DNA of 59,995 nt, filler included. It is 9 parts of 9 records of this genome, joined end to end, with 100 filler letters (N's around TTAATTAATTAA, not from the genome) between each part and the next. Parts side by side here need not be neighbours in the genome. Positions count along the whole stretch, not along the records: positions 33,141 to 38,230 come from SRR31147125_45793; 8 more parts are not named here. One strand, written 5' to 3'. The position numbers were made by a program, and so were the translations under genes. The notes under the pieces are model-generated. The model ran no database searches, was not told the DNA's origin, and worked only from the letters and a program-made list of their open reading frames with translations. Numbering within the stretch: the first letter of the stretch is position 1; each line of letters starts with the position of its first letter. This document shows, piece after piece, positions 1 to 59,995 of the stretch.

Positions 1-1
1 A

Positions 2-226
2 ATTGTAAGGAAAGTTGACGAACTTGGAAGAGTAGTTATACCTATCGAGCTACGCAGAACATTGGGTATTGAACTTAAGAATCCACTGGAGATTTATGTT
101 GAGGGAGAACATATTATTTTTAAAAAATATGAACCAGCATGTATCTTCTGTGGCTATGCACGCGATTTAGTTAATTATAAAGGAAAGAACGTTTGTGCAG
201 AGTGTGCAGAAAAACTAAGCAGGTAG
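2..226 (+). CDS. abrB: AbrB-family transition-state regulator (5'-truncated)
   Basis: Manual translation (absent from ORF track): IVRKVDELGRVVIPIELRRTLGI...KKYEPACIFCG...NVCAECAEKLSR*. This is the canonical AbrB N-domain plus a C-terminal Cys4 domain. Confidence 0.93.
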   Translation: MVRKVDELGRVVIPIELRRTLGIELKNPLEIYVEGEHIIFKKYEPACIFCGYARDLVNYKGKNVCAECAEKLSR

Positions 227-251
227 GACACAGAACAACAATAAAAATATT

Positions 252-280
252 AAGGACTGGTACAGCCAGTCCTTCTTTTT
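252..280 (+). terminator. Intrinsic terminator after abrB
   Basis: AAGGACTGG-TACAG-CCAGTCCTT stem-loop followed by CTTTTT, between convergent genes. Confidence 0.8.
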
Positions 281-376
281 GTGGATTTAGCCAGTAGAGC
301 ATGCGAATGCGTGAAATATAAACCACCCGTAAATAATGAACTGACTTTTAATTTCTACACACTTTTTTACAATCTA

Positions 377-1129
377 TCATATCTTCTTTATATTGCTAAG
401 CCTCTCGCTTTTAATTTGTTCATGAATAGCACGAACTCGAGTTTCATTTTTATCCACTGTATATTGAGTGCCTGTTTTTATTATTACATCTTTTTCTTTT
501 AAGTTGTTAGGCATTTCAATTTTATCAATATTAATTACCTTACCGAAAGTATTTTCGCATATTACTTTATCTTCATCGATTTTATTTACTAGCAACTGTC
601 CGCCGAAAAGAGGGAATTCCTCTATTTCTTCATATATTATTTTCGTCAATTTTAGTTTTTTGTTAATAAGTTTTATAGAGCCTACATTGATTGGAATTTG
701 CGGTGTGCGTATATATGGTAATTGTTTATAAGCTACTTTTTTAGCTAGCTCAATATTTGGCAGGTCAATTTTGCCGTCTCTTTCAATTTGTCGTGTATAT
801 AACGTGTTTTCAATATTGTGATACAAACTGTAGAGCTTGTTTGTTAAACCTCTAAGTGTATATGCCAAAGATGATTTTTTTCTTGGATCTGAAAGAGCGA
901 GTTCATGGCAGTAAAGCGTAAAAGGATCACTTTTACCAGCAATACTGTGTAAAGCAGATTTAACTTGCTTTAATCTAAAACTATCAACATTGCTTATATC
1001 TCTAATGGTTATCCAAAATTGATCCTTTGATGCATACTTGCCTTTAAAATCATCATATAGATCATTTGCAATATCATCTAAACGCTCTTTAAGTTTTTCC
1101 GGTAAAGGTATTACAATTTTTAAGTTCAT
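377..1129 (-). CDS. 2'-5' RNA ligase/2H-phosphoesterase-like domain (HxT motifs degenerate) fused to a DUF3006-like C-terminal domain
   Basis: ThpR-like layout, with FWITIRD and LPNIELAK at the two expected HxT positions. The C-terminus LLVNKIDEDKVICEN...EMPNNLKEKDVI...VDKNETRVR resembles DUF3006. Confidence 0.65.
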   Translation of the reverse strand: MNLKIVIPLPEKLKERLDDIANDLYDDFKGKYASKDQFWITIRDISNVDSFRLKQVKSALHSIAGKSDPFTLYCHELALSDPRKKSSLAYTLRGLTNKLYSLYHNIENTLYTRQIERDGKIDLPNIELAKKVAYKQLPYIRTPQIPINVGSIKLINKKLKLTKIIYEEIEEFPLFGGQLLVNKIDEDKVICENTFGKVINIDKIEMPNNLKEKDVIIKTGTQYTVDKNETRVRAIHEQIKSERLSNIKKI

Positions 1130-1133
1130 TTAA

Positions 1134-1823
1134 TTAATTTCTCCTACTGCCTCGTGCAATCAATAGAATTCGTATTAACTGCATTAATGCCACAAAGGCA
1201 GCTGCTAAATATGTCATAGCTGCTGCAGAGAGCACTTTTTTTGATCCTTTTAGTTCATCCTCGTTTAAATAACGGCGTTCGTCTAGAATGTTAATTGCTC
1301 TGCTTGATGCGTTAAACTCAACTGGTAGTGTTATTAACTGAAAGATAACTGCAAGGCTGTAAGCTAGTACTCCTAAAAAGGCAAGCTGAGGAATTGAAAA
1401 AATCAAGCCTAAAATAAGCAGTGGCATAGCAGCTTTTGAGCCAATACTGGTTACTGGAATAATAGTATTTCTTATTTTTATTGGTACATATTCTTCGCTG
1501 TACTGTATTGCGTGACCAACTTCATGGGATGCAATTCCAATAGCAGCCAAAGATGATGAATAGTATACCCCTTCTGACAGGCGAACAACATTAGACCTTG
1601 GATCAAAGTGGTCACTTAGACCTTTTTGTGGAGAAAGTTCTATTCCTACATGATGAAGTCCATTATCATCTAATATTTTTCTTGCAATCTGCGCACCTGT
1701 ATATCCTTGTGCTGATTTAATTTTTGAATATTTAGCATATGTGTTTTTAACTTTTGATTGTGCCCAAAGCGTAGCAATTATTGCCGGAATTAATAAAAGA
1801 TAAGTCCAGTCATAGAGAATCAT
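1134..1823 (-). CDS. YugP-family membrane zinc metallopeptidase
   Basis: Motifs LSDHFDP, ASHEVGHAIQ (HExxH), TLPVEFNASSRA and AAAMTY, plus hydrophobic segments. Confidence 0.92.
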   Translation of the reverse strand: MILYDWTYLLLIPAIIATLWAQSKVKNTYAKYSKIKSAQGYTGAQIARKILDDNGLHHVGIELSPQKGLSDHFDPRSNVVRLSEGVYYSSSLAAIGIASHEVGHAIQYSEEYVPIKIRNTIIPVTSIGSKAAMPLLILGLIFSIPQLAFLGVLAYSLAVIFQLITLPVEFNASSRAINILDERRYLNEDELKGSKKVLSAAAMTYLAAAFVALMQLIRILLIARGSRRN

Positions 1824-1832
1824 TTTACACTC

Positions 1833-2507
1833 CTATTTTCTAAATAATTTTCTGTAAGTAGTATAAAGCTTCGTTTTCATCAATGCTATTGTTGAAGCTT
1901 TCTTACATACAAGTTCTGACTCTGATAGTGCATCATAAAAGCCGGCTGAATTTAGTTTTGCACCTAATGGCAGTTTAATATATGTTTGTCCTAATTCCTG
2001 TTTTGTATGAGCATCTGAACCGCATGCAGGTAAGGTGTTGGGTGAAAGTAAGTTTATTGCTGATTTATTATCTTCCTGATGTATAGTACGAGAATTAAAT
2101 ATCTCTATGATATCGCATCTTTTTAATGCGAGAGATAAGTTTTCTGGAGACAGTCTGATTTGGCGTGCTGTATCTAATGGATGAGGGATATACACAAGAC
2201 CATCTTGAACCAAAATAGCATCAATAGTCCAATTAAGATCCCTGCCGCCAGGTATATTTTCTTTTAAGAATAATCCAGTTATTACACCTTGTTTTGTAAT
2301 AATTTGGCTGCCTACCACAATTCTTTCTGGGTACTTTTTATGAAGAATCAAAGCCCCCTCAATACAGTTGATGTCCGTTATAGCTAGACCGAAGTCCAAA
2401 TTCTTTCTTAAAAAATCCTCAATGTTTTTAAGAGAAATTAGGCTCCCGTAAGTGTAGCATGTGTGAACATGCATGTCTAGTTTGGTAAAATCGCCTTTAT
2501 ATATCAT
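1833..2507 (-). CDS. PHP-domain phosphoesterase
   Basis: Motifs DMHVHT, AITD, IPHP, IEIFNSR and GSDAH. Confidence 0.85.
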   Translation of the reverse strand: MIYKGDFTKLDMHVHTCYTYGSLISLKNIEDFLRKNLDFGLAITDINCIEGALILHKKYPERIVVGSQIITKQGVITGLFLKENIPGGRDLNWTIDAILVQDGLVYIPHPLDTARQIRLSPENLSLALKRCDIIEIFNSRTIHQEDNKSAINLLSPNTLPACGSDAHTKQELGQTYIKLPLGAKLNSAGFYDALSESELVCKKASTIALMKTKLYTTYRKLFRK

Positions 2508-2572
2508 TTATAAATCCTTGCTTTATAGCTTTTATCATATTTTAACCTAAAAGCTAAAATAAGATTAATGAA

Positions 2573-3148
2573 TTAAGTTAGTTCTTCATATTCATCATGT
2601 TCAATAACTTTAAAGTCTTCAAAAGGCCATAGTACTGCATAGGCCTTACCTTTTATCATATCTCTTGGTAATGCGCCGACGCTCATACTCCTTGAATCTT
2701 TGCTGTTGTTTCTATTATCACCCATTACAAAATAGCAATCTTCTGGTATTGTAGTTTCGCTGTAATCAGAATACATTTCTTCCTTTATATAAGGCTCATC
2801 TACAATTATTTCATTTATATATAATATACCGTTTTCAATTTTAATTGTATCTCCAGGCAAAGCTATAATTCTCTTTACAAAGTTTTCCCTGCTTCCTGGG
2901 TATTTTGTTATTACAATATCTCCCCGTTCTATGTTTTCATCGTTCCAGTAAGGAATCTTAGTCACTAATACTCTTTGATCTGTAAATAAGGTTGGCTGCA
3001 TTGATGCTCCATCAACACGCACTAGCTGCCCTATATAGTTATGTATTACTAAAACCAATGCAACAGCAACAATAATGGAAACGATCCATTCCATAATCTC
3101 TTTTGCAATAGCTTTGTCGTCAAATTTTTTCTGTTCTTGTTTTAACAT
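2573..3148 (-). CDS. lepB: Signal peptidase I
   Basis: N-terminal TM, catalytic GASMQPT (Ser), FVKRII (Lys) and GDNRNNSKDSR. Confidence 0.95.
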   Translation of the reverse strand: MLKQEQKKFDDKAIAKEIMEWIVSIIVAVALVLVIHNYIGQLVRVDGASMQPTLFTDQRVLVTKIPYWNDENIERGDIVITKYPGSRENFVKRIIALPGDTIKIENGILYINEIIVDEPYIKEEMYSDYSETTIPEDCYFVMGDNRNNSKDSRSMSVGALPRDMIKGKAYAVLWPFEDFKVIEHDEYEELT

Positions 3149-3168
3149 GGATTCGCCCTTCTTTCAGC

Positions 3169-3360
3169 TTAATCAATAACGCTTTTTAAACTTTTGTTAA
3201 AATCGCGTCTTGTAAGCATTACTACCCTGCCGCAATTCTGTCCTAAACATTTTATTTTTATGTCTGCTCCGACACGTATTATTTTCCATCTATTACAGCC
3301 GCATGGATGAGGCTTTTTCATACTTACAGTATCTCCAAGTTTGTAATTTAAATCTTGCAA
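3169..3360 (-). CDS. DUF951 family protein
   Basis: Signature MKKPHPCG..W.IIRVGADIKIKC..CGR.VML.R. Confidence 0.9.
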   Translation of the reverse strand: MQDLNYKLGDTVSMKKPHPCGCNRWKIIRVGADIKIKCLGQNCGRVVMLTRRDFNKSLKSVID

Positions 3361-3451
3361 AAAAGTCCCTCCATTAAAATATACATTCTAAATTATAGCA
3401 CACTATTAATTAGTGTTCAATTAGCTAGATGAAACAAGTAGATGGTATGTT

Positions 3452-4333
3452 CTATAAGTCTTCTTCATTGGATGTTTCTAATTGTTTAATTTGGGTTATT
3501 AGCACCTTATTTTGCATATATTCCATTATTTGCTCGGCTCTTATTTCATAGGTCATATGACCTACATTTTTGATAGTTTCCAAAGATGAATGCTTGATAC
3601 TTTCTAGCAGCCTTTCACTCATAGAAATTGGATGTGCATTATCGTATTCTCCCCAGATCAGCAAAACAGGGCAGTTAATTAAATATAAATGAGAATAAAC
3701 TGCACTATCATTATAATCTCTTAAAAGATATAAAAACCAGTTTCTTGTAGCTCTGCGTTCAAAGGGCTCATATGTCTGCCTTTCTATAGATGGCGTTATT
3801 TTAGTTTTATTAAAGTATATCCATCTTAAAAACTTGTAGATTCTGCGTCTATTTAAAAAGTTTACAAGTACCTCTCCAAGCATAGGTGATATTAGCCGTT
3901 TGTAATAAAACGGATATTGGTTGGTCATAGAGCCAGGTGAGCATAATGTAAGGCTTTTTACTCTGTCAGGATATAATTGCGAAATACACATTGAATATGT
4001 AGCACCCTCTGCAGCACCGAAAAAATGAGCAGAGTCTATTTTCAAAACCTTCATAAACTCACATATAACATCAGCCATGTGCTCGATTGCAAACTTTTGC
4101 CTTTGATCCATCGTGGAATAACCACAGCCAGGTAAGTCAACGGCGATTACGCCATAGCCTTTAGAGGTAAGCTGATCATATATATTACGCATTGAAAACA
4201 TAGAAAAGCCTAACCCATGCAGCAAAATAACACAATCATTTCCCTCATGCTCAATGTAATGAATTTTATTATCTAGTATTTGTACGTTTTTCCCTACTTT
4301 AGGGGAATTAACCCAAAAGGATTTTACGCTCAT
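3452..4333 (-). CDS. Alpha/beta-hydrolase fold protein (nucleophile elbow GAAEG)
   Basis: Motifs LLHGLG, DLPGCGYS, WGEYD and GH. The expected GxSxG reads GAAEG. Confidence 0.85.
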   Translation of the reverse strand: MSVKSFWVNSPKVGKNVQILDNKIHYIEHEGNDCVILLHGLGFSMFSMRNIYDQLTSKGYGVIAVDLPGCGYSTMDQRQKFAIEHMADVICEFMKVLKIDSAHFFGAAEGATYSMCISQLYPDRVKSLTLCSPGSMTNQYPFYYKRLISPMLGEVLVNFLNRRRIYKFLRWIYFNKTKITPSIERQTYEPFERRATRNWFLYLLRDYNDSAVYSHLYLINCPVLLIWGEYDNAHPISMSERLLESIKHSSLETIKNVGHMTYEIRAEQIMEYMQNKVLITQIKQLETSNEEDL

Positions 4334-4343
4334 CGAAAGCTCC

Positions 4344-5287
4344 TTAGAAGAATTTTACTGGTTTTGGCAATGTAATTTCCTGAAAACTTGCCAAGGCATA
4401 ATTATCCGTCATTCCAGATACATAGTCAATAACTATTTGGTTTGTATCAGCATTTTCTTTTTTATAGAAAGATTCCATAGACCGAAAATATCTTTGAAAA
4501 GATTTTTCCAAAACAAGATTATTATGTTTACCATCAATAATATTTTCATAGTTGTCCCATAGATGATTATATAACGATTTAATTATATTTATGCAATATT
4601 TCTCATTATTAGCTTTATCAATCGATGTATATATATTCTTGTAGTTAAAATCTTTTATAGCAACCATTAGCTCATAGTATCTGTCTGAAAATCCTATTAT
4701 TCCCTCTTTTGCGGTATTTTGTATCAAATCAATTACTAATGTGTTTATAATTTGTCCATTTGATGAACCTAGTTCTTTGGAAATTCTTTCAGGTATATCA
4801 TCTATTGTTATTATTTTAGCTACAAGAGCATCTTCTATATCACGCCCAAAGTATGCTATTTTGTCGGCAAAGCGTACTGCGCAACCCTCCCAGGTAGCGG
4901 GAACTCTATCTGGATCTGTTTTCTTATCTAAATCAATTATGGATGTATTTGGTTCTAGATATTGTTCAAACTTTTCTCCGCAATGGCATAATATACCGTC
5001 CCTTACTGCAAAGGTTAGATTTATGCCGTGTCCATTGTTTGAAAGTTTGTCAACTACTCTTAAGGAATTAATTTCGTGCTCAAACCCATTTTCAGAAAGT
5101 TCATTTATAGCAGTTTCACCAGAATGACCAAAAGGAGAATGGCCTAAATCGTGCCCTATGCCAGCTGCATAAGCTATTTCAGTATCTAGATGCCATCCAA
5201 CGTTATTTAATCCTTTACATATGGTTTCTGCAATTGTCGCTACATGCAATACATGCTCAATCCTCGTGCAAATGTGATCGTTTTGAG
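4344..5287 (-). CDS. dgt: dGTP triphosphohydrolase-like HD protein (5'-truncated)
   Basis: The frame is open to the contig edge (DHICTRIEHVLHV). Motifs GHDLGHSPFGHSGE, FEHE, ADKIAY and DYVSGMTD. Confidence 0.9.
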
Positions 5288-5387
5288 NNNNNNNNNNNNN
5301 NNNNNNNNNNNNNNNNNNNNNNNNNNNNNNNTTAATTAATTAANNNNNNNNNNNNNNNNNNNNNNNNNNNNNNNNNNNNNNNNNNNN
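5288..5387. other. Artificial contig spacer
   Basis: N-run + TTAATTAATTAA (stops in all six frames) + N-run, 100 nt. Identical spacers occur at 12282-12381, 18984-19083, 27075-27174, 33041-33140, 38231-38330, 44847-44946 and 52362-52461. Confidence 0.98.
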
Positions 5388-5580
5388 GAAATTGCTCAGA
5401 CATCCATTCAGTGGCGCGGCTCTCGCTACCAAACACGAGCTTCCCGCAAAAATCGTTCATATTATTGCCACCCATGCAAAAGAAGGTGATTTTGGCTACC
5501 GTTGTCCGGAAGCAATAATTGTCCATCACGCTGATTTTATGAATTTTGAACCTCTGAAAGAATTGCAGCAAACACGTTAA
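5388..5580 (+). CDS. HD-domain phosphohydrolase, C-terminal fragment
   Basis: Pattern LRHPFSG...VHIIATH..EG...EAIIVHHAD. Confidence 0.7.
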
Positions 5581-5676
5581 TGACTTTTGTATAAAATCAT
5601 GATTACAGATCTCATAATGTAACAAAAAGGCCCTGCCATCGTTTAATTATAAACTCATATTAAATCAGGAGTCGAA

Positions 5677-7054
5677 ATGCAATTCCCAGCTGAACCTTTC
5701 AAAATAAAAGTCGTTGAACCCATAAAAAAAACAACGAGACAAGAGCGAGACCAACTCATCCGAAAAGCCGGTTTTAATGTATTCGGTTTACCGGCTGAAA
5801 GTATCTTTGTTGATTTATTAACAGACAGCGGTACATCAGCCATGAGCGATTCCCAATGGGCTGGCATAATGATGGGTGACGAATCCTATGCCGGAAGCCG
5901 TAATTATTATCATTTTGAAGAATCAATTAAAAATATCTTTGGCTTCAAGCACGTTATCCCCACGCATCAGGGACGCTCAGCTGAAAACTTGTTGTTTTCG
6001 GTTAGTGTCGATGAAGGGGATATCATTCCAAACAATATTCACTTTGATACAACCCGTGCGAATATACAACATAAAAAAGGAAAACCTGTTGACCTTGTCA
6101 TAGATGAAGGCCTCGATCCGCATATAGAACATCCCTTCAAGGGAAATATGGACATCAGTAAACTCGAAAACCTCCTAAAGGATGTTGGCCCGGAACGCGT
6201 TCCATTGATATTAATGACGGTAACAAACAATAGTGGTGGCGGTCAGCCTGTCTCCATGGAAAATATTAGAAAAGTCCACCAAGTAGCAAAAAAATATAAC
6301 AGGCCTTTTTTTCCTGGACGCGTGTCGATTTGCTGAAAATTGCTACCTAATAAAAGAAAGAGAACCGGAATTCGCCGACAAATCAATCCTCGACATAGCC
6401 AGGGAAATGTTTTCTTATGCGGATGGTTGCACGATGAGTGCCAAAAAGGATGGTTTGGTCAATATCGGTGGTTTCCTGGCCATGAATGATGACAAACTTG
6501 CCGAACAAGCATCTAATTTGCTGATACTTGTGGAAGGTTTTCCAACATACGGTGGCCTTGCCGGCAGAGATTTGGAAGCTATTGCACGGGGATTACAGGA
6601 AGTGTTAAATGAAGATTACCTGGCCTTCCGCATTGGCCAAATCAGATATCTCGGTGAATTATTAGACTCTGCTGGTGTCCCGATTTTAAAACCGGTTGGC
6701 GGTCATGCGATTTACCTGAATGCGCGAGAATTTTTACCAAATATCCCACAACATCAGTTTCCAGCCCAGGCTCTCACCATTGCATTATATCGGGAAGCAG
6801 GTATTCGGGCCGTCGAAATTGGTGGACTCATGTTTGCGGAAAAGGACCCGGAAACAGGTGAGGAAAAATTTCCGGAACTGGAACTTGTTCGTCTTGCTAT
6901 TCCTCGAAGAGTATACACGTCCATGCATATGAATTATGTCGCCGAGTCTATCAAAAAGATATATCACGATCGTGACTCAATAAAGGGTTTGAAAATCATA
7001 CATCAGGCACCATTATTACGTCATTTTACAGCCCGACTGGAGGAAATTACTTGA
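5677..7054 (+). CDS. tnaA: Tryptophanase (PLP beta-eliminating lyase), split by a frameshift at T7 6306-6312
   Basis: Motifs DLLTDSGT, GDESYAGS, HQGR, MSAKKD (PLP Lys), RLAIPRRVY and LRHFTAR (His as in tryptophanase, where tyrosine phenol-lyase has Phe). Removing one T restores FFLDACRFAEN. Confidence 0.9.
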
Positions 7055-7760
7055 TTAAAGCGTTCTTGTTCGATTTTGACGGCGTTTTGGCTGAAACATT
7101 CCCATCCCATTTCAAGGCCTGGCAACATATATTAAAAGACGTTGGCATACGTCCTGACGAATTAACGGTCCGCCTTCATGAAGGAGTACCTGTCCTGGAA
7201 ATTGCCCAGACGATAGTAAAGCAGGCAGGAATATCTCTTACACAGGAGCAGATCCTGGATTTAACGAATAAAAAGAATACCTACTTTCGTCAACATAATA
7301 GTGCACAGGTTTTCCCCAGGTACACAAGTTAATAAGTAAAGCTAAAGATAAGAATCTTAAAGTTGGACTCGTTACCGGGACAACGCTTGCAAATATTAAG
7401 GCTATTCTTCCGACACATTTGTTGCATCAATTTGATTATATCGTTACAGCAAGTGACACAACTCGAGGTAAACCCTTTCCGGATCCTTACCTTATGGCAG
7501 CAAAAAAACTGGGATTAGAGCCACAACAGTGCCTTGTATTTGAAAATGCACCTCTTGGTATTGAAGCAGCAAAAAAGGCCGGTGCCACATGTGTCGCACT
7601 TTTGACAACACTTTCCAGGGAACATTTACAGAATGCCGACGTTATCTATAGAAATCATGGTGACTTGTTAGATGATATTGAAAACCTTGTAAATAGACTT
7701 GACACAGAATCAGAGAATACTACTTTATTCGACAAGGGCTCTTTATCCAATCTACCTTGA
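7051..7760 (+). CDS. HAD-superfamily phosphatase (beta-PGM-like), frameshift at C-run 7314-7317
   Basis: FDFDGVL motif I, GKPFPDPY and VFENAPLGI. Adding one C joins the two ORFs (VFPQVHKL...VGLVTGT). Confidence 0.88.
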
Positions 7761-7926
7761 TTAATTGTATAACATGCTGTTCATTGTACCCTTGATTACG
7801 AATAATTTCCAGGTTTATCAAATCATATTATAATCCGTAATTCTCATTTTAATGCAAAAAGGATTGGATTCCAATGCTCACAATAGCCATTCCTGTCATG
7901 GAGAGACCCTTAAAAAGCCTTGATTA

Positions 7927-7955
7927 TTGCTTTCTAAATTGATAAATTTTATAAT
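7927..7955 (+). promoter_or_regulatory. Putative sigma70 promoter
   Basis: TTGCTT-17 bp-TATAAT upstream of the 8059 operon. Confidence 0.55.
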
Positions 7956-8002
7956 ATAACAATGAATTCCAGGTTGTATTTGTAAAAGTCTGATAACCAC
8001 TC

Positions 8003-8040
8003 AAAACCGGGTACTGCTTTTGCTTGAACTCGGTTTTTTT
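8003..8040 (+). terminator. Terminator-like hairpin in the 5' leader
   Basis: AAAACCGGGT...ACTCGGTTTT followed by TTT, ending 18 nt before ATG 8059. Confidence 0.45.
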
Positions 8041-8058
8041 ATGTAAAGGGTAAAAAAT

Positions 8059-9237
8059 ATGCGCACTGGCTTTTTTCTTCTTTTCTCTTTATTACTTATC
8101 AACTGCTCAGATCGATCCCTTCCTGAAGGTCCAACATCAAATACCCAGGCTCAGATTAAAGATCATAAAACTCCAGAGTCGTTAAATGCTGGAAAAACAT
8201 ATCTGATATCCGTCTTTGTGGATAACAGGGAATTAGCAAAAGAAGTCGAATATATATCCTTATCGATATTTGAGGAGGGTCAAACATCTCCAGCAAGAAT
8301 CCTGGAGTTATACGATGATGGAGGAGCTGTTTATCCAACAGATGGGGATATTATCGCCTTTGATGGTTATTTTACCAACATACTTGAATGGCAGTCCGAT
8401 GTTGGCGAAGATAAAGATTTTATTTTTCGGTTTGAGGCCATCGCAGCAAATGGCTTGTCCATCGATCCTTTAGAAAAAAACATTGTTTCCCTGCAAAATT
8501 ATCCACCGATAATCATTGAAATCGTAACTCCTGACAGTCTCCCTAGTGGATTCGAAGAAAACATACTGCTTACAGCCACAGTCACTGATTCTAATGGGCT
8601 CGACGATGTTAAAAATGTCATTTTTCGAGGTATACCAGACGACACATCGTTCCCGGAATTTGAAGGCGAATTATATGATAACGGTGAAAATGGTGACGCG
8701 CTCTCTGGCGATGGTATTTATTCCTTAGCCATTGACAAAACATTTGCCATTGCCAGGAAAGGTGAATATGACTTAATTTTTCAGGCGACAGATAAATCAG
8801 AATCTAAAAGCGTTGAAAAAAATACAAGGATTGCCATTATAAATAAAGCACCCCAACTCGACAACCTGGAAGCATTGAGCCAGGTTAAACGCCCTATTGG
8901 TGATTCACAAACTGCGTTTTTGATGAAAATTTCTGTTGATGACCAACAAACGCGTGAGGATATCAATTTTGTCAGAATCTCATGGCAAAAACCGGACGGT
9001 AGTTTTTCTAACAATAGTCCGTTTGATCTCTTTGACAATGGTCTTCCATTTGATCTTCAGCCGGAAAAGTGGAACAATGGCTATCGCGGCGATGAAATAG
9101 CCAACGACGGGATCTATTCTATCACTGGTATTTTTGATTCTGATGACCAGTTGGGTGACTATACTATTACCTTTTATGCCGAAGATTTTGCCGGAAATGA
9201 AAGCGATTCCATAACTCATATAATTACTCTAAAATAG
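8059..9237 (+). CDS. Lipoprotein with three choice-of-anchor-X-like acidic repeats
   Basis: Signal peptide ending LLINC, and three L[YF]D[DN]G...D..[AS].DG.[YF] motifs. Confidence 0.7.
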   Translation: MRTGFFLLFSLLLINCSDRSLPEGPTSNTQAQIKDHKTPESLNAGKTYLISVFVDNRELAKEVEYISLSIFEEGQTSPARILELYDDGGAVYPTDGDIIAFDGYFTNILEWQSDVGEDKDFIFRFEAIAANGLSIDPLEKNIVSLQNYPPIIIEIVTPDSLPSGFEENILLTATVTDSNGLDDVKNVIFRGIPDDTSFPEFEGELYDNGENGDALSGDGIYSLAIDKTFAIARKGEYDLIFQATDKSESKSVEKNTRIAIINKAPQLDNLEALSQVKRPIGDSQTAFLMKISVDDQQTREDINFVRISWQKPDGSFSNNSPFDLFDNGLPFDLQPEKWNNGYRGDEIANDGIYSITGIFDSDDQLGDYTITFYAEDFAGNESDSITHIITLK

Positions 9238-9249
9238 TACGGACTATAC

Positions 9250-10683
9250 ATGAAAAACTTTTTCTTAACATTAATCTTAATGATATGGGGCTGTTCAGTT
9301 CTTACTGCAAAACCAGTTCAGACCTTTTCAACTGAGCAAACAACAACCACACCCGGACTTGCAGGTAATGGGGTGACAGATATTGTCTCCTCCAACGATG
9401 TCTTGTGGTTTGGCACTGGGCATGGATTAAGCCGAACTATGGATAACGGACTCTCCTTTGAGACGTTTGAACCGTCTGATGGTTTGGGACAGGGAAGTAT
9501 TTCAGCTATATGGGCCAGTGGAGATACCATCTGGGTCGCCACAGCCAGTGACACCCTTACACAAACATCAGATGATCTTTTACCCTACGGTACTGGTTTG
9601 AGTGTAAGCACAGATGGCGGTACAACGTGGGAGCATTTTGAGCAGCCAGGCACAACGCCGGTACAGAACCTCAGCTATGACATAACCGTACTGGACAATG
9701 TTGTGTGGATAGCAAGTTTTGGTGGGGGCATTCAACGCTCGGATGATTGGGGGCAAACCTGGCAGGTCGCCCAACCAGACACGTTTCTGTTTGATCCGGG
9801 AACAAAATATAATCATCGCGGATTTTCTGTTATCAACGCTGACGGTGAATTATGGGTAGGTACAGCCGGAGGTGTTAACAAATCTACCGATAATGGAAAC
9901 ACCTGGGTCAATTTTAACCACAACAATCAAAACGAACCTATATCCGGAGATTTTGTGGTAGCCCTTTCCTTTCAAAAATGGCAGGAAAAAAACATTATTT
10001 GGGCTGCAACCTGGGAAACAGATATCGACAATGGATTTTATGCTGTCTCTAAAAGTGAAAATGGCGGTCAATCCTGGGAAACAACTCTGGAAGGTATCAA
10101 AGCGCATAATTTTGCTGTTGAAGACTCTGTTATTTACGTCGCATCGGAAACCGGGCTCTATAAATCCATCGACTTTGGTCAAAACTGGTATCTTTTTTCC
10201 TCTATCGAAGATTATCAAACCGGTGAAAGGGTCCTTACAGAAGACATATTTTCAGCCCATGCCCAAAACGGAACGTTGTGGGCAGGAACGGCTGATGGTC
10301 TGGCCAGAACATCAGATAATGGTTTTACATGGAACATTATCCGCGCTTTCCGTTCAACAGGTCAGGGAAATGAACCCAGAACTTATGCCTATCCAAATCC
10401 ATTCTCACCTCTTCGCCAAAATAAAATCGGTGATGATGGTTATGTCAGGTTTCAATATAACACAACCAGAGCCGCAAACGTGACTATTAAAGTCTTTGAT
10501 TTTGCTATGGATCTGGTGAAAACAATTGTCGAAAACACATCCAAACCCGGGCCAGGGGATTATGCAAGACTATGGGATGGACGTAACGAGTTTGGTGATT
10601 CAGTCGCAAATGGCGTATATTTCTACAGTGTGGATATCGACGGAGATGGTACCTATTGGGGTAAAGTAATGATTGTCAATTAA
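9250..10683 (+). CDS. Secreted BNR/Asp-box beta-propeller with C-terminal FlgD-Ig/T9SS-type sorting domain
   Basis: Signal peptide, repeated S.D.G.[TS]W boxes, and C-terminal YPNPF...WDGRN..G..VANGVYFY. Confidence 0.8.
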   Translation: MKNFFLTLILMIWGCSVLTAKPVQTFSTEQTTTTPGLAGNGVTDIVSSNDVLWFGTGHGLSRTMDNGLSFETFEPSDGLGQGSISAIWASGDTIWVATASDTLTQTSDDLLPYGTGLSVSTDGGTTWEHFEQPGTTPVQNLSYDITVLDNVVWIASFGGGIQRSDDWGQTWQVAQPDTFLFDPGTKYNHRGFSVINADGELWVGTAGGVNKSTDNGNTWVNFNHNNQNEPISGDFVVALSFQKWQEKNIIWAATWETDIDNGFYAVSKSENGGQSWETTLEGIKAHNFAVEDSVIYVASETGLYKSIDFGQNWYLFSSIEDYQTGERVLTEDIFSAHAQNGTLWAGTADGLARTSDNGFTWNIIRAFRSTGQGNEPRTYAYPNPFSPLRQNKIGDDGYVRFQYNTTRAANVTIKVFDFAMDLVKTIVENTSKPGPGDYARLWDGRNEFGDSVANGVYFYSVDIDGDGTYWGKVMIVN

Positions 10684-10700
10684 TAAAGGATTAATCTGGA

Positions 10701-11675
10701 ATGAAAAATGCTCTCTCAACAATAGTACTTCTTTTACTCTTTTCTTGCTCTCTACTAGCCCGTGACGGAGACGGCGGTTATGCCGGCGCCTTTTTACGAA
10801 TGGGTATTGGCGCCAGAGCCAAAGCACTTGGTGACGCTCATACAGCCATTCCGGAAGGTGCTATTTCAGCTATTTATAATCCAGCCTTGTTACCGCACCT
10901 GAAAAACAGGCAACTTGCTTTGTCTGTTGCTTTTTTGCCTCTGGATAGAAAGTTAAATTATATTGGCTATGCGCAATCTCTTAATCCTCCTGTGGGTAAA
11001 GATGAGGAAGAAATACCCTTAAAAGCAGGCTTTGCTTTGGCATGGATTCATGCTGGCGTGGATGATATTGACGGCCGGGATGGAAGCGGTAATCCCATAG
11101 GCGAGTTCTCGAATTCTGAAAATGCCTTTTATCTCTCCTTTGCCCTGAGTCCTTCACCTCTATTTTCCATAGGCGTCAGTGGGAAGGTCTTGTACAATCG
11201 CTTTCCGGGCATTGCACAGGAGGACAAAGCTGTCACGTCCACCGGATTTGGTCTGGATGTAGGTGCTTATCTGACACCCATAAAAAACCTTATGTTCGGC
11301 ATTGCACTACGGGATAATAATTCAAAATACACCTGGAACACCGGAGATTTGTGGGATCTGGGAACCAGTACCACATATAAATTCCCCAAAATTTTCCGCG
11401 GTGCCATTGCCTGGAGAATTCCTCAGGAATGGCTTTTGCTGACAGCTGAAATTGAAGACAGCGAAAAACAGTTACGCCGATATCATGTTGGCGCTGAATT
11501 CTCATATAAACATATGGGAGCCATCAGGATCGGTTACGATGAAAATCAACCCACATTTGGACTGGCACTGTTTGGTGACATTTTAGGCATGTCCTCCAGC
11601 ATTAATTACGCATTTGGTTCGGAGGAGAGTGGTGCCGGAACTCAACATATATTCACCTGGGACTTTAACCTGTAA
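10701..11675 (+). CDS. PorV/UPF0164-family outer-membrane beta-barrel
   Basis: AFLRMGIGARAKALGDA...YNPA motif, alternating beta strands, and an aromatic C-terminus (WDFNL). Confidence 0.8.
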   Translation: MKNALSTIVLLLLFSCSLLARDGDGGYAGAFLRMGIGARAKALGDAHTAIPEGAISAIYNPALLPHLKNRQLALSVAFLPLDRKLNYIGYAQSLNPPVGKDEEEIPLKAGFALAWIHAGVDDIDGRDGSGNPIGEFSNSENAFYLSFALSPSPLFSIGVSGKVLYNRFPGIAQEDKAVTSTGFGLDVGAYLTPIKNLMFGIALRDNNSKYTWNTGDLWDLGTSTTYKFPKIFRGAIAWRIPQEWLLLTAEIEDSEKQLRRYHVGAEFSYKHMGAIRIGYDENQPTFGLALFGDILGMSSSINYAFGSEESGAGTQHIFTWDFNL

Positions 11676-11686
11676 AGAGTTTATAA

Positions 11687-12281
11687 ATGAAAAAGAAATT
11701 TAGCTTACTTGTCGCTCTTTTAATTATGGCTGTTTGGCAAAATGGCTTTTCCGCGGGAAATACCGGTTTGGCTTTTCTGAGAATGGGCGCGGATGCGCGA
11801 TCCTCAGCAATGGGTGAAGCGGCAGTGGCTGTTTCAGACAATGCGTCTGCCGTTTTTTGGAATCCTGCCAATAGTGCCTGGCTCAGTCAACGCCAGGCTC
11901 ATCTCACGCATAACGAATGGATTCAGGGCATAAACAATGAAATCGCCAGTATCATTTTACCCTTTTCCAAAGGGGCTATTGGCTTAAATGCCATACTGAC
12001 CAGCGTGGATGGATTTGAACGCCGGGTATATGCAACAGAAGAGCCTCTTGACGAATTTTCAGCGCATGATTTCTCTCTCGGACTCACTTTTGCGAAAATG
12101 GTAGGAGAACAACTTTCTTTCGGTGTTACGGCAAAATTTATCAATGAAAAAATTTATATCAATAATGCCAGCGGCTATGCTTTGGATTTCGGAATGCGTT
12201 ATTATCTTAAAAATCCAGGCGTATATGTCGGAGCAGCGCTTCAAAACCTGGGTTCGGTATCCGAACTCTCTGAGGAAAAAA
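11687..12281 (+). CDS. PorV-family protein (3'-truncated)
   Basis: Motifs AFLRMGADARSSAMGEA...FWNPA, ALDFG and QNLG. Confidence 0.85.
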
Positions 12282-12381
12282 NNNNNNNNNNNNNNNNNNN
12301 NNNNNNNNNNNNNNNNNNNNNNNNNTTAATTAATTAANNNNNNNNNNNNNNNNNNNNNNNNNNNNNNNNNNNNNNNNNNNN

Positions 12382-14665
12382 TGATGGAATTGTAATTGTT
12401 CATATTCAATCAAAGCAGATATGCTTCGCAAATAGGCTTTGGCTAAAAATTATGGGATATAAGGCATCTGACCTGGTAGATTTTAAAGTTAAAGATTGTC
12501 ATCCTGAGGGGTTTAAGAGAAAGGGCGTAAGTATTTTTAATGGGTTGGCTAGTGGTAAAATATCTTATGCAGAGAAGGTTCTGTTTGTCAGCAAAAAGGG
12601 AAAGGAATCATATATTAATGTCTCTGGTATTCCGATGAATATAGCAGGAGAGGATTATCTGTTAGCAATTTTTAATGATGTTACAGATGAAATTCATGCT
12701 CAGGAGAAACTTGAAAAAGCTAAGGAGTTTTCAGATCTTATTTTAGAGGTTACACCAAGTGCAGTTTTTACCATTGATACAAAACGAAGGGTTGTAAATT
12801 GGAATAAAAAAGCTGAAGAGTTGACGGGTTATACTAAAGCGGAAGTTATGGGAAAAAAATGCTCGATCTTTGCTGGGGAACCCTGTTCTGAAAAATGTGG
12901 TCTTTTTAATGGGATAGCCGCAAAACCTATTAAAAATCGTGAATGTCAAATTCGAACTAAAGACGGAAGGATATTGTTTGTTAGTAAGAATGCAGATTAT
13001 TTGAGAGATGAAAAGGGGAGGATAATTGGTGGGATTGAGTCATTTCAAGATTTAACAGATAGGGTTAAGGCTGAGCAAGCATTAAGAGATTCAGAGAAGA
13101 GGTTTAAAGAGGTTGTTGAAAATGCAAAAGAGTGGGTTTGGGAGGTTGATATCGATGGTGTGTATACTTATGCGAGTTCAGTTGTTAAAGATATTTTAGG
13201 TTATAGCCCTGTAGAGATTGTTGGAAAGAAAACTTTCTATGATTCATTTCACAATGAAGATAGTGAAAAGTTAATGAAAATTACTGCAAAATATATGCGT
13301 AAAAAAGAATCTTTTAAAAATTTCATTAATAGAAATACCCATAAAGATGGTTCTGAAGTTTGGCTTTCTACAAGCGGTGTTCCGGTTTATGATTTAAGCG
13401 GTAAAATTGCTGGTTACAGAGGTGTTGATACAGACATTACAGAGCAGGTGAAAGCGGAGAAAGAGTTGAGAAAATACGCGGAAAACTTGGAGAGGCTTAA
13501 TGATAATTTGCGAGAGACGATGAATCTTGTCCAAGAAAAGGATCAGCGCCTCTTTAATTCCAATGAGGAGTTAGAAGTAACTAGAGATGAATTAGAGGTC
13601 ATGCTCCATGAGGTTGAAGCTCAGAGACAGTTTATATCTGAAGAGAGAGATCGATTGAGTGCTATTTTTGAAAAGATGGGTGATGGTATCATCATGGTTG
13701 ATAGTCAAAGGAAGGTTCAGTTAGCAAATGACAGGGTTAGAAAACTTTTAGGCTTTGATTCAACTGATACTATTCCTGAAGATTGCTTGGATGTTTTTGT
13801 CGGTAAGTTGTGGAAGGGGCTTGATAAAAGTAAGGATGTTTTCGCAAAAGTAGAAATCGAAATTAAAGATCCTAAATATACTGTCTTGATGGTCAGTGTG
13901 GCTAGGATTTTGGGTGGGCCGGAGCAGGGCGGTTTTATAGGCGTTGTGAGAGATATTACGCATGAAAAAGAGATTGAACAGATGAAGTCGGATTTTGTGG
14001 CCAATGTTGTCCATGATCTCAGGTCGCCAATGGCACCTATGAAAGAGACAATCTCTTTAATGAAAGATGGTATGACAGGACCTTTGACCGAGCAGCAGGA
14101 AAAGTTTTTATCTATATTAGATAATAATGTCGATAGGCTACTAAGGCTTGTTAGTGAATTGTTAGATCTTTCTAAGATTGAGGCGGGAAAAATAGAGCTT
14201 AAAAAAGAAGATATTAATATCGTTAAGCTCGTTAATGATGTTTATGAATCCGTTGATGCTTTTGCTGTTAAAAAGAAAATTGAATTGCTTATCAAGAGTT
14301 CCGAAGAAGAGGTCATTATATGTTGTGATAATGATTTGATCACTCAGGTTGCCTTTAATCTTATTACAAACGCAATCAAGTTCACGCCTGATGGAGGTAA
14401 AATTAGTCTTGGCGTTTCAATAGAAGAAGGTAAACAAAAAAAATATGTTGTTATTTCTGTAAGTGATACAGGCCCAGGTATTTCCAAAGATAATATTAAG
14501 ATCTTGTTTGATAGATATAAACAGTTGTCGTCTACAGCTAGACTGAAAGGGTCGGGTTTAGGTTTGGCAATTTCCAAGGCTATTGTTGAATTGCATAGTG
14601 GTGATATTTGGGTTGAGTCAGAAGTTGGAAAAGGAAGTTCTTTTAAGTTTAGATTGCCAGCATAA
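12382..14665 (+). CDS. Multi-PAS sensor histidine kinase (5'-truncated)
   Basis: Several PAS/PAC repeats, a coiled coil, H-box HDLRSP, N-box NLITNAIKF, DTGPGI and GSGLGL. Confidence 0.93.
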
Positions 14666-14689
14666 TTAATAGGCACAGGAGTTTAATAA

Positions 14690-15589
14690 GTGAAAATAAC
14701 AGATCACCCTTCTTGGATAAAATTGCTTACAAAGATGCATGATGAAAAAGGGGTCGATTTCACACAATATAAAGATTCAACATTGCAAAGACGTGTTGTT
14801 TCGCGTTTTAAAAGATGTAATGTCTCTTCAATATCAGAGTATTGTAGGTATGTTGAAAGAAACCCTGATGAGATTAATGAATTATTAGATTCAATTACCA
14901 TAAATGTTACGGAATATTTTAGGAATCCAGAAAGTTTTAAAGCAATTGATAGCTATGTAGTTCCTAGGGTTTTGGTCGCTAAGAATGAGAAGCGACATAA
15001 GATTATTAGGGTTTGGAGTTGTGGTTGTTCAAGTGGTGATGAGCCTTACTCGATTGCGATTTTGCTATCTGAAAAATTAAAGGAATCTATTGATAAGTTT
15101 TCGATAACAATTGTTGGAACAGATATTGATAGAAGGGTTATAAGACAAGCTAGAGATATGATTTATTCGAAAGAGCGTTTGAAAGCAGTAAGTTCGATTA
15201 TATTAGAAAAATATTTTGAGAAGATTGGAGCTTCTGAATATCAACTCAAAGACAATGTTAAGCGTATGGTAAGATTTCGCTATCTGGATATTGTGAAAGA
15301 TAAGCCCCTATTGCATTGCGATATTATTTTGTGTAGAAATTTGTTGATATACTTCAATAAGTCTCTTCAAGAGGAGATTTTACTTAAGCTATTCGAGTCT
15401 CTAAATCCAGGTGGTTTTCTTGTCCTTGGGATGGTTGAGTCGTTAATAGGTTCTGCAAATGATCATTTTGAGACTGTTGATAATAGACTCAGAATTTATA
15501 GAAGGCCAGAGGTTGCTTCTTCAGATAATGGTGCTATTATGTCTCAGGATGATATAGATAATATAGTTAGTAATATGCTTGAAAAATAA
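14690..15589 (+). CDS. cheR: CheR-type protein-glutamate O-methyltransferase
   Basis: Motifs TINVTEYFRN, WSCGCSSGDEPYS, GTDID and CRNLLIYF. Confidence 0.92.
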   Translation: MKITDHPSWIKLLTKMHDEKGVDFTQYKDSTLQRRVVSRFKRCNVSSISEYCRYVERNPDEINELLDSITINVTEYFRNPESFKAIDSYVVPRVLVAKNEKRHKIIRVWSCGCSSGDEPYSIAILLSEKLKESIDKFSITIVGTDIDRRVIRQARDMIYSKERLKAVSSIILEKYFEKIGASEYQLKDNVKRMVRFRYLDIVKDKPLLHCDIILCRNLLIYFNKSLQEEILLKLFESLNPGGFLVLGMVESLIGSANDHFETVDNRLRIYRRPEVASSDNGAIMSQDDIDNIVSNMLEK

Positions 15590-15609
15590 TTCTGATTAAG
15601 GAAATGTAA

Positions 15610-15977
15610 ATGAAGAAAAAATACTTATTATAGATGATGAAAAAGATTTGGTTGAAACCCTGACTTATAGATTAGAGGCTACAGGTTATGAAGTTCTTTC
15701 TGCCTTTGATGGTCATGAAGGCTTGAATGTCGCTAAGATGGAGCACCCAGACATAATACTCTTGGATATTATGATGCCAAGGATGGACGGATATCAGGTT
15801 TGTAGAATGCTTAAAGCCGATCAAGAATATCGGAATATCCCTATAGTTATGCTGACTGCAAGAGGACAGGGGTCAGATAAAGATACAGGTAAGGATGTTG
15901 GAGCTGATGAATATGTTGTCAAACCATTTGAAGCCAAAGATTTGCTAAAGGTTATCGAACGCCTACTACCTGTTTAA
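15610..15977 (+). CDS. Single-domain response regulator (frameshift in the A-run just after ATG 15610)
   Basis: Adding one A gives MKKKILIIDDEKDLV. Motifs LLDIMMP, LTA and KPF are present. Confidence 0.9.
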
Positions 15978-15991
15978 AAATTGGAGGGGTT

Positions 15992-16363
15992 ATGAGTAGT
16001 AAATCAAGAAAAAGAAAGATAGAGATTATCATTCTTGTTTTAGTTATAGTTGTTGGAGCTGTCTTTGTTGGGGCCAGATTTCATATGCAATCTAAGCTAG
16101 CCAAGGAAGAGGCTCTGATGGATCAATTACAGGCGGTTCGTACATCGGTTCAGCTCTATTTGACTATGAATAGAGCAGTGCCAAGAGATTTGAAGGTTTT
16201 ATCCGTTGAGAATTACACTCTTGGAGATTCGAAAAATCAATATTTAACCGGTGTAAATGTAGATAGGGATGGCTATCCTGTTGATATTTTTGGAAATAGA
16301 TTTGGATATGATGGAAAAAATGGAAAAGTTCAGTCTGTTACCAAGGGTTACATGGATTGGTAG
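15992..16363 (+). CDS. Pilin/pseudopilin-like single-TM protein
   Basis: Basic N-terminus, hydrophobic helix IEIIILVLVIVV, amphipathic KEEALMDQLQAVRTSVQLY, and a DIFGNRFGY motif as in GspG-like proteins. Confidence 0.55.
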   Translation: MSSKSRKRKIEIIILVLVIVVGAVFVGARFHMQSKLAKEEALMDQLQAVRTSVQLYLTMNRAVPRDLKVLSVENYTLGDSKNQYLTGVNVDRDGYPVDIFGNRFGYDGKNGKVQSVTKGYMDW

Positions 16364-16418
16364 TCTTAATGTTAAAATGATTTCTATTTAGAAAGTAAGA
16401 AATCTTTGAGGGGTGGAG

Positions 16419-17567
16419 ATGAAAACAACCTTTTACTCTCTTTGTTCTCTTCTTTTAATTATTTTTTGTTTGTCTCAGTTGAGCTGTGGGCCTGGAAACA
16501 GTGCTGTTACAACATCTGGAGCGATAGGGATAGGTGCTGGTTCAAGTCATTCTCTCGGGATAAAAAATACAAATAGAGCTTATGGTTGGGGTAGAAATGA
16601 TGAAGGTCAGTTAGGAGATGGGACTACAACGGATAGCGAAACACCTGTTCAAGTTAGTACCATCACAAGCGTTGGGCAAGTGGTTGGTGGTATGTTTCAT
16701 AGTTTAGCTCTTGTGAATAGTGGCTATGTTTATGGGTTTGGCAGAAATGATTATGGTCAACTAGGAGATGGGACTACAACGGATCGCTCGACACCTGTTA
16801 AGGTTTGGGCGTTTACTGATGGTTCAGTTGTAGCAGCGGGAGCCTATCACTCTTTTTGTATCAAGAGTACTGGCATTGTATGGGGTTGGGGTAGAAATAA
16901 TTATGGTCAGCTAGGAAATTCAACGAAAACAAATAGTAGTAAACCTGTTATGGTTAATGGTTTGACGGGCATTACAGATGTCTCTGCCGGTGATTACCAC
17001 TCGATTTTCCTTAAATCTAATGCTACGATTTACACGACTGGTAGGAACACATATGGTCAGCTAGGGGATGGGACTACTACAGATAAATCAACTCCAGCAT
17101 TGGTTAGTGGTGTAACAGGGGTTACAGCAGTGGCTGCTGGTTCTGAGCATACTTTAGTATTGAAAAGTGGTTTGGTTTATGCGTTTGGTAGAAATAACTA
17201 TGGGCAACTTGGAAATAATACAACAACTGATAGTTCAACGGCTGTCCTTGTTACTGGGCTTACCGGTGTTGTTGCAATAGCGGCAGGTGAATCTCATTCA
17301 ATGGCTCTAAAGGGCGATGGTACAGTTTGGGCTTGGGGATCAAATAGTTTTGGGCAGTTGGGTAATAATTCAACAACTAATAGCTCCGTTCCTGTCCAAG
17401 TATCAAGCTTGTCCAGTGTAGATTATATTGCCTGTGGAGATTATCATTCGGTTGCTCTAAAGAGTGATAGAAAAATCTGGGCATGGGGCCAAAATAATGA
17501 TGGCCAATTAGGCGATAATACAACGACAGATAGCTCAGTTCCTGTACAGACGGATAGCCTGCCATAA
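16419..17567 (+). CDS. RCC1-repeat beta-propeller lipoprotein
   Basis: Lipobox LSC and seven [WFT]G.N..GQLG[DN].T....P repeats. Confidence 0.9.
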   Translation: MKTTFYSLCSLLLIIFCLSQLSCGPGNSAVTTSGAIGIGAGSSHSLGIKNTNRAYGWGRNDEGQLGDGTTTDSETPVQVSTITSVGQVVGGMFHSLALVNSGYVYGFGRNDYGQLGDGTTTDRSTPVKVWAFTDGSVVAAGAYHSFCIKSTGIVWGWGRNNYGQLGNSTKTNSSKPVMVNGLTGITDVSAGDYHSIFLKSNATIYTTGRNTYGQLGDGTTTDKSTPALVSGVTGVTAVAAGSEHTLVLKSGLVYAFGRNNYGQLGNNTTTDSSTAVLVTGLTGVVAIAAGESHSMALKGDGTVWAWGSNSFGQLGNNSTTNSSVPVQVSSLSSVDYIACGDYHSVALKSDRKIWAWGQNNDGQLGDNTTTDSSVPVQTDSLP

Positions 17568-17740
17568 ATTAAAGCCGGTATTACATTGATTTGTTTAATA
17601 AAATCCCGGATTTAGGTCTACCTTTCTTTTGTTCCTTTTTGTCAACAGTTTCTATTCAAACTGAGCTTAATTTTCTTGAACTAAATGTTTCAGGGTACTA
17701 GTTGTCAAGCTGTGTTATTAGACGTAAGCTTGGAGGATCT

Positions 17741-18862
17741 ATGTTGCGAAAAACATCATTTGTAGCTCTCTTTGTAATATCCACTCTATCATTTTTAATA
17801 AATCCAGCCCATGCAGATTTGGTTATCACTAGTCCTGGGCTCTATGATCTAAGTGGTGCGCATGGTTATGATGGAGCTGCTGGTTTTAGTGGGGTTGTGA
17901 ATGGTGAGCATGGGCACTATGGCGAAGATGGTCAGCATGGCGGTGATGCACAAGACGAAACAGTTATTATTAAAGCTTCCAACCATTCAGAGTCCATAAG
18001 AATAATGGCGTATGGAGGAGACGGGGGTATAGGTGGAAATGGTGGCCATGGTGGAAAAGGTTCAACAGATTTCTTTCCTTGTTTTTACATAGATGGTGGT
18101 AATGGCGGCGATGGTGGCTTTGGTGGTAATGGCGGCAATGGTGGAATAATTGATGTTGTCTACGAAGATCCGGCGGACCTGCAAAGAATTGTAGTTAATG
18201 TTTTTGGTGGTGAAGGTGGACACGGTGGTGATGCTGGTATTGGGGGCTCAGGTGGTATCTGTAGATACATTGATGGTTCCGTAATAATTGGTGGCGATGG
18301 TTTTGATGGTAGAGGTGGTGATGGTGGATATCAGGGTGAAGATGGATATCTAACTTTTTACTACTACGCTATTGCGGGTGACCCTGGTGGGGCGCATCAT
18401 CTAAATGGAAGAAAAGGGTCTAACGGTAAAGCTGGAAAGTCTGGATATAATGTCCTTTCTCAAGAGGCTTCTGCCGGTGATGGAGAGAGTGGTAGTCACG
18501 GTGAAAATGGGACTGATGCATTTGATTTGGTTTTAACAGTTGAAGATATAGATCGACCAATTACAATTGTAGCTATTGGAGGTGATGGTGGTAACGGGGG
18601 GCATGGCGGAAATGGTGGTATTGGACCAAATGGGGGAAAACCGGGTATTGGTGGTAATGCTGGCTCTGGCGGGAATGGTGGAAATGTGACTATCAGATAT
18701 TATGACCCCGCTGTATTGGATTTAATAAAGGTTTACAATAGAGGTGGAAAACCTGGAATCCCAGGTAATGGTGGAATTAAACCAAGTAGTAGTTTGCGAG
18801 GGAGTAAGGGAAAATATGGTCAAGAGGGTATAGCCGGCAAGACTGAATACGAACAACTATAA
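17741..18862 (+). CDS. Secreted glycine-rich (GGxGGx) repeat protein
   Basis: GGAGG RBS, signal peptide ending AHA, and alternating GGx/Gxx tracts and short beta strands in two internal repeats. Confidence 0.75.
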   Translation: MLRKTSFVALFVISTLSFLINPAHADLVITSPGLYDLSGAHGYDGAAGFSGVVNGEHGHYGEDGQHGGDAQDETVIIKASNHSESIRIMAYGGDGGIGGNGGHGGKGSTDFFPCFYIDGGNGGDGGFGGNGGNGGIIDVVYEDPADLQRIVVNVFGGEGGHGGDAGIGGSGGICRYIDGSVIIGGDGFDGRGGDGGYQGEDGYLTFYYYAIAGDPGGAHHLNGRKGSNGKAGKSGYNVLSQEASAGDGESGSHGENGTDAFDLVLTVEDIDRPITIVAIGGDGGNGGHGGNGGIGPNGGKPGIGGNAGSGGNGGNVTIRYYDPAVLDLIKVYNRGGKPGIPGNGGIKPSSSLRGSKGKYGQEGIAGKTEYEQL

Positions 18863-18882
18863 TATATACCTTTTCATCGCTT

Positions 18883-18923
18883 AACCCTATTACGCATTTT
18901 TACGATGTGTAATAGGGTTTTTT
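18883..18923 (+). terminator. Intrinsic terminator
   Basis: AACCCTATTACGCAT-loop-ATGTGTAATAGGGTT followed by a T-tract. Confidence 0.8.
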
Positions 18924-19083
18924 ACGTAGAATGCTTTTTGGAACTATACATAGATCCAGCGGAATAAAGCATAAGCTTTAAAANNNNNNNNNNNNNNNNN
19001 NNNNNNNNNNNNNNNNNNNNNNNNNNNTTAATTAATTAANNNNNNNNNNNNNNNNNNNNNNNNNNNNNNNNNNNNNNNNNNNN

Positions 19084-20487
19084 CCTGCTGGTGGTCCAAC
19101 CTGGGATCGGGATACAGATACCAAAATGACCCTGGTTAATGCCGCTGGTGATACACTTGCAGAAAATGATGATGCTACAGGAACATATTCAACCATCGCT
19201 CTGCAAATTCCCGAAGATGGAATGTACTATCTGATGGTTTATGGTTATTACAGCGCTACTAATGGTAAAACGAGTTCATTCAACGATCCAGGTGTTGGCG
19301 ATTATCTAATCAAAGTTGCCGGAACCATGACTGAGACGGAACCGAACAATATGGCTGCTGAGGCAAACTTTGTTCCCATATCTGACAACAATCTCGTTGA
19401 AGCTTCATTCGGCACGGATGATTTAGTGGACTGGTTTAAAGTAAGCCTGGAACCTGGAAAACTTTACTACTTTAGTACCACAGAATCCAAACTGGGTGAA
19501 GATATTGTGATTGAGATATTTGCGGCTGATAATACGGAAACCAATCTTGTCGACAATTCTCCTATGGGTCGCTTTGGTAGTGGTGATTTTAGAGTGAGTG
19601 GCTGGCAAGCACCAGCTGCTGGCGATTATCTGCTCAAATTAAGTGTTCCTGTTGGCGCAATTGATGATCAAAATATTGGTACTTATAAATTCAGAGCTGC
19701 TGGCGGAGAGGTTCTCGCGGAAGTGGAGACAATCCATGAACCGGATAATACGCTGCAACAAGCAATGGCTCAATCTGAACTTCCGACAGACGGAACGATG
19801 GTCGATGTTGCATTTGGAACCAATGATGATCATGATTTATTTGCCATCAATGGTGTTGAAGGGCAAACCTTAGAAGTTGTAACAGCACCGTCCCATGGTC
19901 CACGCTGGATCCGTGAACTGGATACAAAAATTCGAGTGTTACGCGATGACAGTACTGCAATGGCTGATAATGATGATTGGGATGACTGGTATGAACTTAA
20001 TTTTTATATGGGTGAAGTCAGTAATACCTATTCACGAGTTGTGATTGAAAGCTTGCCTTATACCGGAACATATTATGTTGATGCATTTCCATATTATGGT
20101 AACTATAATGGTAAAGAGCAGTCAATTGGTAACAATGCTATTGGTTCCTATAAAATTTGGGCCAAAATGCAGATGCCTACTGGTGTAGAAGGCGAAAATA
20201 ATTTACCAACACAATTCGCTTTAGAAAATAATTATCCAAATCCATTTAATCCGACAACGACTATTGAATATAGTTTAGCTAAATTGACGGATGTAAAGAT
20301 TACCATTTTCAACATTCGGGGTCAACGAGTAGCCACTCTCGTTAATGCAAGACAACCTCAGGGTGCTTACAGAATGGAATGGAATGCACGAGATGATTAT
20401 GGAAATCGGGTTTCCAGTGGTATGTATCTATACCGTATTGAAGCTGGTCACTTTGTAAAAACCAAGAAAATGTTACTCATGAAATAA
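19084..20487 (+). CDS. Multi-PPC-domain secreted protein with T9SS type A/FlgD-Ig C-terminal domain (5'-truncated)
   Basis: Repeated E.EP[ND]N, DTK..[LV] and NDD pre-peptidase-like modules, with C-terminal FALENNYPNPFNP...SSGMYLY...KKMLLMK. Confidence 0.8.
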   Translation, partial: PAGGPTWDRDTDTKMTLVNAAGDTLAENDDATGTYSTIALQIPEDGMYYLMVYGYYSATNGKTSSFNDPGVGDYLIKVAGTMTETEPNNMAAEANFVPISDNNLVEASFGTDDLVDWFKVSLEPGKLYYFSTTESKLGEDIVIEIFAADNTETNLVDNSPMGRFGSGDFRVSGWQAPAAGDYLLKLSVPVGAIDDQNIGTYKFRAAGGEVLAEVETIHEPDNTLQQAMAQSELPTDGTMVDVAFGTNDDHDLFAINGVEGQTLEVVTAPSHGPRWIRELDTKIRVLRDDSTAMADNDDWDDWYELNFYMGEVSNTYSRVVIESLPYTGTYYVDAFPYYGNYNGKEQSIGNNAIGSYKIWAKMQMPTGVEGENNLPTQFALENNYPNPFNPTTTIEYSLAKLTDVKITIFNIRGQRVATLVNARQPQGAYRMEWNARDDYGNRVSSGMYLYRIEAGHFVKTKKMLLMK

Positions 20488-20496
20488 GTTGAATTG

Positions 20497-20525
20497 TCCG
20501 GCATCCTTCATGGATGCCGGATTTT
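20497..20525 (+). terminator. Intrinsic terminator
   Basis: TCCGGCATCC-TTCAT-GGATGCCGGA followed by TTTT. Confidence 0.8.
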
Positions 20526-20563
20526 CCTGAATAAAATTTACTAATTATCTCCTATAGAATATC

Positions 20564-20581
20564 TGTGCACAATTGCTCACA
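20564..20581. promoter_or_regulatory. Near-palindromic candidate operator
   Basis: TGTGCACAATTGCTCACA (14/18 symmetric), upstream of the oxidoreductase operon. Confidence 0.3.
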
Positions 20582-20717
20582 ATAAAGTTTTATGATAGCA
20601 CCATCTTTTTTTTCACTTCAAGTTATCCTAATTATTTTTAATTATAGAGCATAAATATTGGGGATCATCCAATCAATTTATTGCTAAATTCTTGACAAAA
20701 AAAGACGAGTCACGTTT

Positions 20718-22148
20718 ATGAATTCCAGAGAAACACTATATGACATAGCAATAATTGGAGGGGGCGTTGTTAAAACTGCCATCGCCAGAGAATTATCTAA
20801 ATATAATGTATCCTGCGCTCTTGTAGAATCCGAATCAGATGTTGGTATGGGGACAAGTAAAGCAAATACCGCTATTTGGCATACAGGTTTTGATGCCAAA
20901 ACCGGTAGCCTGGAGGCACAATTACTCAGAAAAAGTTATTCCTTATTATGTGAATATGTTCCGGAAGCAGGCGTACCTCATGAAAAATGTGGTGCCGTAC
21001 TTATTGCATGGAATCAGGACCAGCTTGATGCTCTTCCCGGTATCCTTGAAAAAGCACATAAAAATGGTGTGACAGATGTTCACACACTCACAATAGATGA
21101 AATTTATGAATTGGAACCCAGTGTCAACTCCGGTGCTTTGGGTGGCTTGATGGTTCCCGGCGAATTTATTATATGTACTTTCACATTGCCGCTGGCTTTT
21201 GCTACGCAGGCTGTTATTAATGATGTAGATCTGGTTTTAAATTTTCCTGTTAAAGATATTAGTGAAAATAAGGATTCTTCATACACTCTTACTGGTCCGG
21301 GAGGACAAATAAACTGCAAATTTGTTATTAATGCAGCCGGACTTTATTCTGATGAAATCGATCGGCTTTTTGGATTTGATCGATTTACTGTCACACCCAG
21401 AAGAGGTGAACTTGTCGTCTTTGATAAATTAACCCGGCCTTTGGTCAATCATGTGTTATTGCCGGTACCAACGTCTGTTACCAAAGGTGTTTTGGTTAGT
21501 CCCACTGTATACGGAAATATTATGCTAGGTCCCACGGCTGAAGATTTAAAAGATAAACATGAAACAGGAATGAGCCGGGAAGGGATCGATTATTTATGGG
21601 GGAAAGGTGAAGGTATCATTTCACAACTTTTAGATGAAGAAGTAACGGCAACTTATGCCGGTTTGCGGGCTGCAACAGAGCACAGTGATTACCAGATTTA
21701 TTCACATCCCGATAAAAGATATATTTGTGTCGGGGGCATTCGCTCAACAGGTCTTTCCGCGTCAATGGGTATTGCAGAATATATTGGTGAACTTGTGAGA
21801 GAGGCTGGATTGACTTTAGAAGAAAAAACAGAATTCAAAACAATAAAAATGCCAAATATCGGTGAAAATTCTCAAAGACCATACCAATCAGAAAAAGATA
21901 TTGCTCAAAATCCGGATAACGGTCGAATTGTTTGTCACTGTGAACGGGTTAGTCAGGCTGAAATAATAGACGCATTAAAATCACCCGTACCTGCCACAAC
22001 ACTTGATGGATTAAGACGCAGAACCCGATGTATGCAGGGCCGTTGTCAGGGCTTTCATTGCCATGCTGATGTTGCCTCCATTTTAGAAAGTGAATTGGCC
22101 AATAACGAGAGGAATTCAAAGGTGGAGGTAGATCATGAAGGAGCGTAA
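20718..22148 (+). CDS. GlpA/LhgO-like FAD-dependent oxidoreductase with C-terminal BFD-like [2Fe-2S] domain
   Basis: Motifs IIGGG, GTSKANT..HTGFD, YAGLR, GIRSTGLSAS and C-terminal CHCE...RTRCMQGRCQGFHC. Confidence 0.88.
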   Translation: MNSRETLYDIAIIGGGVVKTAIARELSKYNVSCALVESESDVGMGTSKANTAIWHTGFDAKTGSLEAQLLRKSYSLLCEYVPEAGVPHEKCGAVLIAWNQDQLDALPGILEKAHKNGVTDVHTLTIDEIYELEPSVNSGALGGLMVPGEFIICTFTLPLAFATQAVINDVDLVLNFPVKDISENKDSSYTLTGPGGQINCKFVINAAGLYSDEIDRLFGFDRFTVTPRRGELVVFDKLTRPLVNHVLLPVPTSVTKGVLVSPTVYGNIMLGPTAEDLKDKHETGMSREGIDYLWGKGEGIISQLLDEEVTATYAGLRAATEHSDYQIYSHPDKRYICVGGIRSTGLSASMGIAEYIGELVREAGLTLEEKTEFKTIKMPNIGENSQRPYQSEKDIAQNPDNGRIVCHCERVSQAEIIDALKSPVPATTLDGLRRRTRCMQGRCQGFHCHADVASILESELANNERNSKVEVDHEGA

Positions 22149-23382
22149 TGTTAATGTGCTCATAATCGGTGCCGGACCTGCTGGATTGGCGGCTGCTTTA
22201 CAATTAGATAAACTTGGAGTCAAAGATGTGCTTGTCGTCGATCGTGATAAAATGGCTGGCGGAGCGCCTCGGCTCATCAATCATACAGGATTTGGATTGA
22301 GGGATATTAAAAGACTTTATACAGGTCCTCAATATGCCAGGCAGTACGTTAAAAAAGTAGAAAAAGCTGGCATCACAATAATGTCAGAAAGCACGGTGAC
22401 CGGATGGGAAAATAATAATTCGCTTTCTATCACCAGTCCTGAAGGATTACAAACCATACATGCTGAAGCCATTTTGCTGGCTACGGGTTGTCGCGAACGT
22501 CCGCGTGCGGCCCGCCTTGTTCCGGGCTCACGTCCCCAGGGAATTTATACCACAGGTTCTCTACAGGATTTTGTTCATGGTTATAACAAACCAGTTGGAA
22601 AAAATGCTGTGATTGTTGGTGCAGAACTAGTCAGTTATTCAGCCATTCATACGTTGGCCAAAGTAAAATGTAATACAGTACTGATGGTTACCGAGCATCC
22701 CAAACATCAGGTATATATGCCATTTCTTCCATATAAATGGTTGACTTCTAATATAATAAAAAACGTGCCACTTTTAACAGATACAACAGTCTGTAAAATA
22801 TTAGGTAAAGATCGTGTTACAGGCGTTGAAATAGCAGAAGCGGGAAGTAATAAGAAAAAAACAGTCAATTGTGATACTGTTATTTTTTCTGGTAATTGGA
22901 TACCAGACCACGAAATGGCACGACTCGGTGGTATAACAATTGATCCAGGCACAAAAGGCCCAAAAATCGATACGTCAATGAGAACGTCTGTAAAAGGTGT
23001 ATTTGCTGCGGGTAATCTTTTGCGTGGAGCTGAACCTGGTGATGTAGCAGCTATTGAGGGACGTTTTACAGCCCATTGTATTGAAAAATATTTAAATACC
23101 GACATATGGAACAATAACCGTCTTTCAATAAATGTGGAATCTCCTCTGGAATGGATAACACCGAATGCCTTGGAACCAAACAGTAATAGCCTTTCATTAG
23201 GATATTTTTTGTTCAGAGTAAAAGAATTCTGCCAAAATCCAACACTGGTCATAAAACAAAACGATGAGATTCTTTTTGAAAAAACATACCGGAAACTGGG
23301 ACCCAATTATTCGTTTAAATTGAGTGCACAGTGGTTGAATAAAGTAACCGGGTCCCAAAATATAGAAATAATGATGAAATAA
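22135..23382 (+). CDS. NAD(P)/FAD-dependent oxidoreductase (partner subunit)
   Basis: Motifs GAGPAG, LATGCRER, GIYTTG and GVFAAGN. Overlaps the upstream stop codon. Confidence 0.88.
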   Translation: MKERNVNVLIIGAGPAGLAAALQLDKLGVKDVLVVDRDKMAGGAPRLINHTGFGLRDIKRLYTGPQYARQYVKKVEKAGITIMSESTVTGWENNNSLSITSPEGLQTIHAEAILLATGCRERPRAARLVPGSRPQGIYTTGSLQDFVHGYNKPVGKNAVIVGAELVSYSAIHTLAKVKCNTVLMVTEHPKHQVYMPFLPYKWLTSNIIKNVPLLTDTTVCKILGKDRVTGVEIAEAGSNKKKTVNCDTVIFSGNWIPDHEMARLGGITIDPGTKGPKIDTSMRTSVKGVFAAGNLLRGAEPGDVAAIEGRFTAHCIEKYLNTDIWNNNRLSINVESPLEWITPNALEPNSNSLSLGYFLFRVKEFCQNPTLVIKQNDEILFEKTYRKLGPNYSFKLSAQWLNKVTGSQNIEIMMK

Positions 23383-23427
23383 TAGGTGTCGAACTATACT
23401 GGCTTAGCTCGGCTTTTTCCTGAAAAT

Positions 23428-23466
23428 ACCTGAAAGTGAATGGAATATCCACATTCATTTTCAGGT
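23428..23466. terminator. Inverted repeat/hairpin
   Basis: ACCTGAAAGTGAATG-9 nt-CATTCATTTTCAGGT. Confidence 0.5.
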
Positions 23467-23493
23467 TCACCAAATTATAAAGTATATTGATAA

Positions 23494-25045
23494 ATGTTTA
23501 TGCGCAAACAAATAATTATATTTACTATACTGCTGATTACTTTTCTGTTGCTCTCTTTTTTTAATTGTTCAAAGAAAACCGATCCCGAAGATACTGTTCT
23601 GGTAACGGTCGGTGATAAAACAATTACAGTGAGAGAATTTAGAAGCAACTATGAGTTCGGTCTGCCACACCTTAAAAAAGATCCCGATCGAAAATTATCC
23701 TACCTTAATTATATGATTATGGAAAAGGTCCTGTCTGAAGAAGGTTATAAACTTGATCTTGACAAATCAGAACGCGTTAAAAAACTTGAAAAAGAGCTGA
23801 TGCAAGAGTTGCTTGTTGAGGAACTTTTCCAAACAGAAATAAAAGATAATATTAAAATTTCACCTCAACAAATACGTGATGCTATTACCAAATCGAATGT
23901 AAAATGGAAACTTCGTTATTGGGTAGAACCTAATCAGAAATATGCTGATCAGGTGGCACAGGCAATGAAAAAGAGGGGATATACTTCCGTTCTTGATGAT
24001 ATTCTGGAAAGTAAACCTGAAGTTGAATTGAAACCAAAAGATTTTGAAACAAAATATTTGACCTGGCTTGATGTGTCTGAAGAGTTGCTGGATGCCGTCA
24101 AGAATTTGCCCATCGGAGATATTTCAGATCCCGTGGACATAGATGGTAAATTTTTTATTTTTCAGGTGCTGGATATCAGGCGTGAACCATTGCGTGAATA
24201 TGATTACGCTGATCAGGCTGAAAAATATCGTCAGATACTATTTTACAAGCAATTAAAAAAAGAAGCTGAGCAATATGTTGCCAACTTTATGTCTGACAAA
24301 AATGTTGTAACTAAAGGCGCCTCATTTAAAAATTTAATAACAGGCCTGGCTGAATGGAAAACATTAAAAGAGGATTCAAAAATCCTTTCTCGAAGAAATT
24401 GAATCCGCTGATGAAACAAAACCAGCCCTCTTTAAGTTAAGACAGAGTCTTAACAAGACATTGGTTACTTTTGAAAACGATCAATGGACAATCAATGAGT
24501 TTTTGAAGCGCTTTAATCCCAAATCCATAAAGGTTGAACCAGCGGATAAATTTATTTTTCAAAATCAGTTGAATGAACAAATAGCGTTAAGTGTAAGGGA
24601 TCATTTTTTAACCAATAAAGCCATCGACAAAAAGCTTGACAGATCTGAAAATGTACAAAAACAACTCAGTATGTGGCGCAACAAGTGGGTCTATGAGGAA
24701 GCCAGGCGTTTGTTTACTCAACACGTTAAAATTGATGATAAGCAGGCAAAAGCTTATTTTGAAAAATATAAAGAAAAGTATAAAATAAGATGGGATGATT
24801 CACCCACATTTGATGAATTTGAAAATCAGGTAAAGAGAGATGCCTATATTCAAACAGCACGAAATACCCTGTCGAATAAGATCGATTCATTAAAAACATA
24901 TATTCCCGTATCTGTTAATAGAACCGTATTAGATACAATTTCAACAATAGAATCAGAAAAATCCCGTTGGCAGAGTTTGCAACTTTTCAAACGTAGCAGT
25001 AATCGTCTCACTGTCCCAATTGTTGATCCTGCATGGGGACTTTAG
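23494..25045 (+). CDS. SurA/PrsA-like foldase lipoprotein, frameshift at A-run 24378-24382
   Basis: Lipobox-like FFNC, VGDKTITVREF and parvulin-like LPIGDISDPV. The two ORFs join across the A-run. Confidence 0.65.
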
Positions 25046-25092
25046 ACAATTAAAAGAATTATAATTCACGTGTTCCTAAAAAAAGGTAACTT

Positions 25093-26669
25093 ATGGTGCT
25101 GGATAAACAAAGCTGTGTTCCTCTATATTACCAGTTAGCTGATCAATTACGAGAGGATATAAAAAAATCAGAGTTTAATCCTAATGAACCGCTTCCTTCT
25201 GAAAATGAATTAATGATTAAATATAATATCAGCAGAGGGACCATACGTGAAGCTATGCGGATATTAATCAGAGATGGACTTATTGAGCGGCGGCGAGGTA
25301 TTGGTACTTTTGTGGTTCCTCCTAAAATTGATCATGCTACTGACGGAATTACCAGTTTTTCCAGAGTAATGCTGCAAACCGGCAGACGCCCTTCGGCCAA
25401 GGTCTTAAAATTGGAAACGATCCCAGCCCCTTATCACATTTCAGAAAATCTTCAAATACCAAAAAACACCAATGTTGTATTGATAAAAAGATTAAGATAT
25501 GCGAATGGTGAGAGCCTGATGATAGAACGCTCTTATTATCGTGAAGAAGTAGGTAAAAATCTTTATAATGAGGATTTGACCGGATCCATCTATACCATGT
25601 GGAAAACCAAATATAATTATCATCTTGTCCGGTCAGAAAAAACATTGGAAGTTATTTCTGTCGAAAAGCAGGATGCCAAATTATTAAATATTCCCAAAGG
25701 TAGCCCCGTGGTTATACTAAAGAGACTTGTATTTTTTGATCAGAATTTACCAGTGGAATATGCCGAGGATATTTATCGCTCAGATCGAACAGTATTCAAA
25801 TTTAAAACATTAGCGCATGTGGAGGATAAATCACAAAGTGAGCTTTTTACTAATGAGTTGACCCAACTAAGTACATCCGAAATCAGAAACAGATTTAAAA
25901 ATATTGACGCTTTTTTATTAGATCAAGATGGCACTATTTATCTGGAATACCAATCCTTCCCTGGACAGTTGAATTTTTAAAAGGCCTGGATGAGTGCGGT
26001 AAAAAGTATGTGTTTTTGAGTAATAATTCTTCAAAAGCACATAACGAACATATTGAAAAATTGGCACATTTTGGCATAACTGCCACTTCTGAGCAAATTC
26101 TAAGTTCCGGTGATGCAACTATTGAATATTTGAAATCTCTTGAAAATTCTCGGGATATTTATTTGATGGCCACACCGGGCGTTGAAAATGATTTTAAAAA
26201 TGAAGGATTTAATATCGATGCCGACAATCCCAGTTATGTGGTATTGGCATACGATTTGACATTTACATTTGAAAAACTTGATAAAGCATGTCGTTATGTC
26301 CGAAATGGGGTGCCATTTATTGCAACCCATGAAGACAACAACTGGATGATCGGTCCTAATGACCATAGACCGGATGTTGGGGCACTTGCCGCTGCCATTA
26401 CAACGTCCACCAAAGTAAAACCTAAATTTATTGGAAAACCTAACATGGAAATGGTGGATGCGTTTCTAAGACGATTGGGATTGGATAAAAAAAATGTCGC
26501 AATCGTGGGGGATAGATTAAATACGGATATTCGAATGGGGCTGGATCATGATATTTTAAGTATTTTAGTGTTAAGCGGTAAGACAAAAGCCCATGAAGTT
26601 CCTAATTCACCATACCAACCTTCTTTTATCATCGATAAAACCATTGATCTCTTGAAATATATAGAATGA
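25093..26669 (+). CDS. GntR(HutC/UTRA) regulator apparently fused to a NagD-like HAD-IIA phosphatase; frameshift near 25950
   Basis: The wHTH (PLYYQL, LPSE, SRGTIREA, GIGTFV) and UTRA domain run without a stop into FLLDQDGTIYL. The next frame gives LSNN, GKP, VGDRLNTDI and LVLSG. Confidence 0.75.
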
Positions 26670-26724
26670 TTCTACATTTTTTTTGAGAACCGGAACGAAA
26701 CGAATTTAAAGGACGGAGATAATT

Positions 26725-27074
26725 GTGATTGATATGAAAAACGTACGCGAAGGTCAGGATCCTAAAGTTGATCGGAAATATAAATGGTGGCGGATTGGCG
26801 CATGGCTGGGAACATGGTTAGCTTATGCAGGATTTTATTTGTGTCGTAAAACCATCTCTGTTGCGCCTCCGGAAATGATGAAAGAATTCGGATGGGAGTT
26901 GTCCACTGTCACTTTTATCATGAGTGGATATTTCTGGGCATATGCCCTGGGGCAATTTTTTAACGGAATTTTGGGTGACAAGCTGGGGACCCGATTGATG
27001 CTCGCCATTGGACTAACCGCTACCATTCTCATGAATGTTTTCTTTGGTTTTTCCTCATCGATTGTCCTCTTTTT
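26725..27074 (+). CDS. MFS transporter, GlpT/UhpT (OPA) type (3'-truncated)
   Basis: Motifs YAGFYLCRK and AYALGQFFNGILGDKLG.R. Confidence 0.85.
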
Positions 27075-27174
27075 NNNNNNNNNNNNNNNNNNNNNNNNNN
27101 NNNNNNNNNNNNNNNNNNTTAATTAATTAANNNNNNNNNNNNNNNNNNNNNNNNNNNNNNNNNNNNNNNNNNNN

Positions 27175-27641
27175 CCCCAGTAGGAAAGAGACCAGGAAAT
27201 AAGTATCTCATTGTGAAAGGCCACCAATAGTCCTCCCACAAAAGCCCAGCGGGGAGGAATCAAACCCTGTAACATCCAACAGGTTGCAGCAGCCGCAAAG
27301 GCAGTCGATATAACCGCCCCGAAAATGGGCAATCCAGTTAAAACAATTCCCAAAGCAAAAAGTGCACCTTGACCCGGTGGGTATTTGGAAGCATACGATG
27401 GCTGATGAATTATATGGAACGACTCGAAATGTTGCCACATTGGATGAGTCGGATTCGTCAAGCGATTTTCCAGGAAAGTATCGGCGGCAAGCAAATAGCT
27501 GAATTCATCATGTGCACTCGGGACGGGAACCCAATCCAGGACACATAACGAGCTGACGACAAGAGATGCCGCAGCGCATATGAAGATAGCCAGAGGTTTA
27601 TTGTTGGATATTTTGAGGTAATAATAGGTAAATGAAAGCAT
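27175..27641 (-). CDS. GT-C-like membrane glycosyltransferase (3'-truncated)
   Basis: TM helix followed by HDEFSYL (DE motif), SKYPPG, and further TM segments. Confidence 0.55.
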
Positions 27642-27720
27642 CGATACTGAATCGTGAATATATAATTTTATTGTACTCGTAAAATGGTGTCAATCGACAC
27701 CCACCAGTAAAGCCCCAGCA

Positions 27721-28370
27721 TTATTTCTTTCCGAAACTTGTATAATTAACGATACACCACTGCATCACCATACCGCAAAGATTGGCTGCCTGGGTACAAA
27801 ACAACAGAGCAGTCAGTCCAAGTCCCCGCAAAGAAAATCTTCCCGATAATGAGTGAAAAATGAGTTTCAGGTAAAACGTGACAGGAGATTTCGTAAGGGG
27901 AGCTTGCAGTTTACAAACAGCAATACGATGAAACATGAATGAACCGGATCCGTACTTAGCATGCAACTGCAAGAAAGTCATGAAATTGAGATCATGAAAA
28001 TGGAGAATCTCGGCATTTCTGACCCACTTGAAACGATACGTGTGTAGCGCCCAGCGGTAACAAAATTCCCTGTCCTCACCATAGGTCAGTGATGAGTCAA
28101 AGCCACCGAGGTCATTAAAGTGCGCGCGGGGAACCACCATGTTGTTTGTCGAGAAAAAACCGCCTCTTGTAACTGCCGGATTATAGTGTTCCAACAGAAA
28201 ATCACCAAGTAACTGAGTTGAAAGAGCATAGGGAATCCCCTCGAGCCCATTACGTGTCTGCCCGCCCAGCACCATGGTTGAGAGCAGAATAAGCTCTATC
28301 GCCCTGCTGACAGTCTGCCCCCTCAGACTTTCAATGCTGATCGCCACGCTTGCAGAGTCGCAGGATACCT
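27721..28370 (-). pseudogene. GT2 glycosyltransferase, internally deleted
   Basis: ISVII...SIESLRGQT N-terminus and NN...GGFD...GEDREFCYRW C-terminus are present, but the central DxD region is missing. Confidence 0.55.
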
Positions 28371-28399
28371 TTATAATAACGGATATTTCAGGATCTGAA

Positions 28400-29064
28400 C
28401 ATGTCATCGTTTTGGTACCGGATTGTGCTTCATCGTATCGATTCCTCAGAGTCGCAGTAGGCAGTGGCATTGGCTTCTGTTTACCAGTTCTCCTCCGTTT
28501 CTGCAGGACATTCTCCAACACCTGGAGCGCCGTTTCCAGCGTAACACCTTCCCGAAATCGTTCATAGGTTTGCTGGGTAGTACCATCAATCAAAAAACGA
28601 GCACATCGAGCTCCGTATCTACAACCTGCTCTGCATGGGAGCCAACAGCAAAGAGGTGGCCATTTGTGCTAGCCATTACTCTCACCCTCTTTTTCACCGT
28701 ATACCGTATCATTTCGTAGACCCGGGGATGCAGGAACAACAAGACAATTGTTTTAACGGATCCCCAGTATTGGTCACTCGTACCGTGGTATATATATCGA
28801 AACAACGAGTCGGTAGATGTCCCCGTTTCCGAATCAGCTAAAATCTCCGTTCCCGACATTGACATTTCCACAATCATCGAACGCGGTGCCTCCGACAATC
28901 ACTGTTTCATTCTTCAAGAAGCCGAAGATCACAGATATAACACCGGCGACGCACTCACACTGCTCAGCAGCCTGCCTGCCTATAAAAGAAACAAGGTACA
29001 AACACGGGGTGGTCAACACGTCCCCCGTGTTGCCTGGCTTTTTACCCCAGAATAAAGGTCTCAT
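28400..29064 (-). pseudogene. Decayed radical SAM/SPASM-like gene
   Basis: Fragments FLHPRVYEMIRY...ASTNGH and IDGTTQQTYERFR.G lie in different frames. No CxxxCxxC motif. Confidence 0.5.
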
Positions 29065-29161
29065 TGGTAATCAACCTTGAAAACACAAAAAATATAGAAT
29101 ACCTATTAGAAAAGCTACTCATCATGCCCTCACCTAGGACTTACATGTACCATCATAATTA

Positions 29162-29890
29162 ATGAGCGACGAAACCATTATCGAGCTCTCCATTGTGGTT
29201 CTCTGTTATCGTTCAGAAGACAATATTATTCCTTTCGTATCTGATTTACAAAAAAGTCTTACCTCGTTTACGAGGTCGTGGGAAATCGTGCTGGTTGGCA
29301 ATTACCTTCCCGGGGCAAACGATAGAACAGGAGAAATAGTTGAGTCCCTTGCCTCACATGATGATCGCATCACCGCACTGGTTGAGCCCAAACTGGGTAT
29401 GATGGGTTGGGATATGAGAAAAGGGCTCGAGGCAGCAAGGGGGCAACATATAGGCGTTATCGATGGTGATGGCCAGTTTCCCATTGAGGCAATTTCGAGA
29501 TGCTATGCACACATTATTGACGGTGACCTCGATATGGTCAAAACGTTCAGAATAAACAGGCCGGATGGTATGTACAGATATGTAATCTCTGTAATGTACA
29601 ATCAAATATTCTCACTGTTATTCCCAGGCCTTGGAAGTTCAGACATCAACTCAAAACCCAAAATCATGACAAGAGCAGCCTATGAACAAATGGACCTGTC
29701 ATCCGATGATTGGTTCGTTGATGCTGAAATCATGATCAATGTCCGCCGACAGAACATGAGTTTCAAGGAAATTCCGATACAATTCAAGGAACTTGTTGCC
29801 AGACAATCATTTGTTCGCTTTCGAGCAATTGTAGAGTTCATGCGCAACCTCATCGCCTATCGATTGCGTGAGTTTACAAGACCAAAATGA
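29162..29890 (+). CDS. GT2 polyprenol-phosphate glycosyltransferase (DPM1/GtrB-like)
   Basis: Motifs LSIVVLCY, IDGDGQ, DINSKPK and WFVDAE. Confidence 0.85.
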   Translation: MSDETIIELSIVVLCYRSEDNIIPFVSDLQKSLTSFTRSWEIVLVGNYLPGANDRTGEIVESLASHDDRITALVEPKLGMMGWDMRKGLEAARGQHIGVIDGDGQFPIEAISRCYAHIIDGDLDMVKTFRINRPDGMYRYVISVMYNQIFSLLFPGLGSSDINSKPKIMTRAAYEQMDLSSDDWFVDAEIMINVRRQNMSFKEIPIQFKELVARQSFVRFRAIVEFMRNLIAYRLREFTRPK

Positions 29891-30783
29891 GACAGAAAAA
29901 GCAGCTCATACTGGTTACCGGCGCCTCATCAGGTCTACTATCGAGATTGATTGCACTCGTCGACTCTGAAAAATGCACCATCAGAGCGGTAAGCAGAACC
30001 CCCAAAAACCATTTGCAATCACCGCATGATTGGTGGATAGGCGACATAACGGATACCGGATTCATTCGTGAAGCGATGGAAGGGATAGATTGTGTAATTC
30101 ATGGTGCTGCTGTTACCCACGCTAACAGGCATGAATATTCCAACGTTAATGTGCGTGGTTCGAAGCTGTTAGTGGACGAAGCACTACGTGCCCGTGTCAA
30201 AGACTTCATTTTTATTAGCTCACGGGTCGCCGGGGAAAAGTCAGGTGCTTACGGGGAATCAAAGTGGGCAGCCGAGCAGTATATAAAAGAGAGGTGTCGG
30301 AAATGGCTTATTTTTCGTCCCTCTGAAATATATGGAGGCAAAAACCAAGAAGGCATTGATCGGTTTATTCAGCAGGTTTTAACCAATGCGGTTATGTTGT
30401 GTCCAACGGGGATCCCAACCCCGCTGCGTCCACTCCATATAGACGATGCTGCTCACTTGATTCATTCGTCAATATGTAATCGTACAGATGAAAATAAGAT
30501 CGTCTATATTAATGGTGATGTCGAGTATTCACTCCTGTCATTGGCTAAATCCATAACTTCAATCAGCGGCACTAAATCGCTGATTCTACCGATTCCGTCC
30601 TGGCTGCTTATTCCCCTGGGACTCTTTCTGAAGAGACTTCCATTCAACAGTGGAATAGCCCCAGATCAAATAACCAGACTTTATTCCAAGAAAAATTACG
30701 ATGAAAGCATTGATTACAATTTCAGATCGTTACACGACTATATAGCAGAGGTTTCAAAAAAAGACTTCAGACAAAACAGGTAA
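29887..30783 (+). CDS. NAD-dependent epimerase/dehydratase (extended SDR)
   Basis: Motifs LVTGASSG, VIHGAA, YGESK (YxxxK) and RPSEIYG. Confidence 0.85.
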   Translation: MRQKKQLILVTGASSGLLSRLIALVDSEKCTIRAVSRTPKNHLQSPHDWWIGDITDTGFIREAMEGIDCVIHGAAVTHANRHEYSNVNVRGSKLLVDEALRARVKDFIFISSRVAGEKSGAYGESKWAAEQYIKERCRKWLIFRPSEIYGGKNQEGIDRFIQQVLTNAVMLCPTGIPTPLRPLHIDDAAHLIHSSICNRTDENKIVYINGDVEYSLLSLAKSITSISGTKSLILPIPSWLLIPLGLFLKRLPFNSGIAPDQITRLYSKKNYDESIDYNFRSLHDYIAEVSKKDFRQNR

Positions 30784-30809
30784 TCCGTTTTAATTATCAA
30801 AGGGGGTAT

Positions 30810-32201
30810 ATGGAAACAATATACCGTAATCGCGCTGTCGTGTATGTGCTACTCCTGTGTTTGTTACTTATCCCACCTTTTTTAAACGACATTGAGGACC
30901 ATCCGTTTCATGGGGACGAATCATGGTGGACGCGTTGCGGGGCAGAATATTTCACCTTGTTTTTCCTGGAAAGAGACTTCGACAACAAGAAGTGGCATTC
31001 ATATATGGGAGTCGACCAGCCTCAGATTGGACGATATATTATCGGTATGAGACTCTGGCTTGCCGGTGGCAAGCCTCTACTGGAAAAAGCCTATCAGCAC
31101 CCCTTCTATCAATTCGAAGAATCCGGAACATGGAACCGTGAAAACGGCAGGGTCCCGCCGCTGGAAATACTGCTGCCCGTAAGGCTCATGACAGCAGCTT
31201 TTGGATTGTGTGGATGCTTCTTGATATATTACATAGGATACCGTGCTTTCAGCCCTGAAGTGGGTTTTATATCAAGTTTACTGATTGGCTGTAACCCCCT
31301 TCTGCTTCTGTATGCGCGAAGAGCGGTGACCGATGCACCACTCTTCTTTTTTATGACAGCAGTCGTAGCACTACTGCCGACACTGCTCTGTCAGTACCGA
31401 AAACACAACAGAATAGTTCTTTACGCCACCAGTTGCTTGATTGGTATATTGGTCGGTATTGCAGCAGGCATAAAGCTTAACGGAGGACTTATTGGCCTTA
31501 TCTTCGCCTGTTGGATGGGCCTGCTTGCTTGGGAAGCGTTCCTCGGTGGGAGTAGACAGCCGGAGGTCAATACCCCTCGCAGGGTTGATCGAAGCACACC
31601 TTCATGCACCGATACGGGGATGTGGTGCAAAGAAAGAAAATTAAAACAATTCTTTGATATTTCTTTTGTCACCTTAATCGTCGGAACAACCGCAGTTTCA
31701 ACCTTCTACATTGCCTCCCCCAATCTTTACGGCACACCAGTTTCCGGGGCAAAGCAGTTGATTGATCACAGGATGGGAATCGTTTCTGGCCAGCAGGATG
31801 GGCAACAAAGTAAAGCAATTCGAACCAGTTCTGAAAAAATAAAACAGACATATATGCGATTGTTTGACCCTGCAACCAGTTACTCGGTCGTGAAGTTTCC
31901 CTCCAGGATTCCTCTTGAGCTACTCTTCTTCATAGTCGGGATAATCGGTGTGTGTATCAGCGAATACAACTATGTGCGGACTCATCGCCACTTCTCATTT
32001 CAAGCCTTTGTTTTTTTGTGGGTTTTTCTCCTTTTTATTGGCATAGTCGCATGGATTCCTCTTGATTGGGGACGCTATTATTTACCCATGTTCCCAGCCC
32101 AAACGATGATGGTTGCGGTTGGTATAACGACATCATTCAGTTGGTTATACTCTGCCATTCATCGAGCCCAACACACGGGAAATAATAATGTGGCTATCTG
32201 A
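30810..32201 (+). CDS. GT-C (PMT/ArnT-like) membrane glycosyltransferase
   Basis: HGDES after TM1, DQP, K.NG, RYYLP, and many TM helices. Confidence 0.75.
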   Translation: METIYRNRAVVYVLLLCLLLIPPFLNDIEDHPFHGDESWWTRCGAEYFTLFFLERDFDNKKWHSYMGVDQPQIGRYIIGMRLWLAGGKPLLEKAYQHPFYQFEESGTWNRENGRVPPLEILLPVRLMTAAFGLCGCFLIYYIGYRAFSPEVGFISSLLIGCNPLLLLYARRAVTDAPLFFFMTAVVALLPTLLCQYRKHNRIVLYATSCLIGILVGIAAGIKLNGGLIGLIFACWMGLLAWEAFLGGSRQPEVNTPRRVDRSTPSCTDTGMWCKERKLKQFFDISFVTLIVGTTAVSTFYIASPNLYGTPVSGAKQLIDHRMGIVSGQQDGQQSKAIRTSSEKIKQTYMRLFDPATSYSVVKFPSRIPLELLFFIVGIIGVCISEYNYVRTHRHFSFQAFVFLWVFLLFIGIVAWIPLDWGRYYLPMFPAQTMMVAVGITTSFSWLYSAIHRAQHTGNNNVAI

Positions 32202-32237
32202 CACCAATAATTCACTGACCTTCGCCCCTTCCGCTCC

Positions 32238-33040
32238 TTATCCTGTCATGATCAACAGCACCACGGACAACGACACAAACGAAAGCAGCGTCGAGATGAC
32301 GATGGAGGCCGAGGCCAGTTCGGTGTCGCTGTTGAGCTGGGCGGAGAGCAGGTAGATGGTGGTCGACGCCGGCAGGCACATGAAGATCATGCCGGTCTTC
32401 AAGGCCGTGCCGTCCACACCGAAAAGCGTGTAGAAACCATAGCCGAGTACCGGCAACACCAGCAGCTTCACCGCCGCCCCGAGCAGGGAGAGCGGCAGGT
32501 ATTTCCTGATGCCCCTGAACGAGAGCGAGCCGCCGATCGACAACAGCGCCAGCGGCAGCGTCACCATCGACACGAGCTGCAGCGTGTTGTCGATAAATTC
32601 CGGAAAACCGCTGAACAGGCGGGAATAGACGACACCGAACAGGCAGCCGATGATGAGCGGATTGCCGACCAGGGCCTTGATAAAAACGGGGAACCGGGAT
32701 TTCAGGTCGCTTTCACACCCCGAGTACCAGATCAGGGTTGCCACCGCAAAAACATTGATGGCCGGTATGCTCAACGCAATCATGATGCCGAAATAGCCGA
32801 TACCCGCCTCTCCCAGGGCGTTGAGAATAACCGCGACGCCGATATAGGTGTTGAACCGGTAACAGCTCTGCGAAAACGACCCGGCCTCAAAGTTCGAAAC
32901 AGGCCCGAAGCGGATCAGAGCCGTAGCGATCACGAACACCAATAGAAGCACGAGCAACGTCACCGCAACGAAAACAAACTCGTCTCCCTGCCCTTGGGGG
33001 GCACCGCCCACCTTGTAAAACAACATGATCGGAAAAAAAA
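32238..33040 (-). CDS. AEC-family transporter (5'-truncated)
   Basis: Motifs RFNTYIG, NPLI, LPLALLSIG, KLLVLP and P.....Y.LS.QL..D..LAS. Confidence 0.88.
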
Positions 33041-33140
33041 NNNNNNNNNNNNNNNNNNNNNNNNNNNNNNNNNNNNNNNNNNNNTTAATTAATTAANNNN
33101 NNNNNNNNNNNNNNNNNNNNNNNNNNNNNNNNNNNNNNNN

Positions 33141-33633
33141 GCTCGACGATACCGATTGTATGGTGGATATTGCCCGCTATTTCTTGTCGTTTACGCAGGA
33201 GGAGTCGTGTGGAAAATGTACTTTTTGCCGTGTTGGGACAAAGCGAATGCTCGACATACTTGACCGTATAGTTGAAGGCAAAGGAAAACAAGGCGATATC
33301 GAAGACCTGGAACATTTGGCTGAATGGACGGCAAAAGGAAGCCTCTGTGGACTGGGAAGAACATCGCCAAATCCGGTGTTGAGTACGCTAAAATATTTCC
33401 GCGAAGAATACGAAGCGCACATTAACGGCACCTGCCCAACCGGAAAATGTACCGAACTCATAACTTATTCTGTTAACGATGAATGTATCGGTTGTACTAT
33501 GTGTGTACAAAAATGCCCTGTAGATGCCATTCCATTCACTCCGCACGAAAAACATTCAATAGATACCGAGCTGTGCATAAAATGCGACGCATGCCGTGCT
33601 GCATGCCCGGTTGATGCTATTGATGTGAAATAG
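33141..33633 (+). CDS. NuoF/HydB-like NADH-binding subunit, C-terminal part
   Basis: ESCGKCTFCRVG and SLCGLG (N3 cluster), CPTGKC, and a 2x[4Fe-4S] ferredoxin tail. Confidence 0.92.
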
Positions 33634-33667
33634 GTTGCAGGTTGCAAGTTTCAGGATAACAAGTTAA
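33631..33667 (+). repeat. Left heptad-repeat array
   Basis: TAGGTTG CAGGTTG CAAGTTT CAGGATAA CAAGTTA, starting at the upstream TAG stop. Confidence 0.85.
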
Positions 33668-33677
33668 AGAAAGTATT

Positions 33678-34049
33678 ATGAAAAGTTATAGGGATTTGGA
33701 GGTTTATCAGACGGCTTATAAATTGGCTATAAAAGTTCATCGAATGACATTAACCTTGCCTAAATATGAAATGTATGAGCAAGGAAGTCAGGTCAGGCGT
33801 TCAACAAAAAGTGTAAAAGATAATATTGTTGAAGGTTATGGACGAAATCGTTATAAGAATGAATTTATTAGATTTTTAGTTTATGCCCATTCTTCGTGCG
33901 ACGAGGCAACATCTCAACTAATAATGATTGATGAAATTCATTTTGAATCAAAGGGTTTAACAGAATTAATTGCTGAATACGAAATACTTGGCAGGAAAAT
34001 CAACAAATTCATCGATTACGTAGAAAAACATTGGAATGAGAACAAATAA
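33678..34049 (+). CDS. Four-helix-bundle protein (23S rRNA-IVP / TIGR02436 family)
   Basis: Signature SYRDLEVYQ.AY.L...LPKYE.Y..GSQVRRS..SV..NIVEGYGR....EFIRFL.YA..S..E. Confidence 0.93.
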   Translation: MKSYRDLEVYQTAYKLAIKVHRMTLTLPKYEMYEQGSQVRRSTKSVKDNIVEGYGRNRYKNEFIRFLVYAHSSCDEATSQLIMIDEIHFESKGLTELIAEYEILGRKINKFIDYVEKHWNENK

Positions 34050-34085
34050 CCTGCAACCTGTAACTTGTAACGTGAAACTTATAAC
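34047..34085 (+). repeat. Right heptad-repeat array (inverted relative to the left array)
   Basis: TAACCTG CAACCTG TAACTTG TAACGTG AAACTTA TAAC, abutting ATG 34086. Confidence 0.85.
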
Positions 34086-35633
34086 ATGATAAAACTTAAA
34101 ATAAATAACAAGGAAATAGAAGTCGAAAACGGCACTTCAGTAATGAAAGCTGCTCAACAAATGGGCATCGACGTTCCTAACATGTGCTGGTACGATGAAT
34201 TGGAACACTTTACTTCGTGTATGTTGTGCATGGTGAAGGACAACAAAAACGGCAAACTGTTTCCATCGTGTTCGGTTAAGGCAACCGAAGGTATGGAGAT
34301 TATTACCGACGATGAGGAAGTGCACGAATCACGAAAGACAGCATTGGAATTGTTACTCAGCGAGCATGTTGGCGATTGTGAAGCCCCTTGTCAGGTGGCG
34401 TGTCCGGCGCACATGGATATTCCAAAAATGAACCGACTAATTGCTGCCGGAAAATTTGACGATGCTTTGGCTGTGGTGAAAAAAGACATTGCTTTGCCTG
34501 CTGTTTTGGGGCGAATTTGCCCGGCTCCATGCGAAGGCGCTTGCCATAGAAAAACTGTTGATGAACCTGTATCGATTTGTTTGTTAAAACGGATTGTTGG
34601 TGATGACGGAAATACGGCGGATTGGAGTCCACCGCAGCCAACAGGAAAAAAGGTTGCCGTAATTGGTGCCGGACCTGCTGGATTAGCTGCATCCTATTAT
34701 CTTCAACTAAAAGGAATTCAGACAACACTTTTCGATAAAAACCTAAAAGCGGGTGGATTGCTTCGTACAGAAATCAACGATGAGATTCTTCCTAAAAATG
34801 TTTTGGATAAGGAAATAGATTTAATTCTGAAAACCGGAGTCGAATTTCAGGGAGGAAAAGAAATTGATGCTGCGTTTTTCGAAAAGTTGAAAGCTGATTT
34901 TGATGTTGTGGTTGTTGCGACCGGAGCCATTTCTGAAGATTCAGAAAAATTTGGCTTAAAAACCGGAGCTAAAGGAATAGTTGCTGACAGGAATACATAC
35001 CAAACTGCCGATGAAAAAATATTTGCCATTGGCAATGTGTTGCGTTCGTCGCGACTGGCGGTTCGTTCAGTCGGTCAGGGAAAAGAAGTGGCTTTTTCAG
35101 TAATGCAGTTTTTGAGTGGTCAGGAAATTAAAGGCGAACCGCGTTTGTTTAATTCACGATTTGGAAAATTAGTGAAAGATGAATTTGCCGAATACCTGAA
35201 AGAATCGGTTGAAGGCAAGCGAACATTTCCCAAAGAAGGTGGTCGTTCCGGTTTTTCAAAAGAAGAAGCCATTGCCGAAGCCAAACGTTGTTTGCATTGC
35301 GATTGTCGCGCCATTGATAACTGTAAATTGCGGAATTATTCTGAGCAGTATCATGTCGAGCAAAAGCGCTTTAAAACCAGCGAACGCCACCATGTTTCAA
35401 AACAAATTAACCACGACCTTGTTGTTTATGAACCAGAAAAATGTATAAAGTGTGGTATTTGCGTTCGACTGACAGAAAAGTACAGGGAGCGATTTGGCTT
35501 TACATATATTGGCCGGGGATTTGATGTTAAAATAGGCGTTCCTTTCAACGAAGAATTGAAAAATGGTTTAACAGAAACAGCAAAAAAAGTAGCTGAGAGT
35601 TGCCCTACTGGTGCGATATCGCTCAAAGAATAA
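34086..35633 (+). CDS. NuoG-N/GltD-like Fe-S flavoprotein: [2Fe-2S] + GltD clusters + FAD + 2x[4Fe-4S]
   Basis: Motifs C..........C..C...C, APCQVACP, GRICPAPCE..C, GAGPAG, RCLHCDC, CIKCGIC and CPTGA. Confidence 0.85.
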   Translation: MIKLKINNKEIEVENGTSVMKAAQQMGIDVPNMCWYDELEHFTSCMLCMVKDNKNGKLFPSCSVKATEGMEIITDDEEVHESRKTALELLLSEHVGDCEAPCQVACPAHMDIPKMNRLIAAGKFDDALAVVKKDIALPAVLGRICPAPCEGACHRKTVDEPVSICLLKRIVGDDGNTADWSPPQPTGKKVAVIGAGPAGLAASYYLQLKGIQTTLFDKNLKAGGLLRTEINDEILPKNVLDKEIDLILKTGVEFQGGKEIDAAFFEKLKADFDVVVVATGAISEDSEKFGLKTGAKGIVADRNTYQTADEKIFAIGNVLRSSRLAVRSVGQGKEVAFSVMQFLSGQEIKGEPRLFNSRFGKLVKDEFAEYLKESVEGKRTFPKEGGRSGFSKEEAIAEAKRCLHCDCRAIDNCKLRNYSEQYHVEQKRFKTSERHHVSKQINHDLVVYEPEKCIKCGICVRLTEKYRERFGFTYIGRGFDVKIGVPFNEELKNGLTETAKKVAESCPTGAISLKE

Positions 35634-35711
35634 TGAATGTTGAATGATGATTAACGATTTGAGAAGTAAATTCAAAAATCAATATTCGTTAATCGAAATT
35701 CGTTAATCAAT
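35632..35711 (+). repeat. ORF-less inverted heptad-repeat element
   Basis: AATGAAT GTTGAAT GATGATT AACGATT TGAGAAG TAAATTC AAAAATC AATATTC GTTAATC GAAATTC GTTAATC, in unbroken 7-nt phase from stop to start. Confidence 0.8.
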
Positions 35712-36824
35712 ATGAAAAACAAAGTTCTATTAGTTGCATTAATCTTGCTTACAGGAGTTCACTGTTTTGCGCAGTTAGGTTCCTCGTGGCCCATCTTCCG
35801 TGGCAATCAAAATCTTACCGGCGTTTCGAAAACAACACTCCCGGCATCTCCCAAATTGTTGTGGACATTCGAAACCGGCGACAATATAAAAGGAGCACCC
35901 GTTGTTGCCGATGGAAAAGTTGTAATTGGCTCAACCGATGGAGTAGTGTATTGCATCGATACAAGCGGAAAACTAATCTGGAAGTTCGATACCGGTAACT
36001 CCATTGAGGCACCGGCGTTAATTATAGATAACACGGTTTATATCGGCAATCTCGATGGAAAAATGATCGCAATCGACTTAAATTCTGGAGAAAAGAAATG
36101 GGAATACGAATGCGAAAATCAGGTTATAGGTTCGGCAAATTGTTGGAAGGTTGGCGATAAAACACACATCGTTTTTGGAAGCTACGACTATTACCTGCAC
36201 TGTGTTGATGCAGAAACAGGCAAGGGACTTTGGAAATACGAATCGGATAACTTTATAAACGGAGCCGCAGCTTGTGCTGATGGCGTTGCCATGTTCGGCG
36301 GCTGCGACGGTTTTTTGCATTTGGTTGATATTGCTACCGGAAAATTGGTGAAAAAGATTGATGTGGCAACTTATGTGGCAAATTCAATTGCAGTTGAAAA
36401 TAGCAAAGCCTATATTGGCGATTATGATGGTCGGTTTTTTCAGGTAGATATAAAAACCGATAAAACAAATTGGGTGTGGGAACATGAAAAAACAAAACTC
36501 CAGTTTATTGCTTCGCCGGCTTTAATTGGCGATAAGGTGTTGACTGCCAATCACAATAAATTCCTGTATTGTTTCGATAAAAATAATGGCAAGAAATTGT
36601 GGGAATACAACACCGGCCGACATGTTGAAGCATCGCCGGTAGTTGTGAAAGACAAAGTGATTGTTGCAAATATGCGCGGTGATTTGGCCATTGTGAACCT
36701 TTCGGATGGTAAACCTGTTTGGACATACGAAATCGGAGGCCAAATAATAAACAATCCGGCCGTGGCTAGAGGTAAAATATTTGTTGGGGCTTACGATGGA
36801 AATGTGTATTGTTTTGGGGAATAA
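35712..36824 (+). CDS. Secreted PQQ-like/BamB-type beta-propeller
   Basis: Signal peptide, WPIFRG and repeated G...W.[FY] blades. Confidence 0.88.
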   Translation: MKNKVLLVALILLTGVHCFAQLGSSWPIFRGNQNLTGVSKTTLPASPKLLWTFETGDNIKGAPVVADGKVVIGSTDGVVYCIDTSGKLIWKFDTGNSIEAPALIIDNTVYIGNLDGKMIAIDLNSGEKKWEYECENQVIGSANCWKVGDKTHIVFGSYDYYLHCVDAETGKGLWKYESDNFINGAAACADGVAMFGGCDGFLHLVDIATGKLVKKIDVATYVANSIAVENSKAYIGDYDGRFFQVDIKTDKTNWVWEHEKTKLQFIASPALIGDKVLTANHNKFLYCFDKNNGKKLWEYNTGRHVEASPVVVKDKVIVANMRGDLAIVNLSDGKPVWTYEIGGQIINNPAVARGKIFVGAYDGNVYCFGE

Positions 36825-36859
36825 TTATAATATGAAGCAGATAATTCTGTGTTGACAAA

Positions 36860-36894
36860 TTTTCAGACCTCTGCCTTCTAACTTCTAACTTTTT
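36860..36894 (+). repeat. Degenerate right-arm heptad array
   Basis: TTTTCAG ACCTCTG CCTTCTA ACTTCTA ACTTTTT, just before ATG 36898. Confidence 0.55.
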
Positions 36895-36897
36895 TGC

Positions 36898-38199
36898 ATG
36901 AACATCATACAAATCATACCCGGTTCAGGTGGCAGTTTTTACTGCGGAAACTGTTTGCGCGACAGCAAATATGTCGATGCGCTCCGAAAACTAGGACATC
37001 AGGTGATAAAGGTGCCAATGTACCTGCCGCTATTTTCGGAGGAAACAGAAACCGCAGATATTCCGATTTTTTACGGTGCAATTAGTACTTACGTTAAACA
37101 GGTGTATCCAATTTTCCGAAAAGCGCCAAAGTGGTTCGATAAGCTCCTGAATTCAAAGCCCATGATGAAAATGGCAGCGTCGATGGCTGGCTCAACACGT
37201 GCCAAAGGTTTGGAAGATATGACCATTTCGATGTTGTTGGGAGAACAGGGCGAGCAAAAAGAGGAACTTGAAAAAATGGTGGACTGGATTGCCGAACATT
37301 GCCAGCCCGACGTGATTCATATTTCCAATGCTTTGCTTTTAGGATTGGCCAAGCGTTTAAAAGAAAAAACGGGTGTCCCGATTGTTTGCTCCTTACAGGA
37401 TGAAGATGTTTGGGTTGATGCCATGCAACCGCAATTTCAGCTGAAGATTTGGGATTTGATGCACGAGCGGGCCAAAGATGTGGATGCAATGGTTGCAGTA
37501 AGCAATTATTTTGCAGAGGAGATGAAACAACGCATGAATCTTCCAGATGAAAAAGTACATACATTTTACCTGGGAGTTGATGTGGAGGACTATCCATTTA
37601 TTCCGGTAAGAGAAAAGCCCCGAAATGTTGGCTATATCTCGCGCATGTGCCACAAAGACGGATTCGATATTGTTGTGGATGCTTTTATTGACCTCAAAAA
37701 GAAACCGGGTTTTGAAGACGTAAAACTGATTGCCACAGGCGGATTAACCGGTGACGATAAAAAGTTTCTGAAAGAGCAGAAACAAAAAATAAAGATTGCC
37801 GGATTAATAAGCGATTTCGAAATAATCGAAGAATTTGAAGGCGATGCGCGGCATAACTTTTTTAAGAAAGTATCGATGGTTTCGGTGCCGGTTAGAATTG
37901 GAGAGGCATTTGGCATGTATCAACTTGAATCAATGGCATCAGGAGTACCCATTGTACAGCCTGCATTGGGGGCTTTCCCCGAAGTTGTTGAAGTTTCGGG
38001 CGGCGGAGTTACTTACCAACCGAATTCTCCTGAAAAATTAAGCGAAGCCTGGGCCGAACTTTTGGATAATCATAAAAAACTGGAAGAATTAGGTAATGCA
38101 GGTTACGAAGGCACAAAACAAAAATTCAATATTCACAATCATGCAGAAGAAATTGTAGGTTTGTATGAAAGTTTGATAGTTCGACTCCGCTCACTATGA
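36898..38199 (+). CDS. GT4 glycosyltransferase with N-terminal YCGNC motif
   Basis: GT-B features GYISR, EAFGMYQLESMASGVP and GAFPEV. Confidence 0.88.
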   Translation: MNIIQIIPGSGGSFYCGNCLRDSKYVDALRKLGHQVIKVPMYLPLFSEETETADIPIFYGAISTYVKQVYPIFRKAPKWFDKLLNSKPMMKMAASMAGSTRAKGLEDMTISMLLGEQGEQKEELEKMVDWIAEHCQPDVIHISNALLLGLAKRLKEKTGVPIVCSLQDEDVWVDAMQPQFQLKIWDLMHERAKDVDAMVAVSNYFAEEMKQRMNLPDEKVHTFYLGVDVEDYPFIPVREKPRNVGYISRMCHKDGFDIVVDAFIDLKKKPGFEDVKLIATGGLTGDDKKFLKEQKQKIKIAGLISDFEIIEEFEGDARHNFFKKVSMVSVPVRIGEAFGMYQLESMASGVPIVQPALGAFPEVVEVSGGGVTYQPNSPEKLSEAWAELLDNHKKLEELGNAGYEGTKQKFNIHNHAEEIVGLYESLIVRLRSL

Positions 38200-38230
38200 C
38201 GTCATGCTGAGCGCAGTCGTCATGCTGAGC
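38180..38230. repeat. REP-like palindromic repeat cluster at contig end
   Basis: TTCGACTCCGCTCACTATGAC and GTCATGCTGAGCGCAGTCG form an imperfect inverted pair, followed by a further GTCATGCTGAGC. Confidence 0.7.
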
Positions 38231-38330
38231 NNNNNNNNNNNNNNNNNNNNNNNNNNNNNNNNNNNNNNNNNNNNTTAATTAATTAANNNNNNNNNNNNNN
38301 NNNNNNNNNNNNNNNNNNNNNNNNNNNNNN

Positions 38331-38996
38331 GGTATCCTTATGATCAGAGGAGTGACCTTTGCAGCGCGGGCGATGTTGTCAAGAATACGGCCGTTGGATA
38401 CCCCGGTCCACTCTGCATGTCTTGTTGCGTCCATCTGTTTCAAATCGATATAAACGAGATCGAGGCAGGACAAGATAGGGGCCAACCTGTCCCAAGGGAT
38501 AAAAGCGCTCGTCTCCATGGCGGTGTGAAAATAGTGCGACCTGCACTGGGCGAGAAACTCCCTGACAAAGTTGGACTGGGCAGTTGGTTCTCCGCCGCCC
38601 ACGGTAACTCCCCCTGCTCCGCCGATAAAAAGCCGCGTCCTTTTCAACCTCTCCGAAAAGCGCCTCGGAGGTGTACCAGCGGCCCGACAATTCGCGGGCG
38701 TTGTTCGCGCAGGCGCTGATGCACTCACCGCAAGCATCACAACAGGCTCGATCCGTTATGACACTATATAGATCCTCGCGGTACGATATCGCTTTTTGTG
38801 GACAGGCTTCGATGCACTTCCCGCACCCCACACATTTACGCCTGATATGAAGTATCTCAGGCTTGGGCTCATGGGTATATGGGGAAGAGCACCACCGGCA
38901 CCTCAAGGGGCACCCTTTCATGACAACAAGCGTCCTGATGCCAGGACCGTCGTGAAGAGAAAAGCGCTCTATTCTGCTGACCAACCCCTCGCACAC
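38331..38996 (-). CDS. Glycyl-radical enzyme activating enzyme with ferredoxin insert (frameshift near 38610-38614; 3'-truncated)
   Basis: HDGPGIRT...GCPLRCRWC and two CxxCxxCxxxC motifs, then GGVTVGGGEP, HTAMETS and DLKQMD in the next frame. Confidence 0.92.
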
Positions 38997-39362
38997 AATA
39001 ACGACACCCTTTTTCCGGAAAATAATCGTAGTTTAGCATTCCCCGTGCCACACAATATATTACGCATAATATCTGTATGTTAAAATTTTTCGCGCCCATT
39101 TACCGACCTAATTATGTATCAAAATTGTATCAATATCAGATATGGTGAAACATAAATGATACTGTCTTTTATAATGACCAATATAGATACCGCTCAAGGA
39201 AGGGAGCGTTTGAAATTGACGAAGGGTGAAACGACACTTCTCGATAAGATCGTGGAAACACAGCTTGAGCTGCAGAATGTGATTGGGAGAGTGTGGGATT
39301 TACCCTTCCCTTTGATGTGGTGTCGCTTGGAAGAGATGGATATCTATCTTCTCCAATGCCGG

Positions 39363-39578
39363 CTAATCTTCTCTTTCTACGTTTATGCTAAGATAATAAT
39401 ATTCCTGACATTTTTCACATATTGCAGAGATCCCATACTCCATTCTTGTCAAGCTGGATCTAAATTCCGTAGCAGGGCCTCCGCAGATCTTGCACGTTTG
39501 TTTATGTTTAGCGGTAAGACCCCTTGTTTGAATATCGCTATCAGATAGCTTTTTTATTAGCTCTTGTATTCTTGGCAC
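39363..39578 (-). CDS. Small Cys4 (CxxC...CxxC) protein
   Basis: GGAGG RBS 6 nt before GTG, motifs CKIC...CEKC, and a sigma54 promoter upstream. Confidence 0.7.
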   Translation of the reverse strand: MPRIQELIKKLSDSDIQTRGLTAKHKQTCKICGGPATEFRSSLTRMEYGISAICEKCQEYYYLSINVERED

Positions 39579-39654
39579 GATTAGCCTCCGTATACTTAAC
39601 TACCGAATCAACTTCCTTGACCGCTGCGTCGATATTCTGAACACTGTATATTCA

Positions 39655-39669
39655 GCAAATAACGCGCCA
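39655..39669 (-). promoter_or_regulatory. Sigma54 -24/-12 promoter
   Basis: Minus strand reads TGGCGC-GTTAT-TTGC (GG-N10-GC). Confidence 0.75.
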
Positions 39670-40075
39670 ACTGCCCTATAAAATGTTTTTCTACAATATA
39701 ACCGATGGTTACAATTCCATTTAACTTAAATATCAACAGAACCTGCCGGAAATTGTTATGGCTCAGCCAATTTTGGACATCTTTTATCTATCACGATCAA
39801 TATTGTATTGTGATGATGGTTCAATGAATGTCTCACCACAGGGAACTCGTTCGGATTGCGCAGCAGGCCGACAGAATTGCTTTGGTGGATAGACCTACAA
39901 AATCATATTTTGACTGCTCTGGATTTCATCTCGGAAAGACAGAGGCCCTGCGGCAGCTCAACCATTGACATCCAACTATGGCTTTGAAATACTCGCCCGC
40001 TAAACATCACATTTCGATCTCTCCGGTCTGCATCGACGTAGGAAGAACTATAACGCTTTTCGAATTTGGAGCGAC

Positions 40076-40837
40076 ATGAGCAAATCTGTCTGGAAGGAAC
40101 AGTTTCATATACACACCCACGAATCCGACATGAACGGTTTGGCGCGGTTGGATGCATTATTCAGCTGCTTCCAGGAAGCGGCTGGACATCATGCCCGGGA
40201 CCTGGGGGTGGGGCGGGAGGATTTGGAGCGTCAGGGGGTTCTTTGGGTGCTCTCGCGATGCTGGATGAAGATCGAACGCTACCCGGCTTGGGGTGAGAAG
40301 ATATTTGTCCATACCTGGCCGTGTGGTGTTGAGCGGGCTTTTGCCCTGCGTGATGTCCGGTTTCTCTCCGAGGAGGGTGAACTGCTCGGTTCCGGTGTTT
40401 CGGCATGGTTGATTGTGAACCAGGAGAAGCATCGTCCCATGCGGCCAAAACGGTTCATGCAGGGGGTTGCTCCAACCAAAGCGTCCGCTGCTCCGGGCGA
40501 AGTGATGGAGAAACAGACCGACCCGCAAAACTTATCTGATTTGCGCCTTTTTTCCGTTCGCTACTCCGATCTGGATGTAAACCGGCATGTGAACAATGCG
40601 GCCTATGTGCGCTGGATCCTGGACAGCTTCGACGCCCAATGGCACGATCGATTCCGGATTGCCGCGATCCGCATCGACTACATTTCGGAAACCGTCCTGG
40701 GCGAGAACATTCTCGTTCAGGCCCAAGACGTGGATCCTAATAGTGGGCAGGTGATCCTCGGCGTGCGTCCGGATTTAAATCAGCCGGTATTCCAGGCCAA
40801 GATCGTCTGGCGCGAATGCGCTTCGTTCAATAGCTGA
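40076..40837 (+). CDS. Acyl-ACP thioesterase (FatA/B-like double hotdog)
   Basis: Motifs FQEAA..HA..LG, WVLSR, TWP and RYSDLDVNRHVNNA.Y. Confidence 0.9.
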   Translation: MSKSVWKEQFHIHTHESDMNGLARLDALFSCFQEAAGHHARDLGVGREDLERQGVLWVLSRCWMKIERYPAWGEKIFVHTWPCGVERAFALRDVRFLSEEGELLGSGVSAWLIVNQEKHRPMRPKRFMQGVAPTKASAAPGEVMEKQTDPQNLSDLRLFSVRYSDLDVNRHVNNAAYVRWILDSFDAQWHDRFRIAAIRIDYISETVLGENILVQAQDVDPNSGQVILGVRPDLNQPVFQAKIVWRECASFNS

Positions 40838-40884
40838 TACGAATTGAGACGCAGGGGATTAAATGACCTTCCGGATGCCGCTGA

Positions 40885-41895
40885 TCAGGCGGGTATACGG
40901 TAAAGCACCGCGCCCCAGGTTACGCCGGCGCCAAGCCCCAAAAACATGACCGTATTGCCGGGGCCGATCACCCCTTTTTCGAGAGCCTCGTCGTATGCCA
41001 GGGGAATACTTGCGGCGGTGGTGTTCCCGTAACGCTGGATATTGTGGTAGACTTTCTCTTCCGGCAGTTCCAAAAACTGGGCGAACGCCTGATTGATCCT
41101 CATATTGGCTTGATGCGGGATGAACAGATCCACCTCCGACAGGGGCAGCCCCGCTTTCTTCAACACTTCTCCGGCCACTTCAGGCAGGCGCCGCACCGCA
41201 TGTTTGAAAATGTTGCGCCCATCCATGACCGGATACTGTTTGCCTTGCTGAACCATCTCTACGCTGATGCGCGGATTGTCGCGGGACGCGGGCGCATATG
41301 CCATCAAGCTCTCCGCCAGGGATCCGTCGGCATGCAAACTGGCCGCAAGAACTCCGTCTTTGGTATCCGCTTCAACAGATTCCAGGCATACGGCTGCTGC
41401 ACCGTCGCCGAATATTACCGCCACGTCCCGGCCTTTAGTAGAAATATCCAGTCCGGTACTGTGAACTTCAGAGCCGACGAGGAGCACCCGTTTGGCCATA
41501 CCGCTGCGGATATAGGCATCGGCCGTGGCAATTCCGTAAAGGAACCCGGTACACTGCTGCCGGATATCCAGCGCCGGTGTAACTGTAAGCCCGAGTTTGT
41601 GAGCCAGCAGGCACCCGGACCCCGGAAAGAAAAGGTCGGGACTCAACGTGGCAAAAATAATCAGATCGAGGTCTTCAGGTTTCCAGCCGGCCCTCCCCAT
41701 GGCTATTTTGGACGCTTCCAACCCGAGATCGGAAGCACCGACACCGCCCTCCTCCGGAACCCAATATCGCTGTTCAATACCGGTACGCTGAACAATCCAT
41801 TCATCCGTGGTTTCCATCCATTGGGTCATATCCTGGTTGGTGACGCATCGGGGGGGGACATATCGTCCGGTTCCCTTGATAACCGTAATTTCCAT
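40885..41895 (-). CDS. fabH: 3-oxoacyl-ACP synthase III family
   Basis: Motifs WIVQRTGI, QQCTGF (Cys), FGDGA, PHQAN (His) and YGNTTAAS (Asn). Confidence 0.93.
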   Translation of the reverse strand: MEITVIKGTGRYVPPRCVTNQDMTQWMETTDEWIVQRTGIEQRYWVPEEGGVGASDLGLEASKIAMGRAGWKPEDLDLIIFATLSPDLFFPGSGCLLAHKLGLTVTPALDIRQQCTGFLYGIATADAYIRSGMAKRVLLVGSEVHSTGLDISTKGRDVAVIFGDGAAAVCLESVEADTKDGVLAASLHADGSLAESLMAYAPASRDNPRISVEMVQQGKQYPVMDGRNIFKHAVRRLPEVAGEVLKKAGLPLSEVDLFIPHQANMRINQAFAQFLELPEEKVYHNIQRYGNTTAASIPLAYDEALEKGVIGPGNTVMFLGLGAGVTWGAVLYRIPA

Positions 41896-42377
41896 AGAGC
41901 TTTAATCCTTTATTCGTTAAAAATCAGTTGTCATCAAGCGTTTCGATCGTTGAATTTGGTGCCGAAATATATAGGTAATTATAAAACAAGCAACAATTTT
42001 CATACTCTTACGAAACAGTTTTCAAAGGTGTTCCTCATATATAGTGTTATGCCAAAAAGTACAATTGCAGATTAATGCTCTTCAGTAAAAAATTGATATT
42101 CACTACGAGTCATCCCGGGTGAATGGACACGATCCGAGCCGACCAACCTTGAAATGCCGTGGTTCGTGCGAATTGTCCTTGTCTTTGACAATCGGCTGGT
42201 AATAATAGGTTATTATGCGTCAGCGACGCTTCTGACCTGCTATAAAGCTGGATACCGTAAGCGGCGCCTATGGGCGTAACCCGTTACCGAAGCCTGGGCC
42301 GGCAGCGGTCCTCAGTTTAGTTCCAACCTGTTCCGAAAAGTCTCCAACAGTTCGATTTTATATTAAATTAATGATGG

Positions 42378-44846
42378 ATGGCATCTATGGTAACTTGCCC
42401 GGATTGTCGAACTGAGAACCCTGACGACAACAAATTTTGCCGTGGCTGCGGCGGTGCGCTGCTGCGGGCGTGCCCACAGTGCGATGCCGATGTGCACCTC
42501 GGCGACAGCTTCTGCGGCAAATGCGGCGCGAAGCTGAACGATGCCCAGGCGTTATCATCTGTTCAACCGCCCGAATCTCAATCGACTATTTCGGCACCTC
42601 TACCTGAAAAAAACCGTGCCGAAATCGGATCGTTATCCGAGCGCAAATATGTCTCGGTTCTTTTCTCCGACCTCACCGGTTACACGGCGATGTCCGAAAC
42701 GCTGGATCCGGAGGAGGTAAGGGAGATCACGAGCCGGCTTTTTGGAAAAATATCCAAAATCGTGGCCGGCTACGACGGCTTTATCGAAAAATATGCCGGC
42801 GATGCGGTGATGGTCATATTCGGTGTGCCCCGTGCCCACGAGGACGATCCGATTCGCGCGGTCAAAGCTGCGCTGGACATCCATAAAATGGTCGATTCGA
42901 TCAGCCCCGAGATCGAAAACAAAACCGGGCAGCCGATTTCGATGCACAGCGGCATCAACAGCGGACTGGTGGTGACGGGAGAGGTGGACATGGCGAGAGG
43001 GGTGCACGGGATTGCGGGGGACACCATCAATCTGGCGGCGCGTCTGAGCGACCTGGCAAAACCGGGTGAGATCCTGATCGATGGCGATACGAGCCATCAA
43101 GTCGAGGGGCACATTGCGTGCGAGTTCATGGAATCAACCACCGTCAGGGGCAAGTCACAGCCGGTTCAGATTTACAAGGTGTTGTCTTCAAAGCATGAAC
43201 CGGTGACGGTCCGCAGGCTTTCAGGGGTCAGAGCCGGTCTGATCGGACGAAAAGTGGAAATGACGGAACTGTCGGAGGCGGTCGAGGGTGTGCAAAACGG
43301 CAGGGGGCGCATCTTTTCGATCTGCGGGCCCGCCGGCACAGGGAAAAGCCGGCTGGTCGAGGAGTTCAAGAAAGGGCTTGATCTCCGACAGATCCAATGG
43401 TTCGAAGGACACGCCTATGCATATTCGCAGAACATGCCCTATTTTCCGCTGGTCGATCTGCTGAACCGGGTGTTTGAGATCGAAGAAAAAGATTCCCCGG
43501 ACAGGGTCAAGCACAAAATCGAATCCGGTATTCAATCTGTGGTCGCCAACGCAGAACGTGTCATCCCTTATGTTGGCGGGCTATACTCCCTGAACTATCC
43601 TCAGGAGGAGAAGGAGAGCCCTGAGTTATGGAAATCACGACTTCAGTCGGCCACCCTGGAGATCCTGAGCGGCATCGCAAAGAGAGCGCCAACAGTCTTC
43701 TTTCTGGAAGATCTGCACTGGGCGGATCCATCCTTCGTGGAACTGCTCCGGCTGGCGTGTACGCGTATTCGGCAACCGTCGGTGGTGCTGTGTGCTTTTC
43801 GTCCCACCTTCAGTCTTTTCACGGGTCAGCAACTGACCACCATCGGCAGGTACTACCGTGAGATCAAGCTGCAGAATCTGTCACTTTCAGAAGCCCATGA
43901 CATGCTTGAATCGCTTTTGGACACCGAAAGCATCCCCTCCGCTCTGAAGCGCTGGGTCCAGGGCAAGGCGGAGGGAAATCCCTTCTACCTGGAAGAGTTG
44001 ATCAATGCGTTGATCGAATCCGAAACACTGAAGCGCAATAATGGCAGCTGGCAATTGACGCGACCCATCACGGAGTTGGATATTCCCGGATCGCTGCACG
44101 GCCTTATTGCGGACAGGATCGACCGTTTGGAGTATCAGACCAAACGCATCCTGCAGGAAGCATCGGTAATCGGGCGTGACTTTCTATACGCCATTCTAAT
44201 GCAGATCACGGAGCTTGAGAGCGGGGTCGAAAACGATCTGAGCCATCTGGTGCGAATTGATTTGATCAGGACGCGTTCTTTGCACCCGGACATCGAGTAC
44301 ATGTTCAAACACGCGGTCACCCAGGAGATCGTATACAACGGCCTTCTTAAAAAAGAGCGCCGGCAAATCCACGAAAAAATCGGGCTGGTGATGGAACACC
44401 TGTTTGATGACAGGTTGGCGGAATTTTACGAAACCCTGGCTTTTCATTTTTCACTCGGCCAATCGGTGACCAAGGCGGTCACTTACCTTGTAAAGTCAGG
44501 TGAAAAAAGTCTGGCAAGATATGCAGTGAAGGAAGCTCACCAGCATTTTGAAAAGGCCTACGCGCTGCTGACCACCCGAACGAATTTATCAGAGAAGGAA
44601 AGCATTATCCTTATCGACCTTCTCAACAGCTGGGGCTATGCTTTCTACTTCCTCGGAGAGATCCGTCAATGGATCGATCTTTATAAAGCGCATGCGTCCC
44701 TGGCGGATTCGATCGAAGACAAAGCTCGGGCCGGCATGTTCTACGCCTGGATGGGCATCGCCTATCATATGGCCGGGAGATCGAAAGCATCCTATCACTA
44801 TCTGTGCAAGGGGAAAGAGCTTGGGGAAATCTCGAGCAGTCAAAAA
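42378..44846 (+). CDS. Class III adenylate/guanylate cyclase with double zinc ribbon, AAA ATPase and TPR-like region (3'-truncated)
   Basis: CxxC zinc ribbons, FSDLTGYT, KYAGDA, GDTINLAARL, Walker A GPAGTGKS and LEDLHWAD. Confidence 0.92.
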
Positions 44847-44946
44847 NNNNNNNNNNNNNNNNNNNNNNNNNNNNNNNNNNNNNNNNNNNNTTAATTAATT
44901 AANNNNNNNNNNNNNNNNNNNNNNNNNNNNNNNNNNNNNNNNNNNN

Positions 44947-45925
44947 TTTTCAGAACGGGTCGTGATTTGACTTTTTTCATACCAGCAGGGATTTTTGCTG
45001 CCTGGAGTTTTTTAACTGATGGATTTCGAAACGACAGACTTAGATCAAAAGTATGAGATAATTGATCGGTCAGCTTGTTTTTAGACAGTGCATAATTGAG
45101 ATTTAAATCCAAATCGTTGACACGAAAATTAAATCCGGATCCCACAGATAATCTTTCATCCTGGTAGCCTATTCTAAAATGAACCGGTTCTGCGAGTCTG
45201 ACCTCTGTTCCAACAGACAATTGATTTGACTGAAGATTGTTAAATTCCTGGCCCAGAGATACTAAAAAGGCATTATTGATCTGATAGGAAACTGCCAATC
45301 GTTGGATTTGATTGTATTGATCCGTATGATCTGTTGCCCACTTTAGCTGAGAGCCGATATCGTAAAAAACATAGCCTATTTTTATCTGAGGGCGAATTGA
45401 ATATATCAAACCCAGATCTACTCCAAAACCTTTTGCATTAATATCATTCAGACCCTGGTGTAAATATTTAAGATTAATACCCAGGCTTAGCCCAGACATG
45501 ATATATTGTGAAATTGAAAGCCAGAAAGCTTCATCAATATTTTTAAAAGTATAATCCGGCATCATGGTATTGCTGCTTCTGGCCTGGATATTGTCAATTA
45601 AAAATCCCTGCCAGCTCAGTCCAATTTTGGTGCTCTGGCTTAGAGGAAGAACGAACGATAAAAAATTCATTTGCCGATCAAGTGGCATCGTGTAATGCAT
45701 TACACCCAGAGACATGCCCTCGAGTGAAGTCATTCCAGCCGGATTCCAAAGTGTCGTTGAATAATCGTTAGCGATTGCTGCATAACTGGCATTTAAAACG
45801 CTGGCCCGGGCTCCGGCACCATACTCGAGTAAACTGTTACTTTTATTTTCTATTTGTGCATTGATTTTAGCTGTAAATATCAATGCCGTTATAAAAAGAA
45901 TATGAATTACGGATTTTCTGAACAT
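44947..45925 (-). CDS. PorV-like outer-membrane barrel with C-terminal extension (3'-truncated)
   Basis: Signal peptide, GAGARAS...WNPAG and GFGVDLG. Confidence 0.75.
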
Positions 45926-45968
45926 TGAGAAACTCCAGACAAATATAAACTCAACACGACTACACACG

Positions 45969-46577
45969 TTAACGAACGATGGCGATTTTTATAACCTCTT
46001 CTTTCGGGCCCAATCTTAGCACGGCATAATAGACACCATTAGGGACCAGGCAGCCATTATTCGATTTACCATCCCATATATCCTCTGTATGTTCTCCACT
46101 TATTTTTGGGATATCGTCGATAAGGTTTCTGATTAAATTTTCGTTTGTATCGTAAATGGTGATTGATACATTTTCTGTGTTTGTTAGATAATATCTAATA
46201 TTGGTATTTTCAGATAATGGATTGAAAGGATTGGGGAAATTATAAGTAGCCTTATTTTCCACATTAGGCTCGATACTTTCGTTATCATCAATGAAAATGG
46301 AAACTTGATCTGAAAAATCGCTTTCATTAAAATTTAAATCATAGGCAGTGACAGCCATATAATATTGAAACCCGGGAAGCAGGTTGTCAATTGTAAAACT
46401 TGTGTCACGGCCTACATCTTTTACGTTTTCATAGTTGCCGGACTGCTTGCCCCAATAGACTTTATAACCGGCAAGATCTGTTTCTTTGTTGGCATTCCAG
46501 GAAATGCTAATCTGTTGTTGAAAAAATCCAACAAACATCAAACAGAAGGCAAAATTTTTAAATGTATTTATTTTCAT
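45969..46577 (-). CDS. Secreted FN3 + FlgD-Ig/T9SS-type CTD protein
   Basis: W.AN.E.DLAGYKVY...AVTAYD..NES (FN3) and NFPNPFNP...WDG....VPNGVY. Confidence 0.8.
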   Translation of the reverse strand: MKINTFKNFAFCLMFVGFFQQQISISWNANKETDLAGYKVYWGKQSGNYENVKDVGRDTSFTIDNLLPGFQYYMAVTAYDLNFNESDFSDQVSIFIDDNESIEPNVENKATYNFPNPFNPLSENTNIRYYLTNTENVSITIYDTNENLIRNLIDDIPKISGEHTEDIWDGKSNNGCLVPNGVYYAVLRLGPKEEVIKIAIVR

Positions 46578-47142
46578 GGGTCCATTCGGTATTGAAAAAA
46601 ATGCTGTACAGACGTCTTAATTGTGTTTTTGCACAATAGACGACTAACTTTTTATTATACAGATATATAAAATCTGGCTTGGTCGCCAAAATGGCCTTTT
46701 TGAATTCTTATTACGTTTTCGTGCAAACACAGTGCCACATTTTTGACTATTATCTGTTTTAAGTGTTGCTGAGCCTCATATGGCTGCAGTTTACGTCTTT
46801 TTTGTTTTGTCTGAATTAGAGTGACTAAAACAAATAAATTCAATGGAATGAGAGTGTGACTTTTAAAAAAGTTTACAGGTTTAAAGTGTTTTGCGTTATT
46901 AGAAAAAATCCAATAAATTGGCTGTTTAGCCAGAGCTGTATTTAATTGAAACAGGTTGTGATAGTTGCAATTTTGTAATTACTAACAGGTTTTCATAGAT
47001 GACGGACCAGCATATTCTCTATAAAAAACATTTGAAAAACCCGGACCATGGAATATTTAAAAAAGCGTATTTATTTTAAAAAGAAAATGACATTCGTTTA
47101 ATAAATGCCCTTTTATGAAGGCGAGAAAAGATGTAAAAGAAT

Positions 47143-47559
47143 ATGGAAATATGGATGCAGAAAATGAGCATGGCCAACCTGTGCAGAGAGCAAATGATTG
47201 GTGTTGATCCATTTATGATAAATGAATATCCTAATCCACCAGTACTGATGGTAGAATACATTTGCAAAAATTTTGATCGCCTGGAAAAACGGATATTGCC
47301 ATTAACATCACCCTGGATATCGTTTGCGCTAGCCGGTGTAACGGGACAGGGAGGAAGGGCGTGGTTGTGCTCACCCCACGAGTACAATTGGAAAACAAAT
47401 GTACAGTACGTTTTTGTAACTCAACTACCTTTTTGGTATGGTTGTATTTCTAGAAATCAAATAGCTATATCGGTTGAAGCGATCTCCGTTAACAGCTCGA
47501 TGATAGAAGTTGATTGGGCCGCAAACCCCAGATGCTTGTTTGAATTTTTCGAGTGCTAA
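47143..47559 (+). CDS. Hypothetical protein
   Basis: 138-codon ORF in AT-rich DNA with no recognisable motif. Confidence 0.3.
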   Translation: MEIWMQKMSMANLCREQMIGVDPFMINEYPNPPVLMVEYICKNFDRLEKRILPLTSPWISFALAGVTGQGGRAWLCSPHEYNWKTNVQYVFVTQLPFWYGCISRNQIAISVEAISVNSSMIEVDWAANPRCLFEFFEC

Positions 47560-47613
47560 AGGTTTAATTTTTGCGAAAAAGCATATAAATAGATTGTGAA
47601 ATATTTGGTAAAG

Positions 47614-47699
47614 TGTTCAAATTTTAGAACAGTGCGCTAAGTGATTTAAAATTAAACATATAGATTGTTTCCCCCTGTTTTTGTTTAAATTAAATGACA
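47614..47699. promoter_or_regulatory. Candidate enhancer (UAS) sites for a sigma54 activator
   Basis: TGTTCAAATTTTAGAACA (47614-47631) and TGTTTAAATTAAATGACA (47682-47699), both TGT-N12-ACA, 110-190 bp upstream of a -24/-12 site. Confidence 0.5.
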
Positions 47700-47805
47700 C
47701 ATGTAGCTTTTCGTGCCCATGCAGCGGTATTTATAAAGGCAATTTAAGAATAATAATAATATAGGTATAGCTCAGGTGTTAATAAAGCCAGACAGAGCGA
47801 TATTT

Positions 47806-47820
47806 TGGTATGTGATTTGC
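47806..47820 (+). promoter_or_regulatory. Sigma54 -24/-12 promoter
   Basis: TGGTAT-GTGAT-TTGC. Confidence 0.65.
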
Positions 47821-48054
47821 AAGAAATACCTTAAGATAAGGGTTTGAATACAGTTATCCTCCCCCAGCCGGGTTCAATGGTTAGAACTCTCTTCAATGCA
47901 GAATCTTGTAGTACATCGTCTACAGTCATCGAAAAACATATTGCGGCGAATTGTGGTATATAAAAATGATCTTTCTTTTTACTGATAGTATGAGTTATTT
48001 TGGTACTATTTCTGAGTACCATTCTATCTCATAAATAATGGAGACGTAATAGCA

Positions 48055-49323
48055 GTGGATAAGGTTTTCGCCATTTGTGATGCAATAGAAGAGTATAAGA
48101 ATATTTGCAAGCTAGTCCGTTCAACAGAGAAGAGTAAGTTTATTAAAGAGGGAAGTATAGATAGTGCTCTGAAACATCTGGAGAACGACAAAAAGACAGG
48201 TATTCTTATTGTTACCAGTCAACAATTGAGCCAGTATATAAAATCTTGTCGGGATGCGATTAAAAACGAACTATACCGCCTTGAGGAATATGAAGAAAAA
48301 TATCAAAGCCTCATCGAATTATCGAATGAATACCCTGATATTATCGGACGTTCAGTTGCTACAAGGAATGTGTGTAAACAAATAGGGATTGTTTCAAAAT
48401 CGGATTCGAACGTATTAATCCAGGGTGAAAGTGGAACCGGGAAGGAAGTCGTTGCCAGAACTATACATAATAATAGTTTACACTCCAAAGCCCCATTCGT
48501 AAGCATCAATTGTGCGGCTATACCAGAGGGACTACTGGAAAGCGAGTTGTTTGGATACGTCAAAGGAGCGTTCACAGGAGCTGTACGGGATTATCAGGGT
48601 CGGTTAAAACAGGCTCAGAATGGGACTTTTTTGTTTGATGAAATATGCTCCATGTCCCTGTCAGGTCAGGCCAAGCTGTTACGTGTGCTTCAGGAGCGTG
48701 AATTTCAACCCGTAGGTGGCACGAACACAATACGTTTTGAAGCCCGTATCATTGCAACAAGTAATGTGAATTTACTTGATAAAGTGAAAGAAAAAAGTTT
48801 TCGTGAGGATCTTTATTATCGTCTTAATGTTTTTCCCATATCATTGCCACCTTTAAGGGAGCGAAAGGAGGATATTCCCCCGCTAGCACGTCATTTTTTA
48901 AGAAAGTATAAAACGATTCTTAAAAAGGAAATCAATGATATAGATCCCAGTGTTTTGGCCATCTTACTTGAACATGATTGGCCTGGTAATATTCGCGAGT
49001 TGGAAAATTATATGGAATATGCTGTTATTGTCGAAAAAACAGAATGCCTTCGGCCAAACAGTTTACCATTTCGTTCCGTTGACCATCCGCCGATTGCCAA
49101 CGTCACATTTTTGAATGATAAAAGTTTGAAAGAAAAGTTGGCTATTGTAGAGCGCGAAATAATTCTTGATGCTTTAGAAAAGACAAACTGGGTTAAGAAA
49201 GATGCAACAAAACTTTTGGGCATTGATCCCAAGAATATGAATTATTACCTGGCAAAAAACAATATTGCGGAACCGGAAAAATACCATAGAAAATATGATA
49301 ATCATAAAGAGATTAGAAGGTAG
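48055..49323 (+). CDS. Sigma54-dependent enhancer-binding protein (AAA+, Fis HTH)
   Basis: Motifs [35 protein letters not shown] and [10 protein letters not shown]. Confidence 0.95.
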
Positions 49324-49484
49324 CTGAAGATATTATTAAACAATGATTTAGATGGTTGCCAGCTGTTTGTGATGAATAAAAATATCATAATTATTATGAA
49401 TTTCGAAAGAAAAGTAATTTTTTGATTTTCTTTAAGTGTAATAAAAACTATAAAATAAAGGAGGTGTTTTAGTCGGTCCGTAAT

Positions 49485-49499
49485 TGGCACAGGCTTTGC
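49485..49499 (+). promoter_or_regulatory. Sigma54 -24/-12 promoter
   Basis: TGGCAC-AGGCT-TTGC, the consensus sequence. Confidence 0.85.
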
Positions 49500-49559
49500 G
49501 ATAATGGGATTAATTAGTGGGTGAGCCCTTTTCGTTAATTAGACAGAGTGTTCAATTGT

Positions 49560-49904
49560 ATGAAATCTGTATTATACTACAGCGCTAATAATAGTATAAG
49601 CAAAGAGCTGGGTGATCAATTGCAAAACATCGCTTATGCATCTGGTATCGACGATTTTCATTCAGTTGATTCGCTTTCGGCTCTAATTACGACTCTTCGC
49701 AGAAAGGATGTCAGTGTATTAATTGTCAATCTGGATGATGATGATATAGCAGCATTGAAAAAGCCTCAAAAGATTCTGTTCCTTGTTGACTCCTGGGCGA
49801 GGACAGCTTTGGATGGGGATATTTTGGAAAAATTTGCTGTTATTCTCAAACCGTTTTCACAGAAATCAATAGTGGAAACGCTTTCAGTTGATATTAGTGA
49901 CTGA
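49560..49904 (+). CDS. Degenerate receiver-like protein
   Basis: About 115 aa with an alpha/beta pattern and LKPF, but no acidic pair after strand 1 and no clear phosphoacceptor. Confidence 0.5.
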   Translation: MKSVLYYSANNSISKELGDQLQNIAYASGIDDFHSVDSLSALITTLRRKDVSVLIVNLDDDDIAALKKPQKILFLVDSWARTALDGDILEKFAVILKPFSQKSIVETLSVDISD

Positions 49905-49998
49905 TGCTTTTTTACGTAGGGTTTCTTTTGGGTAGTTCACCGGGATTTTGTCCTAAAGGAGCTACATAATTTACAACTTTTTTGAAAGGAGTTAGGTT

Positions 49999-50562
49999 AT
50001 GAAAAAAATACTTCTTATGCTTCTCCTAGGCGTTCTCGTTATTGCCTTTACGACCTCTGCACTGCTAGCCGATGAAATGGCTACAAAAACCAAGAGGGTT
50101 TCCGTAAAGGTGCTTCCCAACATAGGCCTTGGTGCAGGCACCCCGGAACGCGCAGAGATTCAAACCGGACGTTTTTGGATCACAGTTCCATTTCAAGTCG
50201 ATGCGAATACTCAGTACATCACACTCTGCATCGCCGCAACCCACCTCTACAAAGCAGATGATCCTGCCAGTGAGGTACCTTTCATCTCATTGTGTACGGA
50301 CAAAACTGTTAAAGTCAATCCCTTTAACGGTAATGAGGCTGGCGGTGATAACGAACTCGAGTGGGATATCCCTGCTGCTATAGATGGATTTGACGGTTTC
50401 CAAACAGTTTGTGGCTTGTTCGAGAGCAGCCAATCAGGTCGTTTCAGCATGCCAGTTGATGTTATGGTTTGCTGGATCCAGGATGACGACGAAAAACCCA
50501 TTGGTGAATACAGCGGATGGGTACAAATGATGGCTTATGTTGAACCAGCTGGAGATCCATAA
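49999..50562 (+). CDS. Secreted beta-rich protein, candidate major fimbrial subunit
   Basis: GAAAGGAG RBS, signal peptide and a C-terminal GEYSGWV strand (G.Y.G motif of CU/CS1/Csu-type pilins). Confidence 0.6.
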   Translation: MKKILLMLLLGVLVIAFTTSALLADEMATKTKRVSVKVLPNIGLGAGTPERAEIQTGRFWITVPFQVDANTQYITLCIAATHLYKADDPASEVPFISLCTDKTVKVNPFNGNEAGGDNELEWDIPAAIDGFDGFQTVCGLFESSQSGRFSMPVDVMVCWIQDDDEKPIGEYSGWVQMMAYVEPAGDP

Positions 50563-50606
50563 TAGCTGTAACTGAAAACGGGAAAAAAGTTTACAGCATA
50601 ACCAAT

Positions 50607-50640
50607 TGGAGCCCCCTCATAACCAGGGGGCTCCATTGTT
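50607..50640 (+). terminator. Strong hairpin after the subunit gene
   Basis: TGGAGCCCCCT-CATAACC-AGGGGGCTCCA followed by TTGTT. Confidence 0.75.
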
Positions 50641-50683
50641 CTTCGAGGAAAATTTCTGCAGCTGATACTACGGGAGGTGATAA

Positions 50684-51515
50684 ATGCATCATTGGCGAAG
50701 AATACAGTTTATCCTGATATTCCTTTTTTTGTGTCCTCTTTATATTCTCAAGGTATTAGAGTTGTTCCTGCCTATCTTAGCCTGAAAATGAATGAACGAA
50801 ATCTTTCCGGAAAGTTTGTTGTCACTAATTTAAAAGAAGAAAGTCAGAGATTCCGGGTAAATACAACTCATTGGATGATGAATAACAATTACCAGCTGGT
50901 TAAAATACCGCCAGATGATAATTCCCTTGTTGAATGGATAAAATTTAATCCAAAAGAGTTTACCATTGCACCTCATGAAAGCCGAACCGTCCGGTATACA
51001 ATATTGAAACCGAAAAAGAATTGAATGGTGAATTTTGGGGTGGTGTCGAATTTGAGCCGTTGCAACAAAATGTTGTCAGATCAGAATCTGAAACAGACAA
51101 AGCCATGGCATCGATAAAGGTTCTAACCACCTTTTTGGTCCCTGTTTTTGTCGAGTTAGGGCAGATAGACAGAAAAGGAAGTCTGGAAAGTATCCAGATT
51201 TACCAGGATTCAACGAATTACATCATTGGCTGTTTGGTTAAAAATCTGGGAAATGCTGCCTTGAGATTGCGTGGTCATTATTCTATTTATGATGAGGCCA
51301 ATCAGGAAGAAAGGAATGGGACCTTTAGTCCGGTACTTGTCCTGCCGGAATGTCAAATACAGCATAAAACACTGATGGATGGAACCTTACCACCGGGAAA
51401 ATACAGGATAGAAGCCAATTTTGAAAACAAAAGCAAGACGGTCACTGTTGAGGGATCGGGAGATTTTATTATTAATTCCCATAATTATCCCCCAAATGAA
51501 GATTCATCGAATTAG
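50684..51515 (+). CDS. PapD-like periplasmic pilus chaperone (homopolymer frameshifts at the T-run near 50725 and A-run 51013-51017)
   Basis: GGGAGG RBS; V.P...F.VTN...WIKFNPKEFTIAP.ESRTVRY, GEFW, VPVFV and V.N.GN..R. Confidence 0.7.
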
Positions 51516-51530
51516 TTTTTTTATTAAATA

Positions 51531-52361
51531 ATGTATGAAAAAACACTTTATAATTTCCCCGCAACCTTTTCCAGGCATTTCATCATTGGAAAAATATTCT
51601 TCCCTCTGATGGTGTTATTGCTATTTACCGCATTTGCTAGTAGCTATTCTCAATCTATCAACCTAGATCAAATAGAAGAAATCAGAGCTACTCTTGATGG
51701 AGATATGATATATACCGACGTTGTCGCATTGGACATACAAGGAAATAGATTTCGGGATCATCTTGTCATTGAAGATTTTGGCATTATTAACGGTGAGAAA
51801 AAATATTTACCGTTTTTATACATGTTGGAAATACTCGATGTTCCTATTGATGTTACGGGTGACACCCTCTATGTGAATTTGCCTTCAACAAAAAAAAATG
51901 TTATTATTTTACAACAGAAAATTATAAAAATTGAAAATAATCCGGTTGAACCGTTGAGTTATCTGGTTGGTCGCTCAGATTTAAGTGAAAAGATAGAGTT
52001 GTTTTTAAAAGCGTCGGTTTGTAGTCGGCTGTTATCCATGTCACTGGAATGGGATGAGAATCAATATCAGTATTCGGGGCGAACAGAAGAAGCATTTCCT
52101 GTTTTTAAAAAATTTGATCTGGCAACAAATTTTGATTGGTCTAAGAGCACTATCCAGGCACATAAAAAGTTACCGGAAAAACTTTCTCCTGCCCGTCCTG
52201 GATTTTCATCAGATTATTTGACTTTTTTACAAACCACTTTGTATGGGACAGCCGCTGGCTTCGGGTTAATGGATCCAGCTACCTCTATCGGCCGCTCAAA
52301 TCCCAATATATATTATCGTACTCAGGCGCAGGTTGATTTGTGGGGGCGATTGTTTAGTGGG
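51531..52361 (+). CDS. Large exported protein, candidate usher-like component (3'-truncated)
   Basis: Signal-like hydrophobic segment and a YLP...L..L motif, positioned directly after the chaperone. Confidence 0.4.
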
Positions 52362-52461
52362 NNNNNNNNNNNNNNNNNNNNNNNNNNNNNNNNNNNNNNN
52401 NNNNNTTAATTAATTAANNNNNNNNNNNNNNNNNNNNNNNNNNNNNNNNNNNNNNNNNNNN

Positions 52462-52637
52462 AGGATCCCATGCAATATGAGACTTCAAAGCCACTTCAGT
52501 AAGGCCGAGATCTTCGAACTCCGAAGGTATGTAATTTGTCGCATGCTCGCACACCAGGACAAACTCTCCTGGTCCTGAGGGGTTGATAATCAATGCGCCC
52601 CCCCCATGTTTTTCCGAAATTCAGTGTCTTTTCTCAT
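52462..52637 (-). CDS. N-formylglutamate amidohydrolase family, N-terminus (frameshift at C8 52598-52605; 3'-truncated)
   Basis: Manual translation (absent from ORF track): INPSGPGEFVLVCEHATNYIP..FEDLGL....LKSHIAWDP. Confidence 0.8.
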
Positions 52638-52823
52638 TTCATTCACGGTAAATGAGTTCACGCCCCACATCTATCAACGTAATCGTTATCGGTGCATGTT
52701 TTTCCTTACGATGCTTGTCTTTACAATGTTCACAGAGCTAAAACTTTACCCATAATGTAACAACAGGCAGTAGCAGACTGATCATAGCGGAGTGGAACAT
52801 ACATGTGCCACGTTCTCGGCCCG

Positions 52824-53618
52824 TTAGATCGGCGAAACCTTGAACCGTCTGTTCTGGAGACAAGGGTTCTTTTTCCGGACATCTACAATCCGAGAAGGGA
52901 GAATATCCCTTGTTAGGGTCGAGGCAGTCTCTCCGATTTCGCCAACGACGACACCCATCGGATCCACCAAGAGACTACCTCCCGTTGAAATTGGTGGTGC
53001 TTGGCAGACTGATGCCATGAAAATGGTATTCTCGATGGCACGAGCTCTGGAGAGTACCTTCCAATGGTCTTCCTTTCTAATTCCTGGCGTCCATGAGGCG
53101 GGTAAAACCGCGACTTCCACACCGGCGTCCACTAGGAAACGACACATCTCCGGAAATCGAATGTCATAGCAAGTCATGACTCCAAAGCGTATTCCCTGGA
53201 CGTCAAAAATACAAGGATCACTATGCTCTCCAGGCCGAACAATGTCGGACTCGCGATAACCAAAAGCGTCGTACAAGTGTAGCTTGCGGTACTTTGCAAT
53301 GTCATGACCGTCGGAGCCAACTACTACTACGGTATTGTAAGCTCGCCCCTCATCGGGAACCTCCTCTAATACACCTGCAACTAACACTATTTCAAATTCT
53401 TTGGCGATTTCTCGAAGCCCAGTGCAGAAATCACCATCCAGCGGCTCTGAAGCTGATACAAAACTTTGATCAAGTATTGTGTGTTCGAACATCGTGAATT
53501 CAGGGAAAATGACGAGATCGGAACCCTCACCTACCGCCTCGGCGACCATCTGTCTAACCATTTCGAGATTTTTCGTCTTGTCAAAGCCCGAACTGATTTG
53601 TGCCATTGTTATCTTCAT
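52824..53618 (-). CDS. Carbon-nitrogen hydrolase (Nit1/YbeM-like amidase)
   Basis: Catalytic triad motifs FPE, YRKLHLYD and CYDIRFPE, plus RARAIEN. Confidence 0.92.
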   Translation of the reverse strand: MKITMAQISSGFDKTKNLEMVRQMVAEAVGEGSDLVIFPEFTMFEHTILDQSFVSASEPLDGDFCTGLREIAKEFEIVLVAGVLEEVPDEGRAYNTVVVVGSDGHDIAKYRKLHLYDAFGYRESDIVRPGEHSDPCIFDVQGIRFGVMTCYDIRFPEMCRFLVDAGVEVAVLPASWTPGIRKEDHWKVLSRARAIENTIFMASVCQAPPISTGGSLLVDPMGVVVGEIGETASTLTRDILPSRIVDVRKKNPCLQNRRFKVSPI

Positions 53619-53918
53619 ATCCAATCTCCACCTCAGAATTGTTCCGCTACAGGACAGAGTGGCTCCTTCTTTATTGAGCGTCACTACTCCAGTTATAATG
53701 GATACAATTGCATCGCTTTACCCCTTCAAACGACTCAGCTATTACCCTCGACGCTTCAAAGCTTGCTATGCAAGACCTAGAACTTTTCTTGTTTATTTCC
53801 GACGTTCCAGTCAACTGGCCACGCTTTTCGTATTTCATAGGCTTTGCAATCAGATCCATAGTCCTGTATCAGAGTTTAGCTGTTTTCCAATACAACCAAC
53901 AGTAATCAGGGCCATCAT

Positions 53919-54586
53919 TTAATTCATCGAATCGGAAATTATCTTACTAGCGCCCGTGATCTCTCCTAAAGCTATGCCGGAACGCATCTCTTTCAAAAGT
54001 TCGATTTCGGCTATTTGCATTTCGATGGCACGTTTGGCCACTTCCGAGGCAAGTTCCGGACGCAGTACAATCACACCACTTTCGTCAGCAAGAATCGCAT
54101 CACCGGGTTGTACCGTTTGGTTACCCACAGAGACAGGCACATTGAATTCGCCGGCGATCCCTAGAAGCTTGGTGGTGATTGAGGATCGTCCCCGGCTCCA
54201 TATCGGGAATTTTAGTTTTTCGATCTCGCAAATATCAGTGACGGGGCCATCGACTATGACTCCGGCAATACCCTGATGATCAGCAGCGTGAGTCATCACG
54301 CCCCCCAACATGCGTGGCGGTCATCGCCGCAACGGTCAATTACCAGCACATCACCTGTCCGTAGCTTTGAAATGATGTGATGTAAAAGGGTCGAGTCCAT
54401 CCCCGCGATTTTCACGGTCACTGCAGTTCCGACAATACGCTGGGTGTGTTCCACCGGTAGTATATCTCGCGCCATGAAAGCTCCGTGCAGAAAATGTCCT
54501 ATCGTGGCAGTTTCACAGTCCGATAACTGTGCCAGAATCTCCGTGTTAATCTGTTTCGGCATTGTGCCGATGTGAAAACCTTGCAT
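53919..54586 (-). CDS. RraA/HMG-aldolase family protein (frameshift at C6 54302-54307)
   Basis: Motifs GTAVTV, GDVLVID, ACWG(G), DGPVTD and PGDAILADESGV. Confidence 0.88.
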
Positions 54587-54597
54587 ACCTCTACTCC

Positions 54598-55323
54598 TCA
54601 AATCTGTGCTAAAAGCGTTTCGAGCCCGGTGCGCATGACAGCGTGCTCCATCATAACGACTTGCATATCGACTCCGTTGAGTTGGTTGTGTTCGCGCTCC
54701 TTTGGACTAGTTGCTGCCGCCCAAAAAAGCTTACCAGCTGCCTTTGCCGCTGCCGCAACCCTGGTGGCATCTGCGCGATCACCCTCTTCATAAGAATAAT
54801 TCCCCCGGCCGGAACTCAGCGATAGGTCATAAGGACCGAGGAATAGCCCGTCAACGCAGTCCAGCGCGGCAATAGACTCGACCTCGGCCATAGCAGTCGC
54901 GGCTTCAATCATTGGCAGAATCAACAATCGGTTGTCAGCCCGAGAGAAATAATCATCTGTCGCGGCCGCAAATCCGCTAACCCTTCCACCTGAGTAGCTT
55001 CGGGTACCGCGGGGTGGATACTTCCCCGAGCCGCAAACAAGGCGCGCATGTTCCAGCCCCTCTATATGGGGAATGATTAATCCATCAACTCCAAGGTCCA
55101 ACGCTTGCTGAACGTGGAACTCGGTCGGCCATTCTATTTTGAAGAAAACCTTCATTCCGAATTTTTGAGCCAGCACGACAAAACTCGTGCGATCTGCTAG
55201 TGGAAAAGGATTGTGTTCGATATCGACGACCACGTTGGAACACTCCAACTGGCTGGCTATCTCAATGAGATCGATGTTCAGGGACGAGAGCCAGAGGGCA
55301 GTATCGTTACGAAATTTTCTCAT
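54598..55323 (-). CDS. HpcH/HpaI aldolase family protein
   Basis: Motifs DIEH, ALDLG..G..IP, YPP.GTRS, MIE and GPYDLS, with a GGAGG RBS. Confidence 0.9.
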   Translation of the reverse strand: MRKFRNDTALWLSSLNIDLIEIASQLECSNVVVDIEHNPFPLADRTSFVVLAQKFGMKVFFKIEWPTEFHVQQALDLGVDGLIIPHIEGLEHARLVCGSGKYPPRGTRSYSGGRVSGFAAATDDYFSRADNRLLILPMIEAATAMAEVESIAALDCVDGLFLGPYDLSLSSGRGNYSYEEGDRADATRVAAAAKAAGKLFWAAATSPKEREHNQLNGVDMQVVMMEHAVMRTGLETLLAQI

Positions 55324-55570
55324 GTAAAACCTCCTGTGATTAGCTAGTACAACAATCGTGTTGTCACCAGCGACCAGTCCATGGAGCTGTGTGCCATTCG
55401 TACACAGTGACTCCAAAAAACGTGCAATATTTGAGTGTTCAACTATATCGGGGTGTTCCTTCTAACGTACATCACAGATGAATCTATCAAGTACGGCCAT
55501 ATTGGTGCCCTTGTCACCGCATGATCCAAATTGAATAACGGGAAGTTTGGTTTGGGCATATCGAAACTCA

Positions 55571-56856
55571 TTACCTTGCTCCCATAATCAGATTGGGCAG
55601 ATAGAGAGAAACTTCTGGAATAAAGGCCACAATCAGGAGCGCTCCGATCAATGGGATAAGAAAGGGGAGAACCGCCTTTGCCAAAACCTCGAAGGGTTGT
55701 TTTGTGATGTCCATCATTACATAAAGTGCGATCCCCAGGGGCGGTGTAAGGATGCCGATCATCAGCGTAAAGACCGTAACGATACCGAAGTGCACGCGAT
55801 CAATGCCAAGCGCATCTACAATAGGCAAAACAACCGGCATGAGGATGATCATTGCGCCAAGCGTGTCAAAGATCATCCCCAGCACTAGGAAAAAGGAGAT
55901 GTAGATCAGTATGAATACCCACTGCTGATCAATGTTGGTCAAAGTGAGCTCTGCCAGCATCTGTGGCGTCTGGGTGATCGCCAGTACCCACCCGATGATC
56001 CTGGAAAAGCCAAGCATTAAAATGACCATAACACTTAGATAAACGGTATCCCTTGCGGCCTTGACCAGCTTCGCCCAGGTCAAGGTGCGGTAGTACAATC
56101 CCAGGAACAGGGTATAAAAACAGGTGATGACGCCTGCCTCTGATGCTGTCGCGATACCGGTCAACATGCAGATCAAAATGATTACCGGTGCAGCCATGGC
56201 GAGGAAGCCGTCAAGGGCAGTGGCACGCACTTGCAGAAAGCTGGCACGCGGTTCAACCGGAAAGGATTTGATCCGTGCCAGAACCGCCACATATAACATG
56301 AGTCCGAAGGTGATCACCAGAGCAGGTAGAATGCCAGCCAGAAAAGGCGTCCAACGCTTTCCGTTGCCACATAAGCATAAATGAGCAATGGAATCGATGG
56401 TGGAAAAATCGGTCCGATGATCGAAGACGCCGCAGTGACTGCACCCGCGAATTGCGGCGTGTAACCACGAGCTTTCATCGCTTTGACCTCAACCGTGCCA
56501 AGTGCGGCGCAATCGGCCACTGCGGCGCCGGAGATTCCCGAAAAAAAGAGCGACGCAACCACGTTCACCTGTGCGAGCCCTCCACGCAGATGACCAACCA
56601 GCATTGTGGCAAAATTGAAGATCCGATCCGTCATCTCAAGAGCGTTCAGCAAATTACCCGCAAGGATAAAGAACGGGATTGCCAGCAAGGCTGCGTTGTC
56701 GACACCTTGCAGAATCTGCTGCGGCGCTATGAACAGCGAATTTCCATACCCCGCGATATACATGCCACCCACACCCGCGAGACCAATTGCGGCAACAATC
56801 GGCACAGCCAGCAATACGAGCACAAGAAAAATGGCAATTATTCCTAAACCGGCCAT
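55571..56856 (-). CDS. dctM: TRAP transporter large permease (frameshift near 56342-56346)
   Basis: Motifs LAIPFFILAG, SGAAVAD, IGPIFPPSIP, TASEA and TPPLG. Confidence 0.92.
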
Positions 56857-56859
56857 ATA

Positions 56860-57387
56860 TCAGATCTCCACTTCACCGAAGGCTTGGAACGGCTTGGTAC
56901 CTATCGCGATGCCTACACATTGAACTAGCGCGTTCAGACCTACAAAAAACAGGGCCGCGACCAATGGAGCGGAAAGCCAGAACCGCGGGATTCCGACAAT
57001 CTCGATAATGCCAGCCTGAAGGCCCATAAAGCGCTTCATGGTCAGAAGCATTATGATTGTCAAAAACGCGATGAGTAAATGTACGAAAAAGCCCAATCCA
57101 CGGTTCAAACCTGCCGGCAGATATCGCACTACGACGTAGATCGAGACATCCTTACGCTCACGATAAAGCGGGAAAAAGCCGATAAAGACCCACCAAACAA
57201 ACAACGTCATGGTCCAGGGCCAGACACCCTCGTGCGAATAATTAAAAACACTTCGAGTGAAGATATTCACACCGTTTATCAGAAGCATGACCACGAGGAG
57301 GATCATCGCTGCATATTCAAACGGCCGAGCAATTATCCCAAGCCATTTATCTGTGATTTTGATCAGTTTTCGCATCTCGTTGATCAA
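56860..57387 (-). CDS. dctQ: TRAP transporter small permease
   Basis: Four TM helices, located between dctP and dctM. Confidence 0.85.
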   Translation of the reverse strand: MINEMRKLIKITDKWLGIIARPFEYAAMILLVVMLLINGVNIFTRSVFNYSHEGVWPWTMTLFVWWVFIGFFPLYRERKDVSIYVVVRYLPAGLNRGLGFFVHLLIAFLTIIMLLTMKRFMGLQAGIIEIVGIPRFWLSAPLVAALFFVGLNALVQCVGIAIGTKPFQAFGEVEI

Positions 57388-58384
57388 CGAGTGGCTTCCA
57401 CGACCTCCAGGAACTTAGCCGGAAGTTCCCCGGATGCAGCTCTCTCAGCATAGAGTTTCGAAACACGCTCAACAAAAGGCCTGGTGTCGAGTTCTACGTA
57501 AGTTACTCCTTTGTCCTGTAGGCGGGCGAGAGATTCTTTCGTGAGAGAATTCACTACTTCGTGACTGTAAGTTCCGGCCTCGTTGTAAGCGCGCAAAACC
57601 GCTGTTTGATGCTCAGGAGTAAGCGCATCGAGAGCGGCTTTGTTTGTCATTAATGCGAGAGCTTGGCTGAACTCGTCGGTGCGCGCCACATGCGGTGCAA
57701 CCTCAGTAAACTTCATGGATTCGACCAGCGAAACGGGCGAGGTAACGGCCTCGACAATCCCGGTTTGGATCGACTGATAAACGTCATTCCAACCAAGTAC
57801 ACGCACCTCTGCACCAAGGGCCCCCCAGACATCAACCACCAGCGCGTTGTCCCAGATACGGAGTTTGAGATCTTCGATATCCTTCAATGAACCAACCGGA
57901 GACTTCGACACGAGAACCCTGTATGGCCCCCGAATTATCGGGCCGACATCGCCAATGACTGTGACGCCAGCAGCTTTTTCCGCTTCGGCAACTAGGCTAT
58001 CCATGTATTCCGTCTTCCAAAACCGCAGAAGGTGGTCGCGGTTTTCGAACAAAAAGGCGCGCCGGTCCAGGTAATCGTAGGCGACCATTTGTTCAGGTAC
58101 GACACATCATCACAATAGATTTGGATTGCACCAGCGCTGAGTTGCTCCAGGGACGCCTGAGCTTTGCCCAGCTGTTCTGACGGAAAAAGTTGAATTGTCA
58201 ATTCGCCACCAGTGTACTCTTTCACCAACTCAGCGAATTTCTGAAAAATCTTCCCATCCGGTGATTCCATGGGCGCCTTGAAGGCCATTTTCCAAGTTTC
58301 GGCTTGCACCGGCACCATGCTGCCGATGATGACAACCGACGCAATCAAGATACCGGCCAATGCTCTCGAAGATAGTCCTAACAT
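57384..58384 (-). CDS. dctP: TRAP substrate-binding protein (frameshift near 58051-58055)
   Basis: Signal peptide, FPSEQLG, LKLR, LGA and VYQSIQTGIVE. Confidence 0.9.
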
Positions 58385-58517
58385 AGTCCATTCCCTCCTT
58401 GTAGAGTTTCAATAGAGTTTCAGGTTCTTTCAAATATAGATAAACCATTGATAAAAACAAGTTTCTTTTTGTTTGCAAATGTGATAACTAAAAGTATGAT
58501 TTATGATGAGGTAACAA

Positions 58518-59405
58518 ATGAGTGAAATCCAGAATCTGCGAACCTTGATTGTCGTTGCTGAAGTCGGTAGTTTTCACCGTGCCAGCAAAATCCTGAACAT
58601 CTCGCAACCTGCGGTTTCAAAGAGAATTCGCGTTTTGGAAGCCAGTTTCGACTGCAAGCTTATTGATCACAGTCAGCATAGATGCTGCTTGACCGATAAT
58701 GGCAGGACAGTCGTTAACGAAGGTGCGGGAATCATCGAATCCTACACACGGTTGCGGCGGCTTACGTCTCAAGGTGAGAAGGCCTTTCAACGACTTGAAC
58801 TTGGTGTGATCGAAAGCGTTATAATGTCATGGTTTCCACGCTTCATGATCGAACTACGCAAAGTGTACGGTAATATCGACATCAATATGGACTGCAGCCC
58901 AACGGCGGATCTGGAAAAAAGGCTAATCAGTCGCGAGATTGATATGGCGTTCATGCTCGGTCCTTCCAATGACGGTCGGATTGTGTCTATACCAACCAAT
59001 TCTGTCAGATGCTGCTTTGTGGGACCGAAAAACGTCGAAATTACATCTGACATTACCGAACTGTCAAAGAGCGGTCTTTCATTAATTACACTCCCTAGAG
59101 GATCCCGCCCCCATACAGATCTTTTGTTTGCCCTCAAAGAAAAAAACATACACCAACAGTTTAAGTATATTTCCACAAACTCGGTAGGAACACTTTTGAA
59201 CTTGGTCCGCTTGGGTCTTGGTGTAGGCGTAATACCGCATGATCTTATTACAAACAAGGACCTCAAAGAAATTGATTTCGGTATTCCTGTACCGGAATTG
59301 AGATATGCAGGTTGCTACCTTAAGTCCCGTATCAATCCGATTTATTCAGATCTTTGCCAACTTGCGGTCCGCGTTGCCCGAAGCCATCAGAGATATGACA
59401 GCTGA
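58518..59405 (+). CDS. LysR-family regulator, divergent from the TRAP operon
   Basis: HTH motif GSFHRASKILNISQPAVSKRIRVLE. Confidence 0.93.
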   Translation: MSEIQNLRTLIVVAEVGSFHRASKILNISQPAVSKRIRVLEASFDCKLIDHSQHRCCLTDNGRTVVNEGAGIIESYTRLRRLTSQGEKAFQRLELGVIESVIMSWFPRFMIELRKVYGNIDINMDCSPTADLEKRLISREIDMAFMLGPSNDGRIVSIPTNSVRCCFVGPKNVEITSDITELSKSGLSLITLPRGSRPHTDLLFALKEKNIHQQFKYISTNSVGTLLNLVRLGLGVGVIPHDLITNKDLKEIDFGIPVPELRYAGCYLKSRINPIYSDLCQLAVRVARSHQRYDS

Positions 59406-59662
59406 GAGGCATAGATTTCTACCAAATTCTCACCGATCACATTGCCATCAATATCCGATAGTCGGACATCACCTGGCTCCTCTTCTAAATTTAGGTTCTG
59501 TTCACAACATTAACGTTTCTAGTCGCACTAAAGTGACACCAGGAAGGCCCCTTGACGTGTTCGCAAGTAATATTGCTGTGCAACACACCTAATTGTGAGC
59601 AGTTTTTTCAGAAGAACGTGGAAACACTCCATCATATTTAGAGATTGAAAACAGTCCGTTTT

Positions 59663-59995
59663 TCACCCGCCAGCTTTGACACACAATTCTGTACGCAGCA
59701 TCGGGAGTCGTTTTTCTAGCTGCTTTCTCCACAATATCAAAGGCACATTTGCCAATCCATACACATACCTCCTTTCGTTTTCGTTTTGAGTAGTTGAATC
59801 GCGGTCTGTCGAAAAACCGCTTGCAGGAGTTATCCCCCCCAGTCTTCTTCTATTGATATAATTGAGATCATGAACGGCAAGTTCAACACAGCGCGTAAGT
59901 TCCGCAAACGTCGCGGCATCTGCATATTGTTGTCTCAACTTTCACTAAATTTCACCTAGTTCATGCTCATCCAGCGTTTTATGGACGGTGGTCGG
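59663..59995 (-). pseudogene. Possible transposase/integrase-core remnant
   Basis: ELAVHDLNYINRRRLGGITPA resembles the C-terminus of an rve core (N..R..L...TP). The upstream frame is interrupted. Confidence 0.35.

Follow-up and report, generated by a model that had tools for sequence, protein, structure and literature searches.

A small gene for a four-helix-bundle (4HB) protein lies between two mirror-image runs of 7-base words in an mRNA of a marine Bacteroidota lineage. The window, meaning the whole stretch of 59,995 nucleotides that was analysed, consists of contigs chained by N-linkers, and the contig hosting the locus occupies positions 33141-38230, with a linker at 33041-33140. The following features were found:

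33160..33633, plus strand: 3' end (157 codons) of a NuoE/NuoF-like flavoprotein gene (Pfam NADH_4Fe-4S, E 3e-34, and two Fer4 domains)
33630..33666, plus strand: left (5') arm, made up of about five RGTTNCA-type words of 7-8 nt (TRF, inverted repeats, register scan and span of the MFE stem)
33667..33677, plus strand: short A-rich leader from the left arm to the start codon, unpaired in the MFE fold
33678..34049, plus strand: gene of the 4HB protein, PF05635/TIGR02436, 123 aa, 372 nt including the stop (profiles, AF2 and Foldseek)
34047..34085, plus strand: right (3') arm, complementary to the left one and made up of five to six TGNAACY-type words
34086..35633, plus strand: gene combining a NuoG N-terminal 2Fe-2S domain, a GltD-like flavoprotein and Fer4, 515 aa (Pfam Fer2_4, Fer4_20, Pyr_redox_2 and Fer4_Nqo3)
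35628..35714, plus strand: second hairpin made of 7-nt words, its loop free of genes (TRF period 7 and 14; fold of -21.3 kcal/mol)

The upstream gene is present only as its last codons because the contig with the cassette starts at 33141. Full-length relatives of its product have 778-798 aa, and the one in locus L005 carries 2Fe-2S_thioredx, Complex1_51K, SLBB, NADH_4Fe-4S and Fer4 domains. The TAG stop of this gene (33631-33633) lies within the left arm, and the right arm runs from the TAA stop that closes the 4HB gene (34047) to one base before the next ATG (34086). Re-reading the sequence placed both arrays, and the 372-nt open reading frame between them, exactly where the initial annotation had located them. 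The second hairpin fills the spacer between the stop of the NuoG-like gene and the ATG of a beta-propeller gene, and a near-identical sequence occupies the equivalent position in two relatives (L003 and L006); it is an arm structure of the cassette kind without cargo. No sigma-70-type promoter-like or terminator-like site was seen on the plus strand inside the cassette, which carries little weight as the sigma-70 consensus is unfit for Bacteroidota. In Rfam, no family, rRNA included, matched positions 33141-36000 at an E value up to 1.

Period-7 arrays were detected by TRF at 33632-33655 (3.4 copies) and 34047-34071 (3.6 copies), and a repeat search returned inverted pairs with lengths of 26, 17 and 12 nt and identities of 81, 88 and 100%, respectively. 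When the left arm was slid without gaps along the reverse complement of the right arm, identity peaked at eight offsets spaced by exactly 7 nt (53-72%, compared with 2-47% at the remaining offsets). Pairing in several 7-nt registers, which had been proposed from the letters of the arrays, is therefore real. Pairing of the two spacers gave a duplex energy of -29.4 kcal/mol, and none of 1000 dinucleotide shuffles came as low (mean -15.3, sd 3.2). Folding of the cassette region (33620-34095) gave an MFE and a centroid structure that were both closed by the arm stem, with a z-score of -2.48 and one of 100 shuffles folding as well. The proposed juxtaposition of the upstream stop and the downstream start is borne out in this fold, where both lie at the foot of one stem, and in 46 relatives, where the median distance of the outer arm ends is 6 nt to the upstream stop and 7 nt to the downstream ATG. 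Clusters of the arm word or its complement were found nowhere else in the window. With at most 72% pairing in the best single register without gaps, the stem is far from perfect, and selection on the arms may act on words rather than on base pairs.

The protein encoded in the loop belongs to the family to which it had been assigned. Residues 5-109 align to positions 1-105 of the 106 positions of Pfam PF05635 (23S_rRNA_IVP) with an E value of 5.5e-25 and 88.1 bits against a cut-off of 33.8, and TIGR02436 is matched with an E value of 1.4e-27 and 96.1 bits against a cut-off of 24. The AF2 model (pLDDT 93.9) has helices at residues 8-24, 29-55, 60-87 and 94-118. In Foldseek, this model matched 2gsc with TM scores of 0.87/0.91, 2rld with 0.64-0.75 and Avd (4dwl) with 0.73/0.82, so that the suggested Avd-like fold was recovered as well, and Avd was also matched within ribonucleoprotein structures of diversity-generating retroelements (DGR). 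A phmmer comparison with 2gsc gave an E value of 3.3e-6. The PDB entry 2gsc contains 5 chains, and the protein (Xcc0516) is reported as a homopentamer forming a pentameric ring (described in PMC4990558). The 4HB protein is under purifying selection, with dN/dS of 0.10-0.21 against orthologues from the same junction, at saturated dS. Of 61 sampled Bacteroidota genomes, 52 contain the family, and a single genome has up to 19 matches.

The gene-in-hairpin layout is not confined to the locus: of 63 family members examined, 46 have it, and every one of these uses a word of its own. At a cut-off of at least 24 for the own-arm score, 23 of 34 and 23 of 29 family members passed, compared with 65 of 812 cross-locus arm pairs. 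An earlier cross-locus control of duplex energies was blurred by orthologous cassettes and short flanks; after related pairs had been excluded, own and cross-locus energies differed (Mann-Whitney p 1.6e-7) and the own energy lay below the 5th percentile of the cross-locus pairs in only 12 of 34. Whole-cassette MFE structures were closed by at least 15 flank-to-flank pairs in 45 of 63 cassettes versus 30 of 123 shifted control segments (24%). The TRF-based arm pairing missed the arms of L007, L012 and L016, and the counts do not draw on this pairing. A typical arm has about 24-40 nt, roughly four to five words. Of 30 family genes, 25 have the orientation of both neighbours. Where an ABC-transporter operon carries cassettes at two junctions in a row, the distribution of word types departs from the orthology of the junctions, and the 4HB proteins of same-genome paralogues are 63 and 67% identical compared with 57-65% for orthologues. 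Altogether, 4HB proteins that are 57-67% identical were found between quite different arm words. No period is commoner than 7 among the tandem repeats of the 828 kb examined, where it accounts for 118 of 439 TRF rows. In the open-access literature searched, no paper on the 4HB cassette outside rRNA was found.

The history of the cassette was read from 79 loci orthologous to the downstream NuoG/GltD-like gene, 66 of which had a measured junction. Twenty-two junctions had 15 nt or less, in line with the statement that the flanking genes are normally adjacent; 11 had 16-60 nt, 19 had 61-250 nt and 14 exceeded 250 nt. A profile search of the 79 loci and the window located 4HB genes in L007, L008, L012, L016-L019 and the window, only at the studied junction, and remnants at the junction in L005 and L013, so that intact or decayed copies amount to 10 among the orthologous junctions. 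The 4HB proteins of the junction are 80, 75, 55 and 54% identical to the window protein, whereas the other 52 aligned family members reach at most 46%. In a host-gene tree from a quick search, on which decayed copies were placed only if long enough, six intact and two placeable decayed copies fell within one starred clade of 17 rows (98), and none of the 47 rows outside this clade had a cassette gene.

Among these relatives, the junction is tight, filled, decayed (gutted), reduced to arms only or occupied by another cargo, which agrees with the proposal of a discrete gene-plus-arms cassette. The arms have outlived the gene in L005 and in L008/L019, and lone single arms unable to fold are left in L001 (ten words) and L003 (a right-type array only). 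At the junction of L045, a 123-aa GxxExxY gene (TIGR04256) lies between inverted runs of the word CACAGAG. When filled and tight junctions were compared by eye, no direct repeat that would indicate a target-site duplication was seen at the borders. As all copies lie in one clade, one old insertion with later decay is suggested and is regarded as likely. From these comparisons we infer a single entry in the ancestor of the Draconibacterium / Maribellus / Prolixibacteraceae clade. Comparison of the junctions shows that the cassette entered a once-tight stop-start junction of the NuoEF-like / NuoG-GltD-like flavoprotein pair and was then passed on vertically; in several lineages, it decayed to gutted genes, lone arms or nothing. 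The initial annotation had proposed a small mobile or regulatory cassette. At this junction, the data fit an old insertion with vertical inheritance, not recent movement, and mobility is weakly supported.

Among orthologous cassettes, the neighbouring gene has an identity of 26-44% at 4-fold sites, versus 63-86% for the spacers, and alignment scores unmatched by 300 shuffles were obtained for the right arms in 8 of 10 orthologue pairs and for the left arms in 4 of 10. The arm words persist although 4-fold sites are saturated. The arms also have a constant polarity: G exceeds C in the 5' arm in 22 of 23 and 22 of 23 cassettes of two family sets (G-rich in 44 of 46). The left arm in the window is likewise G-rich and C-poor (10 G and 4 C in the local arm alignment), and the gene-less hairpins along the operon have the G-rich arm first, too. 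Mismatches between arms showed no excess of G-U over A-C in either family set (35 versus 29 in set 1, 43 versus 48 in set 2), and transversions were the largest mismatch class (74 and 62). Without a G-U excess, there is no nucleotide-level sign of selection for RNA pairing, and the constant strand polarity together with the conserved word sequence suggests that the arms are also read as single strands.

The element is very probably a copy of a widespread gene-plus-heptad-arms cassette with an anatomy like that of the intervening sequences (IVS) of 23S rRNA that bear an open reading frame. As a whole, the findings are best explained by an IVS-type cassette that shares the transcript of the operon and owes its insulation to a long-range stem, a reading to which we assign a probability of roughly 0.5. 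Having no recognisable promoter or terminator of its own, the cassette would be transcribed together with the operon. In the mRNA, the arms would pair into an imperfect, long-range stem of about 30-37 bp that could slip between registers. With the 4HB message looped out by this stem, the upstream stop and the downstream start would come to lie at the foot of it. As in rRNA intervening sequences, the stem might be a substrate for RNase III, which 5 of 5 related genomes encode. Polar effects of the insertion on the downstream gene would be avoided either by such cutting or by a ribosome that opens the foot of the stem as it terminates on the upstream gene. As RNase III leaves cut RNA unjoined, cleavage would split the operon message, with an effect on the downstream gene that could be help or harm. 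An RNA stem with RNase III-type processing or insulation is a tentative part of the proposal, held with somewhat less than even confidence.

A further idea, speculative and rather improbable, is that a pentameric 4HB ring reads a single-stranded arm with one 7-nt word per subunit, like TRAP with its spaced triplets. The protein might then sense or set the opening of the stem, and in this way govern both its own message and how the flanking genes are coupled. Hints in this direction are arms of four to five words, the homopentamer of 2gsc, the fixed polarity, the conservation of words and loose multi-register pairing that lacks a G-U signature. The occurrence of 57-67% identical proteins between quite different words speaks against it.

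Other explanations assign the arms to the host or to the DNA level. The heptad arrays might serve the host as an mRNA stabiliser or translational-coupling device, with the 4HB gene as a passenger in the loop, in analogy to the 7-bp STRR hairpins between cyanobacterial hupS and hupL, which may raise transcript stability or couple translation (as put forward in PMC2670836). Gene-less hairpins do fill spacers, both in the window (35628-35714, near-unchanged in L003 and L006) and at F/G junctions of Marinifilaceae (e.g. L050 and L070); arms survive the loss of the gene, abut stop and start codons and keep the G-rich-first polarity where no gene is enclosed. However, the hairpin is not needed by the host, because 22 of the 66 orthologous junctions do without one and function at 15 nt or less. 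Arms that stand alone and cannot fold, as the ten words of L001 and the right-type array of L003, do not fit such a role either, and the strong purifying selection on the 4HB protein is unlike that on a mere passenger. We regard this explanation as unlikely. Slightly less credit is given to a selfish DNA element, in which a recombinase encoded elsewhere would recognise the arms at the DNA level, either as terminal inverted repeats or as a recombination site of the hairpin type, with the RNA stem as a by-product. Arm mismatches without G-U excess that are mostly transversions speak for it, and unrelated cargos (4HB and GxxExxY) share one architecture at one junction in different lineages. In the ABC-transporter operon, words do not track orthology, and paralogues are as close as or closer than orthologues, which hints at exchange between cassettes; the abundance of the family (52 of 61 genomes, up to 19 matches in each) points the same way. 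Against this, there was one gain at the junction followed by vertical descent over saturated divergence, no target-site duplication was found at the borders by eye, and no transposase or integrase was present among open reading frames of at least 150 aa within about 4 kb in L007 and L012. A symmetric terminal repeat also does not predict arms with a polarity fixed relative to transcription.

Several further identities were considered and disfavoured or rejected. An insertion sequence or MITE is unlikely, with no direct repeat seen at the borders by eye and no transposase in the cassette. A link to IS200-like elements was dismissed because the Y1 transposase genes of L017 carry hairpins of a different element (GTCC..GGAC), not heptad arms, which also counts against the selfish DNA reading. 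An Avd accessory protein of a DGR would be in keeping with the fold match to 4dwl (TM 0.73/0.82) and to Avd in DGR ribonucleoprotein structures. However, the gene is directly flanked by conserved flavoprotein genes, both here and in the six relatives that carry an intact copy, and open reading frames of at least 150 aa within about 4 kb in L007, L012 and L017 code for propeller, flavoprotein, glycosyltransferase, ABC ATPase and one IS200-like protein, with no reverse transcriptase among them. The matches to the non-DGR members 2gsc and 2rld are also much stronger, which leaves the DGR identity highly improbable, and it was rejected for its neighbours and the missing reverse transcriptase. Finally, the complementarity might be a chance by-product of two unrelated simple repeats, as period 7 is the commonest period. 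This is refuted by the duplex energy, which 0 of 1000 shuffles reached, by the recurrence of a gene between complementary arms, with an individual word in each case, in 46 of 63 relatives, and by the conservation of the arms across saturated divergence, so that its probability is close to nil.

The IVS-type cassette transcribed with the operon would have consequences beyond the locus. Intervening sequences of rRNA with an S23p reading frame have been without explanation for more than 25 years (according to PMC4990558). If they are a special case of a commoner operon-spacer cassette, the element becomes open to study in ordinary mRNAs. If so, the very large 4HB family, which occurs in 52 of 61 sampled Bacteroidota genomes, would gain a fixed nucleic-acid partner, and a candidate source would be at hand for the surplus of tandem 7-nt repeats seen in bacterial spacers. 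The locus is useful because tight, filled, gutted, arms-only and other-cargo states are all seen at one junction in 66 relatives, and it offers two testable properties of the arms, namely strand polarity and word conservation without a G-U signature.

Among known systems, the protein resembles Xcc0516 (2GSC), BT_0352 (2RLD) and Avd (4DWL) in its four-helix up-down bundle, and these entries show chains up to D or E. Avd, however, works with a reverse transcriptase, and none is among the open reading frames of at least 150 aa near the cassettes of L007, L012 and L017. Cassettes with GxxExxY (TIGR04256) are similar in architecture, as at the equivalent junction of L045 (that locus only), with a different cargo of a PD-(D/E)XK-like nuclease-type fold, which is unrelated to the four-helix bundle. 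STRR of filamentous cyanobacteria are tandem 7-bp repeats that form a hairpin in the spacer of the co-transcribed genes hupS and hupL, where a role in stability or translational coupling was suggested (PMC2670836), and the layout is alike in this respect. They belong to another phylum, no loop gene is mentioned for STRR in the relevant passages of that paper, and the words differ among the cassettes described here.

A close parallel is the 23S rRNA IVS, as described for helix 45 of Coxiella burnetii, with a 28-bp terminal stem, cutting by RNase III in vitro and tandem heptamers beside the S23p reading frame (PMC4990558). The cassette differs in its position between two cistrons of an mRNA instead of helix 25 or 45 of 23S rRNA, and its protein is under purifying selection, whereas the Coxiella reading frame is described as decaying and probably untranslated (PMC4990558). 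Excision by RNase III was shown for the rRNA element (PMC4990558) and is a tentative prediction for the present cassette. Both have a loop protein of one family (S23p/PF05635), terminal inverted repeats that enclose an element of about 430-450 nt in a stem of about 28-37 bp, tandem heptamers next to the reading frame and a host transcript that is not disabled (for the rRNA element as given in PMC4990558).

The initial annotation described a four-helix-bundle gene set in an operon between inverted arrays of 7-nt words, and this description of 33631–34085 matches the sequence as read.

Features of the cassette in the window
33631–33633, + strand: TAG stop of the upstream gene, from reading the sequence
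33631 (upstream TAG) to about 33666, + strand: left arm, 7–8-nt words of type RGTTNCA
between left arm and four-helix-bundle ORF, + strand: A-rich leader of 11 nt
33678–34049, + strand: four-helix-bundle ORF, 123 codons
34047 (TAA stop of this ORF) to 34085, + strand: right arm, words complementary to the left arm
34086, + strand: ATG of the downstream gene

The window joins nine contigs by linkers in which a 12-base all-frame stop spacer is flanked by 44 N on each side (5288–5387, 12282–12381, 18984–19083, 27075–27174, 33041–33140, 38231–38330, 44847–44946 and 52362–52461); genes adjoining linkers are cut, and adjacency across any linker is meaningless. The contig bearing the cassette is about 5 kb long (33141–38230). 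The left array had been said to begin at the end of a NuoF-like gene, and the stop is indeed there, but this gene is incomplete: as the contig starts at 33141, only its last 157 codons are present.

Both arrays have a period of 7 (Tandem Repeats Finder), and a repeat search returned inverted pairs of 26 nt at 81%, 17 nt at 88% and 12 nt at 100% identity. When the left arm was slid without gaps along the reverse complement of the right arm, identity peaked at eight offsets spaced by exactly 7 nt (53–72%, versus 2–47% at every other offset), and therefore several pairing registers hold, as had been proposed. The spacer duplex is predicted at -29.4 kcal/mol, a value reached by none of 1000 dinucleotide-shuffled pairs (mean -15.3, sd 3.2), and the arm stem closes both the minimum-energy and the centroid fold of the whole element (z -2.48), in agreement with the looping-out envisaged earlier. 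No clusters of the arm word or its complement were found elsewhere in the window. The arm arrays are real, and their pairing far exceeds what chance would give. A hairpin of 7-nt words that encloses no gene (35628–35714), folding at -21.3 kcal/mol, fills the next spacer, between the stop codon of the NuoG-like gene and the beta-propeller ATG, and is found at the same place with nearly the same sequence in two related loci (L003 and L006).

Membership of the enclosed protein in the family of rRNA intervening sequence proteins was confirmed by matches far over cut-off to PF05635 (E 5.5e-25) and TIGR02436 (E 1.4e-27). An AlphaFold model built with 57 relatives as input has four helices (pLDDT 93.9), and Foldseek ranked Xcc0516 (2gsc, TM 0.87/0.91) and BT_0352 (2rld) at the top, followed by the diversity-generating retroelement (DGR) protein Avd (4dwl, TM 0.73/0.82), which bears out the suggested kinship of fold. 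A role as DGR accessory gene was ruled out, because in three relatives none of the ORFs of at least 150 aa lying within about 4 kb encodes a reverse transcriptase. In an alignment of 57 family members, Q38, S45, N49, I50, E52 and E76 (window numbering) form a set of nearly invariant polar residues grouped in helices 2 and 3; this cluster looks like a binding or active site more than a purely structural core. The upstream gene encodes a NuoE–NuoF-like fusion (domains taken from the L005 copy, a sister lineage of the window), of 778–798 aa in relatives. By domain assignment, the downstream gene encodes a GltD-like flavoprotein with a NuoG-type 2Fe-2S head, and beta-propeller and glycosyltransferase genes come next.

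A search with the downstream protein retrieved 79 loci from Draconibacterium, Maribellus, other Prolixibacteraceae, Marinifilaceae and further Bacteroidota, and both flanking genes could be placed in 66 of them, the window counted. The spacer between these genes is -4 to 1340 nt long.

Spacer length at the 66 junctions
15 nt or less: 22 junctions
16–60 nt: 11 junctions
61–250 nt: 19 junctions
over 250 nt: 14 junctions

States of the junction with, or related to, a four-helix-bundle gene
intact copy: window, L007, L012, L016, L017, L018
internal deletion, frame kept: L008, L019
decayed: L005, many stops, split by a methyltransferase ORF
decayed: L013, N-terminal stub only
gene-less, within the clade of the intact copies: L001 (733–820), only an array of some ten GTTGCTG/GTTACTG words
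gene-less, within this clade: L003, right-type array alone
gene-less, within this clade: L006, L010 and L015, TTTAAAG-type words

Comparison of empty and filled junctions thus gave what the initial annotation had looked for, with spacers from tight to over 250 nt and intact, decayed and arms-only states. With a profile from 34 family members, four-helix-bundle genes in these loci were found at this junction only. On a host-protein tree from a quick search, which included only those decayed copies long enough to place, the six intact and two placeable decayed copies fall into one well-supported clade of 17 rows, and none of the 47 rows outside this clade carries a copy. Word arrays at the stop codon are frequent in gene-less junctions of the clade. 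The array of L001 directly follows the stop codon, with gene and right arm both absent, and looks like a leftover, expanded left arm. In L005 both arms are kept around the stop-broken gene (2658–4000), and the splitting ORF encodes a SAM-methyltransferase of 218 aa (3082–3738).

Four-helix-bundle proteins of the junction share 80, 75, 55 and 54% identity with that of the window, and all other aligned family members at most 46%. The dN/dS ratio among junction proteins is 0.10–0.21, with dS saturated. The simplest history would be a single insertion, at a time when the clade ancestor had a tight junction, after which the cassette was inherited vertically with its protein functional and decayed several times over. 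The proposed mobile cassette is a discrete insert, and the comparison shows no sign of recent movement at this junction.

Further lineages accommodate other inserts at this junction. In L045 a 123-aa GxxExxY gene (TIGR04256, E 1.5e-43) lies between inverted CACAGAG runs (3413–4000), the same architecture with unrelated cargo. L052 carries a PIN-domain ORF preceded by a small ORF (3039–4000), L021 and L025 a 72-aa ORF whose HicB-like match is weak and below cut-off, and Marinifilaceae junctions hairpins of 7-nt words without a gene. In L017, the spacer that follows the NuoG-like gene contains two IS200-like segments (5650–6850), one with a Y1_Tnp ORF (E 1.8e-25), the other on the minus strand and read by eye; their short hairpins are of GTCC..GGAC type and contain no heptads. 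The same IS200-like sequence follows a truncated four-helix-bundle gene in L100, a family locus elsewhere (about 1780–1890, in gene-sense orientation).

Between orthologous cassettes, 4-fold sites of the neighbouring gene are 26–44% identical and thus saturated; the two spacers reach 63–86% identity when aligned. Among ten pairs, each with 300 shuffles, the alignment score was matched by no shuffle in eight for the right arm and in four for the left arm. Because arm alignments beat shuffles, the word GTTNCNN is kept in sequence, beyond pairing alone.

For the family at large, 30 members from five related genomes (sample 1) and 29 taken one per genome from other Bacteroidota (sample 2) were collected; the survey for the latter found the family in 52 of 61 genomes. 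Together with four copies from the junction, the set comprises 63 cassettes, orthologous sets included. Upstream flanks were locally aligned to the reverse complement of downstream flanks, with a threshold score of 24. The expectation of complementary arms across the family was borne out for 23/34 cassettes (sample 1 with junction copies) and 23/29 (sample 2), but arms were weak or absent in 11/34 and 6/29; 65 of 812 mismatched locus pairs reached the same score. Folds of whole cassettes were closed by at least 15 flank-to-flank pairs in 45/63, versus 30/123 control segments shifted by 750 nt. With start codons of flanking genes set by rule and uncurated, the median distance of the outer arm ends is 6 nt to the upstream stop and 7 nt to the downstream ATG. 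From the left arm end to the cassette's own ATG the median is 30 nt, and the gene is co-directional with both neighbours in 25/30. The word differs by cassette lineage (AGCTNCA, GAGTTAC, AATTACG, GAAGWCG, CAGTGWT, TTTAAAG, GTATCAG and TATTTAG among examples).

Cassettes also occupy two consecutive junctions of an ABC-transporter operon in three related genomes (L080/L085 in G001, L081/L100 in G003, L082 in G002). There, junction A holds AGCTNCA in G001 but GAGTTAC in both G002 and G003, and AGCTNCA is found at junction B of G003; word types do not track the orthology of the junctions. Same-genome paralogues are 63 and 67% identical, versus 57–65% for orthologues, which hints at possible exchange between neighbouring cassettes.

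Arm mismatches showed no excess of G-U over A-C (35 versus 29 in sample 1 with junction copies, 43 versus 48 in sample 2), and transversions outnumbered every other class (74 and 62). At nucleotide level this spectrum bears no mark of selection on RNA pairing, which counts against a simple stem model. In gene sense, G outnumbers C in the 5' arm of 22/23 cassettes of either sample (351 G versus 186 C, and 421 versus 182), although these 46 cassettes contain orthologous sets and represent fewer than 46 independent events. Gene-less hairpins inspected had the same G-rich-first order along the operon. Two family members are exceptions: in L119 C-rich same-sense arrays flank the gene on both sides, and in L137 the left arm is C-rich, with polarity reversed and more same-sense copies downstream. 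The prevailing polarity is not expected of a symmetric DNA repeat and points to a role of single strands or of the direction of transcription or translation; the 3' arm might possibly double as a G-poor leader of the downstream gene.

Beyond the demonstrated anatomy, insertion history, constraint on protein and arms and generality of the layout, a mechanism can be proposed. The cassette would be transcribed together with the operon, its arms would pair over a long range into a slippery stem of about 30–37 bp, and this stem might be handled like that of an rRNA intervening sequence. All five related genomes carry an RNase III gene. The Coxiella intervening sequence is reported to have a 28-bp terminal stem, to be cut by RNase III in vitro with ends mapped, and to carry tandem GACAGAT heptamers adjoining its S23p ORF (PMC4990558). 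Alternatively or in addition, ribosomes might open the stem: because the upstream stop sits within the stem foot, a terminating ribosome would have to open the first words, which would free the last words before the downstream ATG. For cyanobacterial 7-bp STRR hairpins between hupS and hupL, translational coupling is named as one possible role (PMC2670836).

No description of a four-helix-bundle cassette outside rRNA was found in the open-access literature searched. The closest described systems are ORF-bearing intervening sequences of 23S rRNA, which differ in location, as placement within rRNA is a defining feature that the window cassette lacks, and resemble it in protein family, terminal stem, heptamers and size. 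The locus adds the negative G-U result, strand polarity and a dense series of states at one junction.
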